Shown: piece by piece, positions 1-64,000 of the stretch
How positions within the stretch are numbered: position 1 is the stretch's first letter
Layout of the letters: every line of letters begins with the position of its first letter
Assembly (NCBI GenBank): GCA_025594325.1
Contig: JANHCV010000011.1
Coordinates: forward strand, 1,116,001 to 1,180,000
Length of the DNA stretch: 64,000 nt
Source of the DNA: Blastocladiella emersonii ATCC 22665
Taxonomy: Eukaryota; Fungi; Blastocladiomycota
Reading direction: 5' to 3'
Translations under genes and position numbers: made by a program
The notes under the pieces: generated by a model
Database searches by the model: none
What the model saw: only the letters and a program-made list of their open reading frames with translations
Told to the model about the DNA's origin: nothing

Positions 1-333
1 GCAATGGCGAGCAAGGCGGCGCAGGAGTAGCGTCGTGAACGACTAGTAATAGAGTAGCTTAGTGTACTTAGTTCTCTCGCGCGCATGGGTGGGCAGTTTC
101 AATCGTTCATTCATACATTCAGCGACAACGCGAGGCGAGGACCGCCGCCCCGCGCGCAGCACGACATCAGGAGAGTGAGGTAAGTAAGAAAGAGATTAAG
201 AAGCTTATAACGAAACCAAGTGGCGAGGGTAGGGGAAGAGTGATGAGCGGGAGAGGAGGGGAAGTTGATCAGCGAAGGGGACAACGTATGCAAAGCGACG
301 GGGAGGCGAGTCTAAAGCGCCAGCCAAACCACC

Positions 334-1752
334 TTACAGGCCGAGGTTGTCGGCGTACGGCAGGTCGACCGTCTTGCCGGCAGCCACGATGGTGGGCTTA
401 GCAGCGAGGAGGCGCTGAGCGGCGGCGGCGACGGCCTCAGCCGAGACCTCCTCGATGGCGGTGGTCGAGGACGCGGCAGCCTTGCCGGAGATAGCGAGGC
501 GCTGGGCGGCGGCGCGGGCGTGCGCGGGCTTGTTCTCCTGGGCGAAGAGCTGGGCGGCCTTGGCCTGGTTGACGGCGCGGGCGAACTCGTCGGCGGCGAC
601 GCCGTCGGCGGCGCGCTTGAGGGCGGCGACGGCGGTGGCGATGCCCTTGGCGGCGTTGGCGGGCGACGTCTTGCACGTGGACGAGAGGCCGAAGAGGCCG
701 GCGTCCGAGTAGGTGGCGGAGAAGGCGCGGACGGCGGCGTGGGCCTCGCGGCCGGCGCGGACCAGGGGGGACCCGGCCTCGCCCCACTTGACGTACTTGG
801 TGCCGTCGCCGAGGAGCGTGGTGAGGACGGCGAGCGTGGCCGCGTCCTGGGAGTAGGCGGCGGCGCCGGGGAAGGCGACCGTCACGTTGTGGCCGCGGGC
901 GAGTTCGACGCGCGACTCGCCGCCGAAGTACTTGGACGCGACCTTGCCGGCGGCGGGGGACGCGCCGGTCTGGTCAAAGTGGGCCGTGGCAAGGTGCTGC
1001 AGCTCCTCGGGGTTGACGCCGACACCGAAGAGGGCGGCGCCCGAGCCGATGGAGAGGTGCGACTGGGCAAAGGCCTTGACCTTGTCGGCCGAGACCGTGT
1101 TGAAGACGGGGGCGGTGGTGGCGTTGCCGAGGCCGTGGCGGAAGGCGATGCGGTGGGCCGTCTCGTAGCCGACGAGGGTGGCGTTGGCGGCGGCGGCGGC
1201 GGCCTGCTCGGCGGTGCGCGCGGCAACCTCCTTGAACTCCCAGTGGTTGTAGGCGGTGTTGTAGACGACGTCGGAGAGGGTCTCGACGGCGAAGGCGCTA
1301 CGCAAGGAGGTTGGGGGGAAGGTGTGAGCGATCGAAGGTCAGGTCCGGCGCGACGAGAGAGCGTACAGGTCGTCGCGCAGGAACTCGGCCTGGTAGACAA
1401 TGAACTCGCGGTCGGCGGTGGTCGACACCTTCATGCCGCGCATCTCGATCTCGCGGGCGAGCTTGACGGGGGTCTGGGTGGCCGTGTACTTGTAGGCGAA
1501 GTTGGCGAGGAAGTGGGCGGCGCCGAGGTTGTCGGACGACTCGGCGCGGGCGCCGGCGGGGACCACGAGGACGAGCGACGAGGTCGGGCCGTGGGTGTCG
1601 ACGGCGCCCGTGCGCAGACCCGAGGCGACCTGGGCCGTCGCGGAGACGGGGGCCGGGGCCACGAGCGGCACGTCCTTAGGCAGCGGGAAGTCCGCGAAGG
1701 CCGACGAGCGCGACACGGTGGTGTGGATGCGGCGGGCAGCGGTGCGGAGCAT
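334..1752 (-). CDS. QCR2: Ubiquinol-cytochrome c reductase core protein 2 (M16 peptidase fold), mitochondrial; 2 exons, intron 1298-1366
   Basis: Presequence-like start MLRTAARRIHTT; 'GARAESSDNLGAAHFLANFAYK' and 'TADREFIVYQAEFLRDD'; C-terminal 'FSATYSDAGLFG' and 'DLPYADNL'. Removing the 69-nt GTACGC..TAG intron joins the two ORFs in frame (DDL-AFAVETL). Confidence 0.9.
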
Positions 1753-2595
1753 GGTGGAGAGGTCGAGCGCTACGCGGGTGGGTATGCGGGCGTTAGCGCC
1801 AACGCCGTCATGGCGGCTGCGTCGCGAGGGATGGCGATGGGGGGCTCGCGTCGGGTCGAGTTGAGTTGAGCGGCGACGGCGGCGAGCGATGGCGGCGTGC
1901 GTGTCTCCCTCGCACTGCCGTCGACGAGGGGACATGTCGCTCCGTTGGGATCCCATCAGCGAGGTTTGATGGGTCGTCGCGAGTCAATGTCGTGGTTGTG
2001 CCGATCGAAAGTGGCCGTCGATGGTCGGTCCATTGTGGCGGAATCGCCGTTCGCGGGCGGGCGGCCGACACGGCGAGCCGGCGTGAGCCCATTCGCCATC
2101 CCGGCGACATTGCAGCAAGGTCGGTCTCCGTACCAGGCGTGGCGGACGTCGTAGCCGAGGGGCGGGGCGCGGGCGGGGTCGTCAACTCTACGGCGGCGGC
2201 GGCGTGCAGCAGGCCGCGACGATGGCCGCCGCTGTGAAGCCGCATCAACAAAATCGGTGCGTCAGCTGATGCTGCGTGACCGCGCCCGATCGGAAGGACC
2301 CGGCTATCCCGATGCCCTTAGTATGGGTTCTTGGCGAGTAAATGAGACTTTTATATGTTGAGTAGTGCTTTGCGCAGTCGCCAATGCTATTCCAGCAATA
2401 AAATTTGAACCTCCACCTCAGCGAGAGCAGAAGCGTCGTCCCTCGCAACCGGGGCATGTGATGGGCTGAGGCACGGATTGGCAGGGACCGATGTGTTCTG
2501 GACCCGAGCTCGCCCCACCCTCCTCGACAAGGCCGACCTGTGCCCTTTGCTACGAATCGACCACCCGCAACGCTACGCAACGCAACGGAGTCCCC

Positions 2596-4384
2596 ATGAT
2601 GACCGCCAAGGCCGCCGCTGCTGCCGCTGCCGCGAGCTCCGCCACGACGGCCGCCGCCGCCGCTGCCGTCGCGACGACCGCATCGCGCAAGCTGGCGGGC
2701 TACGACTTCTACCGGCAGGTGCTCAAGTCGGCCAAGTACATCGTAGCGCCGATGGTCGACCAGTCGGAGCACGCGTGGCGGCTGCTGTCGAAGCGGTACG
2801 GCGCCGAGCTCGCGTACACGCCCATGTTCCACGCGCGGCTGTTCTCGGACCCGGCGAGCGACGTGTACCGGCGCGAGCAGTTCACGACCTCGCCCGAGGA
2901 CCGCCCGCTGATCGTGCAGTTCTGCGCCAACGACCCCGACACGCTGTTGCGCGCCGCCAAGCTCGTCGAGGACCAGTGCGACGCCGTCGACCTGAACCTC
3001 GGGTGCCCGCAGGGGATCGCCAAGCGCGGCCACTACGGGTCCTTCCTCATGGAGGAGTGGGACCTGATCGCTAGCATGGTCAAGATCCTCCACGAGAACC
3101 TCGCCGTCCCCGTCACCTGCAAGATCCGCGTCTACCCCGACGTCGAGAAGACGGTCGCGTACGCCAAGATGCTCGAGCGCGCTGGGTGCCAGCTGCTCAC
3201 CGTCCAGTACGTTTTCTCTGGTGCGCCCGGGCTACGGTCACCCGCTCACTCTTCGCCCATCGCGTAGCGGCCGCCTGCGCGAGCAAAAGGGCCAGGCCAC
3301 CGGCATCGCCGACTGGGTCAAGATCAAGGCCGTCAAGGAGGCCGTCTCGATCCCCGTCTTCGCCAACGGCAACGTACGCTTGCTCGCTCGCCCGCCGTCA
3401 CACCCGCCCGTGCTCACCCTCTCCGTATCACGCGCAGATCGTCTACTTTGAGGACATTGAGCGGTGCATCAAGGCGACGGGCGTCGAGGGCGTCATGTCG
3501 GCCGAGGGCAACCTGCACAACCCGGCGCTGTTCGCCGACCTGCACCCGCCCGTGTGGGACATGGCGTCCGAGTACCTCGCCATCTGCCGCGAGCACCACG
3601 CCGAGATGAGCCAGATCCGCGCCCACCTGTTCCGCATCTACCGCACCTGGTACGCTCTCCTTCACCTCGCACACCCCGCCCCCGTCGCTCACTCTTTCGG
3701 GATTGTAGCATCAACGAGTGGACCGAGGGCCGCGACATGCTGACCAAGTGCAGCACCGTGGCCGACTACGAGGCCTTCATCGCGCACACGCGCGAGCACT
3801 TCCGCGCCGACGTCGAGTCGTCGGGCTGGGACACGTCGATCAAGTCGTCGGCGATCCCCAACAACGAGCACGGGTACAAGGAGCTCCCCGTGTGGGTATG
3901 CCAGACGTATTTCCGCGAGATCATCGACCCGGCCGTCTCGGGCCGCCCCGCCGGCGACCTTCCCGCGTCGCGCAGCCTGTCGTCGGCGCCCGAGCAGAAG
4001 GAGATAACCGAGGAGGAGAAAGCCGCGGCCGAGGCGCGCCGCGCCGAGATCGCCGAGCAGCGGCTCCTCCGCAAGCAGCAGAAGCGCAAGCACAAGGAGG
4101 CGAACCGCGAGCGCATCGAGAAGGCCGGGAACGCCAAGCGCGCCAAGCTCCGGTGCGCGGGCTGCCTCAACGTCGTCTCGAGCAAGTGCACCCACACGCT
4201 GTGCCGCACGTGCTGCCTCGACAAGATGCAGCGCGCCGTCGAGACGCTCGCCGCGCAGGGCGTCAGTATGGCTGACGTGCCCAAGGGCGCGACCGAGCAT
4301 AACGGCGTCACGGTTGCGTGTGAGGCGCACGGCCGCGGGCGGTGGCCTAAGACGGCGAGCGAGGCGGAAACCGTCGCCGCGTAA
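2596..4384 (+). CDS. DUS1: tRNA-dihydrouridine(16/17) synthase; introns 3207-3267, 3374-3437, 3650-3708
   Basis: Motifs [42 protein letters not shown], spliced LTVHGR, IPVFANG, GVMSAEG. C-terminal Cys-rich domain CAGC..C....CRTCC..C..H. Confidence 0.93.
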
Positions 4385-4693
4385 CCTCGACCTCCCTCTG
4401 TATCGATTAGCACACTAGATAAACCTGTACACACTTGACTCACGCTTGCCATCATCGCCGCCATCAGTGCCGCCGTCAGGTCATGGGGTGGCGCGGCAGC
4501 CACCACGGTCACGCTGCGCCTGCAGATCGCCCGCGTGAGCGGCGCGGCGCGGTGTGGCGCGTGTGCGTTGCCACCGAGCCAACTCTCCGCTTCACACAAG
4601 GTCGGGATGCTCGGTACAAAAGGTGGGCGGCGGAGGCTCGGGCTCCGCGCTCTTCCGCATCACCATCAGCGACGGGATCAAGAAACGCAGCAC

Positions 4694-5638
4694 ATGTTCG
4701 CCTGGCCCTCATCGACCGCAACCCCGCCGCCCGCGCGCACCGCGCTGCCCATCACGCCGAGCGCCACGCCGCCGCCGCCGCCCTCGGACGACACGGCGCC
4801 CGCGCCCGCGTCCCCCTCAAGCTCGGAACCCCTCGCGGCGACGCTCGACGCCGTGGCCGAGGCGCTGCAGGCCATCACGGCCAACTCGGGCGCGGCGGGC
4901 GTGGCCATCGAGGACGACTTTGAGGTCATCGATTTCGGCGGCTGCGACGGCAGCGGGAGCGGCACGACGTCGGCGCTCGATGGCCGCGTCGACCGGCTCG
5001 TCAGCGCTGTCACCCAGCTCACGGCCATCCTGCAGGCAGAGCGCGCCGAGACTGGCGGGGGCGCGAGCGGGCGCGGGACCAAGCGCGGAGGCGGGGGCGG
5101 CCGGCTGCAGCCACTGCGCACGCGTACGTCGACGGGCGGCAGCCACGACTCGGCGGCGGTGACGCCCGGGACGTTCCCCGCATCGCCCAAGCCCGGTCCG
5201 CGCGGTACAGGCGCCGACTCCCTGACCGACGACGAGGACAACGAGGACCCAGGGACCTCGAGTGAGTGGGTGCACCTGCCGCCGCACGTCCGGCGCCTCG
5301 AGCAGCGCGTGGTCCGCCTCGAGTCGGTCCTGACGCACGCCCTGGCGGCAGTCCGCGCGCTGCACACGACGTCCGCGGGCGGTGCGGCGGCGCCGTTCCA
5401 ACACACGGTGCTGGTGCGCGACCTGCACCAGTGGGGCACGTCGTGCGTGCTGACGTCGCCGAACGCGACGGTCGGCGACCTCAAGAAGATGATCGCGGGC
5501 CAGCTCGGCGACGGGCGCGCGCCGCACCAGCTCCGGCTCGTCTGGGCCGGCACTGTTCTCTGCGACGATAACGCGTTCGCGTGTACCGCGATCCCGCAGA
5601 ATGGGGTCGCGATCCTCATGGGGAGCACGCGCGGGTAA
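4694..5638 (+). CDS. Hypothetical protein with two candidate LIR/AIM motifs, a short coiled coil and a C-terminal ubiquitin-like domain
   Basis: ORF 4535-5638; likely start MFAWP at 4694. C-terminus TVGDLKKMIAGQLG..PHQLRLVWAGTVLCDD..I matches the ubiquitin-fold pattern and ends STRG-stop. Confidence 0.65.
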   Translation: MFAWPSSTATPPPARTALPITPSATPPPPPSDDTAPAPASPSSSEPLAATLDAVAEALQAITANSGAAGVAIEDDFEVIDFGGCDGSGSGTTSALDGRVDRLVSAVTQLTAILQAERAETGGGASGRGTKRGGGGGRLQPLRTRTSTGGSHDSAAVTPGTFPASPKPGPRGTGADSLTDDEDNEDPGTSSEWVHLPPHVRRLEQRVVRLESVLTHALAAVRALHTTSAGGAAAPFQHTVLVRDLHQWGTSCVLTSPNATVGDLKKMIAGQLGDGRAPHQLRLVWAGTVLCDDNAFACTAIPQNGVAILMGSTRG

Positions 5639-5988
5639 GCAGGGTGGGTGTTGTAAACCATTGTCATGTATGCGAGGCCGTGAGAGGCCTGACTTATTCT
5701 CTACGAAGCAGTCCCTATCGACTTGAGCTCGGTGATCGTTAGCATGATCGAACGCGTCGCTGCTTGAAGCATAGCGCGAAGCGGCGATCGGGGAGAGAGA
5801 AAAGGCCAAGCCGTGCCTGCCAAAACTCGGCGTAGAGCTCGGCGCTCTCCGCGTGTGGCGCACGCGAACAAGACCTCGCTCACCGTTCGCAACAAGCTTC
5901 GCCCTCGCGGCCCGTCCCCTCTCCCTCCTTCCCCCACACGTAAAGATCGCGCGCGCTACTGCGCACTCTCGCACCGACTCCATGAACC

Positions 5989-6916
5989 ATGACTGCATGC
6001 AACGAAGACGATGGATCGACCACCGCCCTCTCCTCGCCCGCTGCGCCGCGCGCTGCCCACGACGGCGGCATCGTGTGGACGCGTCTCGATCCACACGACG
6101 ACGACGAAACGGCCGATCCGCGCTTCCCGACCACCACGTCCAGCGCGTCGGCGATCCGGTGGCTCGATGCGCGCCGCGTGTGGCCGCCGCGCGGGTGGCC
6201 GTGGGTCCGTCTGCGGATGTGGATCCTCCTTCAGTTCGCCGTGATGCTGGTGACCGAGGCGTGGTATGTGGTGATCACGGCCGAGCAGGCGCTGCAGGCG
6301 AGCGCGCACGCGAACGCAAAGCCGGCGCGCGCCAGGGCCGATGCGGACCCGACGCGGCTCGCGGCGAGCCCGATGATGTCGATCGAGTTTGTCGAGGTGG
6401 GCGGCGGCGAGCGGACGCGGCTCACACAGAAGGCGCTCATCACGCTCGTCTACGTGGTCGCCGGCGCGCACCTCGTCCAGCTCGTCATCACCGTGTGCGG
6501 GCTCGTGGCGGCGGTCACGTACCGCGTCAGCGGGTTCCGCGCGTTCACGTACACGACCACGGTGCAGGCGATCGTGTGGTACCTGTGGTCCGCGGTCGGC
6601 CGGCTCGAGCTCGATCGGCTGCTCGTGTTTCTCGTCACCATGGTCTTTATGTACTGCTTCTCCCGCGTACGTTTGGCGCGTCGTACTATGCAAAGGGCCT
6701 GTGAGCTGACACGCGAGCGTGCGCGTGTAGTACATTTCCGACCTGGAGGCAAACAAGCGCAGCTCGTCGCTGTACACGGACCTCGGAGAACCGCCAGACG
6801 CACCACCAACACACACCTTCGCTTTCAACAACCGTTTTGACGAGGCCTACGCGAGCTCGCCTCGAGAGCTTGAGGACGGCCGCCCCGGCCGCGAGACCGT
6901 CGCGCAGTCGGCGTAG
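5989..6916 (+). CDS. Four-TM membrane protein, LAPTM-like array member 1; intron 6667-6730
   Basis: Hydrophobic helices align by eye with the downstream paralogs (VITVCGLVAAVTYRVSGFRAF vs LWTLFGLFAAIKRKVGAFKVF). The GTACGT..CTGAC..TAG intron gives spliced FSRYISDLE, with stop at 6916. Confidence 0.65.
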
Positions 6917-7151
6917 TCGCACGCCCCTCCCTACTGTAAATACATGAACACTCTTCCCTTCTCGTCTGACCACTTTCGGCGCCGCCCTCGCAGAAGCAGC
7001 AGCGGCGTCGCCTATGAAGCCACACCACACACGCGCTCCGCCACTGCGGCGCCGCCCCGATCTCCAGCCTTGGAACGGCGTGGCGTTGCTCTCGTTCGCC
7101 GCTGCCCACCCGACGACTTTCATGGCCTCTCATCACGCATTATCACGCAAC

Positions 7152-7814
7152 ATGACAGCCTCTCACAACGCGCAACCTGCTCCCGGCTTCGACGCGAGCG
7201 CGGCGTCAGCACCAGCGCCGGCCGATCGCGCGCCCGCCGCCGCCGCTCCCGCCAAGCCCCCCTCCGCGGGCGATCTCACGCGCGACACCTCGGTCCGCCG
7301 CACGTGCTGCTTCTGCCTCGACCTACGCCGTGCGGTCCTCGCGCTGCTCGTGTTCGCGCTAGCCGTGAACGTAGCCAGCATCGCCTTCTCCATCGTATCG
7401 GTAGCGACGGGCCACGGCGCGCCCGCGTGGAGCGTCGCGGGCAAGAACCAGGCGCACCTCGACGAGCTCGTCAAGTCGGCGACGGCCGCCGTGGTCCTCG
7501 CAATCTTCGTCAACGCAGTGCAGATCGCGTTGCTCGCGTGGGGTCTGCTCACCGTCCTCAAGCGGCGCGTCGGACACTTCCGCGCGTTTGCTACGATCAA
7601 CGTCGTGTTCGCGCTGCTCAGTCTCGTCGTGCTCTTCTTCAACTTTAGCGTCGCGGGCATCGCGAGTGCCGCTGTACAGGGGTACCTTGCGTGGGTCCTC
7701 GTCAGCTACGTCGACACGTTGCGCGCCGAGCGCGGGGCGGCGGCGGCGGGCCGGGAGCGGGAGCGGCTCGAGGGCAAGACCACGACGGTGGCCTCGGTGG
7801 AGAGCGTAGTGTAG
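7152..7814 (+). CDS. Four-TM membrane protein, LAPTM-like array member 2
   Basis: RRTCCFCLDLRR motif followed by four hydrophobic segments. Start placed at caacATG 7152 by homology with member 4. Confidence 0.75.
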   Translation: MTASHNAQPAPGFDASAASAPAPADRAPAAAAPAKPPSAGDLTRDTSVRRTCCFCLDLRRAVLALLVFALAVNVASIAFSIVSVATGHGAPAWSVAGKNQAHLDELVKSATAAVVLAIFVNAVQIALLAWGLLTVLKRRVGHFRAFATINVVFALLSLVVLFFNFSVAGIASAAVQGYLAWVLVSYVDTLRAERGAAAAGRERERLEGKTTTVASVESVV

Positions 7815-8066
7815 CGCGGAAGCCCCAATAGATGAATGTACTTGTTCATTTTACGCGCAATTGTCTCCTCCGCGGCGGTGCCCATCAGTCCCTCCATCAG
7901 CGACCCGGCAGCGACGGCTGGATCGAGAGTGAGTGCGCCAAGCAGCGCTACGGGGCAAAAGACCTGGCTCCGAAGCCTGGTCGAACAACCAACGTTCCCA
8001 CACCAGCAGACGCTCCCTCCTCTCTCGACTTTCACAACCGCTCGCCACGCGTACTCTCCACGCAGC

Positions 8067-8687
8067 ACGACGATAACAAACACCGCGCAACGTAGCCCTG
8101 ACGTCGTTGAGCCCACCAAGCCCTCCTCGCCGAGCGCCGTCCGCCGCACATGCTGTCCGAATCTGCCGCGCACCAAGCTCACGGCGGTGGTGGTTGCTCT
8201 GCTCGTGTTGACGGTGAACGTCAACGTGGGCGTCATCGTGCACTCGCTCGTCACGGCCCGCAGCGACCCGCCCGCGTCAAGTGTTCCGGGTAAGGACGAT
8301 GGTCAAGCGCTGCACCCTGACGAGCCCTCCGAGTCGACTATGGCGGCCACCGCACTTTCCCTGCTCGCCTACGCGGCGCAAATGGTGCTGTTCGTGGTGG
8401 GCATGAACGCGGCTTTCATATGAATATGACAGAGCATCCGTCACTTCCGCGCGCTCGCGACCGAGGTCGTCGCGCATGGGTCGCTCGGCCTCATCGCGTT
8501 CCTCAAGTTTGGCGTCGCCGGAATCGTCATCACCGTCGTCCAGGCGTATCTCACGTGGACCCTCGTCCGTTACATCGAGTTGCTGCTCGCAGCGAATGAA
8601 ATGGCGCGTCAGGTAGAGCAGGGGGAGCAGCAGAAGCTGATCGGAGGCAAGGCCACGGCCATGGCTGCTGCGGAGAGCGTTGTGTAG
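8067..8687 (+). pseudogene. Degenerate LAPTM-like array member 3
   Basis: The position homologous to the start codon reads ACG (8067). Two in-frame TGAs lie in ATATGA-ATATGA (8418-8429). The same frame continues RHFRAL...QAYLTW..ESVV-stop, matching member 2 (HFRAF...QGYLAW..ESVV-stop). Confidence 0.7.
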
Positions 8688-9034
8688 CGCCCCAGTTCTG
8701 CTGAATGAATGCACTTGTTCGTTTCACGTGTTGCTCTCGCCCATCACGGACCGCATCAGGCTCCCCATCAGCGACGGCGACGGCCGGATCACCCGCCAGA
8801 GCGTGGGTTGCGTTTGTTTCGCCTGCAATTGTCTCCATCAGACTCTCCATCAGTGACGGCGACGCCGGATCGCCTGGTTGCAGGTTGCTGCACGCAGCGT
8901 GCACGCTGCACCGCAACGGATCGAGTCTTCGTGTGGCGCAGGACGCGCGGGATCCAGGTTCGGAGCTCGGTCAAACGCGCGCTCCCTCTCATCTCTGACA
9001 GCAGAATCCTCACCACGCACACACTCCGTGCAAC

Positions 9035-9619
9035 ATGACGGTTCCGAACAACACGCAAACTGCCCTTGACGTCGAGTCCGACGCGGCGTCGGCACTCATG
9101 GGCTCCAACACGCCGCCGCGCGCCAACTTCTCCTCGCCGCGCGCCGGCCGCCGCACGTGTTGCGGGGATCTGTTCCTCTCCAGTCTGACGCGGATCATTT
9201 TCGCGCTACTCACGACTGTGCTGGTCGTCAACGTGGCCAGCATCGCGCTCTCGGCCGTCGCGGGCCGGGACGCGCCCGCATGGAGTGTCCCAGGCAGGGG
9301 CCAGGCGGCGAACCCCGACGCGCCCATTACGTCGTCGATTGCAGCCCTCGTCGTCGCCTTGCTCATCAACGCGGCCCAGATGCTCCTGCTCTTGTGGGGC
9401 ATCGACGCGGCGTTCCAGTGGCGGCGTGCTGGGCCCAGGCCTGAGCAGCGCACTCATCCGCTCGTGGTCGTGGTTCTCGCGTCCTCGCTGCTCGGTCTCG
9501 TCGTCGTGCTCTTCAACTGGAGCGTCGCTGGGATCGTCAGCCTCGCCGCCGAGGCGTGCCTCGCGTGGGTCCTTGCCAGTTACGCCGAGTCGATGCGCGC
9601 TGCGAGCGAGATGGACTGA
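9035..9619 (+). CDS. Four-TM membrane protein, LAPTM-like array member 4
   Basis: RRTCCG motif; PAWSVPG loop shared with member 2; C-terminal LFNWSVAGIVS..EACLAWVLASY. Confidence 0.7.
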   Translation: MTVPNNTQTALDVESDAASALMGSNTPPRANFSSPRAGRRTCCGDLFLSSLTRIIFALLTTVLVVNVASIALSAVAGRDAPAWSVPGRGQAANPDAPITSSIAALVVALLINAAQMLLLLWGIDAAFQWRRAGPRPEQRTHPLVVVVLASSLLGLVVVLFNWSVAGIVSLAAEACLAWVLASYAESMRAASEMD

Positions 9620-10097
9620 CGGGAAACGAAGCTGGCGCAGCAGCGCGAAGCTCGGGGTTGTGGCCAATGAATCAATGAATCATCTCGTTCCTTTCACGTG
9701 TTGCTCTCGCCCATCACGACCCGCATCAGGCGCCCCATCAGCGACGGCGACGGCCAGATCGCCTTCCATAACGAGAGACAGTGCACAGCGCGCAGGAGTG
9801 CAAGCAGCCGCCGCGCCGCAACGCAGGCGTGTTTCATGGCGTGGGCTCTATCTTTGGAGCCCACACGTTTCGAAGAAGACGAAGGGCCCCAGAGTTCATT
9901 TCGGTGCACAACGGCGTGCGGCGCGGCGCCGCACGGAAGCGCTTGGCGGTGTCGTTTCCGCGGAAGAACCTCGAACAGGGTCCCCGCCTGAAACGGCCAG
10001 GACTACAACTACAAAAGGCGCGGGCGCCCCCGCCGTTGCGACGCTCCTCAAGCTCGCTCAAGTCGCTGCACACCACCACACTCAACTCTCGCTCAAC

Positions 10098-10592
10098 ATG
10101 TCCAAGTCCGAGGTCAAGCGCACCTGCTGCGGCTGCATCGACATTCGTAAGGGGGTTATCGGGCTCCTCGTCATTGAATTCATATTTCCGCTCGCCGCCG
10201 CTGCCCTCCTCTTTGTCGGCGGCAAGGTGGTGAGCGCCGCGGCCAAGGACGGCGGCCTCGTCGACGAGAAGGGCAACGTGATCGCCAACAAGGACGAGAC
10301 CAACGACGTCAAGCTGGTCGTCTACATTGCCGCCGCCGTGTTTGGTCTCCAGGCCCTGTGGACGCTGTTCGGTCTGTTCGCCGCCATCAAGCGCAAGGTC
10401 GGCGCCTTCAAGGTCTTCTCGTACATCACGGCCGTCTTCGCGATCCTCAACATCGTCAACGCCGTCATGAACCTCTCGGCTAGCAATATCGCCGGCGCCC
10501 TCCTCACGCTCTACTTCACCTACGTGTTCATCCAGTACTCCAAGACGATGCGCGAGGAGCTCGAGGAGAAGGCTGGCCACGGCTCGGCCTAA
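10098..10592 (+). CDS. Four-TM membrane protein, LAPTM-like array member 5 (164 aa)
   Basis: MSKSEVKRTCCGCIDIRKGVIGLLV resembles the LAPTM N-terminal CCxC..RxG pattern; strongly biased codons; four TM helices. Confidence 0.8.
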   Translation: MSKSEVKRTCCGCIDIRKGVIGLLVIEFIFPLAAAALLFVGGKVVSAAAKDGGLVDEKGNVIANKDETNDVKLVVYIAAAVFGLQALWTLFGLFAAIKRKVGAFKVFSYITAVFAILNIVNAVMNLSASNIAGALLTLYFTYVFIQYSKTMREELEEKAGHGSA

Positions 10593-11210
10593 GGCGTCCG
10601 TGTGTGTAGTGTGATTGTTTGATATACTTAGAGGGACCTCGTACCCGGTTTTGCTCCTCCTTTCATGTCTTGCGTCGCGAGTGAGATAAACTTGTCGTGG
10701 AGGTCGTCGTGCTCCTAAAGGCGCGAGGCTCGGCACAGTCTTGTTTCTTGAGGTGCGAGGCTCGGCTTCGCTGGTCAACGAACGCGTGCCTGAGTTGCGG
10801 CACGTCGCGAGTGGGTGAGTCTGAGAAGCGTCAGGCAAAACCGCGTCTAACTGACTGCCTTAACGTCGAATGTCCCATGCACAACACCTCGTTCCACACG
10901 CATTGATACTGAGCGGGGAAACGTCGAAGACGAAACCCCTCGACGCGCCCGCGTCGAAACACTTGGCGCGTCAATCAATCATGTGACGTCGGAGGGAACG
11001 CGAGACCACCCGGATGAGACACGCGCGCTCGCTCCGCTTCCACCGCACCCTGCTTTGCGGTGTTGCTTGGCGACCACGCCCACTGCGTTGCAGCGCGGGT
11101 ACGGAACGTAGGGCGCGGCGCGTATAAAGCTCTGCGGCGCCCCCGCGCTCGCTGCAGCCCCGCACAAACGCGTACACTCAAAGCAACGGATCATCATCAC
11201 CGCATCAACC

Positions 11211-11705
11211 ATGTCCGAAGGAAAGCGCCACTGCCTCTGCTGCGTCGACCTGCGTCGTGGTATCATTGCGCTGCTCGTGCTCGAGTTCATCGTGACTGTG
11301 GCGGCGGCCGTGCTGCTGGCGCTCGGCGTCGCGGGCATCAAGGTCAACGCGGCGGCCAACAACGGCAACGTCGTCGACAACGGCAAGGTGGTTGCGGGCA
11401 AGGACGATGTCACGGAGGTCACGACGTACGCGCTTGTTGGCGCGGCCATCTACGGCGCGCAGGCCGCATGGACGCTGTTCGGTCTCATCACCGTCCTCAA
11501 GCGCAAGGTCCACGGGTTCTCCATCTTCGCCAAGGTCACGGCCGTATTCACCCTCCTCAACATCGTAAGCCTCGCCCTCACGCCCAACGGCGGCTCGATC
11601 GCAGGCGCCCTGCTGTCGGCCTACGTGTCCTACGTGTTCCTGCGCTACGCCAAGACGATGCGCATCGATGAGCAGCACCAGAAGTTGGGCCAGTCGGATG
11701 TCTAG
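11211..11705 (+). CDS. Four-TM membrane protein, LAPTM-like array member 6 (164 aa)
   Basis: KRHCLCCVDLRRGIIALLV; collinear with member 5 over its full length. Confidence 0.8.
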   Translation: MSEGKRHCLCCVDLRRGIIALLVLEFIVTVAAAVLLALGVAGIKVNAAANNGNVVDNGKVVAGKDDVTEVTTYALVGAAIYGAQAAWTLFGLITVLKRKVHGFSIFAKVTAVFTLLNIVSLALTPNGGSIAGALLSAYVSYVFLRYAKTMRIDEQHQKLGQSDV

Positions 11706-12386
11706 AGTATACACGCACCGTATGTCCGTATGCCCGTATGGTTCGCACAGTTAGTTGGCCTTTTGAGTGAGGTTTTGCTTCGATTCATACGATGTGCACC
11801 GCCTACGTGCGAAGGCGACCTCGCCCCCGAAGGGGGTGTGCCCCGAGTGCGACAGACACGCAAGTGATGGCGATCGCGATGGTGTGGCGCAGCACGTCTG
11901 GCGATGGACAACGGGAGGTTGTTTCAGGATCTCGGCGCCACACGTGGGACTGAACCACACGCGGCCGGTCCGCTTTCCCCCCACCCGTCCCCGCGATCTC
12001 GCCCCGGCGGTCGCGCCTGCACGTTCGCGTCATCGTGCAGTGTCGAGATCGTGGCAGCGACGGTGCGTTCCCGCCCGCCTTGCCTCGCGGCCTGCATGAA
12101 GATCGCGGGGGGCAAGGACGGCGGTGTCAATCAGGGCCTTCCGCTTCCGGCGTCGAACACCGCATCGCCTGCCATTCCTGACCGCGGCCGCGCACGCTTA
12201 CCTGTAATCACCGCGCCCCTTCCTCATTGGCCGGCCGCGAAGTTTGCCGCGGCCGCGGCCGTCCACTCAACAGCGGGGCCAGCCTCGCGCACGTTGCACC
12301 GTGTCCCGCTCCCCACGATTCGTCCTCTCTCCCTCTCCCCTGATCTGTTCCCACACCGACTTTGCTCTGTATCATACGCCAACGAC

Positions 12387-14707
12387 ATGTACATTGGAGG
12401 GTGGCTCCACGACTTCTTGGGAGGGCTGCTCGTCTTCGTCGCCGCGACGACGATCCTGTTCGCGGTCTTCCACTGGTTCTTCCACGTCGTCCGTATCAAA
12501 TCAGCCCCGACCTGCGCAGCTACTGGCATCACGCTCATTTCTGTTGCTGGATGCGTGTAGTGGTGCTTCATCGAGATCGCCAAGATCGGCTACAATGAAG
12601 GCCGCGTCGGCTCGGTGCAGACCTTCAACTCGGGCGAGGGCCCCGGCCGTATAGCCATGTGCGTCGTGCTCGGGCTGGCGTACTCGGCCTTCATCGTCTT
12701 CTTCCTCGGCGTGATCGTCGTGTTCATCTCGTTCAAGGATTTCGCGCCGCGCTGGATGTGGATAGTCGACGCGCCGCTCGACGCGAACCAGCTGCTGTCC
12801 ATCTTCGTCGTCTTCTTCGTCATCTACGCGATCCCGTCCGTCATCGCCGCCGTCACCACCACGCTCGTCTTCATCCACGACCGCTGGAAGATGAGCTCGC
12901 TCAAGAAGGACCGCCAGGCGGCCGTTGCGGGCGGGCTCGAGGGCGGCAACGGTAACGCCAGCGCGCCCGTGTCGTACCACTGGGACAAGACGGTTGTGCT
13001 GTGCGTGCCCGTGTACATGGAGCCGCTGTCAAACCTGCTGTCGACCATCAGCGCGATTGCCGACAGCGACTACCCACCCGACAAGATCCAGGTGCTCGTC
13101 GGCTTCGATGACGACAGCACCAAGACGCTGACCATGATGCACACCATCGAGCGCATCCTGTCGGGCGGCGAGATCCGCGGGTACGACCGCGCCGACGACT
13201 CGAGCAACAGCAGCAACGTGTCGGGTTCGGGATCCGGTCCGGGCGCGGGCGACAGCGGCCTGTACATGATGGGGTCGGGCGACCTCGGCGACCGCGAGAC
13301 GTACCCGCCGAGCTACGACACGCTGCCGGCGGCCGACGGCCGCAACAAGTACAACGGGCTGCTCAAGATCGCCAACTACGCGCGGTCGTCGGTCGACGTG
13401 CGCCAGTCGCCCGTGTCGCGGCCGCAGTCGCTCGACTACTCGAACGTCGAGCACGACCCGCGCACCATCGAGACGAGCTACCGCAGCATCAACTACACCA
13501 TCTCGCGGTTCGAGCACGGCGGCAAGCTGCACACGCAGGCCAAGATGTTCGCCATGATCCAGGACCGCGTCGAGTCGGGCCAGTACCCGCGCGACTCGCT
13601 CATCTTGTTCGTCGACAGCGACACGACGCTGGTGCCGTCGACGATCCGCAAGTTTGTCGACCATTTCGAGGTGCACAAGAGTCGCCACGCCGCAACTGGT
13701 ACGCCGATGTGCATTGCTGCGATCCTTTCCTTGTACTGACACGCGCTGGACCCTCGCTCAGGCTTCATCCTGTCGCGCAACGGCCACGGTCACAACTTCC
13801 TGCAGCAGCTCCAAGACGCACGTGCTCTCGAATCGCCGCTTCCCGCCCACCGAGCCCCACTCACTCACCCGCCCGCAATGCGTAGGCCGAGTACATTTAC
13901 ATGCAGCTGTCGATGCGGTTCACCGAGGCGTCGTTCGGGAGCGTGACGTGCATGCCGGGCGCGCTGACCATGATCAAGTACGAGACCATGGCGGAGCTGG
14001 CCAAGCTGTACTTCCACCAGGCCGACGTGGACTCGACGTTCGAGTTCTGCCGGCGCAAGCTGGGCGAGGACCGGTTCCTGACGCACCTGGCCATGGAGTA
14101 CCTGGGCCCGTTCGCGATCGGGTTCGTGCCCGACGCCGTATCCAAGACCGAGGCACCCGGCAACGCGTACGACCTGCTGCGGCAGCGTCGGCGGTGGCTG
14201 CTCGGGTCGTTGACAAACGAGGTCTACATGATCACGACGCCGTCGTTCGTGCTCAAGTTCCCCGCCCTGATCGCGCTGCGCATCCTCAACATCTTCCGCC
14301 TCGGCGGCACGCTCTTCTACCTCCTCGCGCTCGAGTACATCATCGTCGGCATCCTGTACCCGGACGACTTCATTGCGTCCGACGTCATCTACGTGATCGG
14401 GATCCCGCTGCTCATCTGGATCTTCCTCGCGGTCTGGGCGCTCTGGCAGCGCCGGTACAAGACGCTCTTCTTCTTCTTCCTCTACATCCTCCTCAACCAG
14501 TTCATGGAGCTCGGGTACTACGGGTACGCGCTCTGGACGCTGCGCGAGCGGACGTGGGGCGGGCCGCGCGCGGCCGGCGAAGAAGAGGAGGAGGGCGAGG
14601 AGGGCGCGGCCGATGGCGATGCCGCTGCAGCGGCGGCGACGGACGGTGGCGCGTCCGCCCTGGGTTCTACGGCGCCCAACAGCGGGTTCGTCGTCCGCCA
14701 GGGCTGA
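12387..14707 (+). CDS. Compact chitin synthase-like processive GT2 glycosyltransferase, copy A (~705 aa); introns 12489-12560, 13699-13761, 13818-13885 (GC-AG)
   Basis: Motifs CVPVYME, GGK, FVDSDT, spliced QLQDAEY, TCMPG, LGEDRFLT, QRRRW; N- and C-terminal TM helices. Confidence 0.85.
13671..14574 (+). repeat. ~904-bp direct repeat; second copy at 40172-41075
   Basis: No differences found by eye. Off-frame ORF translations in the track are identical at offset 26501 (e.g. 13897-14163 vs 40398-40664). Confidence 0.85.
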
Positions 14708-15000
14708 TCCCTCTCGCGCCTCGCTCCGCCTCGCAGTCGCGTCGTTCACGCGCGCGCGCGGCAATTACCCTCGATTCCATTGCGACGTTGCATTCTGCAG
14801 TGCTCTGTCTTCATTATATCCTAGTTGTGTTCACCATCGCCCTCTTGAGCCTTGAGGTGGCGCGACGCGTCCCTGTTCCGTTCGTGCGGCGCCGCCCCTG
14901 TCAATCGCTCCTGATCCCTGACTCCGCGGTTCATACAGCCATCTCGATGCGATCATGGGTGGCTCAGCACCGCTGCTCTCTCATTCACAAACAGAATGCA

Positions 15001-17214
15001 ATGAAGCCCCCGAAATCATGTAATGCAACCCGACAGCGCCGGATCACGGTGCCCATGCTCGTGGCCATCGCCGCGGCCACCGTGCTGCTCATCGCACCGA
15101 CCGTGGCCGCGGACCCGGACCCGTCGTGGCTCAGCTGGGGCAGCAGCAGCACTCCCTCCGCCCCGGCTGCCGGCCTGCAACCTGCCACGGCCAACGGGAG
15201 CGGCGGCGCCAGCGAGTCCGGCCTCATAGCGCATCAGCAGGGCGAGGAGTGGATCCGGTCGATCCGTAAGCAGTCGCAGGAGGAGCTCGCGTTCCTCGAG
15301 CAGGGCCGCATGTCGCTGCAAAAGTACGAGTCCCAGAGCCACGACTGCTACAAGGAGGCCGCGTACTCGCTGCAGACCGGGTGCAAGGAGCTCACGGCGA
15401 CTGAGGAGGAGAAGCAGCAGTGTACGGGGCCGCGCTACACGGGTGTGATGCGCGGGGAACTGACGGTGATGTATAGATGCGATCCGACTGACGCTGTGCG
15501 AGGTGGCCACGGCCAACGTCAACGTGCCCGTGCAGTGTCTCGTTGCGAACCCGGGCACGTCGTGTGTTGAGTACGTCTTCCCCTCACTCGCTCTCGCACC
15601 TCGCCCTAACCTCTAATCGCCCCGCAGAGCTCTCCACCAAGTCCCACAACTCTGGACCTCCTACTCAGGCTACCGGCGGGACGTCCTCGCCATGTGCTAC
15701 GCGGTGCGACACGCGATCGAGCGAGAGCTCGTCGAAGCCCTCTTCTACAACCTGACCCTGACGCAGCTCGTCAACAACAACCTGCTCCACGCGCACACGC
15801 GCGACGTCGCCGAGATGCACGTGCGTGAGCTCGCGGCTCTCGCCAACGTGTCGCTCGCACAGGACCGCCTCGTCGCGCAGTCCGCGCAGGCGGCCGAGAT
15901 CACGCGCGCGGTCGCGGCGAACGTCACGGATCTCGCGGCGGGCGTCGCGGGGGTCGCAAGAACGGTTGAAGCGGTCGATCGCGCGCAGGAGATGATGATG
16001 GGCGCGGTCGAGGCGTGGCGCGGCCAGCTTGCCGGGTGGATCGACAGGATGGCCGCGGAGGCGGGCGAGGCGCGGCGCGCGCTCGATGGGGTGGCGAGCG
16101 GCGTCGGCGTGGTCCAGGATCAGGTCAAGGGCGTCGCGCAGGCGCAGGCCGAGGCGAAGCGCGCGAGCGAGGCGCTGGCGGTACGTGTGCTTCGCGTCGA
16201 GGAGAGCGACGTGATGTGTGGGCTGATGGCGTCGACGGTGTAGGCGTGGCTCGAACTGTTCCAGCGCGCGACGCAGAACCAGACCTCACACCTCCTTGGC
16301 GTACGTCCCCCACCCCACACCCTCCCCACACATTCCCTAACCCTCCTCCACCCGTCCAGGCGCTACAAAACGTCGACTCCGCACTCGCAACGCACCACGC
16401 GCAGTGGTCTGCAGCCGCCGCCGACCAGCTCGCGTGGATCCACTCGGCGCAGTCGGCGCTCGTGTCGCTGACGGCCGAGCACGCGGCGCAGCGCGCGGCC
16501 GCCGACGAGTGGATCCGCGGGCTCGCGGCCGCGCACGCCACGGTCGCGAACCGCGTGGCCACGCTCGAGGGCGAGCTCGCGTCGCATGCGTCCAAGCAGC
16601 GCGATCATTTGGCAAACGTCACGGCGGCGCTCGCCGAGGTCCGCGCGCAGTCCGAGGCCGTGGCCGTTGGCGTGGCGACGGCGCGCGCGGTGCTCGGGGA
16701 CCGCGGGATCGCCGTCGCGGTGTCGGTCATGGTCGCGGCGGCGGTGCGCTTGGTCGGGATACGGGGGACGGTCGCGGGCGTGGTCATTTGTACGGCTCGA
16801 CTCAAGCGATGTGGTGCCGCTGGGACTGACCTTACGCGAGTGCGTAGTTGCGGCGACCCAGGCGCCGATCGGCGAGTGGGCCGAGCAAGTCAGCGACGCG
16901 GGCGCCGTGATGGCCAAGGCGGCGGCGGAGTGGTGGGTCGTGGCCGCGGTACGTGGTCTCTCTCACTCTCACTGTCGTCAACGATCGCTCACCCTCAGCG
17001 CTCGTAGATCGCCTTGACGAGCGTGGCCGTGGCCGTGTTGGCGTGGCGCCGATCGGCAGCAGTCGAGGACGAGCAAGGCGCTGGCGAACAGGAGCCGCTC
17101 GCCGACATCGAGACCAAGGAACCGGCGAAGCCGCTGCGCGAGAAGAAGATCAAGTGGAAGCGGTGGCGGCCGACGCTGAGCGACCTCGAGGGCAACCCGA
17201 TCGAGCGCGTGTAG
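15001..17214 (+). CDS. KAR5: Nuclear fusion protein of the KAR5/Tht1/GEX1/Brambleberry family; multiple introns
   Basis: Signal peptide. Spliced Cys-rich domain CYKEAAYSLQTGC...YAIRLTLCEVATANVNVPVQC...CVEALHQVPQLWTSYSGY...MC, followed by long coiled coils and C-terminal TM segments. Confidence 0.82.
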
Positions 17215-17243
17215 TTCAGTCAGTTGAGCAGGTGTATATTCAA

Positions 17244-17714
17244 TCAGAGCTTGAGCGCCATGTGGACGTGCGGGATCCCCTCCTCCATGAACACCTCGGG
17301 ACTCGTCACGACGTAGCCGAGCTTGGCGTAGAACCCGGCCTTGTCCTCCTGCGCGTGGATCAGGACCTGCGCGAACCCCAGCGCGCGCATGTGGTCGTGG
17401 GCCATGACGCACAGCTGCTTGCCGACGCCGCGGCCGCGCGCCGCAGCCAGCGTCGCGACGCGGCCCAGCACCGCGTCGTGCTGCGGGAGGTCGGGCGACG
17501 GGAAGATGCGGCAGGTGCCGAGCGGTTCGCCCGTCGCGGCATCGACGGCCAGGAAGTGCGCCGTCGTCGGCTGGTGGTCGATCTCGTCCAGCTCGTTCTC
17601 GGCGGGCACCTTCTGCTCGTCGACAAACACGTCGAAGCGCACGCGGAACGCTAGCTTGAGGTCGGCCTCGGTCGCGACGGCGCGGTACAGCACGGGGGCG
17701 GGAGTCGATGGCAT
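17244..17714 (-). CDS. GNAT N-acetyltransferase, ElaA/YjcF-like
   Basis: RFDVFVDEQKVP..ELDEID, HFLA, LGRVATL..RGRGVG, HAQ...GFYAKLGY, F.EEGIPHVHM; intronless. Confidence 0.85.
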   Translation of the reverse strand: MPSTPAPVLYRAVATEADLKLAFRVRFDVFVDEQKVPAENELDEIDHQPTTAHFLAVDAATGEPLGTCRIFPSPDLPQHDAVLGRVATLAAARGRGVGKQLCVMAHDHMRALGFAQVLIHAQEDKAGFYAKLGYVVTSPEVFMEEGIPHVHMALKL

Positions 17715-18728
17715 GGGTTACTGCAGCAAGTCGGAGTGCAAGTTGATGGTGGTGAGTGCAGTGGGGCGAGAGGAGGGTTCTTGAAGGGCTGGCCGGCGGC
17801 AGGGACCGGCCGAGAGGCGCGGCGCGTCCGCGGCAAGTCCGACGGCGCTTCTCTCGCGCCCCGGGCTCGCTCGCGGACACGAGTGCGGCGCAGCAACAGG
17901 AGGAGCACTCGCCGCGCAATGGACGCCGGAAGCCCGGGTCAACTGATCGAGCGAGGAGTACATACACGCCTCGGCGGAACCGCCTGGAAGCCCGCCGGCG
18001 CCCCCGATACGCCTGCGGCGTCACGCCGGGACTCGCGTGGCACGTGTGGGCGCGTCAATGGCGGCGCTAGACCGAGGCCATGCGATTGTGAAACGAGGCG
18101 CGCGCTACGAGCGAGAGGAGGGTGATGACTCGGGTGGTGGTGGCGCAGCGGCCGGGATGCGTCGTCGGAGGTGGTCGGCCACCAAGGCGGACAGCCGGAC
18201 TTCGCTCCCGGGACGACGGCCATGGCCATGGCCACGGTCACGATGGCCGCGATGGCCGCGATGGCCACGGCGGCCACGGCGGAAGTACAAAGCGGTGGAG
18301 GTGATGACGAGGGCCGCGGCGGCGGCCAGCTCGCCGCTCAGCGCAGCACACTCCGCTGCCGCTCTCCAGCACAAACTCAGTCCCCCCGCTACGCAACGCA
18401 ACGCAACTTTAACTCGGTGCAACTGCACCCTCGCCACGCCCAACGCACCGCCCGCCCGCGCGCCTGCCCGCATCCGCGCCGCCCGCCGTGAGCGAGTGCG
18501 CCAACGACCCTCGGTCCCGTTGTGGGCCTCCTGCTCTCGCCACCGCACTCGCCTCTTTCGGCCGCAACACCTGCGCTGCATCGCCGACCGCCGTTCGGGC
18601 ATCGTATCGGATTCGCCGCCTGCCGTGTGCTTTGCGGCAACACCGCCACACCCACCACGGACACGGAACCTGGTGCAACTGCGCACCGCTCGCCCTTCCC
18701 TCTCCCGCCTCTCGAAGCAGACGCCGCC

Positions 18729-21700
18729 ATGGACAACGTCGTCTCGAGCCTGTCCAACTTCTTCTTCCGCCGCGCGTCGAGCACCGCGCCGCCGCCGTCC
18801 TCGTCCTCGACGAACGGCGGCTCGAGCCCGGACCTCGCCTCGCTCGCCGGCGGGACCGCGCCGCCACCAACCTCGTCCAACTCGTCGCGCCGCGCCAACT
18901 CGGTGCGCACGCGGCGGGCCGGTAGCGCGCCCACGGCACACCCGCTGCACTACCACCCGCCGCCCGACGCGCCGGGCGTCCCGATCCCGTCCGCGGCCTC
19001 GGCTTCGTCGTCGGGCTCCTCGCGCAGTGCCGGGCAGCAGCAGCGGCACCACACGTACACGCCCGCATCTTCGGCGCCCGGCAGCAGCCACACGCACCAC
19101 CACACCCAGTACGCGCACCGCGACAGCCCCGAGCACATGGTCAACGTCTACCAGCCGCACCTGTACCAGCCGCAGTCGCCGACGGCCGCCGCATCGGCCG
19201 CGTCGCGCCACCACCAGCAGCAGTACCACTACCCGCGCGACGAAATGACCAAGGGCAACTGCCGGTGCTGCCGCAGCGAGCTGTCGTACCCCGTCTCCAT
19301 CATGAGTTTCCGGTGCTCCATCTGCGACTACGTCAACGACCTCGGCGCGCCGCTCCCGCCCTCGGGACCCATCGTCGACCCGCTCTCGCTGTCCTCGCTC
19401 AAGGAGCTCCTGACGCGCACCGCGCCGCACGCCGTGCCCGTCGTCGCGGCGGACGGCGATCCTGCAAGTAGTGCTCCCGTCGTCGTCGTCAAGGACGCCG
19501 AGGCGCTCGCGTCCATCTACGCCGCGCCGCTCACGCGCGACGCGCCGCCCGGATCGCCCGAGGCGCTCAAGGACGCGGCGCGCAACCAGGTGCTCGCGTA
19601 CACGCCGTCGAGCGCGCACAACCTCGAGGTCGCGATGCGCCTGCGCGCCGTGTTCTCGCAGTGGCCCGTGCTCAACGCGTCGTTTGCGAACCCCGGTCCG
19701 CCGCCGCGCCGCGGACCCAACCTCAACCTGCCCGCCCTGCGCGAGGCGTGGCGGCTGATCGCCGAGCAGCCGCACTCGCTGCACATCACGATCCTCAACG
19801 CGATGCTCGTCGTCCTGATGCGTGTCGGGCGCCCGATCACCGATGCGGGCGAGATCCAGGCGTTCCTCATCATGCTCGAGTGCCCGTTCCTCGCGCGGAC
19901 GCAGCGCAACCCGAACGAGGAGCAGCTAAGGCTCGCGGTCCTGTCGCGGCTGCTCGGGCATATCTCGGCGCTGCCCAACCAGCTCCACTACCACCTCGTC
20001 GAGTGGTCGCTCGCGTGGCCCGCGCAGCTGCTCGGCGAAAAGGTCGATCTCATCAACCAGTTTTTGACGCACCGGCTCATGATCTGCCAGCCCCCGCCCG
20101 GCGAGCGGCTCGGCGAGGAGGGCCGCCTGCTCGCGCAGCATTACACGGGCGACTGGCAGATTGTCGCGTCGTGCCGCACCATGGCGCTGCTGTGTACGCT
20201 CACCCGCTTGCTCCGCCTCAGTTACCGAACCCTAACCCACCGCCGACCGCCGCGTAGTCTCGTCCAACAACAAGAACACGCGCATCGAGCTATCGCACTT
20301 CTACAACACCATGGTCGACCTGCGCGTGCACCTGCTGCGCGACTTTGACGCGTGGGAGCGCCGCCAGGTCCCCTTCACCTTCTGCCAGTACCCGTTCACG
20401 CTGTCGCTCGCCGCCAAGCTGATCCTCATGGAGTTCGAGGCCAAGCGCGCCATGTTCCACCGGTTCCGCGAGGCCGTCGCCGCCCAGGGCGTCGCCGAGT
20501 CGGCCGCCGTCGCCGCGGGGAACGTCGGGCCACCGGGTGGCGGCGCCGCGTCCCCCGTCACGGCTCCCGCGAGCACATCGAGCGGCGGCGGTGTGGCGGC
20601 CGCGTCGATCGCGGCAACGCAGCAGCAGCAGCTCCCGTACCTGCCGCTCAAGATCCGGCGCGCGTCGCTCGTCGAGGACTCGCTCGCGCAGCTCGCCGAC
20701 CCGTCGCTGGACCTCAAGAAGCGCGTGCGCGTGTCCTTTGTCGGCGAGGAAGGGATCGACGCGGGTGGGCTGACCAAGGAGTGGCTGCTCCTCCTCGTCA
20801 AGGAGCTGTTTGACCCGAAATACGGCATGTGGCTCACCCCCGCCAACAGCGCCGCCACGGATGGCGGGTACTGGTTCAACCCGGGGTGCGGCGACCTGCT
20901 CGAGTTCTTCCTCACGGGCGTCGTCCTCGGGCTCGCCGTCTACCACTCGACGATCCTCGACGTCCCGCTCGCCGCGCCGTGCTTCAAGAAGCTCCTCAAG
21001 CACCCCGTCGGGCTCGCGGATCTCGCGGAGCTCGACGCCGAGCTCGCGCGGGGGCTCCAGCAGCTGCTCGACTATGACCAGGACGACGTCGAGGACGTGT
21101 TTTGCCGCGAGTTTGTCGGCGAATACGGTACGCCTCACTCGCGCGTGGGTCATGGTCGTCGCTCACACCTCGTGCACGTCCTGTAGAGTGCTACGGCGAA
21201 ACGATCCGCGTGCCGCTCGTCCCGAACGGCGCGTCGATCCCCGTGACGCGGGCCAACCGGAAAGAGTACGTGGCCAAGCTCGTCGAGTTCAAGCTGACGA
21301 CGAGCGTCGCGCGGCAGTACGACAGCTTCGCGTCGGGCTTCACGCGCGTGCTGCAGGGCAACGCCCTGTCGCTGTTCCGGCCCGAGGAGATCGAGCTCCT
21401 GGTGCGCGGGTCCGTCGACATCGACATTGCCCAGATCGAGATCACGGCCGAGTACGAGGGCTGGGCCGAGTCGCACCGCACCGTGCGCGACCTGTGGGCC
21501 GTCCTCGCCGCGTTCGACCCGCCCATGAAACGCGCCTTCATCAAGTACCTCACGGGCACCGACCGCGTGCCGTCCACCGGCGTCACGGTCAAGGTGACGT
21601 GTCTCGCGGACACCGACAGCGACCGGCTGCCGATCGCGCACACGTGCTTCAACCAGCTCGGCCTGTACGCGTACGCGACGCGGGACAAGCTGCGCGACAA

Positions 21701-21746
21701 GCTCGTCACGGCGGTCCTCGAGAGCGAGGGGTTCGGGATCAAGTGA
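18729..21746 (+). CDS. HECT E3 ubiquitin ligase, fungal Hul4-like; introns near 20195-20258 and 21128-21187
   Basis: N-terminal CRCC..RCSIC..VND motif. HECT domain: IRRASLVEDSL, FVGEEGIDAGGLTKEW, GLAVY, RLPIAHTCFNQL, EGFGIK. Confidence 0.88.
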
Positions 21747-21821
21747 GGCGCGGCGCGAGCAGAGGCCATTGATTGTGTACAGCATTGCAGATATATATCT
21801 AAATAGATTGTTTGACCACAC

Positions 21822-24287
21822 CTAGGACCATGCCCCGTACTGCACCAGCGGCACAAACACGGACGCGACCACGACCAGCCGCCGGATCCGCGCGTCCCCC
21901 GGCATCTCCGTCTGCCACAGCTCCCACGACAGCGGCAGCGCCCACAGCCGGTTCGCCATCCCGCCGCCCGTCACGCTCCACCCGAGCACGCGCCGTCCCT
22001 CGGGCCCCGGCGGCCGCTCGGGGACCGCGCGCGCGAGCCGCCGCCGCTTGATCCCGAGCACGACGACGGCCGCGACGCGCGCGACGAGGATCTCGAGGCC
22101 CGCGAACACTACGAGGAGGACTGCGAGCGCCGACGGGTGCTGCCGGCCCAGCGGCGCGTCGGGGCGGTCGTCGCGCGGCGTGGTCCCGAGCCCGAGCTGC
22201 GGCACGCCCATGGCCGTCGACACGCCCAGCACCACCGTGTAGCAGAGCAGGCACTGGAACCGCGCGATCAGGCTGTGCTCGCTCCTTGTCACCTGCGACA
22301 GGTAGTGGAGTTGGAGAGGGTCGAGTTCGGGGTCGCGCGGGGGCGGGAGTTGCGGTGGAGGTGGGGACGGAGTGCGGTCTTTCGACTTGTACGCGGGGAC
22401 CAGGAACGAGACGAGCGACTCGAGCGACTGCGCGCGCTTGAGCCGCTTTTTGCTGGACTCGGGCTCAGCGGCGGCGGGAGAGGAGGAGGACGACACGAGC
22501 GTGCTGGACGCCTCGCGCGCGCGGCGGGGCAAGGACGTCGAGCTCCGTGCTACCGTGTAGCTGTCGCACGACCGGCGCTCGGCGGCGAGCGTCGTCAAGG
22601 ACGCCGACAGGACCGACGGGTAGAGCGACTGCGGGATCGGGCGCACCGGCGAACTCGGCTGCTCGCTGGACGACGACGTCTCGTCGTACTCGTCGTCGTC
22701 CGGGTACGGGTCGAGCCTTAGCGCGTCGCGCACCGAGAGCGAGCGCGGCAGGGATCCGTAGTACCGCGACCGCCACGCGCCCGAGTCGTCGAGCCCGTCG
22801 TCGTCGCTATCGCTGTCGCCGTCATCGCACGGCTCGATCTCGATGGTGCTTTCGGACCGCGCGTCGCTGTCGTCGGCGTGGCGGGCCGAGTCCATGGACG
22901 CGGTGCGGGACGGCACCAGCGCGAGCGAGGTGGCCGACGGCGGCATCGACGGGAGCGAGTTGCGGACGAGCGACTCGACCCACGCGGGCGCCGCGTCGCC
23001 GAGCATCGGCGAAGGTCCGCCGAGCAGCTCGAGCTCCCTTGCGTCGTCAGCCGCGGGCGCGACGGTCCACAGACACGCGCCCGTGTTCCAGTACTGCCGC
23101 AGGTCGTCGGCGAGCCCGGCGTCCTTGACGACGACGATGAGCAGGTTGAGGGCGAGGTACGGCGCCGCGACGGCGAGCGACGTCATGCTGTTGATGGACA
23201 CGGTGGTGACGGCGAGCATCTCGGCGAACCGTAGCGGGTACGTGAGCCACAGCTCCTCGACGCCAAACGCCACGCCGACGTTGTCGTCGAGCGCGCTCAG
23301 CAGCGCCGCGATGATCACGCGGTACGTCACCAGCACCCACGTAAAGTGCGGGCGCACCGCGGGCAGCGCGACGCTCGCGGCGAGCATGTTGTTGAGCGCG
23401 CGGAAGATGTGCGCGACGCCGAAGAACAGGATGGTCCAGTCGACGTGCCGGTACAGGAACGCGAGCTCGTTGCGGCGCGCCTTGACGGCGAGGAACACGG
23501 AGATGGTCAGCGTCGTGGCGACCGCGACCGGGATCAGGTAGACCGTCGACAGCACGCCCCAGTACGACAGGTAGTAGACGGCAAACGCCGCCTGCACCGC
23601 GTACCCGACGGGACTCCACAACCCCCCGCCCTGCGCCGGGACACGCCCGCCGGAGTCGCGCCGGTCCCACACCCACACGCGCGCCTTGACGAGCGCCAGC
23701 AGGCCGACCATCACCCACACGTACGTGACGTGCGACACGGCGAACCCGAGCAGCGTCTTCGGCAGGCCGGGCACGTCGGGGACGTTGGGGGAGTCCCACC
23801 CAACGCCCGCGAGATCGGCCGCGTGCATCGCGAGGGCCACCGCGACACCTACGCCCTGCACCACGTCGGCGACGCGGTCGCACGCGGCGCGACGGTAGAC
23901 GAGCGAGAAGAGCGCGCGGAAGTGCGCCAGCAGCACGGCCCACGTCACGAGGTCGTACGCGCTGCGCAGGCGGAGCGCGGTGCCGCGGTGGTGGTCGCCC
24001 GAGGCGACTGCGAGCTCGATCCCGCATTTGACGGCGACGGCCGCGCCCGAGCTCGCGGCCATGACGAGCGCGAGCGGGGCCACGCGGCGGAACATGCGCG
24101 CGATCAGCTCCACGTGCTGACGCACCGTCAGGCACGACGTGAAGGTGGCCGTGTCGCCGCCCGAGGTCGAGGATGAGGACCGAGGTGCTTCTGGGTCTGA
24201 TGGTTGAGGGATGTCGGCGTCGTCGGCGAGCCGGTCGAGGGTCCGCGTCACGGTCCCACGCGGCGTGTACGGGTGCCAGAGCGACAT
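21822..24287 (-). CDS. Unknown multipass membrane protein, paralog A (intronless)
   Basis: Long ORF with many hydrophobic segments, a large S/D/P-rich loop and two terminal TM helices. Shares FGV..LWL..P.R.AEMLAV and TRSEHSL with its neighbour. Confidence 0.7.
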   Translation of the reverse strand: MSLWHPYTPRGTVTRTLDRLADDADIPQPSDPEAPRSSSSTSGGDTATFTSCLTVRQHVELIARMFRRVAPLALVMAASSGAAVAVKCGIELAVASGDHHRGTALRLRSAYDLVTWAVLLAHFRALFSLVYRRAACDRVADVVQGVGVAVALAMHAADLAGVGWDSPNVPDVPGLPKTLLGFAVSHVTYVWVMVGLLALVKARVWVWDRRDSGGRVPAQGGGLWSPVGYAVQAAFAVYYLSYWGVLSTVYLIPVAVATTLTISVFLAVKARRNELAFLYRHVDWTILFFGVAHIFRALNNMLAASVALPAVRPHFTWVLVTYRVIIAALLSALDDNVGVAFGVEELWLTYPLRFAEMLAVTTVSINSMTSLAVAAPYLALNLLIVVVKDAGLADDLRQYWNTGACLWTVAPAADDARELELLGGPSPMLGDAAPAWVESLVRNSLPSMPPSATSLALVPSRTASMDSARHADDSDARSESTIEIEPCDDGDSDSDDDGLDDSGAWRSRYYGSLPRSLSVRDALRLDPYPDDDEYDETSSSSEQPSSPVRPIPQSLYPSVLSASLTTLAAERRSCDSYTVARSSTSLPRRAREASSTLVSSSSSPAAAEPESSKKRLKRAQSLESLVSFLVPAYKSKDRTPSPPPPQLPPPRDPELDPLQLHYLSQVTRSEHSLIARFQCLLCYTVVLGVSTAMGVPQLGLGTTPRDDRPDAPLGRQHPSALAVLLVVFAGLEILVARVAAVVVLGIKRRRLARAVPERPPGPEGRRVLGWSVTGGGMANRLWALPLSWELWQTEMPGDARIRRLVVVASVFVPLVQYGAWS

Positions 24288-24857
24288 GGCAGCGGGAGCC
24301 GGTGGGAGCAACAGTGCAAGGAGGCAAATGCGACCCGGTATGACGGGCCCGATCAGGAAGGCGGCGCCGCAACGGCGAGCACAAAGGGCAATCGGAGGTC
24401 GGTCGGCGCGGGCAGGGGAGAGCCGAGGTCGAAGGTTGGCGAGCGAGCGGAGATCAAAGACGTCTCGTTCCCGCGCGGGTAACTGGATTACATGGAGTCG
24501 GTGGTGCGTATGCAAGAACTGTTTGTTGAGTTTGTGAGGGCAGAGACAGGAGAGGAGAGAGGGGAGAGCGCCGCGGGGGAGGGCGGCCGGGTCGGCGAAT
24601 CAGGCGCCCGTTCCATCGGAGCGGGCCGCGAGCGACCGACCTTCCATCACGGACCAAGCAAGGAAACACCTTTCGCTCGCGTGCATGGCCGCGGACCGCG
24701 GGAACCGGCGTGATCGGGCGCGCCCTGGCCAATGAGGACGCTGTGATGTAACGCATCGACGCGTCAGCCTGTGCTGGCCGTGGCCGCGAACCTTATCCCG
24801 ACGACGTTGCTGCGCGATCAGCATCACGACGCGCTCGGTCGCGGTGTACAGCCCAGT

Positions 24858-27040
24858 CTATGTCCCCGTCCACGGCCCGTACTGGCAAAATGTGACAAAC
24901 ACGCACCCGACGAGCAGCAGGTCGACGACGCGCGCGTGCTGCGGCATCCGTGTACTCCAGAGGTGCAATCGTGCATGCCTTGGCCTCGTCTGCCGGGGGA
25001 CCATCGCTGGCAGGTTGCGCGACGACGCGCGCGGGAGGACCGAGACGACGGTCCCGGACGCGGTGCGTGGCCGCGTCGCGCGCGTCAGCGGGGCCGCGTG
25101 TGGTGGTGGGAGCGGCGGGGCCTGCTCCGCGTCGACCACGGCCACGGCCATCTCGCCGCTCCCCGGCGCAAGCGGCGCCGCTGAGTTCCCCGCCCCCGCC
25201 GACTCGGTCTCGCCCGACTCACCGCCACCGCCCGCGGATGTGCCGTGCGCGGACCCGACCCCGACCGCCGACCTACCCGTCTCGCTGCGCCCGCGAACGC
25301 CACGCCCAGCCCCGTTGAACGCCTCGAACCGCGCGAGCTTGATCCCCATGACCCAGATCGCGACGACGCGCGCGACCGCGATCTCGAGGACGAACACGGC
25401 GACCGACCGCGCCACGGCGAACGCCGGCGCGTGCGGCGGTTCCGTCGTTGCGCCTGCGGGGAGTGCTGCGGCGAGGCCCGCGCGCAAGCAGTACGCGAGG
25501 ACGTAGCACGCGATGACGAGGAGCCGGCCGACGAGCGAGTGCTCGGAACGAGTGATCTGCGTGCGCAGGTCCGACTCGAGGACGCGCAGCGGAGATGTGT
25601 ACGCGTACAGGCCCGAGGGAAGGCGGATCGCCACATCGCTCGTGGTGCGCGGGGACGGCGGGCAGGCCAGGGTCGTTGAGTCGGTTGGTGAGGATGGTGG
25701 GAAGTTGCTTGCTGCTGGGGCGGAGGCGAGGTCAGCGCCCGACGTGCACGCGGCCGAGCCCATGATGCGCAGCGATGCGGGCGGCGCCGCGACCAAGGGA
25801 GGCTTCGCGTCCGCGGCCGCCACGGACTTGGCCGACCTCAGCTGCGGCTCGGCCGCTGGCCCGACCGTGACCGACGACGATACCCCAGCCGCAGACCCCG
25901 CAGACGCAGCCGCCGCCTTGCCGAGCGTGGTCGGCAGCTGCTCGGACCAGATCGAGAACCCGTACGTGAAGTAGAACCGGAGGTCGTCGAGCGCGCCCGC
26001 GTCCTTGGCGGCCGTGACGGCGAGGTTGAGCACGAGGTACACGAACACGTCGCTGAGCGACGTCATCTTGTCGAGCGTGATAGTCCCGACGGCGAGCATC
26101 TCGGCGAGGCGGAACGGGAACGCGAGCCACAGCTGGTTCACGCCGAACGCGAGCTCGACCGTTTCGTCGACCTGGATCACCATCCACGACACGCACGTGC
26201 GGTACCCGAGCAGAACGAAGCTGATCGACGACGGGTCCGGGAACCACGCGATGATCGACTCGAGCGCGCTCGCAAAGGCGCGGAAGCCGTGGAAGGCTAC
26301 ACGTTCGTGCCGGTTAGCCGAGCTTCGCGGCGTTGGGTACAGGAACACTACGAACCCGCGAAGAACACTACGGACATGTCGAAATGCCGCTGCATCTGCT
26401 CGAGGTGGCGCCGCTTGTAGTAGAGGAACGCGGGCAGCGTGTTGGAGATGGCGAACATGACTGCCATGGCGATGGGCATCGGCAGCACGTCGTAGTACAC
26501 GATGTAGTACACGACAAAGTTGGCCTGCATCGCCGCGTAGATGGGCGACCACGTCTGCTGCGCGGGGATCGCGCCGGGCTGGTCGCGGTCCGTGACGAAC
26601 GCGCGCCACTTGAAGAACGGCAGCAGCACCAGCATCGACCAGATGAAATCAAAGTGGTTGGCCACCTGCCCGAACAGCGTCGGCGCGAGCTTGATGTAGT
26701 ACGTGACGGGCACGTCCCACGCGACGCCCGCCCAGTCGACGGCGTGCAGGACCGTCATCACCGCGAACCCCGTCGCGAGCGCCGCGGTGCCCGCGCGGTC
26801 CACGACGATCCGCACGAACACCACCGAGAACAGCGCGCGGTGCAGCAGCAGGATCACGGACCACGCGCACAGCTCGTACAGCGCGCGGATCCGTAGCGCG
26901 ACCGCGCGGTCCGTCGACAGACAGAAGACCCGGAGCACCGTCGCCGTCGCGCACGCGCCGAGCATGACCGCCGCCACGCGCGCGACGCGCGCGAACACCT
27001 TGCGCACGCCCCACAGGTGGTCGAGGACGCTGAGTTTCAT
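24858..27040 (-). CDS. Unknown multipass membrane protein, paralog B; intron 26297-26355
   Basis: Start MKLSVLDHLWG. The intron GTTCGT..CTAAC..TAG joins ORFs 26348-27136 and 24858-26609. Collinear with paralog A and ends QYGPWTGT (A ends QYGAWS). Confidence 0.7.
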
Positions 27041-27325
27041 CGTTGCGGAGAGTTGCGTTACATGGTCTAGGTGTGGCGCAGTTTGGGGGGCGCGAACGAT
27101 TTTGCCGCGAGGGGAGAGAAGCGCGTCCGGCGCCAAGTCTCAAAGTGTCTCGCACCCCACACGTGATTGCGCGACGCGTATCCTGGGCGAGATCGATCGG
27201 GCCGGTCCGATCACTGAGGGGACGGCCAGATGGGCGAGCGCGAGTGATAAGGATACAACGTTGATATAATACGAATTGAGAGGGGAGTACAACGATAAAT
27301 AACTACTGGAGGCGAGGGGACGACC

Positions 27326-29362
27326 TCAAAAGTCGCTGTCATCCTCCGAGTCCGACTCGGACGACGACGGCTCGGGCGGAGCGACCGCCTTGATGCGCGA
27401 CGACGACCGGGTGCCCGCGACGGGCGCCTTGGTCTTGCCCTTGGCCTTGGGCTTGGCCGGGCCAGCCGCCGCCGCGCTGCAGGGGACCGTGGACGGGCGG
27501 GCCCTGGCCTTGGGCTTGGCCTTCGGCTTGTCCTCGGGCGGCGGGGCGATCAGCCCGAGTTTGACCATAATATCGACAAGACACTCGTCGTCCTCGGCGT
27601 CGCCGTGGTGGAGGGTGCGGCATCCGGGGCACGCGTCGATGCCGACGCGGCGCATGTGGTCGTAGCAGTCGGTGCACACCGTGTGGTTGCATGGCAGGAC
27701 GACGGGTCCCTCGAGCAGCGTGTGGCACACGAGGCACGACAGGAACTCGGAGACCTGGCGGATGAAGTCGGCGCGCGACATGGGCTGCGCGAGGAGCGCG
27801 TTCCACTGGGTCGCGCGGCGCTTGTCCTTCTTGATGAGCGCGAGCACGGCCGCGGGCGGCGTCCACGCGTTCGCCTTCTGCTTCTTCTTGGCGGGCGGGC
27901 GGGCGGCGCCCGCGGACGACGAGCCCGCCTCGCTGGCGGCGTCCTCGTCGAGCTCGTCGTCACCGTCGTCGTCGTCGCCGCCCTCGCCCGCGGCGGCGGC
28001 GGCCTGCGCGGCGGCGTCGTCCTCGGTCATGGACTCGATCATGGTGAGCCCGTGGTCGGCAATGTACTGCTTTCCCTCGGGGGTCCAGGGCGCGGGCTCG
28101 TCGTCGTCGCGGCGCATCAGGTAGCGCCAGACCATGTGGCCGGCCTTGCCCTTTTCCGGGTAGTACTTGACGACCTTGTACAGGCCGTCGTACCGGACGC
28201 CGGCGTCGGGCGCGTAGTCGCCGTGGTCCGTCTTCTTGAGCTTGTAGGAGCGGACGACGCGGACGGGGAGCGACTTGCGCCAGTTGGCGGCCTCGGCGCC
28301 CTTGGTCGAGTTGAGCTTGGCGTTGCAGGTGCGGGCGAGGGCGAGGTTCCCCTTCTCGAGCTTCTGCGGGGCCGACTGGTTGGCGGTGCGCAGGTTCTTG
28401 CCGCCCTCGTTGAGGTCGCGGCCGCCGCTGCCCGTGTAGATGAACTCCTCGCCGTGGTCGACGTCGTCCTCGTAGCCGCCCGACAGGACGATCGAGAGAG
28501 CGCCGTCGTCCCCTTTCCCGTTGCCGCCGTGGATGCCGGCGACGAGCGGGCGGTGGACGCCCGAGGCGGCGCACAGGTTGCGGATCTTCCACGACTGGCC
28601 GCACAGCACGCCGGGGATCTTGCCGCGGTGCTTCTTGGGCACCAGGCACTTGACGGGGACCGAGGCGCACGCGTTGCCGTGGCCCCACGCCTTGGTGGCG
28701 GTGGCGGCCTTGCCCTTGGTCTTCTTGTGCGACTTGACGACCTTGCCCTCGTTCTTGCACGAGGTGCAGTACCAGTGGTCGCCGGGCGGCAGCTCGCGGA
28801 TCCCGAGACACTCCCAGTGCAGCCACCCGACACACTCGTCGCACACGATGGTGCGCTCGGCGTCGCCGTCGACGCGCATGCACTCGATGCACCCGCACCG
28901 CGTGCACTTGCGGCGGTTCGCGTCCTTCTTGCAGTCCTTGCACATCTCGTCGGGGTCCGTCAGGTGGTTGTCGAAGACGGGCGGCACCGATTTCTCGCAC
29001 TTCCACGGCGCGTTCGGGTCGTCCTCGTCCACGACGCCGTCCGCGTCCGCGTCGCCGGCCGAGGACGAGCCGGACGCGGCGAGGGCGTCGGCGAGGTCGG
29101 CCATGTTCGCGACGCCGCCGTTGAGCGACTTGTGCAGCAGTAGCACCGAGTTATTGGTGATGCGGTAGTCGTGCACGGTCATGTCGCGGTCGACGATCAG
29201 CATGCCCGAGAAGAAGAGGCGGAACGAGCCCGCGGGCAGGTCGAGCTGCGCGCCGATGCGGTCCAGCATGGCGCCGATGCGCTCCGACTTGGCGACCAGC
29301 TTGACGGCGGTCTTGGCCTTGGTGTCGTCCTGCATGTCGCGGACGAAGAATTGGGCCGACAT
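27326..29362 (-). CDS. UHRF1: UHRF1-like E3 ligase and hemimethyl-DNA reader (UBL-PHD-SRA-RING)
   Basis: N-terminal UBL; pre-PHD/PHD CKDC..C..CGC..C..VCDEC..H..C..WYC..C; SRA GVHRPLVAGIHG, SIVLSGGYEDDVDHG, YTGSGGRDL, RYDGLYKVVKY, LMRRDDDEPAPWT; C-terminal C3HC4 RING. Confidence 0.92.
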   Translation of the reverse strand: MSAQFFVRDMQDDTKAKTAVKLVAKSERIGAMLDRIGAQLDLPAGSFRLFFSGMLIVDRDMTVHDYRITNNSVLLLHKSLNGGVANMADLADALAASGSSSAGDADADGVVDEDDPNAPWKCEKSVPPVFDNHLTDPDEMCKDCKKDANRRKCTRCGCIECMRVDGDAERTIVCDECVGWLHWECLGIRELPPGDHWYCTSCKNEGKVVKSHKKTKGKAATATKAWGHGNACASVPVKCLVPKKHRGKIPGVLCGQSWKIRNLCAASGVHRPLVAGIHGGNGKGDDGALSIVLSGGYEDDVDHGEEFIYTGSGGRDLNEGGKNLRTANQSAPQKLEKGNLALARTCNAKLNSTKGAEAANWRKSLPVRVVRSYKLKKTDHGDYAPDAGVRYDGLYKVVKYYPEKGKAGHMVWRYLMRRDDDEPAPWTPEGKQYIADHGLTMIESMTEDDAAAQAAAAAGEGGDDDDGDDELDEDAASEAGSSSAGAARPPAKKKQKANAWTPPAAVLALIKKDKRRATQWNALLAQPMSRADFIRQVSEFLSCLVCHTLLEGPVVLPCNHTVCTDCYDHMRRVGIDACPGCRTLHHGDAEDDECLVDIMVKLGLIAPPPEDKPKAKPKARARPSTVPCSAAAAGPAKPKAKGKTKAPVAGTRSSSRIKAVAPPEPSSSESDSEDDSDF

Positions 29363-29766
29363 GGTTGGTGCGGAATGAATTCGGGGCAAGTGGTTCTTCT
29401 GCTTCAAGTGTGCATTCAGCGGTGATACATGAGGGCCGCCGGGTGGGACGGGACGGGCAGTGCGGGAGCGAGAGCGGAAATGCAGCGACTCGACGGACGG
29501 GCCGGCCGAGCGAGCAAAACGCCACACGGCGGGCCGCTCACGTGGGTGTCTCAGGGGCCGCCCTCTTTCGCTCCTCGCCGTCGCACAGGCCGCACCGCGT
29601 CGTCTACACTTATCGCCCGCGCGGAAATGCCCATGTAAACACGCACCGAAACTCTATGCAACGGCACATGACGCCCTGATTCTCTGCGCTCGACTGCTCC
29701 CCACCGACAACGACCCACGACCCACGACCCACGACTCTCCCCTCCTCCCTCTCGACCGACCACGGA

Positions 29767-32583
29767 ATGCGCGCGTCGACGTCGAGCTACGGCTCGGCGC
29801 CGCTCCCGCCCACCGCCGTGACCCACCACACTGCGCCGTGGCTGCAACGCGTCAAGCGCGATCCGTCGCCGCCGCGCTTTGCGCTGGCCGACTTCCGCCT
29901 CGGCGAGCAGCTCGGCGCGGGCACGTCGGGCGCCGTGTCGGCCGCGTTCCCGATCGACGAGCGCAAGTACGCGCGCCTGCGCGGCGTGCCGCTCGCCATC
30001 AAGTCGGTCGCCAAGGCCGACCCCAAGTTCGCCAAGCGGTGCGCGATGCTCGAGCGCGAGCGCGTCCTGCACCCGCTGCTCGTGCACCCGAGCATCGTGC
30101 GCATGTACGGCTTCGACGACGACGGCGAAAACGTCTACTTTCTGCTCGAGCGGTGCGGCGGCGGCTCGCTGCAGCGGTACCTCGAGCGCCGCGGCCGCCT
30201 GACCGAGCCCGAGGTCCGCCACGTCCTCCGCGACCTCGTTCCCGCCATCTGCTACCTCGCCGAACACGGGTTCATGCACCGCGACCTCAAGCCCGCCAAC
30301 ATCCTGCTCACCGACGACGGGCACGTCAAGATCGCCGATTTCGGGCTCATTGCCCGCGTCAACGGCGAGGACCTGACCGACGCGCCCGACTCGCGCGCCG
30401 TGGCCCGAGTTACCCCCGCGGGCAAGCTGGGCACGCCGGAAAACCACCGGACCCTGTGCGGCACCGCGAGCTACCTGGCCCCCGAGGTCGCCGCCCGCAA
30501 CAAGGCCTACTCCAAGGAGGTGGACGTGTGGTCGCTCGGCGTCATCACCTACGAGATGCTCGTCGGGACCACCCCGTTCAAGCCCGACCCCAACACCCCG
30601 CACGACGACCTCGTCCGCGCCACGCTGTACCGCGTGACCGAGTGCCCCTACACCATCCCCGACGACGCCGGCCTGTCCAACCTGGCCCGCGACCTCCTCG
30701 CGTGCCTGATCCAGCGCGACCCGAGCAAGCGCCTCAAAGCCAACGAGATCCTCAAGCACCACTTCTTCAACCTGCCCGCCGAACCGCTCCCGCCGCTCGC
30801 GTTGCTCGGGCCACCGCCGCCCGCCGCCGCCATCACCCCGCTGCACCAGACCGTCTCCGCCGTCACCTACTCGCACGTCTCGCGCACCCACCAGTCTACG
30901 GTCTCGACCCAGTCCACCATGTCGCCCTACGGCTACCAGCCCACGCCGCCCGACTACCACCACCACCAGCAGTACGCCGGGTTCGCGCAGCCGTCCTCGG
31001 CGTCGTCGTCCCGCTCGCGCAGTCGCTCGTCGCATCCCCCTGCTACTTCTGCACCGCCACCACCGTCATCACATCGCCCACCACCACCGGCAGCAGCAGC
31101 GCCGCAACCCGCGTCAGCGCATCGGTCCTCGTCCCGCTCCTACGACCCACCACCACCACCCGCACCGCAACCTGCGTCTGCACCTCGCTCTTCCTCTCGC
31201 TCTTACGACCCACCACCACCACAACAGCAGCAGCAAAAGGAGCAGCTGATCCCGTTCGCGCGGTTCGACGCGACGCGCGTGACCCCGAACCGCGCCTTCA
31301 CGACCAACCACGGCACGCTGCTCGTGCACTCGGTGCAGGGGAAACCGCGCGTGCTCTTTGCCCTGGCCGACGGCACGTACCTGCTCGCGAGAACCGACGG
31401 GTCCATGGTCGCCGAGTGCCGCGCCACCACCGCGCCGCCCGTCCCGCCGCTCGGGCCCAGGAGCACCCCGAACCTCGTCATCGTCAGCCCACAGTACCGG
31501 GACACGGTCGGGCTCCCCGCGCGCCTGCAGCCCAAGCACCAGAAGCTCCTCGCCATGGTCCAGTACGCGGTCGCCCGCTCGCCGTGCGTCATCCTCGACG
31601 GGCCCCGCGGCACCGCACAGCTCATGTGCAACATGCCCGACCCGGACCTCCAATTCCGCTTCCACCCGGCCGCGCCCGGCGCGACCGCGCGACGCATGCT
31701 GTACGGCGGCAGCGGCAAGCGGCACGTCATCGTGTACGACGGGAGTGCGACGACCAAGTTCGCCGTCGACCACCCGCCGCCCGACCTCGCCGACGACGTA
31801 CGCCACGTCATGCACTGCCGCGCCGAGTGCCTCAACGCGTTTAACCGCGAGGCCAAGGACGGGCGCACGCCGGACCCCGCGAACCCACTGCGTATCACTA
31901 CGGGCGCCGCTGTCAATGGCGCGGTGCGCCGGTCCCGCCCGCCGTCCGTCGCGTCCACGACGGCGCAACAGCCACGGTCGCGCCGCGTCTCGGCAGCCAG
32001 CTCGAGCCCCGGGACGACCGCGACCGCGACCGCGACCGCGTTCCGCGGCAGCAGCAGCGGCGTGGTCCGGTCCGACAGCGGGTTCGGCGACTCGATGCCC
32101 ACGGCCGCGCCACCAGCACCACGCTCCGGCGAGTACACGAGGTACTACGCGTCGCCGCCGTCCGTCGCGGGCAGCAGCACCACCACCACCACCACCGCTG
32201 CGCGCGGGCACCGGCGTACGACAAGCCAGCGGTCGGCCGCGTCCTCATCATCGCCCGCCGCTGCGCCACCGGCGCCACCGCTCGACCCGAACGCAGCCTT
32301 CAAGTTCTTCATCCCGGGCACCGGGTGGTGCACGCGGTCCGCCGCGTACCTGTACACGGTGCTGTTCCTGGACGGGTCGTGCGTGACGGTGCACGGCGCG
32401 GAGAAGGAGCTCGAGTTCGCGCCCGCGCCCGCGCCGTTGGCGGGGTCGGGAGCGGGGCCAGCACAGGTGCAGCCGCGCCGGTTCAAGTACGCGCGGCTCA
32501 CGGACCTCCCGCCCGACGTCCGCCGCGGCGTCGACGCGTATGTGCGGTGTCTGCAGACGCTCAAAGAGCAGGGGCTGATCTGA
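29767..32583 (+). CDS. PLK4: Polo-like kinase 4-like Ser/Thr kinase (kinase, cryptic polo box, PB3)
   Basis: Kinase motifs HRDLK, DFG, TLCGT..YLAPE. CPB-like ARSPCVIL...AQLMCNMPDPDLQFRF and PB3-like FFIPGTGWC...VLFLDGS match recalled PLK4 patterns. Confidence 0.75.
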   Translation: MRASTSSYGSAPLPPTAVTHHTAPWLQRVKRDPSPPRFALADFRLGEQLGAGTSGAVSAAFPIDERKYARLRGVPLAIKSVAKADPKFAKRCAMLERERVLHPLLVHPSIVRMYGFDDDGENVYFLLERCGGGSLQRYLERRGRLTEPEVRHVLRDLVPAICYLAEHGFMHRDLKPANILLTDDGHVKIADFGLIARVNGEDLTDAPDSRAVARVTPAGKLGTPENHRTLCGTASYLAPEVAARNKAYSKEVDVWSLGVITYEMLVGTTPFKPDPNTPHDDLVRATLYRVTECPYTIPDDAGLSNLARDLLACLIQRDPSKRLKANEILKHHFFNLPAEPLPPLALLGPPPPAAAITPLHQTVSAVTYSHVSRTHQSTVSTQSTMSPYGYQPTPPDYHHHQQYAGFAQPSSASSSRSRSRSSHPPATSAPPPPSSHRPPPPAAAAPQPASAHRSSSRSYDPPPPPAPQPASAPRSSSRSYDPPPPQQQQQKEQLIPFARFDATRVTPNRAFTTNHGTLLVHSVQGKPRVLFALADGTYLLARTDGSMVAECRATTAPPVPPLGPRSTPNLVIVSPQYRDTVGLPARLQPKHQKLLAMVQYAVARSPCVILDGPRGTAQLMCNMPDPDLQFRFHPAAPGATARRMLYGGSGKRHVIVYDGSATTKFAVDHPPPDLADDVRHVMHCRAECLNAFNREAKDGRTPDPANPLRITTGAAVNGAVRRSRPPSVASTTAQQPRSRRVSAASSSPGTTATATATAFRGSSSGVVRSDSGFGDSMPTAAPPAPRSGEYTRYYASPPSVAGSSTTTTTTAARGHRRTTSQRSAASSSSPAAAPPAPPLDPNAAFKFFIPGTGWCTRSAAYLYTVLFLDGSCVTVHGAEKELEFAPAPAPLAGSGAGPAQVQPRRFKYARLTDLPPDVRRGVDAYVRCLQTLKEQGLI

Positions 32584-32679
32584 GCCGTGACGGGACGGAA
32601 CGAGGTATACCCGAAGGATGGCAAGCAGGCGATTATTTATTCTCTCCCCCCCACTCAATCAATACACGGCGAGGACCTC

Positions 32680-35092
32680 TTACACAAGACCATCATCAAA
32701 CTCGGACCCGACCACCGCGACCGGCTCGCCGCGCACATTGACGCGCGCGCGCTCGCGGTTCACGCCCGACACGGCCGCCGTGAGCCGCTGGCACCCAAAC
32801 ACGGCGACGCGCGTGAGCGGGAGCGCCGCCACGAGGTGCTCGAGCACCGGGTCGTCGACGGCGCGCACCCACGATACGTCGAGGTCCACCAGCGCGCTCG
32901 CGCCCGCGTCCAGCAGCGCGAGTAGCGCCGCGGGCGTCAGCCGGTCGAACCAGTTGAGACCCAGGCGCACCAGTGTACGGCCTGTCGTCGCCAGAAGTGG
33001 CACGATCGCGCCGTCGTCGTTGAGGCCCCGCAGGCGTTCCAGGATCATCGTCTCGAGGTGCAGCGGCGGGACGGCGGTCGCGCCGAGCAGGTCCGAGAAG
33101 TCGAGGCCGGGTTCCAGCGCGTCGAGCTCGAGCCACGGGTCGGCCTCCTCCTCCTCGGCGATTTCAGCCGCGGGATCGGCGTCGTCGCCGTCAACGGCCA
33201 TGGGCTCGGCCGCCGCGACCGTTGTCGCGGGAGCGGGAGCGGCGGGAGCAGCAGGCGCCGCGGGCGCGGTCCCGAGCATCCCGTCGAGAAGAGCCGGCGG
33301 CGGCCCCGCTGCATCCCCGCCACCGTCCTCCTCCTCCTCCTGCCCCTCCTCGACGCGGAGCGGCGGCCAGTACCCGCCAAGCCACGCGGCGACGCCCTGC
33401 TTGGTGAACCCGTCCATGGACGCGAGCGTGAGGTGGGTGAGGGTGGCGTGGGCGCGGCGCAGCGCGAACAGCGCCTTGTCGTTGAGCAGCGGGGCGTGCG
33501 ACACGGCGAGCGCGCGCAGGTGCGGCATGGCGCGCAGGTACGCGTCGAGCTGCAGATTCGTCAGGTGCGTCGCCGACGAGTGCATCAGGCTCAGGCCGAC
33601 CAGGTTCGGGAAGTGCGCGAGGAGGGAGAGCGACGCCGGGGTCATGGCGTCGCCGTGGATCAGCGCGAGGTCTTCGAGCGGGAAGCCGTGGGCTAGACGT
33701 AGGGTGGTTTGGGTGAGTGTCGGGGACGAGAGGGCGGGGCGGGTTTTGAGATGAAGGAAGCGTACCGCGCTGCGCGTCGACGAGCGCGTTGAGCCCCTCG
33801 GTGTGCAGCTTGACGGCGTACTCGAGGTGCAGCTTGCGCAGGCGGCCGCCGAGCCGGGCAAAGAAGGCGGCCCACGCCGTGTCGCGGACGAGGTACGGGC
33901 CCTTGAGCGTGAGCTCGGCGAGGCTGTTCCACCCAGCGTCAGCCCACGCGGCGAGCGTCGAGTCGGCGGTGCGCCCGCAAAACGCGAGGTGCATGCGCAC
34001 GAGGTTCGGGCACAGCACGCCGATCGTGGCGAGGTGGTCGGCGTCGAGCAGCGTCACGTCGAACAGCGTCAGCGACGTGACGTGGTCGCCCGTGAACAGC
34101 GGCAGCAGGCCCGCGTTGAGCATGCGCTTCTTGCACACGACGCGCGCAAACTTGCGCAGCGCGTTCTCGGACAGGTCGCCCAGCGACTCGACGTCGTCGA
34201 TCAGGTCCACGATCTTCTTGACGCACGTGTCGACGAGCGACGGGACCTGCGACGCGGCCAGCGCCACGTCCGCGTCGTCGCGCACCAGCGCAAACTCGGC
34301 CGCCGTCTCGCGCGCCTTGCCGATCCGGCGACGCGGCGCCGCTGCTGCCTTGGTAGCTCCGCCGCGACCGCGGCCACGACCGCGACCCCGCCCGCTGCGC
34401 GTCATCATGGGCTCGGGCGACGACGACCCGTCGGCATCCGCAGCCTGCGACTCCTCCTGCTTCTCCTTGACGCAGTCGCGGCACAGCGACGCGAACGCCG
34501 ACTTGCGCCACGCCGTGATGGCGACGCGGCACTTGATGCACACGAGCGTCGGGTCGGGCCGCGCGGGCGGCGGCGCCACGAAATCGTCGTCCTCGTCGTC
34601 GCTGTCGTCGGCGCGCTTGCGCTTCTTCTTCTGCTTGGCCTTGGACGCCTTGGTGGGCGCGGTCGTAGCGGCGGCGGGGGTCGAGCTCGACGAGGCGGCC
34701 GCGGGGACCGTCACGACCAGATCGTCGTCGTCGTCGTTGTCCTCGGCCGCGTCGTCGTGCTGCCCGGGAACTGTAGGAGCAGCGGCCTGCTCACCCTCTC
34801 CATCAGGCGCGTCGGCGGCCCCTGCCGCCGCAGCAGCCTCCTCCTCGCGCTGCCGGCGCCGGCTCGAGATCGCGCGCGCGCTGATGCCCTGCTCGCGCAG
34901 GAACGACGTCAGAGCGCTACACGGGAAATGTCAGTGATATGGTCGCGACGCGATCGCGACTGGGAAAGGGGGAACGGACCTCGTCGGACCGCGAACTGAT
35001 TCGCCGCGCCCGCGGCCTCGGCCTCGACCGCGCCCGCCGCGTCCGCCGCGGCCGGTGCCGGGGATCGGTGGTGGTGGCGGTGCGTCTGACAT
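32680..35092 (-). CDS. RAD7: DNA repair protein RAD7/Rhp7-like leucine-rich repeat protein; introns near 34918-34978 and 33700-33766
   Basis: Spliced VRGPT-SALTSFLREQGIS; CxxC..LCxxC finger; VPSLVDTCVKKIVDLIDDVESLGDL followed by RNI-like LRRs. Confidence 0.82.
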
Positions 35093-35661
35093 GGCGGCGG
35101 CGGTAAGTTACATAAGCGATCGCATGCGCTTGTGGGAGAGGGAGAGGGGGGAGGGGAGGGGAGCGCGATGAGAGTCGGTCGGTCGGCAGGGGTCGCGCTC
35201 GATCGACTCACAGCGGATCGCGCGTGTGAGGACTCGGGACCGCGTCTCGACGCCTGCTGCTGCACCTCGTCCCCGTCCCGAGCAAGACGGAGGGGCGCAA
35301 GGCGGTGATCCTGATGCACGAAGCCCCTCGACCGCCTCACGCTTGGCCGTCCGGCGGCGGCACCTCACACGGCCACAGCAGTGCAAGGATCCTTGCGACG
35401 AGCTGCGCTGCGCGTGCGATGTGAATCGCGAGTCTCGGAAACGGCGGCGCGCGGGCCGGCGCGGTGGGCGAGCGACCGGGCGAGCGACCCGACGACCAGC
35501 AGCGCGACGCGTGCTGAGGGGCAAGGTCAGAGACGCGTCGGCCAGCGCGTCGGCAAGGGTGGCGTCAGCCGCCAAGGTCGCGTCAAGTGGTCTCGCCGGC
35601 TCTCCCCCGTCCGCCTGCACCCCTATGAATGCTCATGAAAAAACCTGTGCAACTTTATGCA

Positions 35662-37921
35662 ATGTCTGTCCTGCCGGACACGGTGCTTCCTTTTGACGTG
35701 CTCGAGCGCGTCGCCATGCTTGCAGCGCCTCGGGCAGCCGTGGTCGCGGCCTCGCGCGGCTTCCGATCCTTCGCTCGGTCGGGACGCTTGGACTTTGCTT
35801 GGCTCCGCTGCGTGACTGCCCGAGAAAGCGCACTGCTCGGCGAGATCCCCGAGCCGCACCAAGGCGTGGCGCCCATCCGCACGCACATGAGCATGTACCT
35901 CGGCCGGCGCTTATTCAAAGCTCGCGCAGTGCGCGCCGCAGCTGCACAAGGCAAGGCTGTGATCGACGGTCCAATCCCCACGTTTACGCGCTACTTTCTC
36001 AAGCGAATCGTGCTTTACGTTGCGGCCGATGTGCGGCGCCGCGCTATCGGGAACGACAAAGACGCGTGGACAACTTACATCGCGTCCGTGACCGAGGCCG
36101 CACGCGCTGACCCGGCTGGCGCCGCGGCTTGGCATCCGGCTGTCGTTCTCCTCCAAGTCTCGACCTTTCTTGCCCTGATGGGGCAAATCGGCCTGCTCCT
36201 GCATATCGTAAGATATCTCAACGCGCACCTACCCGCGTACTGACCATTGAGCTGCCAGTTGCTTGACTACTTTCACCTTGGCTGCGAGTGGCAACACATC
36301 CAAATGTGGCACCTGCACGAATGCTCAAAGCCATGCGACTCGGGCACGTATCCCGCCATGGGCTTCCTCCCTTACCTTGTCGCGCGCGTCATGTTCCAGT
36401 GGGATTTCGACTCGTTCCGACTTCTCGAGGAGCTGCTGTTCAACTTCGAGGGCGAGTTTTTTGTCACGCTTGCGTCCAGCGAAAGTGGCATCGAGCTGCT
36501 ACTCACTTACATTAACGAACCGTACGTGCGAAGCGACACGATCCTCGCTCAGCTTCGCTGGCTCTATGACCACGGCTGGCGACTGCCTTACAGCCATCAC
36601 TCGCACTATGCCGCAATTATTCTTCACCGCAAGGACCCCGAGCTGATTGCCGCGGTCCACGCTGCTTATGGTCGCTCCAGCCGTCCCGCCGCCGTTGTTG
36701 GCGGTGACGGTGACGGTGACGTGCCTGACGGCCTCAATTCTGAGGAGGTGGATACGGCCGAGTTCGAGGAGGAGCTCGCCGAGTCCTTGTCGCGGCAATA
36801 CCTCACCGTGGACCAGATGCGTCGCTTCGCCAATGTTGGGATCGGAATGCAATTCCTTTTGACACAGCAATTTGGGGAAGCGCTGCTTCGGCGCGACCGC
36901 GCCATGTTCAACTTTGCCAAGGAAGTGTTGGACCAGGCCGACTTTCAGTCCAGGCTGCGTGATCAAGGTGCGCCATTTTGTTCTGGTCGTCTGAGATGGG
37001 AACTAACCCGCCGTCTCGTGTTGCCGTTTGCTAGCAAGCGAATTCTTCATGGAACTTGCTGAACCCGAAATTGAACCCGTTCGCTTCGGTCTCACGCTCG
37101 CCCTCGAAAACGGCATCCGCATCAACGAGCTCTTTGACCCGGAAACTGTCACCCTTGACGACCTCTTCCAGCGCTTCCCCGCGGTTACACAGGATCTCGT
37201 CAGCCCGCCGCTCTCGCACGACCCAGCCGCGGTCTTTGTCCAGCTTTTCAACCAGGCCTTCCGCGGCTCGCGTTTCCTCGAGACCACCGCCGCGCTTCAC
37301 CTTGCCGATCTCACTGTGTTCGTGCTCAACAGCCCCGAGCACCACGCCGCGGCGTTACATCAGATCAGCGGCGTCGACGATATGGGCCTGCGCGGCATCA
37401 CGAGCTTCTATCTCGACGTCTTGATTATCAAGCATGCGCAGTCACCGAGCGGGCCATCACTTGAGCATCTTCCCATCTTGCTCTACCTGGACGCGCCTGC
37501 GACTTGGACGCCGTGGCGGTACGCGCTTCACACGGTGCTTGCTATGTACCCGAGCGCGCTCAAGCAGTCGCGATTGGTCGACGCGCGCGTGCCGCTCCAA
37601 ATCCCGCCGCAAACGTTCCTCCTGACGGACGACACGCTGCAGGCGCGACTTGCCACCGAGGCGGCGGATCCAGCTTTCTGCAGCTGGACCATGCCCACGA
37701 TGCAGCTGTTGGTCGAGGAACTGCTCCCTGTCAACGCCAAGTGGGTGTGCCGCGATTTGCTCAATCTGACCGAGTCAAGCCCGCCGTGGAAGCGGGATCT
37801 CGTGCCTGTGGCTTTCCGCGACATGGATTGGAGTGAAGACACGAGCAACCACAGCGACGACACGGGCTCGCTGGCCTCGTCCGCCAAGGCCATTATCGCA
37901 GCGACGACGCCCGGTCCTTGA
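35662..37921 (+). CDS. Lineage-specific hypothetical protein (~710 aa); introns 36208-36258 and 36968-37034
   Basis: Three consecutive ORFs are joined in frame by two canonical introns (GTAAGA..CTGAC..CAG; GTGCGC..CTAAC..TAG). N-terminal LPFDVLERVA is F-box-like (weak). Confidence 0.6.
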
Positions 37922-38204
37922 GGCGGCCTCGATGAGCCCTAAAAGTGAAGGCACATGGGCGTCGTGCGGCGAGGTGTCTGATCTCAAATAAAGGACGGGG
38001 AAGAACGATTGACATGCTCGTAAAAATTTCTCACGCATGGCGGGTGGTTAATGTCGAATGCTTGGGCGACTCGCCGCGCTGCACAGCAGGCGCCTGAACG
38101 CCCTCAGGGGTGTCATGGGCGACGCGTCGCTCATGCGTCGTTCATGCGTCGCTTCGCGTTTCAGGTGCCTGCTCTCCCCCCTCGTCCACGTAAGCTCATG
38201 AACG

Positions 38205-38637
38205 ACCATGAATGAACTCACGCAACTTTATGCAATGTCAAACCTGGTCCAGTGGGACGCGTGTCCAACCTTTTATCACAGCCCCCATCACGGCCCCTTG
38301 TCTCGAACGGAAAGTCAAAACCCAGGCGCGCTGTCTCGCGTGGCTGAGTACCGAATGTCTCGCACGTGGCGGCGCCACATCTCCCTCACCATCGCCCGCG
38401 AGTTACCCATGCCTGCCCTCGCTCCCCTTCACCAACGACCATGCTCTGCCTGCCATCGTCCCTGATAAACCCGGAGGAGACACGTGTTGGCGAGAAGCCG
38501 TGAACATGCCGCTCGCGATGGCCGCCTTCCGGACCCGCGAGTTCATCCAAGCACGGGCTAAGCGGGACCTTCGCGCCTCGACGGCCGTGCAGGGGCGGAC
38601 GCCGAATCAGGGTCGCGTTGCGCAAGCACCGCCATGA
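38205..38637 (+). pseudogene. Decayed partial duplicate of the 5' end of the 35662 gene
   Basis: Exact 18-mer GCAACTTTATGCAATGTC at 35649-35666 and 38222-38239; patchy peptide similarity (LAWL/FAWL, FIQARA/LFKARA, AVQGR/AAQGK). Confidence 0.4.
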
Positions 38638-38901
38638 CACACGCTGATTGTGATGGCGGGGAGAGAGATGTTTCAGGTCGGTCGTAACGCCAAGCCGGGG
38701 CGCGTTGCCTTCCGGGGCTGAGAGTGGGTGAAAATAGTGACATCGCGAACGAAGCGGGGGGCTCCTTGTAAGTCGGCAGTCGGCAGCAGCGACCCTCGGC
38801 CGGTCCGGTTACTTGAGCCCGCGACGTCCTGCTCCTCGGCCTCGACTACGAAACACGGACCGACCCTGCCCGCTCCTCGTCCCCGTCCCCGCTGCGCCAC
38901 C

Positions 38902-41391
38902 ATGTTCATCGACGGCTGGCTACACGACGCGCTCGGCGTCCTGCTCGTCATTGTGGCAGCGACGACCGTCCTGTTCGCGCTGTTCCACTGGGTGTTCCAT
39001 ATCGTGCGTGATCTTCGGGTCGGCGACCGGAGCTCGCAACCGTGCTGACGTCCGGTCAACCGTATAGTGGTGCTTCATCGAGATTGCCAAGATCGGCTAC
39101 AACGAGGGCCGCGCCGGCTCGGTGCAGACCTTCAACATGGGCGAGGGTCCCGGCCGCATCGCCATGTGCGTCGTGCTCGGCCTGGCGTACTCGGCGTTCA
39201 TCGGCTTCTTCCTGTTCGTCATCGGCCTGTTCCTCACGTTTAAGGACTACGCGCCGCGGTGGATGTGGATCCAGGACCCGATCATGGACGCCAACCAGCT
39301 GCTGTCCATCTTCGTCGTCTTCTTCGTCATCTACGCGATCCCTTCGGTCATCGCGGCGTTCACGACGACCATCGTCTTCATCCACGACCGCTGGATGATG
39401 CGCTCGCTCAAGAAGGAGCGCCGTGCCGCCATGGCCCACGGTGCAGCGACGGCCGAGGGCGGTAACGGCGGCGCGGCCAGCCCCATATCGTACCACTGGG
39501 ACAAGACGGTCGTGCTGTGCGTGCCCGTGTACATGGAGCCGCTGTCGAACCTGCTGTCGACCATCAACGCGATCGCCGAGAGCGACTACCCGCCTGACAA
39601 GATCGAGGTGCTCGTCGGCTTCGATGACGATAGCACCAAGACGCTCACCATGATGCACACGATCGCGCGCATTCTGTCGGGCGGCGAGATCCGCGGGTTC
39701 GACGCCAAGGAGCACGGCGGCAGCGGGTCTGAGGTCGGCACCCCGCTCCACTCGTCCGCCCCCGACAGCGGGCTGTACATGGGCACGGGCGACCTCGGCG
39801 ACGGCTCGGCCATGTACGACGCGCTGCCGGCGGCCGACGGCCGCAACAAGTACAACGGGCTGCTCAAGATCGCCAACTACGCGCGGTCGTCGGTCGACGT
39901 GCGCCAGTCGCCCGTGTCGCGGCCGCAGTCGCTCGACTACTCGAACGTCGAGCACGACCCGCGCACCATCGAGGCGAGCTACCGCAGCATCAACTACACC
40001 ATCTCGCGGTTCGAGCACGGCGGCAAGCTGCACACGCAGGCCAAGATGTTCGCCATGATCCAGGACCGCGTCGAGTTGGGCCAGTACCCGCGCAACTCGC
40101 TGATTCTGTTCGTCGACAGCGACACGACGCTGGTCCCGTCGACGATCCGCAAGTTTGTCGACCATTTTGAAGTGCACAAGAGTCGCCACGCCGCAACTGG
40201 TACGCCGATGTGCATTGCTGCGATCCTTTCCTTGTACTGACACGCGCTGGACCCTCGCTCAGGCTTCATCCTGTCGCGCAACGGCCACGGTCACAACTTC
40301 CTGCAGCAGCTCCAAGACGCACGTGCTCTCGAATCGCCGCTTCCCGCCCACCGAGCCCCACTCACTCACCCGCCCGCAATGCGTAGGCCGAGTACATTTA
40401 CATGCAGCTGTCGATGCGGTTCACCGAGGCGTCGTTCGGGAGCGTGACGTGCATGCCGGGCGCGCTGACCATGATCAAGTACGAGACCATGGCGGAGCTG
40501 GCCAAGCTGTACTTCCACCAGGCCGACGTGGACTCGACGTTCGAGTTCTGCCGGCGCAAGCTGGGCGAGGACCGGTTCCTGACGCACCTGGCCATGGAGT
40601 ACCTGGGCCCGTTCGCGATCGGGTTCGTGCCCGACGCCGTATCCAAGACCGAGGCACCCGGCAACGCGTACGACCTGCTGCGGCAGCGTCGGCGGTGGCT
40701 GCTCGGGTCGTTGACAAACGAGGTCTACATGATCACGACGCCGTCGTTCGTGCTCAAGTTCCCCGCCCTGATCGCGCTGCGCATCCTCAACATCTTCCGC
40801 CTCGGCGGCACGCTCTTCTACCTCCTCGCGCTCGAGTACATCATCGTCGGCATCCTGTACCCGGACGACTTCATTGCGTCCGACGTCATCTACGTGATCG
40901 GGATCCCGCTGCTCATCTGGATCTTCCTCGCGGTCTGGGCGCTCTGGCAGCGCCGGTACAAGACGCTCTTCTTCTTCTTCCTCTACATCCTCCTCAACCA
41001 GTTCATGGAGCTCGGGTACTACGGGTACGCGCTCTGGACGCTGCGCGAGCGGACGTGGGGCGGGCCGCGCGCGGCGGGCGAGGAGGAGGACGAGGGCGAC
41101 GACGCGACCAAGACGTCCGACCACCACCAGCAGGACGACGACGGCACCGACTCGTTCGTCATCGGCAGCCCGGCCATGTACAACGGCTCGCCGCTGCGCG
41201 CGCCCGCGTCGCCCGTGCCCGTCCACGGGTACATGGTCCAGCACCACCAGTACAACGGCAACGGCAACGGCCACGGCGGCCGCGACTCGCCCGCCATGGG
41301 CAGCCCGAGTGCGTACAGCTCCCCGCTCCGCGGCGGCGCCCCGGGCTCGCCCGCGCCCGTCCACGGGTTCGTCATCCAGCAGAACCGCTAG
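38902..41391 (+). CDS. Compact chitin synthase-like GT2, copy B; same intron positions as copy A, including the GC-AG intron 40319-40386
   Basis: Same motifs as copy A (FVDSDT, GEDR, QRRRW); longer, different C-terminal tail. Confidence 0.85.
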
Positions 41392-42144
41392 GTTCGCGCG
41401 CCGTCGCGCGAGCGGCAGCGCAAGAGTGCTCTAGTATCCATTAGCTTCTATATCAATCTCAACCATTTTTTGTCGACGCATCAGGAGGAGCGGCGCGAAA
41501 AGAGCGGCGCGATGTCAAAGTCGACGAGCCCACGCAGGTACGGGTAGTAAGAGCGCGCCGAGTTGCGAGGTCGCGCGGCCATGGTCGGATGGATGAAGAG
41601 CCCCACGTATCGACTGGCGCAAGGTCGAGCGGCGTCGCCACCGTGAGGGCCAGCGCGAAGCGGAACGGTGATCAACCGAGCTCAAGTAGGCCTCAACGGG
41701 TGAAGCGAGACGGGCGAGTACGGCCGTGTCCGAGCGAGCCATGCCGCAACGCAACTGCAAGTGTCGAATCGAGCAGATCGGATATGGCAGCGCCGAGTAT
41801 GGCGCGTCGCAAAGGGAACAGCACGCTGACCGTCGCTCAGCAGCGAGCAGTGCGCTGCGAGGATCGGCGCGATGAGAGCTCGGACCCCTGCGCTCGTGCG
41901 GCGCGAGACCGTCAAGACTGTGCATGGAAGCAGCGTGTGATACATGGTGCGTGATGAGCGATACATGGTATGTCGGTCAACGAAGGTAGAGAGGGGCCGA
42001 CCACGGCCGAGTCGTCGAGTTGGTCGCGCGAAGTGGCGCGCCGCGGTCACACGACGCGTTGCCAGGTCCGCGCATGAGCTCTCGACTCTGCTCTCGACTT
42101 GACCGGCTGCCGTCGCCTCCGCCCCCGCTCTCCCAACCGTCACA

Positions 42145-43853
42145 ATGCATCAAATGAAATCTGAGCACGCGCCTCAACGCACCACCGACCGCCGTCCCAT
42201 CGATTCCGACTCCGACGGCGACGGCACCGACGCCCGTCCCGCGAAACGCGCAACGACCGCCGCTTCGGCGTGGGCCGCGGACTTTGCCGACCTCCTCGTC
42301 TCGCTCCCCCAAACGAGCGCGTCGATCCAGGAGGACTCGTTCCACGACCGTCTGGCGTCAGCGGTCGCGCACTATGCGCGGGACCATCCACGGCGCGCGC
42401 TGGCGGTGCTGGCGGCGCCCGCCTCGGCCCGCGCGATCGCCGCGTGTCTCGAGGTCGCGTGCCCCTCGGGCGAGGGAAAGGGGATGGGTGAAGAAGAGGT
42501 GGACGGCCGGCTCGCGCTGTTCGCCGCGCGCATGTGCTGCCTGCAGGCGCGGCTGTGGCACGCGGCGCCGCGCGGGGAGCGCGAGGGGGAGACGGCGTTT
42601 ACGGAAGTCCTGGTGCCGCTGATGCGGCGCGTGGTCAAGGCGGTGCAGCTGGAGGTGCGAGAGAAGTCCGAGTCGTAGGCGCGTTTTCACTTGCTGACGG
42701 GGTGCTCCGTTAGCCCGAACACGTCGACCCGCACCTCGTCCTAGCGTGGCTCGAGCTGCTCGCCGAGTTCCCGCTCGAACGGTCGCGGTACAAGTGCACG
42801 GCGCCCGACGCGCCGCCGCTGCGGGCGTGTCTCGCGCACCCCAACTACAACGTGCGTCCCCTTCCCCGCTCCCATTACTCGCGAACATCCACTGACACCG
42901 CTCTGTAGGTCGTCCGGCACGCGTGCACCGCGATCGCGTCAATCGCCGCAACCCACCCTCCCTCCTCCACCCCGTCCCTGAAGCCGCTCCTCGCCCCGCT
43001 CCTCTCTCCCACCCACGCGTCGCCCTCACCCGCCCTCGCCGGCCTCGAACTCGCCGCCGCCATCCTGTCCCACGATAGCCCCCGCTCGCTGCTCCCCGAC
43101 GAACTCGCGCTCGTGACCTCGCTCGCCGTCGCGTCGCCACACGTCCTGGTCCGCCGCAAAGTCCACGGCCTGTTTCTCGCGTACCCCGCGACGTTCGGTG
43201 ACGTGGTCCCGCTCGCGCAAGAGCTCGTCGCGCGAGGCTGGGCTGCGGACGCCGTGCACCTGCTGCCCGGCGTGGCCTCGCCCAAGGCGGCGAGGGAGAC
43301 CGCGGACGCGTGCGTAGCGTCCGGCCGCGTCGCGGCGGCGAGCGTGGTCGCGGCGATGGTCCGTGGACCGAAGGCGGATGGGGAGCGGTTGGCGTGGAGT
43401 CTCAAGGCGATCAACGCGGGCGGGGAGGGCAAGGCGTGGCCGTTCCACGCGGTCGCGCAGTACGCGGTCTCACTGGGCGACATCATTGCGGTCCGCGAGA
43501 CGGTAGCGCGCTCGCTCGCGGCGAACCGCGCCGACGAGCGGCACGTCGGCGAGTGTCTGCTGGCGCTGCGCGAGGTCGGGGTGCCCGACTCTGCCAAAGC
43601 GGTGGTCGAGACGTTGACGGAGCACTCGAGCTCGTTGATTGCGGGGCTTGCGGCGGGGTTGCTCGGGCGCGCGGTCGAGGAGGAGAGCGATGAGGAGGAG
43701 GATGCATGGGGCGATGCAGAAGAAGCGCGACCGCTGGGGTACGAGGCCGAGCTGCGCGACCTGCTGGTGACGGTGCACTTCTACCAGGCGCGGCGCGGCG
43801 GGTGCGACGAGGAGGGCGGCGGGCACGAGCACAACTGGATGGACTGCTACTGA
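42145..43853 (+). CDS. Hypothetical helical (ARM/HEAT-like) protein; exon structure between 42656 and 42908 unresolved
   Basis: ORFs 42145-42678 and 43113-43853 (the latter frame is open from ~42909) have Ala/Leu-rich helical composition. Intron-like signals lie between them. Confidence 0.5.
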
Positions 43854-43884
43854 CGCGCAGTGACACAATATATTCGAAGGAAAT

Positions 43885-44724
43885 CTAACCCATGTGGGCG
43901 GGGCTGTACACGACGGCCGAGAACAGGGTGCCCGCGATGATCCCGTTGACGAGCTCGGGGAGCGTGTGGTAGTACATCATGGTGATCCCGAGCATCGCGA
44001 CCCAGAGCATCGACAGCGCGTTGATCCAGCGCTTGGCCGCGCGGAACGGCGACGCGGCCTTGCGCCGAGCCAGCGCGTCGTTGACCACATCACCCGCAGG
44101 CGGCTTGCTCCCCTCGGGCCGCGTGTGCGCGTTCTGAGAGTCGCCAAAGACCAGGAACTCGAGCTGCAGGAACAGGAACGAGTGGACGAGCAGGAGGCAG
44201 TGGCCGGACACGTCGTGCCCGCCGGTCCAGACCCCGCCGTGGCCGCGGCACGCGGCAATGTTCGCGGCGCGCGCGCCGTGTGCGCGGAAGTGCGCGAGGT
44301 GATCCGGGTGGTACTCCTCGACGTCGCCCGGCAGCGCGCACTTCCCGCCGACCTCGCGGTTGAACCGGTCGAGCAGCGGCGCGCCAAAGAACCACTGCGT
44401 CAGCGTGATCCAGTACGCGGTCGCCAGCGAGTACCGGACCAGCGCGGCCAGCCGACGCTCGTGCGGCCAGTGCCGCATCCGCGCGAGCGCCAGGAAGAAG
44501 ACGACCGACGTCCATGCCCACGCGTACTTGGCAAAGTACACGTTGAAGAAGGATTTCTTCTCGGTCAGCAGCGGGATGTGCGGGAACTCGATGAACCACT
44601 TGAGGACCGACACGCCGACGGCGGCCGTGGCCGCGGCGAACGGGAACACGAACGGCGACGACGGCGACGTCGCGGTCGACGCCACGAGCGCCGGCGGGTC
44701 AATGTCGGCGGCGGTAGCGGCCAT
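43885..44724 (-). CDS. SCS3: Fat storage-inducing transmembrane protein (FIT2/Scs3 family)
   Basis: KKSFFNVYFAKYAWAWT, WFFGAPLLDR, GHDVSGHCLLL and YYHT..E motifs. Confidence 0.9.
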   Translation of the reverse strand: MAATAADIDPPALVASTATSPSSPFVFPFAAATAAVGVSVLKWFIEFPHIPLLTEKKSFFNVYFAKYAWAWTSVVFFLALARMRHWPHERRLAALVRYSLATAYWITLTQWFFGAPLLDRFNREVGGKCALPGDVEEYHPDHLAHFRAHGARAANIAACRGHGGVWTGGHDVSGHCLLLVHSFLFLQLEFLVFGDSQNAHTRPEGSKPPAGDVVNDALARRKAASPFRAAKRWINALSMLWVAMLGITMMYYHTLPELVNGIIAGTLFSAVVYSPAHMG

Positions 44725-45099
44725 GGTTGGTCGGTGGTCTACGATCGATGGTCGCACGCGCAGGTGGGTCAGCGCTCGAGGATCGCTCGTGTTCATGCAG
44801 TCTTCATGGGCGCTTACATGCAGCAGGATCAGGACTAGCCTTGAAGAAAGGGAGAGAGAGGGCGGGCGGGAGGAGTGCGGGTTGACGAGCACACTCGGCA
44901 CGCTCTCCCGACCAACGCCAGCAAGCGCCGAACACGTCAGTGGGGGCGGTGGCGTAGTGTCGGTGACGTCACCCTGCCTGACGCGCGCCACTGCAGTGAA
45001 AACCGACCGACCCGACCAAGTGTGTTGCAAGTTAACTGTTACATTTGAAAAGAACAACAAAAAGGAGAAACCACAAAAATCAGAGAACTACACGGTCAG

Positions 45100-46969
45100 T
45101 TACTGGCGCGAGCGCTGGCGCGGCGCGGCGCGGAGGATATCGTCGACGCGGAGGATCATCTCGGCGGCCTCGGACGCGGACAGGACCACCTGGCGCTTGA
45201 GCTTGTACGACTCGGTGATGCCGAGGTCGCGCACGTCTCCGACGTCGCCCTTGTCCATGTCGAGCCCGGCCGTCGTCTTGCCGGCGTAGTGCGCCGCGCG
45301 GAGCCGAGCGACCAGGTCCGACGAGTCGTAACCCGCGTTGTCGGCGAGGATCGTGGGCATCTGGCGCAGCGCGCGCGCAAACGCCTCGACGGCCATGGCC
45401 TTCTTGCCGGCCGTGGTGGCCGCGGCCTCGTCGACGGCCTTGGACATGAGCATCTCCGAGCACCCGCCGCCGAGCACCGTGCGCGTCTCCTTGACCGTCT
45501 GCGACAGGACCGCGAGCGCGTCGTGCAGGGACCGCTCGGCCTCGTCGAGAAGCTGGTGCGTGGCGCCGCGCAGGACGACCGTGCATGCCTCGCCGGCGGC
45601 GACCCCCGAGAACTTGATGAGCTTGTCCTCGCCGATCATGATCTCCTCGATCAGCTTGCACTTGCCGAGCTTGACGAGCTCGGGGTGGTCAAAGGTCGAC
45701 GCGATCTCCCCGCCCGTCACGAGCGCGAGGCGCTCGACGCCGTCGAAATCGGCGTGCTCGATGGACGCGATGCCGGCGTCGGCGAACAGCTGCTCGGGCC
45801 AGTTGTAGATGAGCTGGCGGTTGACAAAGCAGTTGATGCCGTGGGCCTTGATCTTGTCGACCTTGTCGCGCATCTTGTCGCGCTCGGCGCGCTCGAGCTC
45901 GGCGAGCTTGCCCGTCGCGTCGACGCGGACGCGCGCGCCGAACACCTTGATCTTGTCCGTGTCCATGGGCGTGTTAGCGATCAGGATGGTCGCGTTCTCG
46001 ATGCGCTTCGGGCAGTTGACGCCAATCTTCTTGTCGAGGATGAAGCCCTCGTCGAGGTACGAGTCGAGGAGGCGGCCGCCGACCTTCTTGATGATCTGGA
46101 TGTTGTCGAGGTTGGTCGACCCCTTGAGGCGCAGCACCGCGTCGACGGCGAGCTCCGAGAAGTACTCGCGGTCCTGCGACAGCACCTTGGACGAGAGCGT
46201 GGTGCGGGCAATGTTGATGAGGTCCTTGCGGAACTTGGCGGGGTCCGAGCCGTTGTCGACGGCGGCGGCCTCGAGGGCGGCGAGCGCGGCGGCCGACGCG
46301 ATGCGGTAGCCCTCAATGATGATCTGCGGGTGGATCTTGTGGGCCACGAGCTTCTCGGCCTCGCGCAGCAGCTCGGACGCGAACACGCACACGGAGGTGG
46401 TGCCGTCGCCCACCTCGTCGTCCTGCACCTTGGACAGGTTGACGAGCACCTTGGCGGCGGGGTTGTCGAGCCAGATGGACTTGAGGATGGTGGCGCCGTC
46501 GTTGGTCACCATGATCTCGCCCGTCGACATGGACTGCAGGATCTTGTCCATGCCCTTGGGCCCGAGCGTCGACTTGACGAGGTCGCCCACGGCGATGGCG
46601 CCAATGAACGACGACTATGAGATGGGCGGGTCGGTTAGGGCGGCGGGCGCGCGTGGGAACAGAGGGGGCGCGCGCGTACCAGGCGAGCGTTCTCGGCACG
46701 CTCCTCGCTCGCCTCCTCGTTGAAGATATTGATGGGGGAAAATGACTAGACGGCGGACGCGTATCACAAGGTCAGCCGCCGAGGCGCGTCGTTTACGAGG
46801 TTCCCCGCCGCGCGAGCACGCGCGCGATCCGCGCTCCAGCGTGAAGCGCCACGCGTCGAATTCATCGTTGATCCATGTGTTGGGTGCGTCGCGCGGCGCG
46901 TCTTCGTGCGCGTGCTCGTTGGCGATGCATGTGCGGCGGGTGTCGGTGCGGCGGTGCGGCACGCACCAT
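45100..46969 (-). CDS. CCT2: T-complex protein 1 subunit beta; coding part of exon 1 is only ATG; introns 46746-46966 and ~46616-46679
   Basis: Spliced [35 protein letters not shown]; [12 protein letters not shown]; C-terminal [13 protein letters not shown]. Confidence 0.95.
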
Positions 46970-48163
46970 GGTGACGGGGACGCCAGATCACAGCGCCTCG
47001 GTCGGGGCGGCGGGGAAGAGGAAGAGAGCGAGCGCGTCGGCGGCGGAGCAGGGCAGCAGCAGGCGGCGGCAGGCGTGTGAGCGGCGGGTCTCCTGAGCAA
47101 AGGTGGGCGTTTCTCGCCGCTCTCGGCGCGCGCCGCTCTCACGCGCGAAGGCGCGAAGGCGCGAAGGTGCGAGAAGGAAGGGAAACCAGCGCGTGCCGAT
47201 CGCACGTGGGCGCGAGGCGGATCTCACCTGATGGTTTTGCGCCTCATTTTTCTGTCTCTCGCCTCACGCCACGCCGGCGCGGGTACAAAAAGCGCCAGCG
47301 ACCCCGCCCTCCCCGGGACTTGCTCGGTGATCTTAACTTCACCGAGTGACCTCGTTAGGTGCTGGGCGCCCCTCCATGGCCCGTGCAACGCTACCGGTCG
47401 CTCGGGCGATCGACCCGCTGAGATTATCTCCTGGCTCGCGCTGCGAAGTGCGCGGCTGGTTCATCTGCTCGGCTACAGGCTCGTCTCGGAGCGTGAGTTG
47501 CTACTTTATTCCTCGTCTGCGCGCGTTTCCTTGCGCAACGTCTGACCTTGGCGTAAGTCCGGTGTACTCGACATCTCGGTCGACGCCGACTCAGCGCAGC
47601 CGCCTTCGCTCTCAACGTTCTTGAGGCTGATGTCTCTCAAGAAGCGGCCCTCGCCGCTTCGAAAGCGACTTGGGCAGGTTGACCGACCGCGACGTCGTTC
47701 CCCGCCTTCCTGCCGACCTCGGTGATACTCGCTGGCGCCTACGCGCGATCCTTGGCGAGCCTCACGACCACGGCCTCGTCCAAGGTTTCAGCGTTCATTT
47801 GAGCGAGGTCCGCGTACTTGCCGCGACCAGCGTGCTCGTCGAGCACGGCCACCGACCGCCGACCACCGCGAGCTCCCTCTCGAGCTGCTCTCACCGCGGC
47901 CGCCTCTCGCAGCGACCTCAGCCCGCCCGCTCTCATCCGTAATAGACGCCCCCATGAGTCGTCGGGCGATCCCGGAACCGGCGTTTCGCTAGGAACAGCG
48001 AGGCGCAGAGCCAGGGACGAAAATGGTCGCACTCGCGTGACCTCACTTGGGGACTCCGCTTCCGCAACACCACCGCTCGGTCGCTCGCCATCGCCCCACT
48101 CCTCTCCCTCTCCTCCCCGCCGTTGCCCGCCGCTCGCCCGCACCGCCAACCACCACGCTCGCC

Positions 48164-49746
48164 ATGTTGTCTGCCGCCACCCGCCGCGCCGCCGTGCGCT
48201 CGGCCGCCTCCGTGGCCGCCCGCGCCGCTGTCCGCCCCACTGCCGCCGCCGCCATGTCGACGGTCGCTCGCGCCGCGGCTGTTCGCGCGCCCGCTGCTGC
48301 CCAGTATGTCTTGGCTCGGATGCGGTGAGCGACGTGAGGCTGACACGTCTGTCGTGCCCGTAGGCTGCTGCGCCCCGCTATCGCCGTCGTTGCCCGCCGC
48401 GGCTACGGTACGCTCGCCCGCGACCCATTGACGGATCGGCTCGAGTTGACGTTCATCTCCCACGATGTGTAGCCGACTTCGTCACCGTCAAGGTCCCCCA
48501 GATGGCCGACTCCATCTCTGAGGGCACCCTCAAGACGTGGCACAAGAGTACGCCTCTCCATTTCCAACGCGGAACCTGCCCGATCTCATCTTCCCGCAAA
48601 ACCGAATAGAGGTCGGCGACTTTGTCAAGGCCGACGAGGAGGTCGCGACCATCGAGACCGACAAGATCGACGTGGCCGTCAACGCGCCCGCGTCGGGCGT
48701 CATCGCCGAGCTGTTCGCCGCCGAGGAGGACACGGTCGTCGTCGCCGCCGACCTGTTCAAGCTCGAGAAGAAGGATGCCTCCGAGGGTCCGTTTTCGTGA
48801 CTTGTCACGGCCAAGACGCGCAACTCACGTCGTCAACCGTCCGTGTGTAGCTCCCGCCGCCGCTGCCCCCGCTCCCGCTGCCGCCGCCCCTGCCCCGGCT
48901 GCTGCTGCTGCCCCCGCTCCCGCTGCCGCCCCGGCTGCCCCGGCTGCCCCCGCGCCGGCTGTCGCCGCCCCCGTGGCCGCTGCCCCCAAGCCCGCGGCTG
49001 CCCCCGCCGCCGCTGCTCCGGCCCCCGCCACCTCTGCCCCCGCTGCGTTCGCGCGTGTCGAGGAGCGCGAGAAGATGACGCGGATGCGCCTGCGCATCGC
49101 CGAGCGCCTCAAGGAGTCGCAGAACACGGCGGCGTCGCTGACGACGTTCAACGAGATTGACATGTCGAACCTGATCGAGTTCCGCGCAAAGTACAAGGAC
49201 CAGATCCTCAAGGAGCACGGCATCAAGTTCGGGTTCATGTCGGCGTTCATCAAGGCGACGGCGTACGGCATCAAGCACGTGCCCGTCATCAACGCGCGCA
49301 TCGAGGGCAACGAGGTCGTGTACCCGAACTTTGTCGATGTCTCGGTCGCCGTGGCCACGCCCAAGGGGCTCGTGACCCCCGTCCTCCGCAACACGCAGTC
49401 GCAGTCGCTGCTCGAGGTCGAGCGGTCCCTCGCCGAGGCGGCCGCCAAGGCCCGCGACAACAAGCTGACGATCGAGGATATGGCCGGCGGTACCTTCACC
49501 ATCTCCAACGGCGGCGTGTTCGGGTCCATGTTCGGCACCCCGATCATCAACATGCCGCAGTCGGCGATCCTCGGCATGCACGCCGTCAAGGAGCGCGCCG
49601 TCGTCGTCAACGGCAAGGTCGAGGTCCGCCCCGTCATGTACATCTGCCTCACCTACGACCACCGCCTCATCGACGGCCGCGAGGCCACCACCTTCCTCAT
49701 GAAGGTCAAGGAGGCCATCGAGGACCCCCGCCGCATGCTCCTGTAA
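48164..49746 (+). CDS. KGD2: 2-oxoglutarate dehydrogenase E2 (dihydrolipoamide succinyltransferase), mitochondrial; several introns
   Basis: [11 protein letters not shown], lipoyl IETDKIDV, Ala/Pro linker, [30 protein letters not shown]. Confidence 0.95.
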
Positions 49747-49961
49747 GCATGTACCGCCCTTGTGTTAGTCTTCCCTCTCCCCGCCCTCTATTCTTCAACA
49801 ACTAAGCAGCTCTTCTTTTGTTCACCGCCCGTGCTGGCGCGTCCGCTCGCTCTCCCTGCTCCCTCACTCTACCCCACCAACCAACCGAACGCTGAAATAT
49901 GACGGAATGATCAAAGTGTATCGTCGCGTCCACAGCACGGCCCGCCCGCGGGACGACGCGC

Positions 49962-50791
49962 TCAGATGACGTTCTGCAGCTTCCACAGCGAGCTCACTAC
50001 ACACACGCGCGCACGCGGTCAGTCCATGGCCACCACCACCCTCTTCGCAACCGTGAAACAACGTACTCGAACTCTGCAGATACGTCCCCTTCGCATCCGT
50101 CCCCGCCCACGCGAGGTGCACCTGGATATTGCACGCCGACTGGTCGGTCCCGCAGTCGATCGGGCACATGTTGTCGAGGCAGTCGCAGTTGGTGTAGTAG
50201 CACTTGGTCTGCTCCCACTCGAGCTGCGTGATGACGCCGCCGACCATGGTCACGATCACGGTGCGGAACGGGATGTACCGGTTGAACTGTGTGCTCCACC
50301 ACGCCTTGGCCGGCAGCGCGTACACGCGGCCCGCATGCACCAGCGCCAGCGAGACGGAGATCGACGGGAGGCGGGTCAGCAGGTCGTAGCCTACGCGTCG
50401 CAGCCACGGTCAGTCTTGGTCACGGAACATGAAGTGGAGCGCGCGTACTCTTTGGGATCGTCAGCTTGGTATACTGGTCGACACGCGGGAAGAAGATGGA
50501 CGACATGTTGCTCGTGACCGCGACCGTCTGGGTCCCGTTGGCCGTCGTGTTGGTGTAGAAGACGCGCAGCATCACCGTGATGTCGTCGTCCTTGACGTAC
50601 GCCGTCCGGTTCACGTCCAGCGCCTTGTTGAGCGCCAGCTGGCACCCGGTGTCCATCGTCCCGCAGTACCCGATGTCGGCCTGCGACGACGGCGACGGCG
50701 CGATGGCGAGGAGGAGCAGCAGGGCGAGCGCCGCGGACGCAAACAGCGCGCGCAGGGAGGCCAGGCGGGGGTGTGGGCGTGGTGGTTGCAT
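49962..50791 (-). CDS. Small secreted Cys-rich protein resembling the plant expp1-type family; 2 introns
   Basis: Signal peptide and N-glycosylation sequons; C-terminal CNIQVHLAWAGTDAKGTYLQS. Two GTACG..CTGAC..TAG introns give a continuous frame. Family similarity is from memory only. Confidence 0.6.
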
Positions 50792-50844
50792 GGTTTTACA
50801 GGTTACGTTGCGTTGCGTTACGTCGACGGAGAGGGCGGGACGAT

Positions 50845-50890
50845 GAGCGGCGGAAGCGAGCGGCGGAAGCGAGCGGCGGAAGCGAGCGGC
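50845..50890. repeat. Tandem repeat, ~3.5 copies of 13-bp GAGCGGCGGAAGC, in a divergent promoter
   Basis: Counted directly in the sequence. Confidence 0.85.
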
Positions 50891-51067
50891 TGCGGCCGCT
50901 TGCGAGGCGCGACGCGTCGTTGGAGACACGGCGTGCACTCACATGACCGCGCGACGCGTCGTTCGTCGTGTCTCCGCGCGTTTTCGGCCGAGCCGCTCGC
51001 CTCGCCTCGCCGTGTCTTCGTGCGCCTCTACGGCCGCATGAACCGCATGGATATCCGGGCTAGGAGA

Positions 51068-54000
51068 ATGAGCGGCCGCGAACCGCACGCGGCGATGGTC
51101 GTGGCCCGCGTCGTGCGAGCGCTGCTCGTCGCGGTCTCGATGTTCACGATAGTTGCGAACGCACAATGTAAGAGCTGTCCGTATTCGCAAACCGCTCGGC
51201 GCTCACAATGCACGCGCGATTCTAGCCTCTATCACATACTACGTCAACCCGCAGTCCAGCGGGAGCAGCCCGACGGGCACCGCGACGAACCCGTACGCCT
51301 CGCTGGCGCAGGCATGGACCGCCGCGTCCTCTGCGCCCGCGGGCTCGACCGTCACCCTGTTCCTCGCCTCGGGCGTCTACACCATCCCAAAGACGCAGAT
51401 CACGTTCCCCGCGACCCTCCGCCTCGCACACGCTCCGACCGTCCCCGGCACCACGGTCCAGGTGACCCCCGAACCGCTGCTCACGGGTGACGCCGAGCTC
51501 GCTGTCCCCAACATCGTGGTCCCCGGCACCGCGGGGCTCGCGTGGACGGGGATCTCGTTCGTCGGGTTCACGCACAGTGGCGCAGGGACGGGAGCCGCGT
51601 GGAGCGTCATGTCCGCGACCGACTCGGCGGCCATTGCGCTCGTCAACTGCACCGTGACGGGGTCCGACAGCGCACCGTCGTCGAGTTTCCGAGTCTCGGC
51701 GTCCGATTCGGCAAGTGTCACGGTCCTGGCGACGCGGTTCGCGCAGACCCGCGTCGAGCTCGCCGTCGATGGCGCGGCGGGGCTCGCGGTCCGCGACTCG
51801 GCGTTCACTGGAGTGAAGCCAGTGAGTAAGAGTATCGTTGCGGCGGCGGGGTCGGCGCAGGTCGTGCTCGAGCGGACAAGCGTCAAGGGTACGTGTTCTC
51901 TCTCCCTCTTTCGTGCTCTGAATGATGGCTGACGCGACAACGAGCGTAGCCTCGGTCGGCACCGTGTTCGGCCTGTCGTCGAGCGCGACGCTGCAGTCGA
52001 CGGGCGTGACCCTCTCCCAAATCTCGTGCGAGTCGGCCGCGTTCGGGATCATCACCATCAACGACGCGGCGTCGGCTACGCTGACGGGCGCGAGCATCAC
52101 CGACATCTCGGCGGCGCAGGGCGCGTCGTGCGCGAGCGGTCTGCTCGGCCTTTTCGACACAACGCAGCTGACGCTCGCGCAGTCGACCGTGGCGGACGTG
52201 CACGGGCGCCTCATCTACGGCGACGGGACGAGCACCGCGACGCTCGCCGACTCCTCGCTCGCGCGCGTCGCCGAGGTCGACGGCGTGCAGTACCTGATCT
52301 CGATGCGCACGGGCGCGTCGGTCGTGGCCCGCCGCAGCACGTTCATGGACGTGTCCGGGTCGTGGATCGCCATCGACAGCTCGCTCGTCCAGCTCGTCGA
52401 CTCGGTGCTCACCAACACCGTGTGCCCGGCGTCCAAGTCCTTCTGGCTGTTCATGGCGGGCAGCGCGCGGTTCAGCATGGCCGGGTCGACGATCACGGGC
52501 GGCACAAGACAGAGCAAGCCGTGCATGATGGTGCAGGGCGGCGACGCCACGACCGTCGCGCTCGCGCAGTCGACGATCAAGAACCTCGTGTGCCGCACGA
52601 CCTGCGTCCAGTGCGCCGGCGGGTGCCTGACGACCATGGACCGCGTCAATATCACGGGCGTCACGGTCAACGAGCCCAACGGGATCGTGTCCCTGCTCGG
52701 CAGCCAGCCGCACGTCCTCTCGGGCGTCCGCGCCTCGGGGAACGGCGGCGGGACCTCGGGCACCGCCAACGTCATCACCGTGACCGCAACGTCGGCCACC
52801 ATCGACGCGTCGCGGTTCGAGAAGAACCTGGTCCCGGCGCTCGGCGTCTCGCCCTCCGCGTCCGTCGTCGTCACCAACTCGGTGTTCGCGGGCAACGCCG
52901 TGCCCGCGGGCTACGGCGGCGCGATCGTGAACGAGGGCACACTCGCCGTCGCCGGGTCCAACTTCTCGGGCAACGCCGCGAAACTTGGCGGCGCCGTGTA
53001 CCACGCGTCCGGCGCGCTGACCGTGACCGACAGCGCCTTCACGAGCAACCTCGCGGGCAGCGACGGCGGCGCCCTGTACATTGCGGCGACGCCGGCCGTC
53101 GTCAACGGGACCGCGTTCCGCGGCAACCGCGCGAAACGCGGCGGCGCGTGGTTTGCGCCGTCGCCCGGCGTCGCGACGGGCGTCAGCGTCAACGACGCGC
53201 GGTACGCGCAGAACGCGCCGGCCGACTACGCGAGTTCCTTCCATGCGCTGGTCCCGGGTGCCGGCGCGACCGCGGCAGGCCTGACGGTGCGCACGGGCGG
53301 GACGCTCAACACGTCGGTCACGGTGCGCGCGCTCGACGTGTTCCGGCAGCCGTACGTGTTCGGCGGGCTCGACACGGTGCTCCTGGTGCGCGCCACGTCG
53401 CCGTCGCTCAAGCTGACGGGCGAGACGACCCAGGCCGTGTTCACGGGGTCCGCGACGTTCAAGGACCTCCAAGTGTACGGCGACCCGGGCACGCACGTCC
53501 TGCACTTTGGCCGCGTGGGCGCGGACGAGGTCGTCGATACGACGTCGGCCGTCGTCTCGGTCGCCGTCACCGTCGAGGCGTGCCCGAACGGCACCCACGT
53601 CGTCCAGCCGTCGCTCGTTTACGGGACTGCGTTCCCCGTATGCACCGCCATCGCGTGCCCGCTCGGCTGCCTGTACGGGACCTGTGCGAGCGCGGGCAAC
53701 TGTACCTGCGCGCCCGGGTACGACGGGATCGCGTGCGACCTGAGGGCGAATGCCGTCGACACGCTGACGTGGCGCGCACCCGCGGCTGCGTTCCCCGTCT
53801 TCTCGGTCGGTGTACGCGACGCGCTCATGGCGCAGGCCCGTGCCGTACTCGCGCGCATCGCGCCGCCCGGGACCACGGCGCAGTTCCGCTTCTTTACTCA
53901 ACAACGCGACGGTGGCGGCGTTGAGCTCAAGTTCGCCGTCCTCGACGACCGTGGCCAGGTGGTCCAGGCCGACGCGCTCGGCGTGATTGCGCGGCGCATG

Positions 54001-55386
54001 GCGGGCGTCGCCGAGTCGACGAAACCCGTGGCGTCGAGCTTCGGGTTCGCGTGGCCGCCGCCGCCGCAGTCCCTGTCGTCGGACGTGGCGCCTGTCGCCA
54101 AGCTGTCGGTCTCGCCCGCGATCCCCGAGGGCACGGGGATCCTGCTCGTGTACGCTGCCAGCGTCGCGCTCACGCTGTCCCTGTGGGCGTACGTGGCCGT
54201 GCGGCACCGCGCGCACCCGGTCGTCCGCACCAGCTCGCGCGCGTGGCTGACCGAGGTGGCCGTGGCGCTGGTCCTGGTGCACGTCTGGATCATGCTGGGC
54301 GCCGCGGTCCCAACCTCGGCGGCGTGCCAGGCGCAGTTCGCCGTCGGCGTGCTCGCGGCCGCGCTCACGGTCGCCGCGCTCGTCACCAAGACGGCCCAGT
54401 TCTTCCTCGTGTGCGAGAACCCGATCCTGTCCAAGCTCGCGGCCACGTCGCCGACGGCGGGCGTCCCGCTCGTCGCTATCAACGCGGGCGCCATCGCGCT
54501 CGAGCTCGTCCTCGCGATCGGCTGGCTCGCATCCGCCACCGCATCCCCGCGCGTCAACGTGTCCCCCGCGACCGACGCGTCGTATTGGCAGTGCACGCTC
54601 GGCGACGCCGGGTTCGCGTCGCCCGGGGCCCTCGTGTTCATTGTCGCGAACGCGGCCCTCGTCGCCGTGTCCCTGATCGTCCAGCTGCGCAGCCGCCGCG
54701 CTTTTTCGTTGTCCGAGGAGCCGCGCATCCTGTTCTTCGTACAGGCCAACATCGTCGGCGTCGTGTCGGTCCTCGCCGCGGTCCAGGCGGTCGCCTCGCT
54801 CGACGTCGTGGTCCGGTACGTCGTGCAGGCATTCGTCGTCCTGCTCGCCCTGCACCTCGCGTCGGGCGGGTTCCTCGGGTACAAGGCGGTCGTGATCCGG
54901 CGCGCGGCCGCGGGCCAGGGCTCGCTCAAGCGCGCGCTGCACGCTGCGGCGGCCGTTGCGGCTGCGAAACCGAAGCCCACCGCCGGTGGGCCCGCCCTGA
55001 CGACCGCGCCCGGCGCCCCCGCCGTCGCCGTGGCCAGCGACGGGACCGAGAACATCAGCGTGCTTGACCAGTCGAACCTCCTGGCCAGCTCGCTCGTCCC
55101 GATCCGCCGCACGCACCCGCTCGCGCAGTGGCGGCTCGCGTTCCTCGAGGTCGCCAAGGAGTACCACTACCTCTCGGTGACGTGCGGCAACGACGCCACC
55201 TTCTACGCGCTGCCGTGCGAGATTGTGGGGGATGCCGAGACGCTCGTGCTCGACCTGAGGTTCAAGTCGGGCGCCCGGCTCCACGTCCAGGCGCGCGACG
55301 CCGCGAATCTCGCTGAGTGGGAGCGCACGCTGCGCGGAGCCGGCGGGGTGCCGGCTACGGCGGGGAAGAAGGGCGGGCGCGGGTAA
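51068..55386 (+). CDS. Class C (7tm_3)-like GPCR with a Pmp/pectin-lyase-like beta-helix ectodomain, an EGF domain and a PH-like tail; introns ~51168-51225 and ~51889-51949
   Basis: Signal peptide; four FxxN..GGA(I/V/L/W) repeats; CPLGCLYGTC..C.CAPGYDGIAC; HPVVRTSS, LVTKT, YWQC, SEEPRI in seven TM helices; terminal strands plus LAEWERTL helix. Confidence 0.75.
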
Positions 55387-55511
55387 TGGACACGCGCGAA
55401 GCATGCAGCAGGCAGGTTGTAACACACTCATGTTCTCCCATACATTTGCTCTCTCTCCAAACCCTCTGCGCGACCCGTTGGTCGCGCACACCACAGCGCC
55501 TCCGCCCGCGC

Positions 55512-56054
55512 TTAAAGCTGGGCCGTCAGCTTAGCGTGCAGCTCCGCGAGCTTGTCCTTGTCGGCGGCAATGGGCGACCACTTGACGCCGAGCCCGTCGG
55601 CCTCGCGGCGCGGGATGATGTGGAAGTGCACGTGCGGGACCTCCTGGTGCGCGGCCTTGCCGTTGTTCTGCAGGATGTTGTAGTCGGTCATGCCCGTCGT
55701 GGCGCGCAGCGCCCCCACGATCTTCTTGGCCACGGGCATCACCTCGGCCAGCTGCGCGTCCGGGATCTCGTGCAGCTTCTCGCCGTGGTGCTTCGGGATC
55801 ACGAGCTAGAGAGCGGGGAGGTGAGCGCGGGCGGTGCTGCGGCGCGGCGGGAGGACGTACAGCGTGGCCCTCCGAGAGCGGACCAATGTCTACACACGAC
55901 GAGAGCGTCAGCCAAAGCTCGCAATGGCTCGAAGCGCGAGAGCAGATGACGCACCGAGGAACGAGTACACCGACTCGGTCTCGATCAGCCGGAACGACGG
56001 GATCTCCTTCTTGATGATGCGGCAGAAGATGCAAGACGCGGACGTGGCAGACAT
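55512..56054 (-). CDS. HNT1: HIT family nucleotide hydrolase (HINT1/Hnt1); 2 introns
   Basis: CIFCRIIKKEIPS, DIGPLSEGHA-LVIPK, QNNG..AHQEVPHVHFHIIP. Confidence 0.93.
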
Positions 56055-56396
56055 GTTGCGGCAAGTTTCGTGGGTGCTCAAGGCTTTCTCGATTCGTGGA
56101 GTGCTCGATGGCGGGGAGCGAGGGCGGACGGTGCGAAGTCCAGGTGACCAACGCGGTCGCCGCGCCGACGCGTTCGCCTCTTCGCTCGGCCAAATGCTCG
56201 ACGGGCCGCGAAAGGCGAAGCGGCCACTGATGAGATCGACAAAAATGGTTGAGATTGATATACGGTAGTAGCTAACGGATACTAGAGTGTACGATGCGTC
56301 GGTTGTTCGCGTGAGCGAGCGCCGTCGTCAACGCGCACCGCTCCTGCCCGTTCCTTCTCGCCTTCAAGGCGACCTTGAGCGAGTCCTTAATTCAAG

Positions 56397-56665
56397 CGCA
56401 TGTAAGCGCCTATGAAGACCTGTTGAACACGAGCGAGCGCTGACCCACCTGCGCGCGCGACCATCGATCGTAGCCCTTCGACCATGGCCTCCAACATTGG
56501 TCCACCGACGCTCGTGGCGTCAACCGCGACGTCACCGTCATTCTCCTTCGTGTTCTCGTTCGCGGCCGCGACCGCCGCCGTCGGCGTGTCGATCCTCAAG
56601 TGGTCCATCGAGTTCCTGCACCTCCCGCTGCTGACCGAGAAAAAGTCCTTCTTCAACGTGTACTT
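56397..56665 (+). pseudogene. Truncated inverted copy of the FIT2/SCS3 promoter and 5' coding region
   Basis: LVASTATSP..FVF.FAAATAAVGVS.LKW.IEF.H.PLLTEKKSFFNVY matches 44545-44724; homology stops after FNVY. The upstream sequence also aligns with 44725-44822. Confidence 0.85.
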
Positions 56666-56704
56666 GATTATAGAAGCGACGGCTCGTCAACTAATCATCG
56701 AATT

Positions 56705-57124
56705 TCATTCTGCCGTGCTGACCTGGGGACGAAGGTAGGCCATGAGCTCGGTGACTTCGTACGCCGCGATCGCAAAGTGGTCGTCGATGAGGGCGACCCG
56801 CCTCGCCACGGAGTTGAATGCCGCTGCGTCCTCGGGTCGCCCGACCCGCGCGTCCTCCAGCACCTCTGCCAGATAGCACGCGTTGGAGTCGACCTGGTCC
56901 ATCATGTCCCGAATCAGCTGCTCCGCAGCGGCCACGAGGACGGGGACGCAACGGACGCGGGCCACGTGTGCAGCGTCGCGACAAAGCGCGGCTCGGCGCT
57001 GAAGAGTGAAGTCGCACAGGTCGGCCAATCCCTCGAAAGCAATCGTTAAGACGTTCAGCTTTCCTGCCGCCGCGTGGATGCTGAGCTGCACGCGGTGGGC
57101 CATGGCCCACGGGCACGTTGGCAC
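56705..57124 (-). CDS. Hypothetical helical ORF inside the duplicated segment
   Basis: 139-codon ORF with amphipathic-helix-like pattern. It is in frame with upstream ORF 57128-57379 across one TGA. Confidence 0.3.
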   Translation of the reverse strand: MPTCPWAMAHRVQLSIHAAAGKLNVLTIAFEGLADLCDFTLQRRAALCRDAAHVARVRCVPVLVAAAEQLIRDMMDQVDSNACYLAEVLEDARVGRPEDAAAFNSVARRVALIDDHFAIAAYEVTELMAYLRPQVSTAE

Positions 57125-57279
57125 TGGTCAGCCGCCGCGGTCTGATCGCTGGACTGATCCCCGCCCTGTCCATCGCAGGCTGGGGCGAGAGCGAGGGGCG
57201 GGCGATCCTGGAAGGCGTCGTGCGGTTGCGGCTGCGGGATGGAATCGGGGGAGATCCCCCGCGCCCGTGTACGTTGCAC

Positions 57280-58203
57280 CTTCCAAGACGGTAAAGCGAG
57301 GGTTGGTGTCCTTGTTATCGAATGAGTCGCTGGGACCACAGTCGTTGGTACTTGGTGGTATGGGTTCCATTGGATACATCGTGACGGTTGGGGGAGAGCG
57401 AGAGCAGAAGCGACGGCCGGCGATTTCACCTCAAAGTCAGTCCGGCGTGGCAACGCGTCGTGTGACCGCGGCGCGCCACGACGCACCCGCGACCAGCTCG
57501 GCGACTCGACGCTCATGCCTCCCTCCCTCTCATTGATCACCAGGTCATGTATCGCTCATTCAGACACCATGTATCATACGCTGCTTCCATGGGCAGCGCC
57601 CACGCTTCGCGCCCACGCTTCGCGCCCACGCTTCGCGCCCACGCTTCGCGCCCACGCTTCGCGCCGCACAAGCACAGCCGTCGGGGCTCGGATCGCGTTG
57701 ATCCTCGCCAGGCGCCGCTCGCTGTCGGGCCGCGATCAACGTGGTGCTGTTCCCGCCGCGACACGCCATGCCCGGCGCTAGCCTGTGTCGTGTACCCGAT
57801 TCGGAGCTCGTGCGGTCGAGTCACGGCCTATTTCACTCCAACACGGCCACATGCCTCGCTCCTCCCCTTGAGCGAGCTCTGCTTGTGGTCGATCGTGTCT
57901 TTGGCCGCTCGCGTGTCAGTGCCCGCCACGCGCACCAGCGGGGGCAGCCGCTCGACGGTTCCTGCCGCACGTCTCGACGGCAAACACGCCGCCGCCGAGT
58001 GAGCCGGAATACGCGCACCGATCCGCTTCGCACTGGCCCTCACGGCAGCCGCCTCGCTCGTCCTCGCGCTGGTCGATGCGCGAGGCTCCTCGTCCATAAT
58101 ACTACCGCCGCACAACCTCGCCGCTCGGCGCGCCGTTGCTACCCGCGCCCGCGCGAGCTCGTCGACTTGTACCTCGCGCGGCGCTTCTCGCGCCGCTCCT
58201 CCT
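57280..58203 (-). other. Diverged inverted copy of 41484-~42250 (upstream region and start of the 42145 gene)
   Basis: 32-bp exact match GTGGCGCGCCGCGGTCACACGACGCGTTGCCA plus further collinear blocks (ATGTATC repeats; MDEEP..VRASAKR). Confidence 0.8.
57597..57661. repeat. Minisatellite, 5 perfect copies of 13-bp CGCCCACGCTTCG
   Basis: Counted directly in the sequence. Confidence 0.95.
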
Positions 58204-61026
58204 CGCCGTCGTTCACGCTCCTCGCCGTCGTTCACTCACGACCGTCCCTGACCTCCAGCTCGACTCTCAACGGCTCATCACGGTGTGTGCTTGCACACCT
58301 TCCACCCGCATCGCTTGCTCTTCCCCGTGCGCATCTGGGTCGCCGCGGCCCAGCAGGTCCATCGATCTTCTTCCCCGGCGGGCGCGTTGTCGCCGTATCG
58401 AGCTTACGCACGCGCACCGCCCCAGCCCATCTCGAACCGACACTCACGGTGGCCACGTCGCTTGTCTTGATGCGCTTCGGCCATTTGGCTTCTGCTGCTG
58501 ACAACAGTTCCCCATCCCGCGCGCGATGCGCGCTGCTCCGTCATCCAGCCCGCTCGCCCTCAGCACGCCAGCTCTCCGCGCTGCTGCCGTCCGTACACGT
58601 CGCCGTGCCTCTGCCGTCCGTGCACCTCGTCCGACTCGCTCGTTCAGTCCGGCCCGCTCCCGCGCCCGCGCCCGCACTCGCGCGCGACCACGACTGCCGA
58701 TTCGGGGCCGGCGCGTCGTCCGTCACCTGCTACTTTATCCCTCACCGCGTCCCGTGGCCGCCGCGTCGCGCCGGCCGAAACAAGCGTGCGACACGCGGTC
58801 CGCGTTCCAGCGGTGCTGGTCGCTGCGGCCCTCGCGTTCGCTTGCTGCGAGCGCGTGTCGATCCGCGACGCCTTCGCATCTGGCCATGGCCACGGCCAGC
58901 TCGGGTCGCGCGCGGCCGTCGCTAGCAGCTCCAGTTTTCGCGGCGTAACTCTTCTCTCGTAAGTGACCGAGCGTCAAGCAACTTCTCAACTCACTGGGGC
59001 GGCAGGACGAGGGGAAGGATCCGGCAGCGCGCGCCGTCAGCGTGTTCAAGGTCAACTCGACATTCAAGGCGAACTGAAGAAGGAGGAGCAAGGACAAGTA
59101 TTGCCGCTTGCGACCAAAGTGCGACGCGGCGAGCTCGCAGGGCTAATCTCGCTGCCGATCTCGCAGCGAAATCACCGCTCATTCCTCCGCTCGGCCGCCC
59201 GCTCGGAAAAAATGCCGAGCACCGCTCCACCGCTCGCGCGCTTCCCGCTCACCTCGCCTCCCTCCCTCGCCCGCATGTTCACCTCCCTCGTCGCTCAGCT
59301 CCCGCAGAAAATTAATAAACGCAGCTCTATGCAAAGTAAATATCTTGACCCGACCCTGCTGGCACTCCCTCAGCACCTCGTTCGAAGGTCGCCCTCCGCT
59401 CGTGCGGGCGCCAGCCGCGCGGCGACGGTCCCAATCTACGACGGGGGCGCCTACGACGGGGGCGCCTACGCATGGATGGAGATAATGTCGGGTGAAGGGG
59501 AACGTGCGCAGGAGTAGTTGATCTTGGTCGGGGGCCCGCGCTCGCGGCCGAGAGAATGTCAGACGATGCGGCGCGCTTGGGCGTGACGATGCGCTCGCGT
59601 ACGAAGACCACACCGGGCGTCACCGCGCGCTCACAGACGAAGGTGATGCCCTCGTCGTCGCTTGACTCGTCCGCGTCGTCGACGGCCGCGGCCTCGCGCG
59701 CAGGCGGGTCGTTCGGCTGCGACGCGAACGCTGCGCGTCGTCACGCTGGGCCAGACTCGTCCGCATCGTTGACCGCAGCGGCCTCGCGCGCAGCAGTCGC
59801 CGCCCAACGACGCGACCGCTGCGCGTCGCCACGCTGGGCCAGCGGCAGCGCGCCTCAAACGCCGTACAGGCCCGCGTGTTGCTTTATGCTTCTGAGGCCG
59901 TGTGCGATCTCAGTCTTGTTGTAGGTGAAGAAGAAGAACTGGTCCAGCGCGGTGAAGATTGTGTTCTCGCCCGCGTGCTCAGACACGGCCCCCAAACAGC
60001 GACGAGCCGAGGCGGGCTCGCCAAACTCTTCGCCATCAAGCGGATCGACATCACGACCATCGCCATCGTTGAGGCCTAGAAGCGGGCGTAACCTACGCCG
60101 CGTTAACGCGTAGTCGCTTGAGGGAGCGGTATCTGTGGTTCGTTCGCCGCTGGCGCGACTCAGCGACGCGAGAGTGCGTGCGTTGTTCAACGAGAGCGAA
60201 AGGTACAACGAGCTCGTCGTCGTCAAGGTACACAACGCGAAACGCGAATGTAAGCCGCGCTGAGGCTGACGCGAGGGGGAAGCGTGAGATCGCGCCGTTC
60301 GGAGTAAGTGCGGGCGAAGTTGAGCCCGCAGGCGGCCTTGGCTCGAGGCACGCCAGTTGCGTAACAAACTCGGCCTCACTGTCAACAGCGATCCATGAGC
60401 CGGCGTGGATGCGCGCGTCTTGGCTGTTTGGGTTAACAGCGAAGCGAGGCAGTGGCAAAGCCGCGGGAGGAACGTAGCGCCGATCAGAGGCAGCGGAGGA
60501 CACTGTGTGGAAGCGACAAGTTATGTTACGGCTGCCCCCAAACCAGTGTTCTGCTTCGAGGGCGGAGGGTGGCCGCGACGAACAAGGAGAGCCGGCGAAG
60601 TCAGCCGCTCAGCGGTGCGGGGGGCGAGGGCCCGCTCAGGCGCCTGTCGTAAATATGCGATGCATGGTTTCAAATCGATTTATTGACACGTTGCTGGGAG
60701 AGAGAGAGAACACGCGAGCACTTGGGCTTTGGCGGAGGAGAGCGGCCGCGACGCGTCGCCGGCAGCGGAGTGAGGTGGAAATCAAGCCCACGTGAGCGCG
60801 AGATCAGCTGCGAGGTGGGCCCACCCGGCGCATTTTGGCTGCAAACGACAATAGAGGAAGACAAAGAAACGATTTGTTTTTCAAACGTCGCGAGGGATCG
60901 ATGTATTACTAAAGCGACAACTAGCGAACGAGACCGAGAGCCAACCCGCGGCGGCGACGCACCAAGCGGCACGCCGACGACACGAACCGACCGCACGACC
61001 GAGGGGCAGAACTACGGCGAGCTGCT

Positions 61027-63536
61027 TTACAGCTTGTCGTAGTAGCGGTCGAGCGAGGGCACGTCCTCGGGGAGACCCTTGCGCTTGCGGAGGGCACGCA
61101 CGACGTCGTACACCTTGTTGCCGGCCTCGAGGGCGGTGCCGGACATGAGCTGCCAGTGCGAGAAGACCATCTGGGGGAAGGCCTGGCCACCGGTGGCGGC
61201 GCGGAGGTCGGTCGTGAAACCGAATGACTCGGCGACGGGGATGTACGCCTTGACGGTGTACAGGGGGGTACCCTGGCGCTGCTCCTCGGAGAAGACGTGG
61301 CCACGGCGGCGGTTGAGCACACCGTAGATACCGCCCATGGCGGACTCGGGGCACGACACCTCGGCGAGGAAGACGGGCTCCTGGAGCGAGGGCGAGGCCG
61401 TGAGGACCGAGGCGTAGCAGACGCGACGGCACGTGGGCATGATCTGGCCGGCACCACGGTGGATGGCATCGGCGTGGAGGGTCACGTCGAGGACGTTGAA
61501 GCGGATACCGCGCATGTGCTCCTCGGCGAGGACACCCTCCTTGGAGGCCCACTGGAAACCAGCGACGCACGAGTCCTTGATCTCGTTGAGGTACTGGACG
61601 GCCTTGGTCATGTCGACGAGCACGTTGGCGCCGGTGGTGTCGGGGCCGAAGCACCAGACCTTGCGGGCCTCGGTCACGTCCCAGCCGAAGTCGTCGGCCA
61701 TGATGCGGGCGCGGATCTTGAAGTCGTCGCGGGCGTTGACCTTGCCGGCCTCGACGGCGTTGGTGAACTCCTCCGAGAGGGGCTCGGCCGTCATGAAGAT
61801 ACGGTTGTGCTTGTTGGGCGACTTGGACAGGCACTGGATGGCCGACATGGCCGTGACGGTCTCGCGGTACGTGACCACGGGGTCGCCGGTCTTGAGGGGC
61901 ACCTGGGCGTGGTCCTCCTCGAGATCCTTGAGGCAGATCTCGAGGTGGAGCTCACCGGCACCGGCGACGATGTGCTCACCCGAGGGGGACGTGTAGCACA
62001 GGACACAGGGGTCCGACTTGGAGAGGCGCTTGAGACCCTCAACGAGCTTGGGCAGGTCGTTGGCGTTCTTGACCTCGACGGCGACCTCGACGACGGGCGA
62101 GACCGAGAACTTCATGACCTTGAGGTTGTGGGCCGTCTCCGAGGTGGAGATGGTGCCCGACTTGAGCAGGAACTGGTCGACGCCGACGAGGCCGACGATG
62201 TTACCGGCGGGGCAGTCGTCGATCGACTCGACCTTGCCGCCCATCATGAGCACGGTGCGCTGGACCGACTTGACGAACAGGTCCTCCTTCTTGCCCGGGA
62301 TGTAGTTGGGGCCCTGGATGCGGACCTTCTGGCCACCGCGGATCGTGCCCGAGAAGACACGGCCGAAGGCGTAGAAGCGGCCCTTGTCCGACGTGGGAAC
62401 CATCTTGGAGACGTAGAGCATGAGAGGGCCGTTGGGGTTGCACTCGCGGATACCGACAGCGGACTCGTCGTCGAGGGGACCCTCGTACAGGGTCTCGACA
62501 CGGTAGCGCTGGGCCGTGGCGGGCGAGGGCAGGTGGATGACGATCATCTCGAGGAGGGCCTCACCGGCGGGGAGGAACTTCTTCATGACGGTCTTGAGCA
62601 GGGGCTTGCCAGTGAGCTCCTTCTCGTCGTTCTTGAGGGGGATATCGAGCTTGGCGAGCATCGACGTGATCTGGTCGGCCTTAAAGTTCATGATGGCGTC
62701 GAACACCTTGAAGATGGGGTCGAGCACGAACATGTTGAAGGCGCGGTCGAGCGGCTTGCCGGCGGCGTCCGTCGACTTGGACGTCCACTTCTTGGTGGCG
62801 GGGTTGAAGTAGTTCTCGCCCCAGAGCTTGTTCATCATCTTGTTCTTGTCGACACCGAACTTCTTGGCGTAGCGGGCCGCGAACTGGCGCAGGGTGAAGG
62901 CCCAGCCGTGGAGACCGGAGCCGAAGGCAACGGTGCCGCGGTCGGGGTAGACCTGGACGTCGCCGAGGGTGGCGTCCATGTACGTCGAGATGATGACGTT
63001 GACGTTCTCGATGACGCGCTGGAAGTTCTGGTACAGGTCCTCCTTCTCCATCTGGAGCTCGAGCAGGGCGCGGTCGACCTTGTTGATGACGAGGACGGGC
63101 TTGATGCGCTCGGTGAGGGCCTGGCGCAGGACGGTCTCGGTCTGCACGCAAACACCCTCGATGGTGTCGACGACGACGAGGGCGCCGTCGGTGACACGGA
63201 GGGCGGCCGTGACCTCGGACGAGAAGTCGACGTGTCCGGGCGAGTCGATGAGGTTGATCAGGAACTCGTTGCCGTCGGTCTTCTGCTTGATGTCGGGGAG
63301 GTCCTCCTCGGCGAGCTGGAAGTACATGGAGATGGCGGTCGACTTGATGGTGATACCGCGCTCCTGCTCGTCCTGGCGCGTGTCGGTGGCACGGGCCTCG
63401 CCGGCCTTACCGGTCGAGATGATACCGGCCTTGGACAGCAGCGAGTCGGTCAGGGTCGACTTGCCGTGGTCGACGTGGGCGATGACCGACATGTTGCGGA
63501 TGTTGGACGTCTTGTCCATCAGCTGACGGATCTGGT
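61027..63536 (-). CDS. EFT2: Translation elongation factor 2; first exon lies beyond the window end
   Basis: [28 protein letters not shown], diphthamide-site [14 protein letters not shown]-terminal YYDKL; acceptor CTGCAG before DQIRQLM. Confidence 0.97.
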
Positions 63537-63780
63537 CTGCAGGGTCACACGCGCAACGGGTTCATCGTCAGTCGTCCGTTTCTTTTTGGGGAACCGTCGA
63601 GGACGGCGGTTTGGCCGTCTAGAGCAGCGTTTTCGTCGGGCGGCGAGGGTTGGGCGAGACGGCGGCGGACGAGAGACCACGGGTCGGCGAGCGGATGGTC
63701 TAGCACGCCGCGACGGCCGCGCCCGAGGCCACAACGACACGGCGACCAGCGACGCCACCGACGGCGTTTCCGCAGGCGGC

Positions 63781-63822
63781 GACGGCGCTGACGTTGGTGG
63801 CGACGGCGCTGACGTTGGTGGC
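63781..63822. repeat. Two copies of 21-bp GACGGCGCTGACGTTGGTGGC in the EF-2 intron
   Basis: Counted directly in the sequence. Confidence 0.85.
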
Positions 63823-64000
63823 GAGTAGCGTCGCGGCGTCGTCGTCGTCCGCGCGGCGAGTGCACAGGACTTCGGGTTGCGGAAGTCGTCACGGCGAGCC
63901 ATCCGCGTGGCCAGCCGTCCGTCCGGCCGGTCCGTTCGTCGGTCCGGTTTTTGGACCGCCACTCGTCCGTTTCTCGACGAAAAACGCTTCTTTTCGGCCA

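What the first reader, a model, noticed from the sequence alone, without database searches (positions are those of the whole stretch)
51068..55386. Class C GPCR-like receptor with a Pmp-type beta-helix ectodomain, EGF and possible SEA modules, and a fused PH-like cytoplasmic domain
Seen: signal peptide, a long Ser/Thr/Val-rich beta-helix-like region with four FxxN/GGA(I/V/L/W) repeats (~52900-53160), an EGF-like unit (~53656-53736), a ~100-aa alpha/beta segment (~53760-54050), seven TM helices with GABA-B/class C hallmarks (HPVVRTSS, KT, WQC, E.RI), and a C-terminal beta-rich domain ending in a W-containing helix. Known: class C 7TM proteins with pectin-lyase-like and EGF ectodomains occur in anaerobic gut fungi, replacing the Venus flytrap domain. 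Inference: this may be a polysaccharide- or surface-sensing receptor whose PH-like tail adds lipid or effector coupling. I do not recognise that combination.
Basis: partly seen in the sequence, partly recalled or inferred. Interest (0 to 1): 0.75.

Follow-up and report, generated by a model that had tools for sequence, protein, structure and literature searches.

The report
Fungal class C receptor with PH tail
This is a real three-exon gene of the water mould Blastocladiella emersonii for a 1399-residue surface receptor that joins an adhesin-like beta-helix outside the cell to a glutamate-receptor-type seven-helix membrane domain and a pleckstrin-homology (PH) domain inside; the design is conserved across its fungal phylum, and I found no paper describing it.

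Summary
The gene has three exons: 51068-51167, 51226-51888 and 51950-55386 on the + strand. It encodes the 1399-aa NCBI "hypothetical protein H9P43_008413" of Blastocladiella emersonii.

- **Shown above threshold:** signal peptide, right-handed beta-helix (Pfam, above cut-off), seven TM helices and 7tm_3 (45.4 bits, cut-off 33.5). The nearest solved relatives are mGluRs, not GABA-B.
- **Shown by motif:** four Pmp-type FxxN/GGA repeats and an EGF signature. Both are below the Pfam cut-offs.
- **PH tail:** AF2 gives pLDDT 86.7 with seven strands and a C-terminal helix. All top structural hits are PH domains (Z 13.2). The helix Trp is invariant.
- **PH caveats:** no Pfam PH hit, and the canonical phosphoinositide-binding motif is absent.
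- **"SEA" segment:** a confident ferredoxin-like fold that resembles SEA and cadherin membrane-adjacent domains only weakly. It has no SEA HMM hit and no cleavage motif.
- **Conservation:** the whole architecture is collinear in Blastocladiella britannica, Allomyces and Sorochytrium. The PH-bearing 7TMs fall on one side of a well-supported branch.
- **Genome context:** the tail is unique in this genome. A paralog with the same ectodomain lacks it.
- **Literature:** beta-helix/EGF class C receptors are published for gut fungi. I found no description of a PH-tailed one.

Verdict: a new variant of a known kind. Function is inferred only.

The parts
51068..51167 (+). Exon 1: start codon and signal peptide (residues 1-33, plus the first base of codon 34)
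   Evidence: Hydrophobic segment at residues 7-33 and a GTAAGA donor at 51168. Matches P0001.
51168..51225 (+). Intron 1, 58 nt, phase 1, GT..AG
   Evidence: Removing it reproduces P0001 exactly.
51226..51888 (+). Exon 2: N-terminal cap and first coils of the right-handed beta-helix (YYVNP..NPYASL..G.TV.L..GVY motif)
   Evidence: Translation. Weak Pel9A-like beta-helix hit, E 0.02. Collinear with orthologs.
51889..51949 (+). Intron 2, 61 nt, phase 1, GTACGT..CTGAC..TAG
51950..53166 (+). Beta-helix body (residues about 255-660), including the Pfam Beta_helix match
   Evidence: PF13229, E 9.2e-9, 35.6 bits against a 25.9 cut-off. Bacterial and eukaryotic Pmp-repeat proteins are the only non-family hits.
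52885..53151 (+). Four Pmp-type repeats (FxxN ... GGA[IVLW], period about 25 aa; residues 567-655)
   Evidence: Motif scan. Chlam_PMP is only 11.1 bits here but 24.1 bits in ortholog P0014.
53167..53631 (+). Beta-rich region after the Pmp repeats (residues 661-815); fold not tested
   Evidence: No Pfam hit on 53350-53760 other than EGF. ESM Atlas lead to ciliate Pmp-repeat proteins, 0.90. 31-44% identity to orthologs.
53641..53736 (+). EGF-like unit (residues 819-850)
   Evidence: Six-Cys pattern with C-x-C-x2-G-Y-x4-C. JAG1-like_EGF2 E 4.5e-5, 23.8 bits against 27. 50-54% identity to orthologs.
53758..54081 (+). Membrane-adjacent ferredoxin-like (SEA/MAD-like) domain (residues 858-965)
   Evidence: AF2 pLDDT 87.6, beta-alpha-beta-beta-alpha-beta. 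VIA Z 7.4 to PCDH15 MAD12, 7.2 to the MUC16 SEA, 6.8 to the TMPRSS6 SEA. Foldseek best E 0.015.
54130..54879 (+). Seven-transmembrane class C (7tm_3) domain (residues 982-1231)
   Evidence: PF00003, E 1.1e-11, 45.4 bits against 33.5. Seven hydrophobic segments. mGlu6 E 1.5e-4. Hallmark positions kept.
54880..55068 (+). Ala/Pro-rich, poorly conserved cytoplasmic linker (residues 1232-1294)
   Evidence: 14-22% identity to orthologs. Low pLDDT at the start of the tail model.
55069..55344 (+). C-terminal PH domain (residues about 1295-1386)
   Evidence: AF2 pLDDT 86.7, seven strands plus a C-helix. Foldseek top 50 are almost all PH domains, best E 1.9e-4. VIA Z 13.2, rmsd 2.2 A over 89 aa to the pleckstrin C-PH. 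Invariant Trp 1378.
55345..55386 (+). Short basic C-terminus (..AGKKGGRG) and TAA/TAG-type stop at 55384-55386
   Evidence: Not conserved.

Best explanation
The locus encodes one member of an orthologous receptor family restricted, as far as the searches show, to Blastocladiomycota. From N- to C-terminus it carries: a signal peptide; a long right-handed, Pmp-type beta-helix of the carbohydrate-binding/adhesin kind; a beta-rich spacer; one EGF unit; a ferredoxin-like membrane-adjacent domain; a divergent class C (7tm_3) seven-helix bundle; a flexible linker of about 60 aa; and a PH domain.

Shown: the architecture, the folds of the two modelled domains, and conservation and collinearity across Blastocladiella, Allomyces and Sorochytrium. 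Also shown: the PH-bearing 7TM domains fall on one side of a single branch of a midpoint-rooted tree.

Inferred: the beta-helix ectodomain binds an extracellular polysaccharide or surface, in place of the Venus-flytrap of animal class C receptors. The 7TM bundle transmits this inward. It keeps the TM3 Lys, the Glu before TM6, the TM3-ECL2 cysteines and the TM7 Lys. The tethered PH domain then acts as a built-in docking module. It lacks the K-Xn-(K/R)-X-R phosphoinositide signature and is near neutral. I therefore consider it more likely to bind a protein partner (G-beta-gamma, as the GRK2 PH domain does, another effector, or the receptor's own loops) or to give weak, non-specific membrane apposition than to read a specific phosphoinositide. 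The genome has the G-alpha subunits needed for classical coupling.
For: Gene model and identity to P0001. 7tm_3 and Beta_helix above the Pfam cut-offs. mGluR alignments through ICL1, the TM3 Cys and TM3 K-T. Hallmark columns shared with 31 other class C receptors, mostly of zoosporic fungi. PH fold: AF2 pLDDT 86.7, Foldseek top hits all PH, Z 13.2. The best PDB sequence hit is the PLEKHB1 PH domain, aligned through the C-helix Trp, E 0.66. UniRef names the Allomyces ortholog P0016 'PH domain-containing protein'. Orthologs with the tail: P0008, P0009, P0010, P0011, P0012, P0013, P0015, P0016, P0017, P0051. All domains are collinear. The PH domain is 34-44% identical, better than the 7TM (23-36%) and the linker (14-22%). 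PH-bearing 7TMs sit on one side of a branch with support 99/96. About 8-9 G-alpha loci in the genome. Basic motif absent and net charge -4 to +4 across 10 of the 11 sequences, the exception being the unidentified P0013 at +9. Published precedent for pectin-lyase-fold/EGF ectodomains on fungal class C receptors (PMC5168858).
Against: No ligand, expression or coupling data exist, so every functional step is inference. The 7tm_3 score is low: 45 bits, against 110-165 bits for the other class C receptors I scored, fungal and otherwise. The bundle is therefore divergent and might not couple to G proteins. No Pfam PH model matches any family member. The beta-helix has no match to a specific lyase or lectin family, so 'polysaccharide binding' rests on fold class only. 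The AF2 alignments are shallow (11 and 7 sequences). A non-canonical lipid site on the PH domain cannot be excluded from sequence.
Confidence: 0.6

Rival explanations
1. The PH tail is a genuine phosphoinositide sensor. It anchors or gates the receptor according to local PIP2/PIP3 or another anionic lipid, coupling ligand sensing to membrane lipid state or to a polarised membrane domain of the zoospore.
For: The top structural neighbours include many inositol-phosphate-bound PH domains: pleckstrin C-PH, ArhGAP9, Akt, DAPP1, TAPP1. An Arg at the end of beta1 and an Arg after the beta2 Trp are mostly conserved. The domain is tethered close to the membrane.
Against: The K-Xn-(K/R)-X-R signature is incomplete in every ortholog: the position two residues after the beta2 Arg is A, C, G, T or P, never basic. 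The next residues are a conserved acidic E-V-E. Net charge is -4 to +4 in 10 of the 11 sequences. From general knowledge, most PH domains do not bind phosphoinositides specifically.
Confidence: 0.2
2. The protein is mainly an adhesin or cell-surface anchor. The divergent 7TM bundle serves as a membrane anchor and does not activate G proteins. The PH domain links the adhesin to cortical or cytoskeletal proteins.
For: Pmp-type beta-helices are adhesins in Chlamydia (general knowledge). The best structural matches of the juxtamembrane domain are the membrane-adjacent domains of the adhesion proteins PCDH15 and CDH23, and SEA domains. The 7tm_3 score is far lower than for the other class C receptors scored. 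Structural neighbours of the PH domain include cytoskeletal linkers such as kindlin.
Against: The class C microswitch positions are conserved across the family: TM3 K, E before TM6, TM7 K and the TM3-ECL2 Cys pair. That is unexpected for a mere anchor. The 7TM is under constraint, 23-36% identical across genera with no indel disruption.
Confidence: 0.15
3. The 7TM-PH junction is an annotation or assembly artefact that fuses two neighbouring genes.
For: At about 70% GC, long spurious ORFs are common. An antisense ORF of 1203 aa overlaps the gene.
Against: The 7TM, linker and PH lie in one ORF without a stop. The same junction occurs in independently assembled genomes of B. britannica, Allomyces arbusculus and Sorochytrium, and in an unidentified Logan contig.
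Confidence: 0.02

Closest known systems
Class C GPCRs of anaerobic gut fungi (Neocallimastigomycota) with pectin-lyase-fold / parallel beta-helix and EGF ectodomains (Seppala et al. 2016, PMC5168858)
   Same: A 7tm_3 bundle preceded by a very long ectodomain built from a right-handed beta-helix, sometimes with an EGF unit, in place of the ANF/Venus-flytrap domain and without NCD3G.
   Different: That paper mentions no cytoplasmic PH domain ('PH domain' 0 and 'pleckstrin' 0 occurrences). This family is from a different phylum. It also has a membrane-adjacent ferredoxin-like domain and a PH tail. I did not test orthology to the gut-fungal receptors.
Metabotropic glutamate receptors (animal class C GPCRs)
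   Same: They are the best solved sequence relatives of the 7TM (mGlu6 E 1.5e-4, mGlu1 2.6e-3). ICL1 P-V-V-[KR]-x-S, the TM3 Cys and TM3 K-T are aligned.
   Different: No Venus-flytrap and no nine-Cys domain. Only about the first four helices align by phmmer. mGluR tails recruit a PH-like fold in trans (the Homer EVH1-mGluR peptide complex 1ddv is a structural neighbour of this tail, Z 11.1). Here a PH fold is fused in cis.
GPCR-bigrams of oomycetes and other protists (GPCR-PIPK, -INPP, -AC, -PDE, -TKL; PMC6033456, PMC5784254)
   Same: An N-terminal 7TM receptor is covalently fused to a C-terminal signalling domain, which may short-cut coupling.
   Different: Bigrams are defined by a catalytic accessory domain, and PH is not catalytic. 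Neither paper mentions a PH accessory domain, class C or Blastocladiomycota.
PH domain of GRK2 and classical PH domains (pleckstrin C-PH, evectin-2, ArhGAP9)
   Same: The same seven-strand sandwich with a C-terminal helix and its invariant Trp. GRK2's PH domain works at activated GPCRs by binding G-beta-gamma and lipid (general knowledge).
   Different: 7-20% sequence identity, no Pfam PH hit, and no canonical inositol-phosphate motif. Any G-beta-gamma binding is untested.
SEA domains and cadherin membrane-adjacent domains (MUC16 SEA 1ivz; PCDH15 MAD12; CDH23 MAD28)
   Same: An extracellular ferredoxin-like beta-alpha-beta-beta-alpha-beta module placed directly before the membrane.
   Different: Z is only 6.5-7.4, tied with RRMs and Nup54. 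There is no SEA HMM hit and no G/SVVV autoproteolysis motif.

Membership tests
Class C GPCR 7TM domain (Pfam 7tm_3, PF00003) | Profile match above the curated gathering score | tested here: met
   E 1.1e-11, 45.4 bits against 33.5, profile positions 6-239 of 251. Orthologs score 43-60 bits, except P0013 at 23.4 and P0009 with no hit at E 0.01.
Class C GPCR 7TM domain (Pfam 7tm_3, PF00003) | Seven transmembrane helices with an extracellular N-terminus | tested here: met
   Seven hydrophobic segments between residues 982 and 1231, plus an N-terminal signal peptide. This is a Kyte-Doolittle scan only; no dedicated topology predictor was available.
Class C GPCR 7TM domain (Pfam 7tm_3, PF00003) | Conserved TM3-ECL2 cysteine pair, TM3 Lys, Glu before TM6, Lys at the end of TM7 | tested here: met
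   C1047 aligns to the mGlu6/mGlu1 TM3 Cys and K1067 to the K of 'TKT'. The ECL2 C1136, the E-P-R before TM6 and the Y-K at the TM7 end align with conserved columns of 31 other class C receptors, mostly of zoosporic fungi.
Canonical animal class C receptor (mGluR/CaSR/TAS1R type) | ANF_receptor (Venus-flytrap) ligand-binding domain and NCD3G nine-Cys domain | tested here: not met
   No ANF_receptor or NCD3G hit at E up to 1. A beta-helix ectodomain stands in their place.
Class C GPCR (function) | Ligand-dependent activation of heterotrimeric G proteins | not testable with these tools
   Only the presence of about 8-9 G-alpha loci in the genome was shown.
PH domain (pleckstrin homology) | Seven-stranded antiparallel beta-sandwich capped by a C-terminal alpha-helix | tested here: met
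   AF2 with an 11-sequence alignment: pLDDT 86.7, pTM 0.76, strands E19-28, 36-43, 48-53, 56-61, 65-69, 74-78, 84-88 and helix 92-105.
PH domain (pleckstrin homology) | Structural match to solved PH domains that stands above other folds | tested here: met
   The Foldseek top 50 are almost all PH domains, best E 1.9e-4. VIA Z 13.2, rmsd 2.2 A over 89 aa to 2i5c; 719 chains at Z of 8 or more.
PH domain (pleckstrin homology) | Invariant Trp in the C-terminal helix | tested here: met
   W98 of the fragment (residue 1378) is invariant in 11 sequences. It aligns to the PLEKHB1 helix Trp.
PH domain (pleckstrin homology) | Sequence-profile match (Pfam PF00169 or related PH models) | tested here: not met
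   No Pfam family at E up to 10 for the tail or for six orthologous fragments. UniRef nevertheless names P0016 'PH domain-containing protein', presumably from another profile.
Phosphoinositide-binding PH subclass | K-Xn-(K/R)-X-R basic motif in beta1-beta2 (definition from general knowledge) | tested here: not met
   Beta2 reads W-R-x-[A/C/G/T/P] followed by E-V-E. Net charge is -4 to +4 in 10 of 11 sequences, with P0013 at +9.
SEA domain (PF01390) | Profile match and G/SVVV autoproteolysis site | tested here: not met
   No Pfam hit at E up to 10 for 53740-54080. The beta2-beta3 turn reads DGGGVELKF, and no conserved G-S is seen in the orthologs.
SEA domain (PF01390) | Ferredoxin-like alpha/beta sandwich next to the membrane, structurally matching SEA | tested here: inconclusive
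   The fold is beta-alpha-beta-beta-alpha-beta at pLDDT 87.6. Z is 7.2 to the MUC16 SEA, 6.8 to the TMPRSS6 SEA and 6.5 to the GPR126 SEA, but this ties with MAD12, Nup54 and RRMs, within the range the tool calls common.
Right-handed parallel beta-helix / Chlamydia Pmp repeats | Beta_helix profile above cut-off; repeated FxxN and GGA[ILV] motifs | tested here: met
   PF13229 at 35.6 bits against 25.9. Four FxxN/GGA units. Chlam_PMP itself is below cut-off here (11.1 against 20.6) and above it in ortholog P0014 (24.1).
EGF-like domain | Six-cysteine pattern with C-x-C-x2-[GP]-[FYW]-x4-8-C; profile match | tested here: inconclusive
   The pattern is present. The best Pfam EGF model gives 23.8 bits against 27.
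GPCR-bigram (van den Hoogen et al.) | [quoted passage not shown] | tested here: not met
   The accessory domain is a PH fold with no catalytic family match. Definition read in PMC6033456.

The most novel reading that the evidence does not exclude
A PH domain fused in cis to a class C receptor is a built-in transducer. It would bind G-beta-gamma, another effector, or the receptor's own cytoplasmic face in a state-dependent way. That would give these zoosporic fungi a pre-assembled or G-alpha-independent signalling route from a glycan- or surface-sensing beta-helix. This would be a non-catalytic counterpart of the oomycete GPCR-bigrams, and a cis version of the mGluR-Homer (PH-like EVH1) pairing.
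Probability: 0.25. Interest if true: 0.65.

Novelty: new variant of a known kind. Interest (0 to 1): 0.5.

Why it matters
Class C receptors of early-diverging fungi swap their ectodomains freely. This family adds a conserved cytoplasmic module to that picture. A receptor carrying its own PH domain gives a simple, testable case of how domain fusion can rewire GPCR output. Blastocladiella is a long-standing model for zoospore sensing and differentiation, with a tractable life cycle. The PH domain is more conserved than the 7TM bundle, which argues that it is central to the protein's function. The family also gives a defined candidate for surface or polysaccharide sensing in a saprotrophic water mould. 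The practical lesson for the scan is that both word-indexed searches found no relatives, while the exhaustive search found the whole family.

Tried and rejected
- **Word-indexed homology searches.** I ran them on exon 3 and on residues 940-1399. They returned only the protein itself and bacterial Pmp-repeat proteins. This "no relatives" result was wrong, as the exhaustive phmmer search showed.
- **Pfam on the tail and on six orthologous fragments.** At E up to 10 no PH family appeared.
- **Sequence-level leads for the tail.** ESM Atlas gave a PH cluster at only 0.77, which is chance level. PDB phmmer gave PLEKHB1 PH at E 0.66. I kept both as leads only; the fold result decided.
- **Tail copies in the genome.** None were found: the best other hit has E 0.85.
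- **SEA membership.** Rejected as a family assignment, because there is no HMM hit, no cleavage motif and only middling Z.
- **GABA-B affinity of the 7TM.** Not supported: all 35 PDB hits are mGluRs.
- **Gene-fusion artefact.** Rejected.
- **The look-up of encoding contigs.** I therefore saw no genomic context or intron positions for the orthologs, and the organisms behind the Logan proteins P0013 and P0014/P0017 stay unknown.
- **Literature.** Gut-fungal GPCRs, fungal GRAFS, GPCR-bigrams, choanoflagellate GPCRs, and a phrase search for GPCR with "C-terminal PH domain" turned up no description of a 7TM-PH fusion. The library is incomplete, so this is absence in what was searched.
- **Handling of the spliced model.** Searches used exon references or the database's own record P0001. 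In one search a script joined the three exons only to test identity with P0001 and printed no sequence.

Full report
**What is there**

The window is about 70% G+C around the finding. At that composition long ORFs occur on both strands; an antisense ORF of 1203 aa spans 51883-55494. The + strand carries the real gene.

- The exons are 51068-51167, 51226-51888 and 51950-55386.
- They are separated by phase-1 GT..AG introns of 58 and 61 nt.
- The spliced translation is identical to a database record returned by the search tool: P0001, 1399 aa, [quoted passage not shown].
- The genome holds 32.65 Mb in 21 contigs.

On handling the spliced model: I searched by exon reference or with the database's own id P0001. 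One script joined the exons only to test identity with P0001.

**Checking each observed feature**

- **Signal peptide:** residues 7-33.
- **Beta-helix:** Pfam Beta_helix at 35.6 bits against a cut-off of 25.9. Exon 2 has an N-terminal cap of the YYVNP...NPYASL...GVY type, with a weak Pel9A-like hit at E 0.02.
- **Pmp repeats:** four FxxN/GGA[IVLW] units at residues 567-655 (52885-53151), about 25 aa apart. The Chlam_PMP model is below cut-off here (11.1 bits) but above it in an ortholog (24.1 bits). The only non-family full-length hits are Pmp-repeat proteins.
- **EGF:** six cysteines with C-x-C-x2-G-Y-x4-C at 53656-53736. The Pfam EGF models fall just under cut-off (23.8 against 27).
- **7TM:** 7tm_3 E 1.1e-11, 45.4 bits against 33.5, with seven hydrophobic segments between residues 982 and 1231.
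- **Nearest solved 7TM sequences:** all 35 PDB sequence hits are metabotropic glutamate receptors (mGlu6 E 1.5e-4). The alignment places HPVVRTSSR on the ICL1 motif TPIVRASGR, C1047 on the TM3 cysteine and ALVTKT on ALLTKT.
- **Hallmark positions:** I aligned 38 7TM domains. The family keeps the TM3 Lys/Arg, the ECL2 Cys, the Glu before TM6 (E-P-R here, N-E-S in the others) and the Lys at the end of TM7.

**The tail**

No Pfam model matches the tail, and no other copy exists in the genome. Two sequence-level leads pointed to PH but were not significant. The ESM Atlas top cluster scored 0.77. The best PDB phmmer hit was PLEKHB1 PH at E 0.66, aligned through the C-terminal helix Trp.

The exhaustive phmmer search with residues 862-1399 changed the picture. 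Ten other proteins carry a homologous tail:

- **B. britannica:** P0009, 1421 aa.
- **Allomyces arbusculus:** P0008, 1415 aa, and P0051.
- **A. javanicus:** P0010.
- **A. macrogynus:** P0012, P0015 and P0016. UniRef calls P0016 "PH domain-containing protein".
- **Sorochytrium milnesiophthora:** P0011, BLASTP E 1e-17.
- **Unidentified Logan assemblies:** P0013, and P0014 with P0017.

With this 11-sequence alignment AF2 gave a confident model:

- Mean pLDDT is 86.7 and pTM is 0.76.
- It has seven strands followed by one C-terminal helix.

Structure comparison agrees with a PH fold:

- **Foldseek against the PDB:** almost only PH domains at the top (GRK2, kindlin-3, evectin-2, pleckstrin C-PH, ArhGAP9), best E 1.9e-4.
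- **VIA-align:** Z 13.2, rmsd 2.2 A over 89 residues to pleckstrin C-PH, and 719 chains at Z of 8 or more.
- **Helix Trp:** W1378 is invariant across the family.

The tail is therefore a PH domain by fold and by its one signature residue, although not by Pfam profile.

The canonical phosphoinositide motif is missing in every member. Beta2 reads W-R-x-[A/C/G/T/P] followed by E-V-E. Net charge is -4 to +4 in 10 of the 11 sequences, with P0013 at +9.

**The "SEA" segment**

AF2 on residues 852-972 with seven sequences gave pLDDT 87.6 and a beta-alpha-beta-beta-alpha-beta fold. Foldseek found nothing below E 0.001. Its best hits were the PCDH15 membrane-adjacent domain MAD12 and the Nup54 ferredoxin-like domain, at E about 0.015.

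The Foldseek-independent search ranked these at the top:

| Match | Z |
|---|---|
| PCDH15 MAD12 | 7.4 |
| Nup54 | 7.4 |
| MUC16 SEA | 7.2 |
| TMPRSS6 SEA | 6.8 |
| CDH23 MAD28 | 6.8 |
| GPR126 SEA | 6.5 |

RRMs and other ferredoxin-like folds follow within one Z unit, in the range the tool warns is common. There is no SEA HMM hit and no G/SVVV site. I call it a ferredoxin-like membrane-adjacent domain that is SEA/MAD-like in fold and position. I do not call it a SEA family member.

**Conservation and origin**

All domains are collinear in the full-length orthologs. Identity to P0001 by domain:

| Domain | Identity to P0001 |
|---|---|
| EGF | 50-54% |
| PH | 34-44% |
| Pmp repeats | 35-42% |
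| SEA/MAD-like | 28-39% |
| 7TM | 23-36% |
| Linker | 14-22% |

The PH domain is thus better conserved than the membrane bundle.

I built a maximum-likelihood tree of 38 7TM domains. The seven PH-bearing sequences sit on one side of a branch with support 99/96, and in 98% of bootstrap trees. The root was at the midpoint only, and several branches are long (P0013, P0009), so "single origin" is likely rather than proven.

The genome's other beta-helix/EGF receptor is P0020 on contig C1. It has the same ectodomain order but no PH tail, and it falls elsewhere in the tree.

The remaining relatives carry other ectodomains and score 110-160 bits on 7tm_3:

- SBP_bac_1
- ANF_receptor
- Laminin_G_3
- FG-GAP

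Those that could be named come from Allomyces, Blastocladiella, the chytrids Phlyctochytrium and Gaertneriomyces, and the ichthyosporean Chromosphaera. The PH-bearing clade, at 43-60 bits, is the divergent one. The genome has 77 7tm_3 matches, which I estimate at 55 or more genes, and about 8-9 G-alpha loci.

**How it most likely works**

Shown: a type I-oriented receptor with a large beta-helix ectodomain, a class C bundle that keeps its microswitch positions, a flexible linker and a conserved PH domain.

Inferred:

- The beta-helix takes the place of the Venus-flytrap as the ligand- or surface-binding part. Polysaccharide or surface contact is the most natural ligand class for this fold, but no specific lyase or lectin family matched.
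- The PH domain, lacking the basic lipid-binding signature, probably docks a protein partner or the receptor's own cytoplasmic face. It may also provide weak membrane apposition.

Rivals: a true phosphoinositide sensor (0.2); an adhesin whose 7TM is only an anchor (0.15); an annotation artefact (0.02, effectively excluded).

**Comparison with what is known**

- **Gut-fungal class C receptors.** Seppala et al. 2016 (PMC5168858) describe these with pectin-lyase-fold, parallel beta-helix and EGF ectodomains, so that part of the architecture is published. The text contains no mention of PH or pleckstrin.
- **Fungal class C ectodomains.** Krishnan et al. 2012 (PMC3251606) list the N-terminal domains of fungal class C receptors, including those of Allomyces. 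They do not mention beta-helix or PH.
- **GPCR-bigrams.** The oomycete bigram papers define bigrams by catalytic C-terminal domains and do not list PH.
- **Choanoflagellate GPCRs.** A 2025 survey mentions pleckstrin only in the name of the DEP domain of GPR155.
- **Phrase search.** A search for GPCR with "C-terminal PH domain" returned only GRK2 and P-Rex papers.

Within the library searched, a 7tm_3-PH fusion is therefore undescribed. The proteins are deposited as "hypothetical", apart from one automatic UniRef name.

**Verdict**

The finding is a conserved, uncharacterised, phylum-restricted receptor family. I class it as a new variant of a known kind: fungal class C receptors with shuffled domains. 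It is moderately interesting (0.5). Domain shuffling around protist and fungal GPCRs is well known and PH is a promiscuous domain. But a conserved cis-fused PH on a class C receptor is unusual and directly testable.

**Limits**

- There is no expression or functional data.

Noticed in passing
window 51883-55494 (-): An antisense ORF of 1203 aa overlaps almost the whole gene. It is Arg/Gly/Asp-rich and has no family support. It looks like a by-product of about 70% G+C and strong GC3 codon use, not a gene.
   Followed up: partly
G000:C1:3770900-3776700 (L016, L018, L023; protein P0020, 1717 aa): This is the only other receptor in the genome that matched this protein's Pmp/EGF ectodomain as well as its 7TM. 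It has the same ectodomain order but no PH tail, and its 7TM groups with a chytrid SBP-type receptor rather than with the PH clade. That suggests either ectodomain shuffling or an old split followed by loss of the tail.
   Followed up: partly
whole genome G000: There are 77 7tm_3 matches, which I estimate at 55 or more genes, in a 32.65-Mb genome. Several lie in local clusters, e.g. C1:2868060-2874913, C19:497130-520682 and C1:1685999-1693416 (an inverted pair with identical scores).
   Followed up: no
window 55512-55802 (-): A 96-aa ORF fragment with an H-V-H-F-H-I-I histidine-triad (HIT) motif sits tail-to-tail about 125 bp after the receptor's stop codon. The intergenic space for two 3' ends is therefore very short.
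   Followed up: no
I did not examine it.
   Followed up: no
proteins P0008 and P0051 (Allomyces arbusculus GGF31_000096 and GGF31_000098); P0014 and P0017 (same 6608-bp Logan contig): In Allomyces a second, stand-alone PH-tail fragment lies two gene models away from the full-length ortholog. In the Logan contig the receptor body and the PH tail are called as two proteins. These are probably split gene models or tandem remnants.
   Followed up: no
P0001 residues 660-815 (window 53164-53631): The beta-rich spacer after the Pmp repeats resembles segments of ciliate Pmp-repeat proteins in the ESM Atlas (score 0.90, 206 shared features). This hints at a conserved eukaryotic Pmp-plus-spacer module.
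   Followed up: no
The word-indexed protein search returned no relatives for either the whole protein or the 7TM plus tail. The exhaustive phmmer search found ten tail-bearing relatives. Blank results from the word search are unreliable for this divergent, low-complexity-rich, high-GC proteome.
   Followed up: yes
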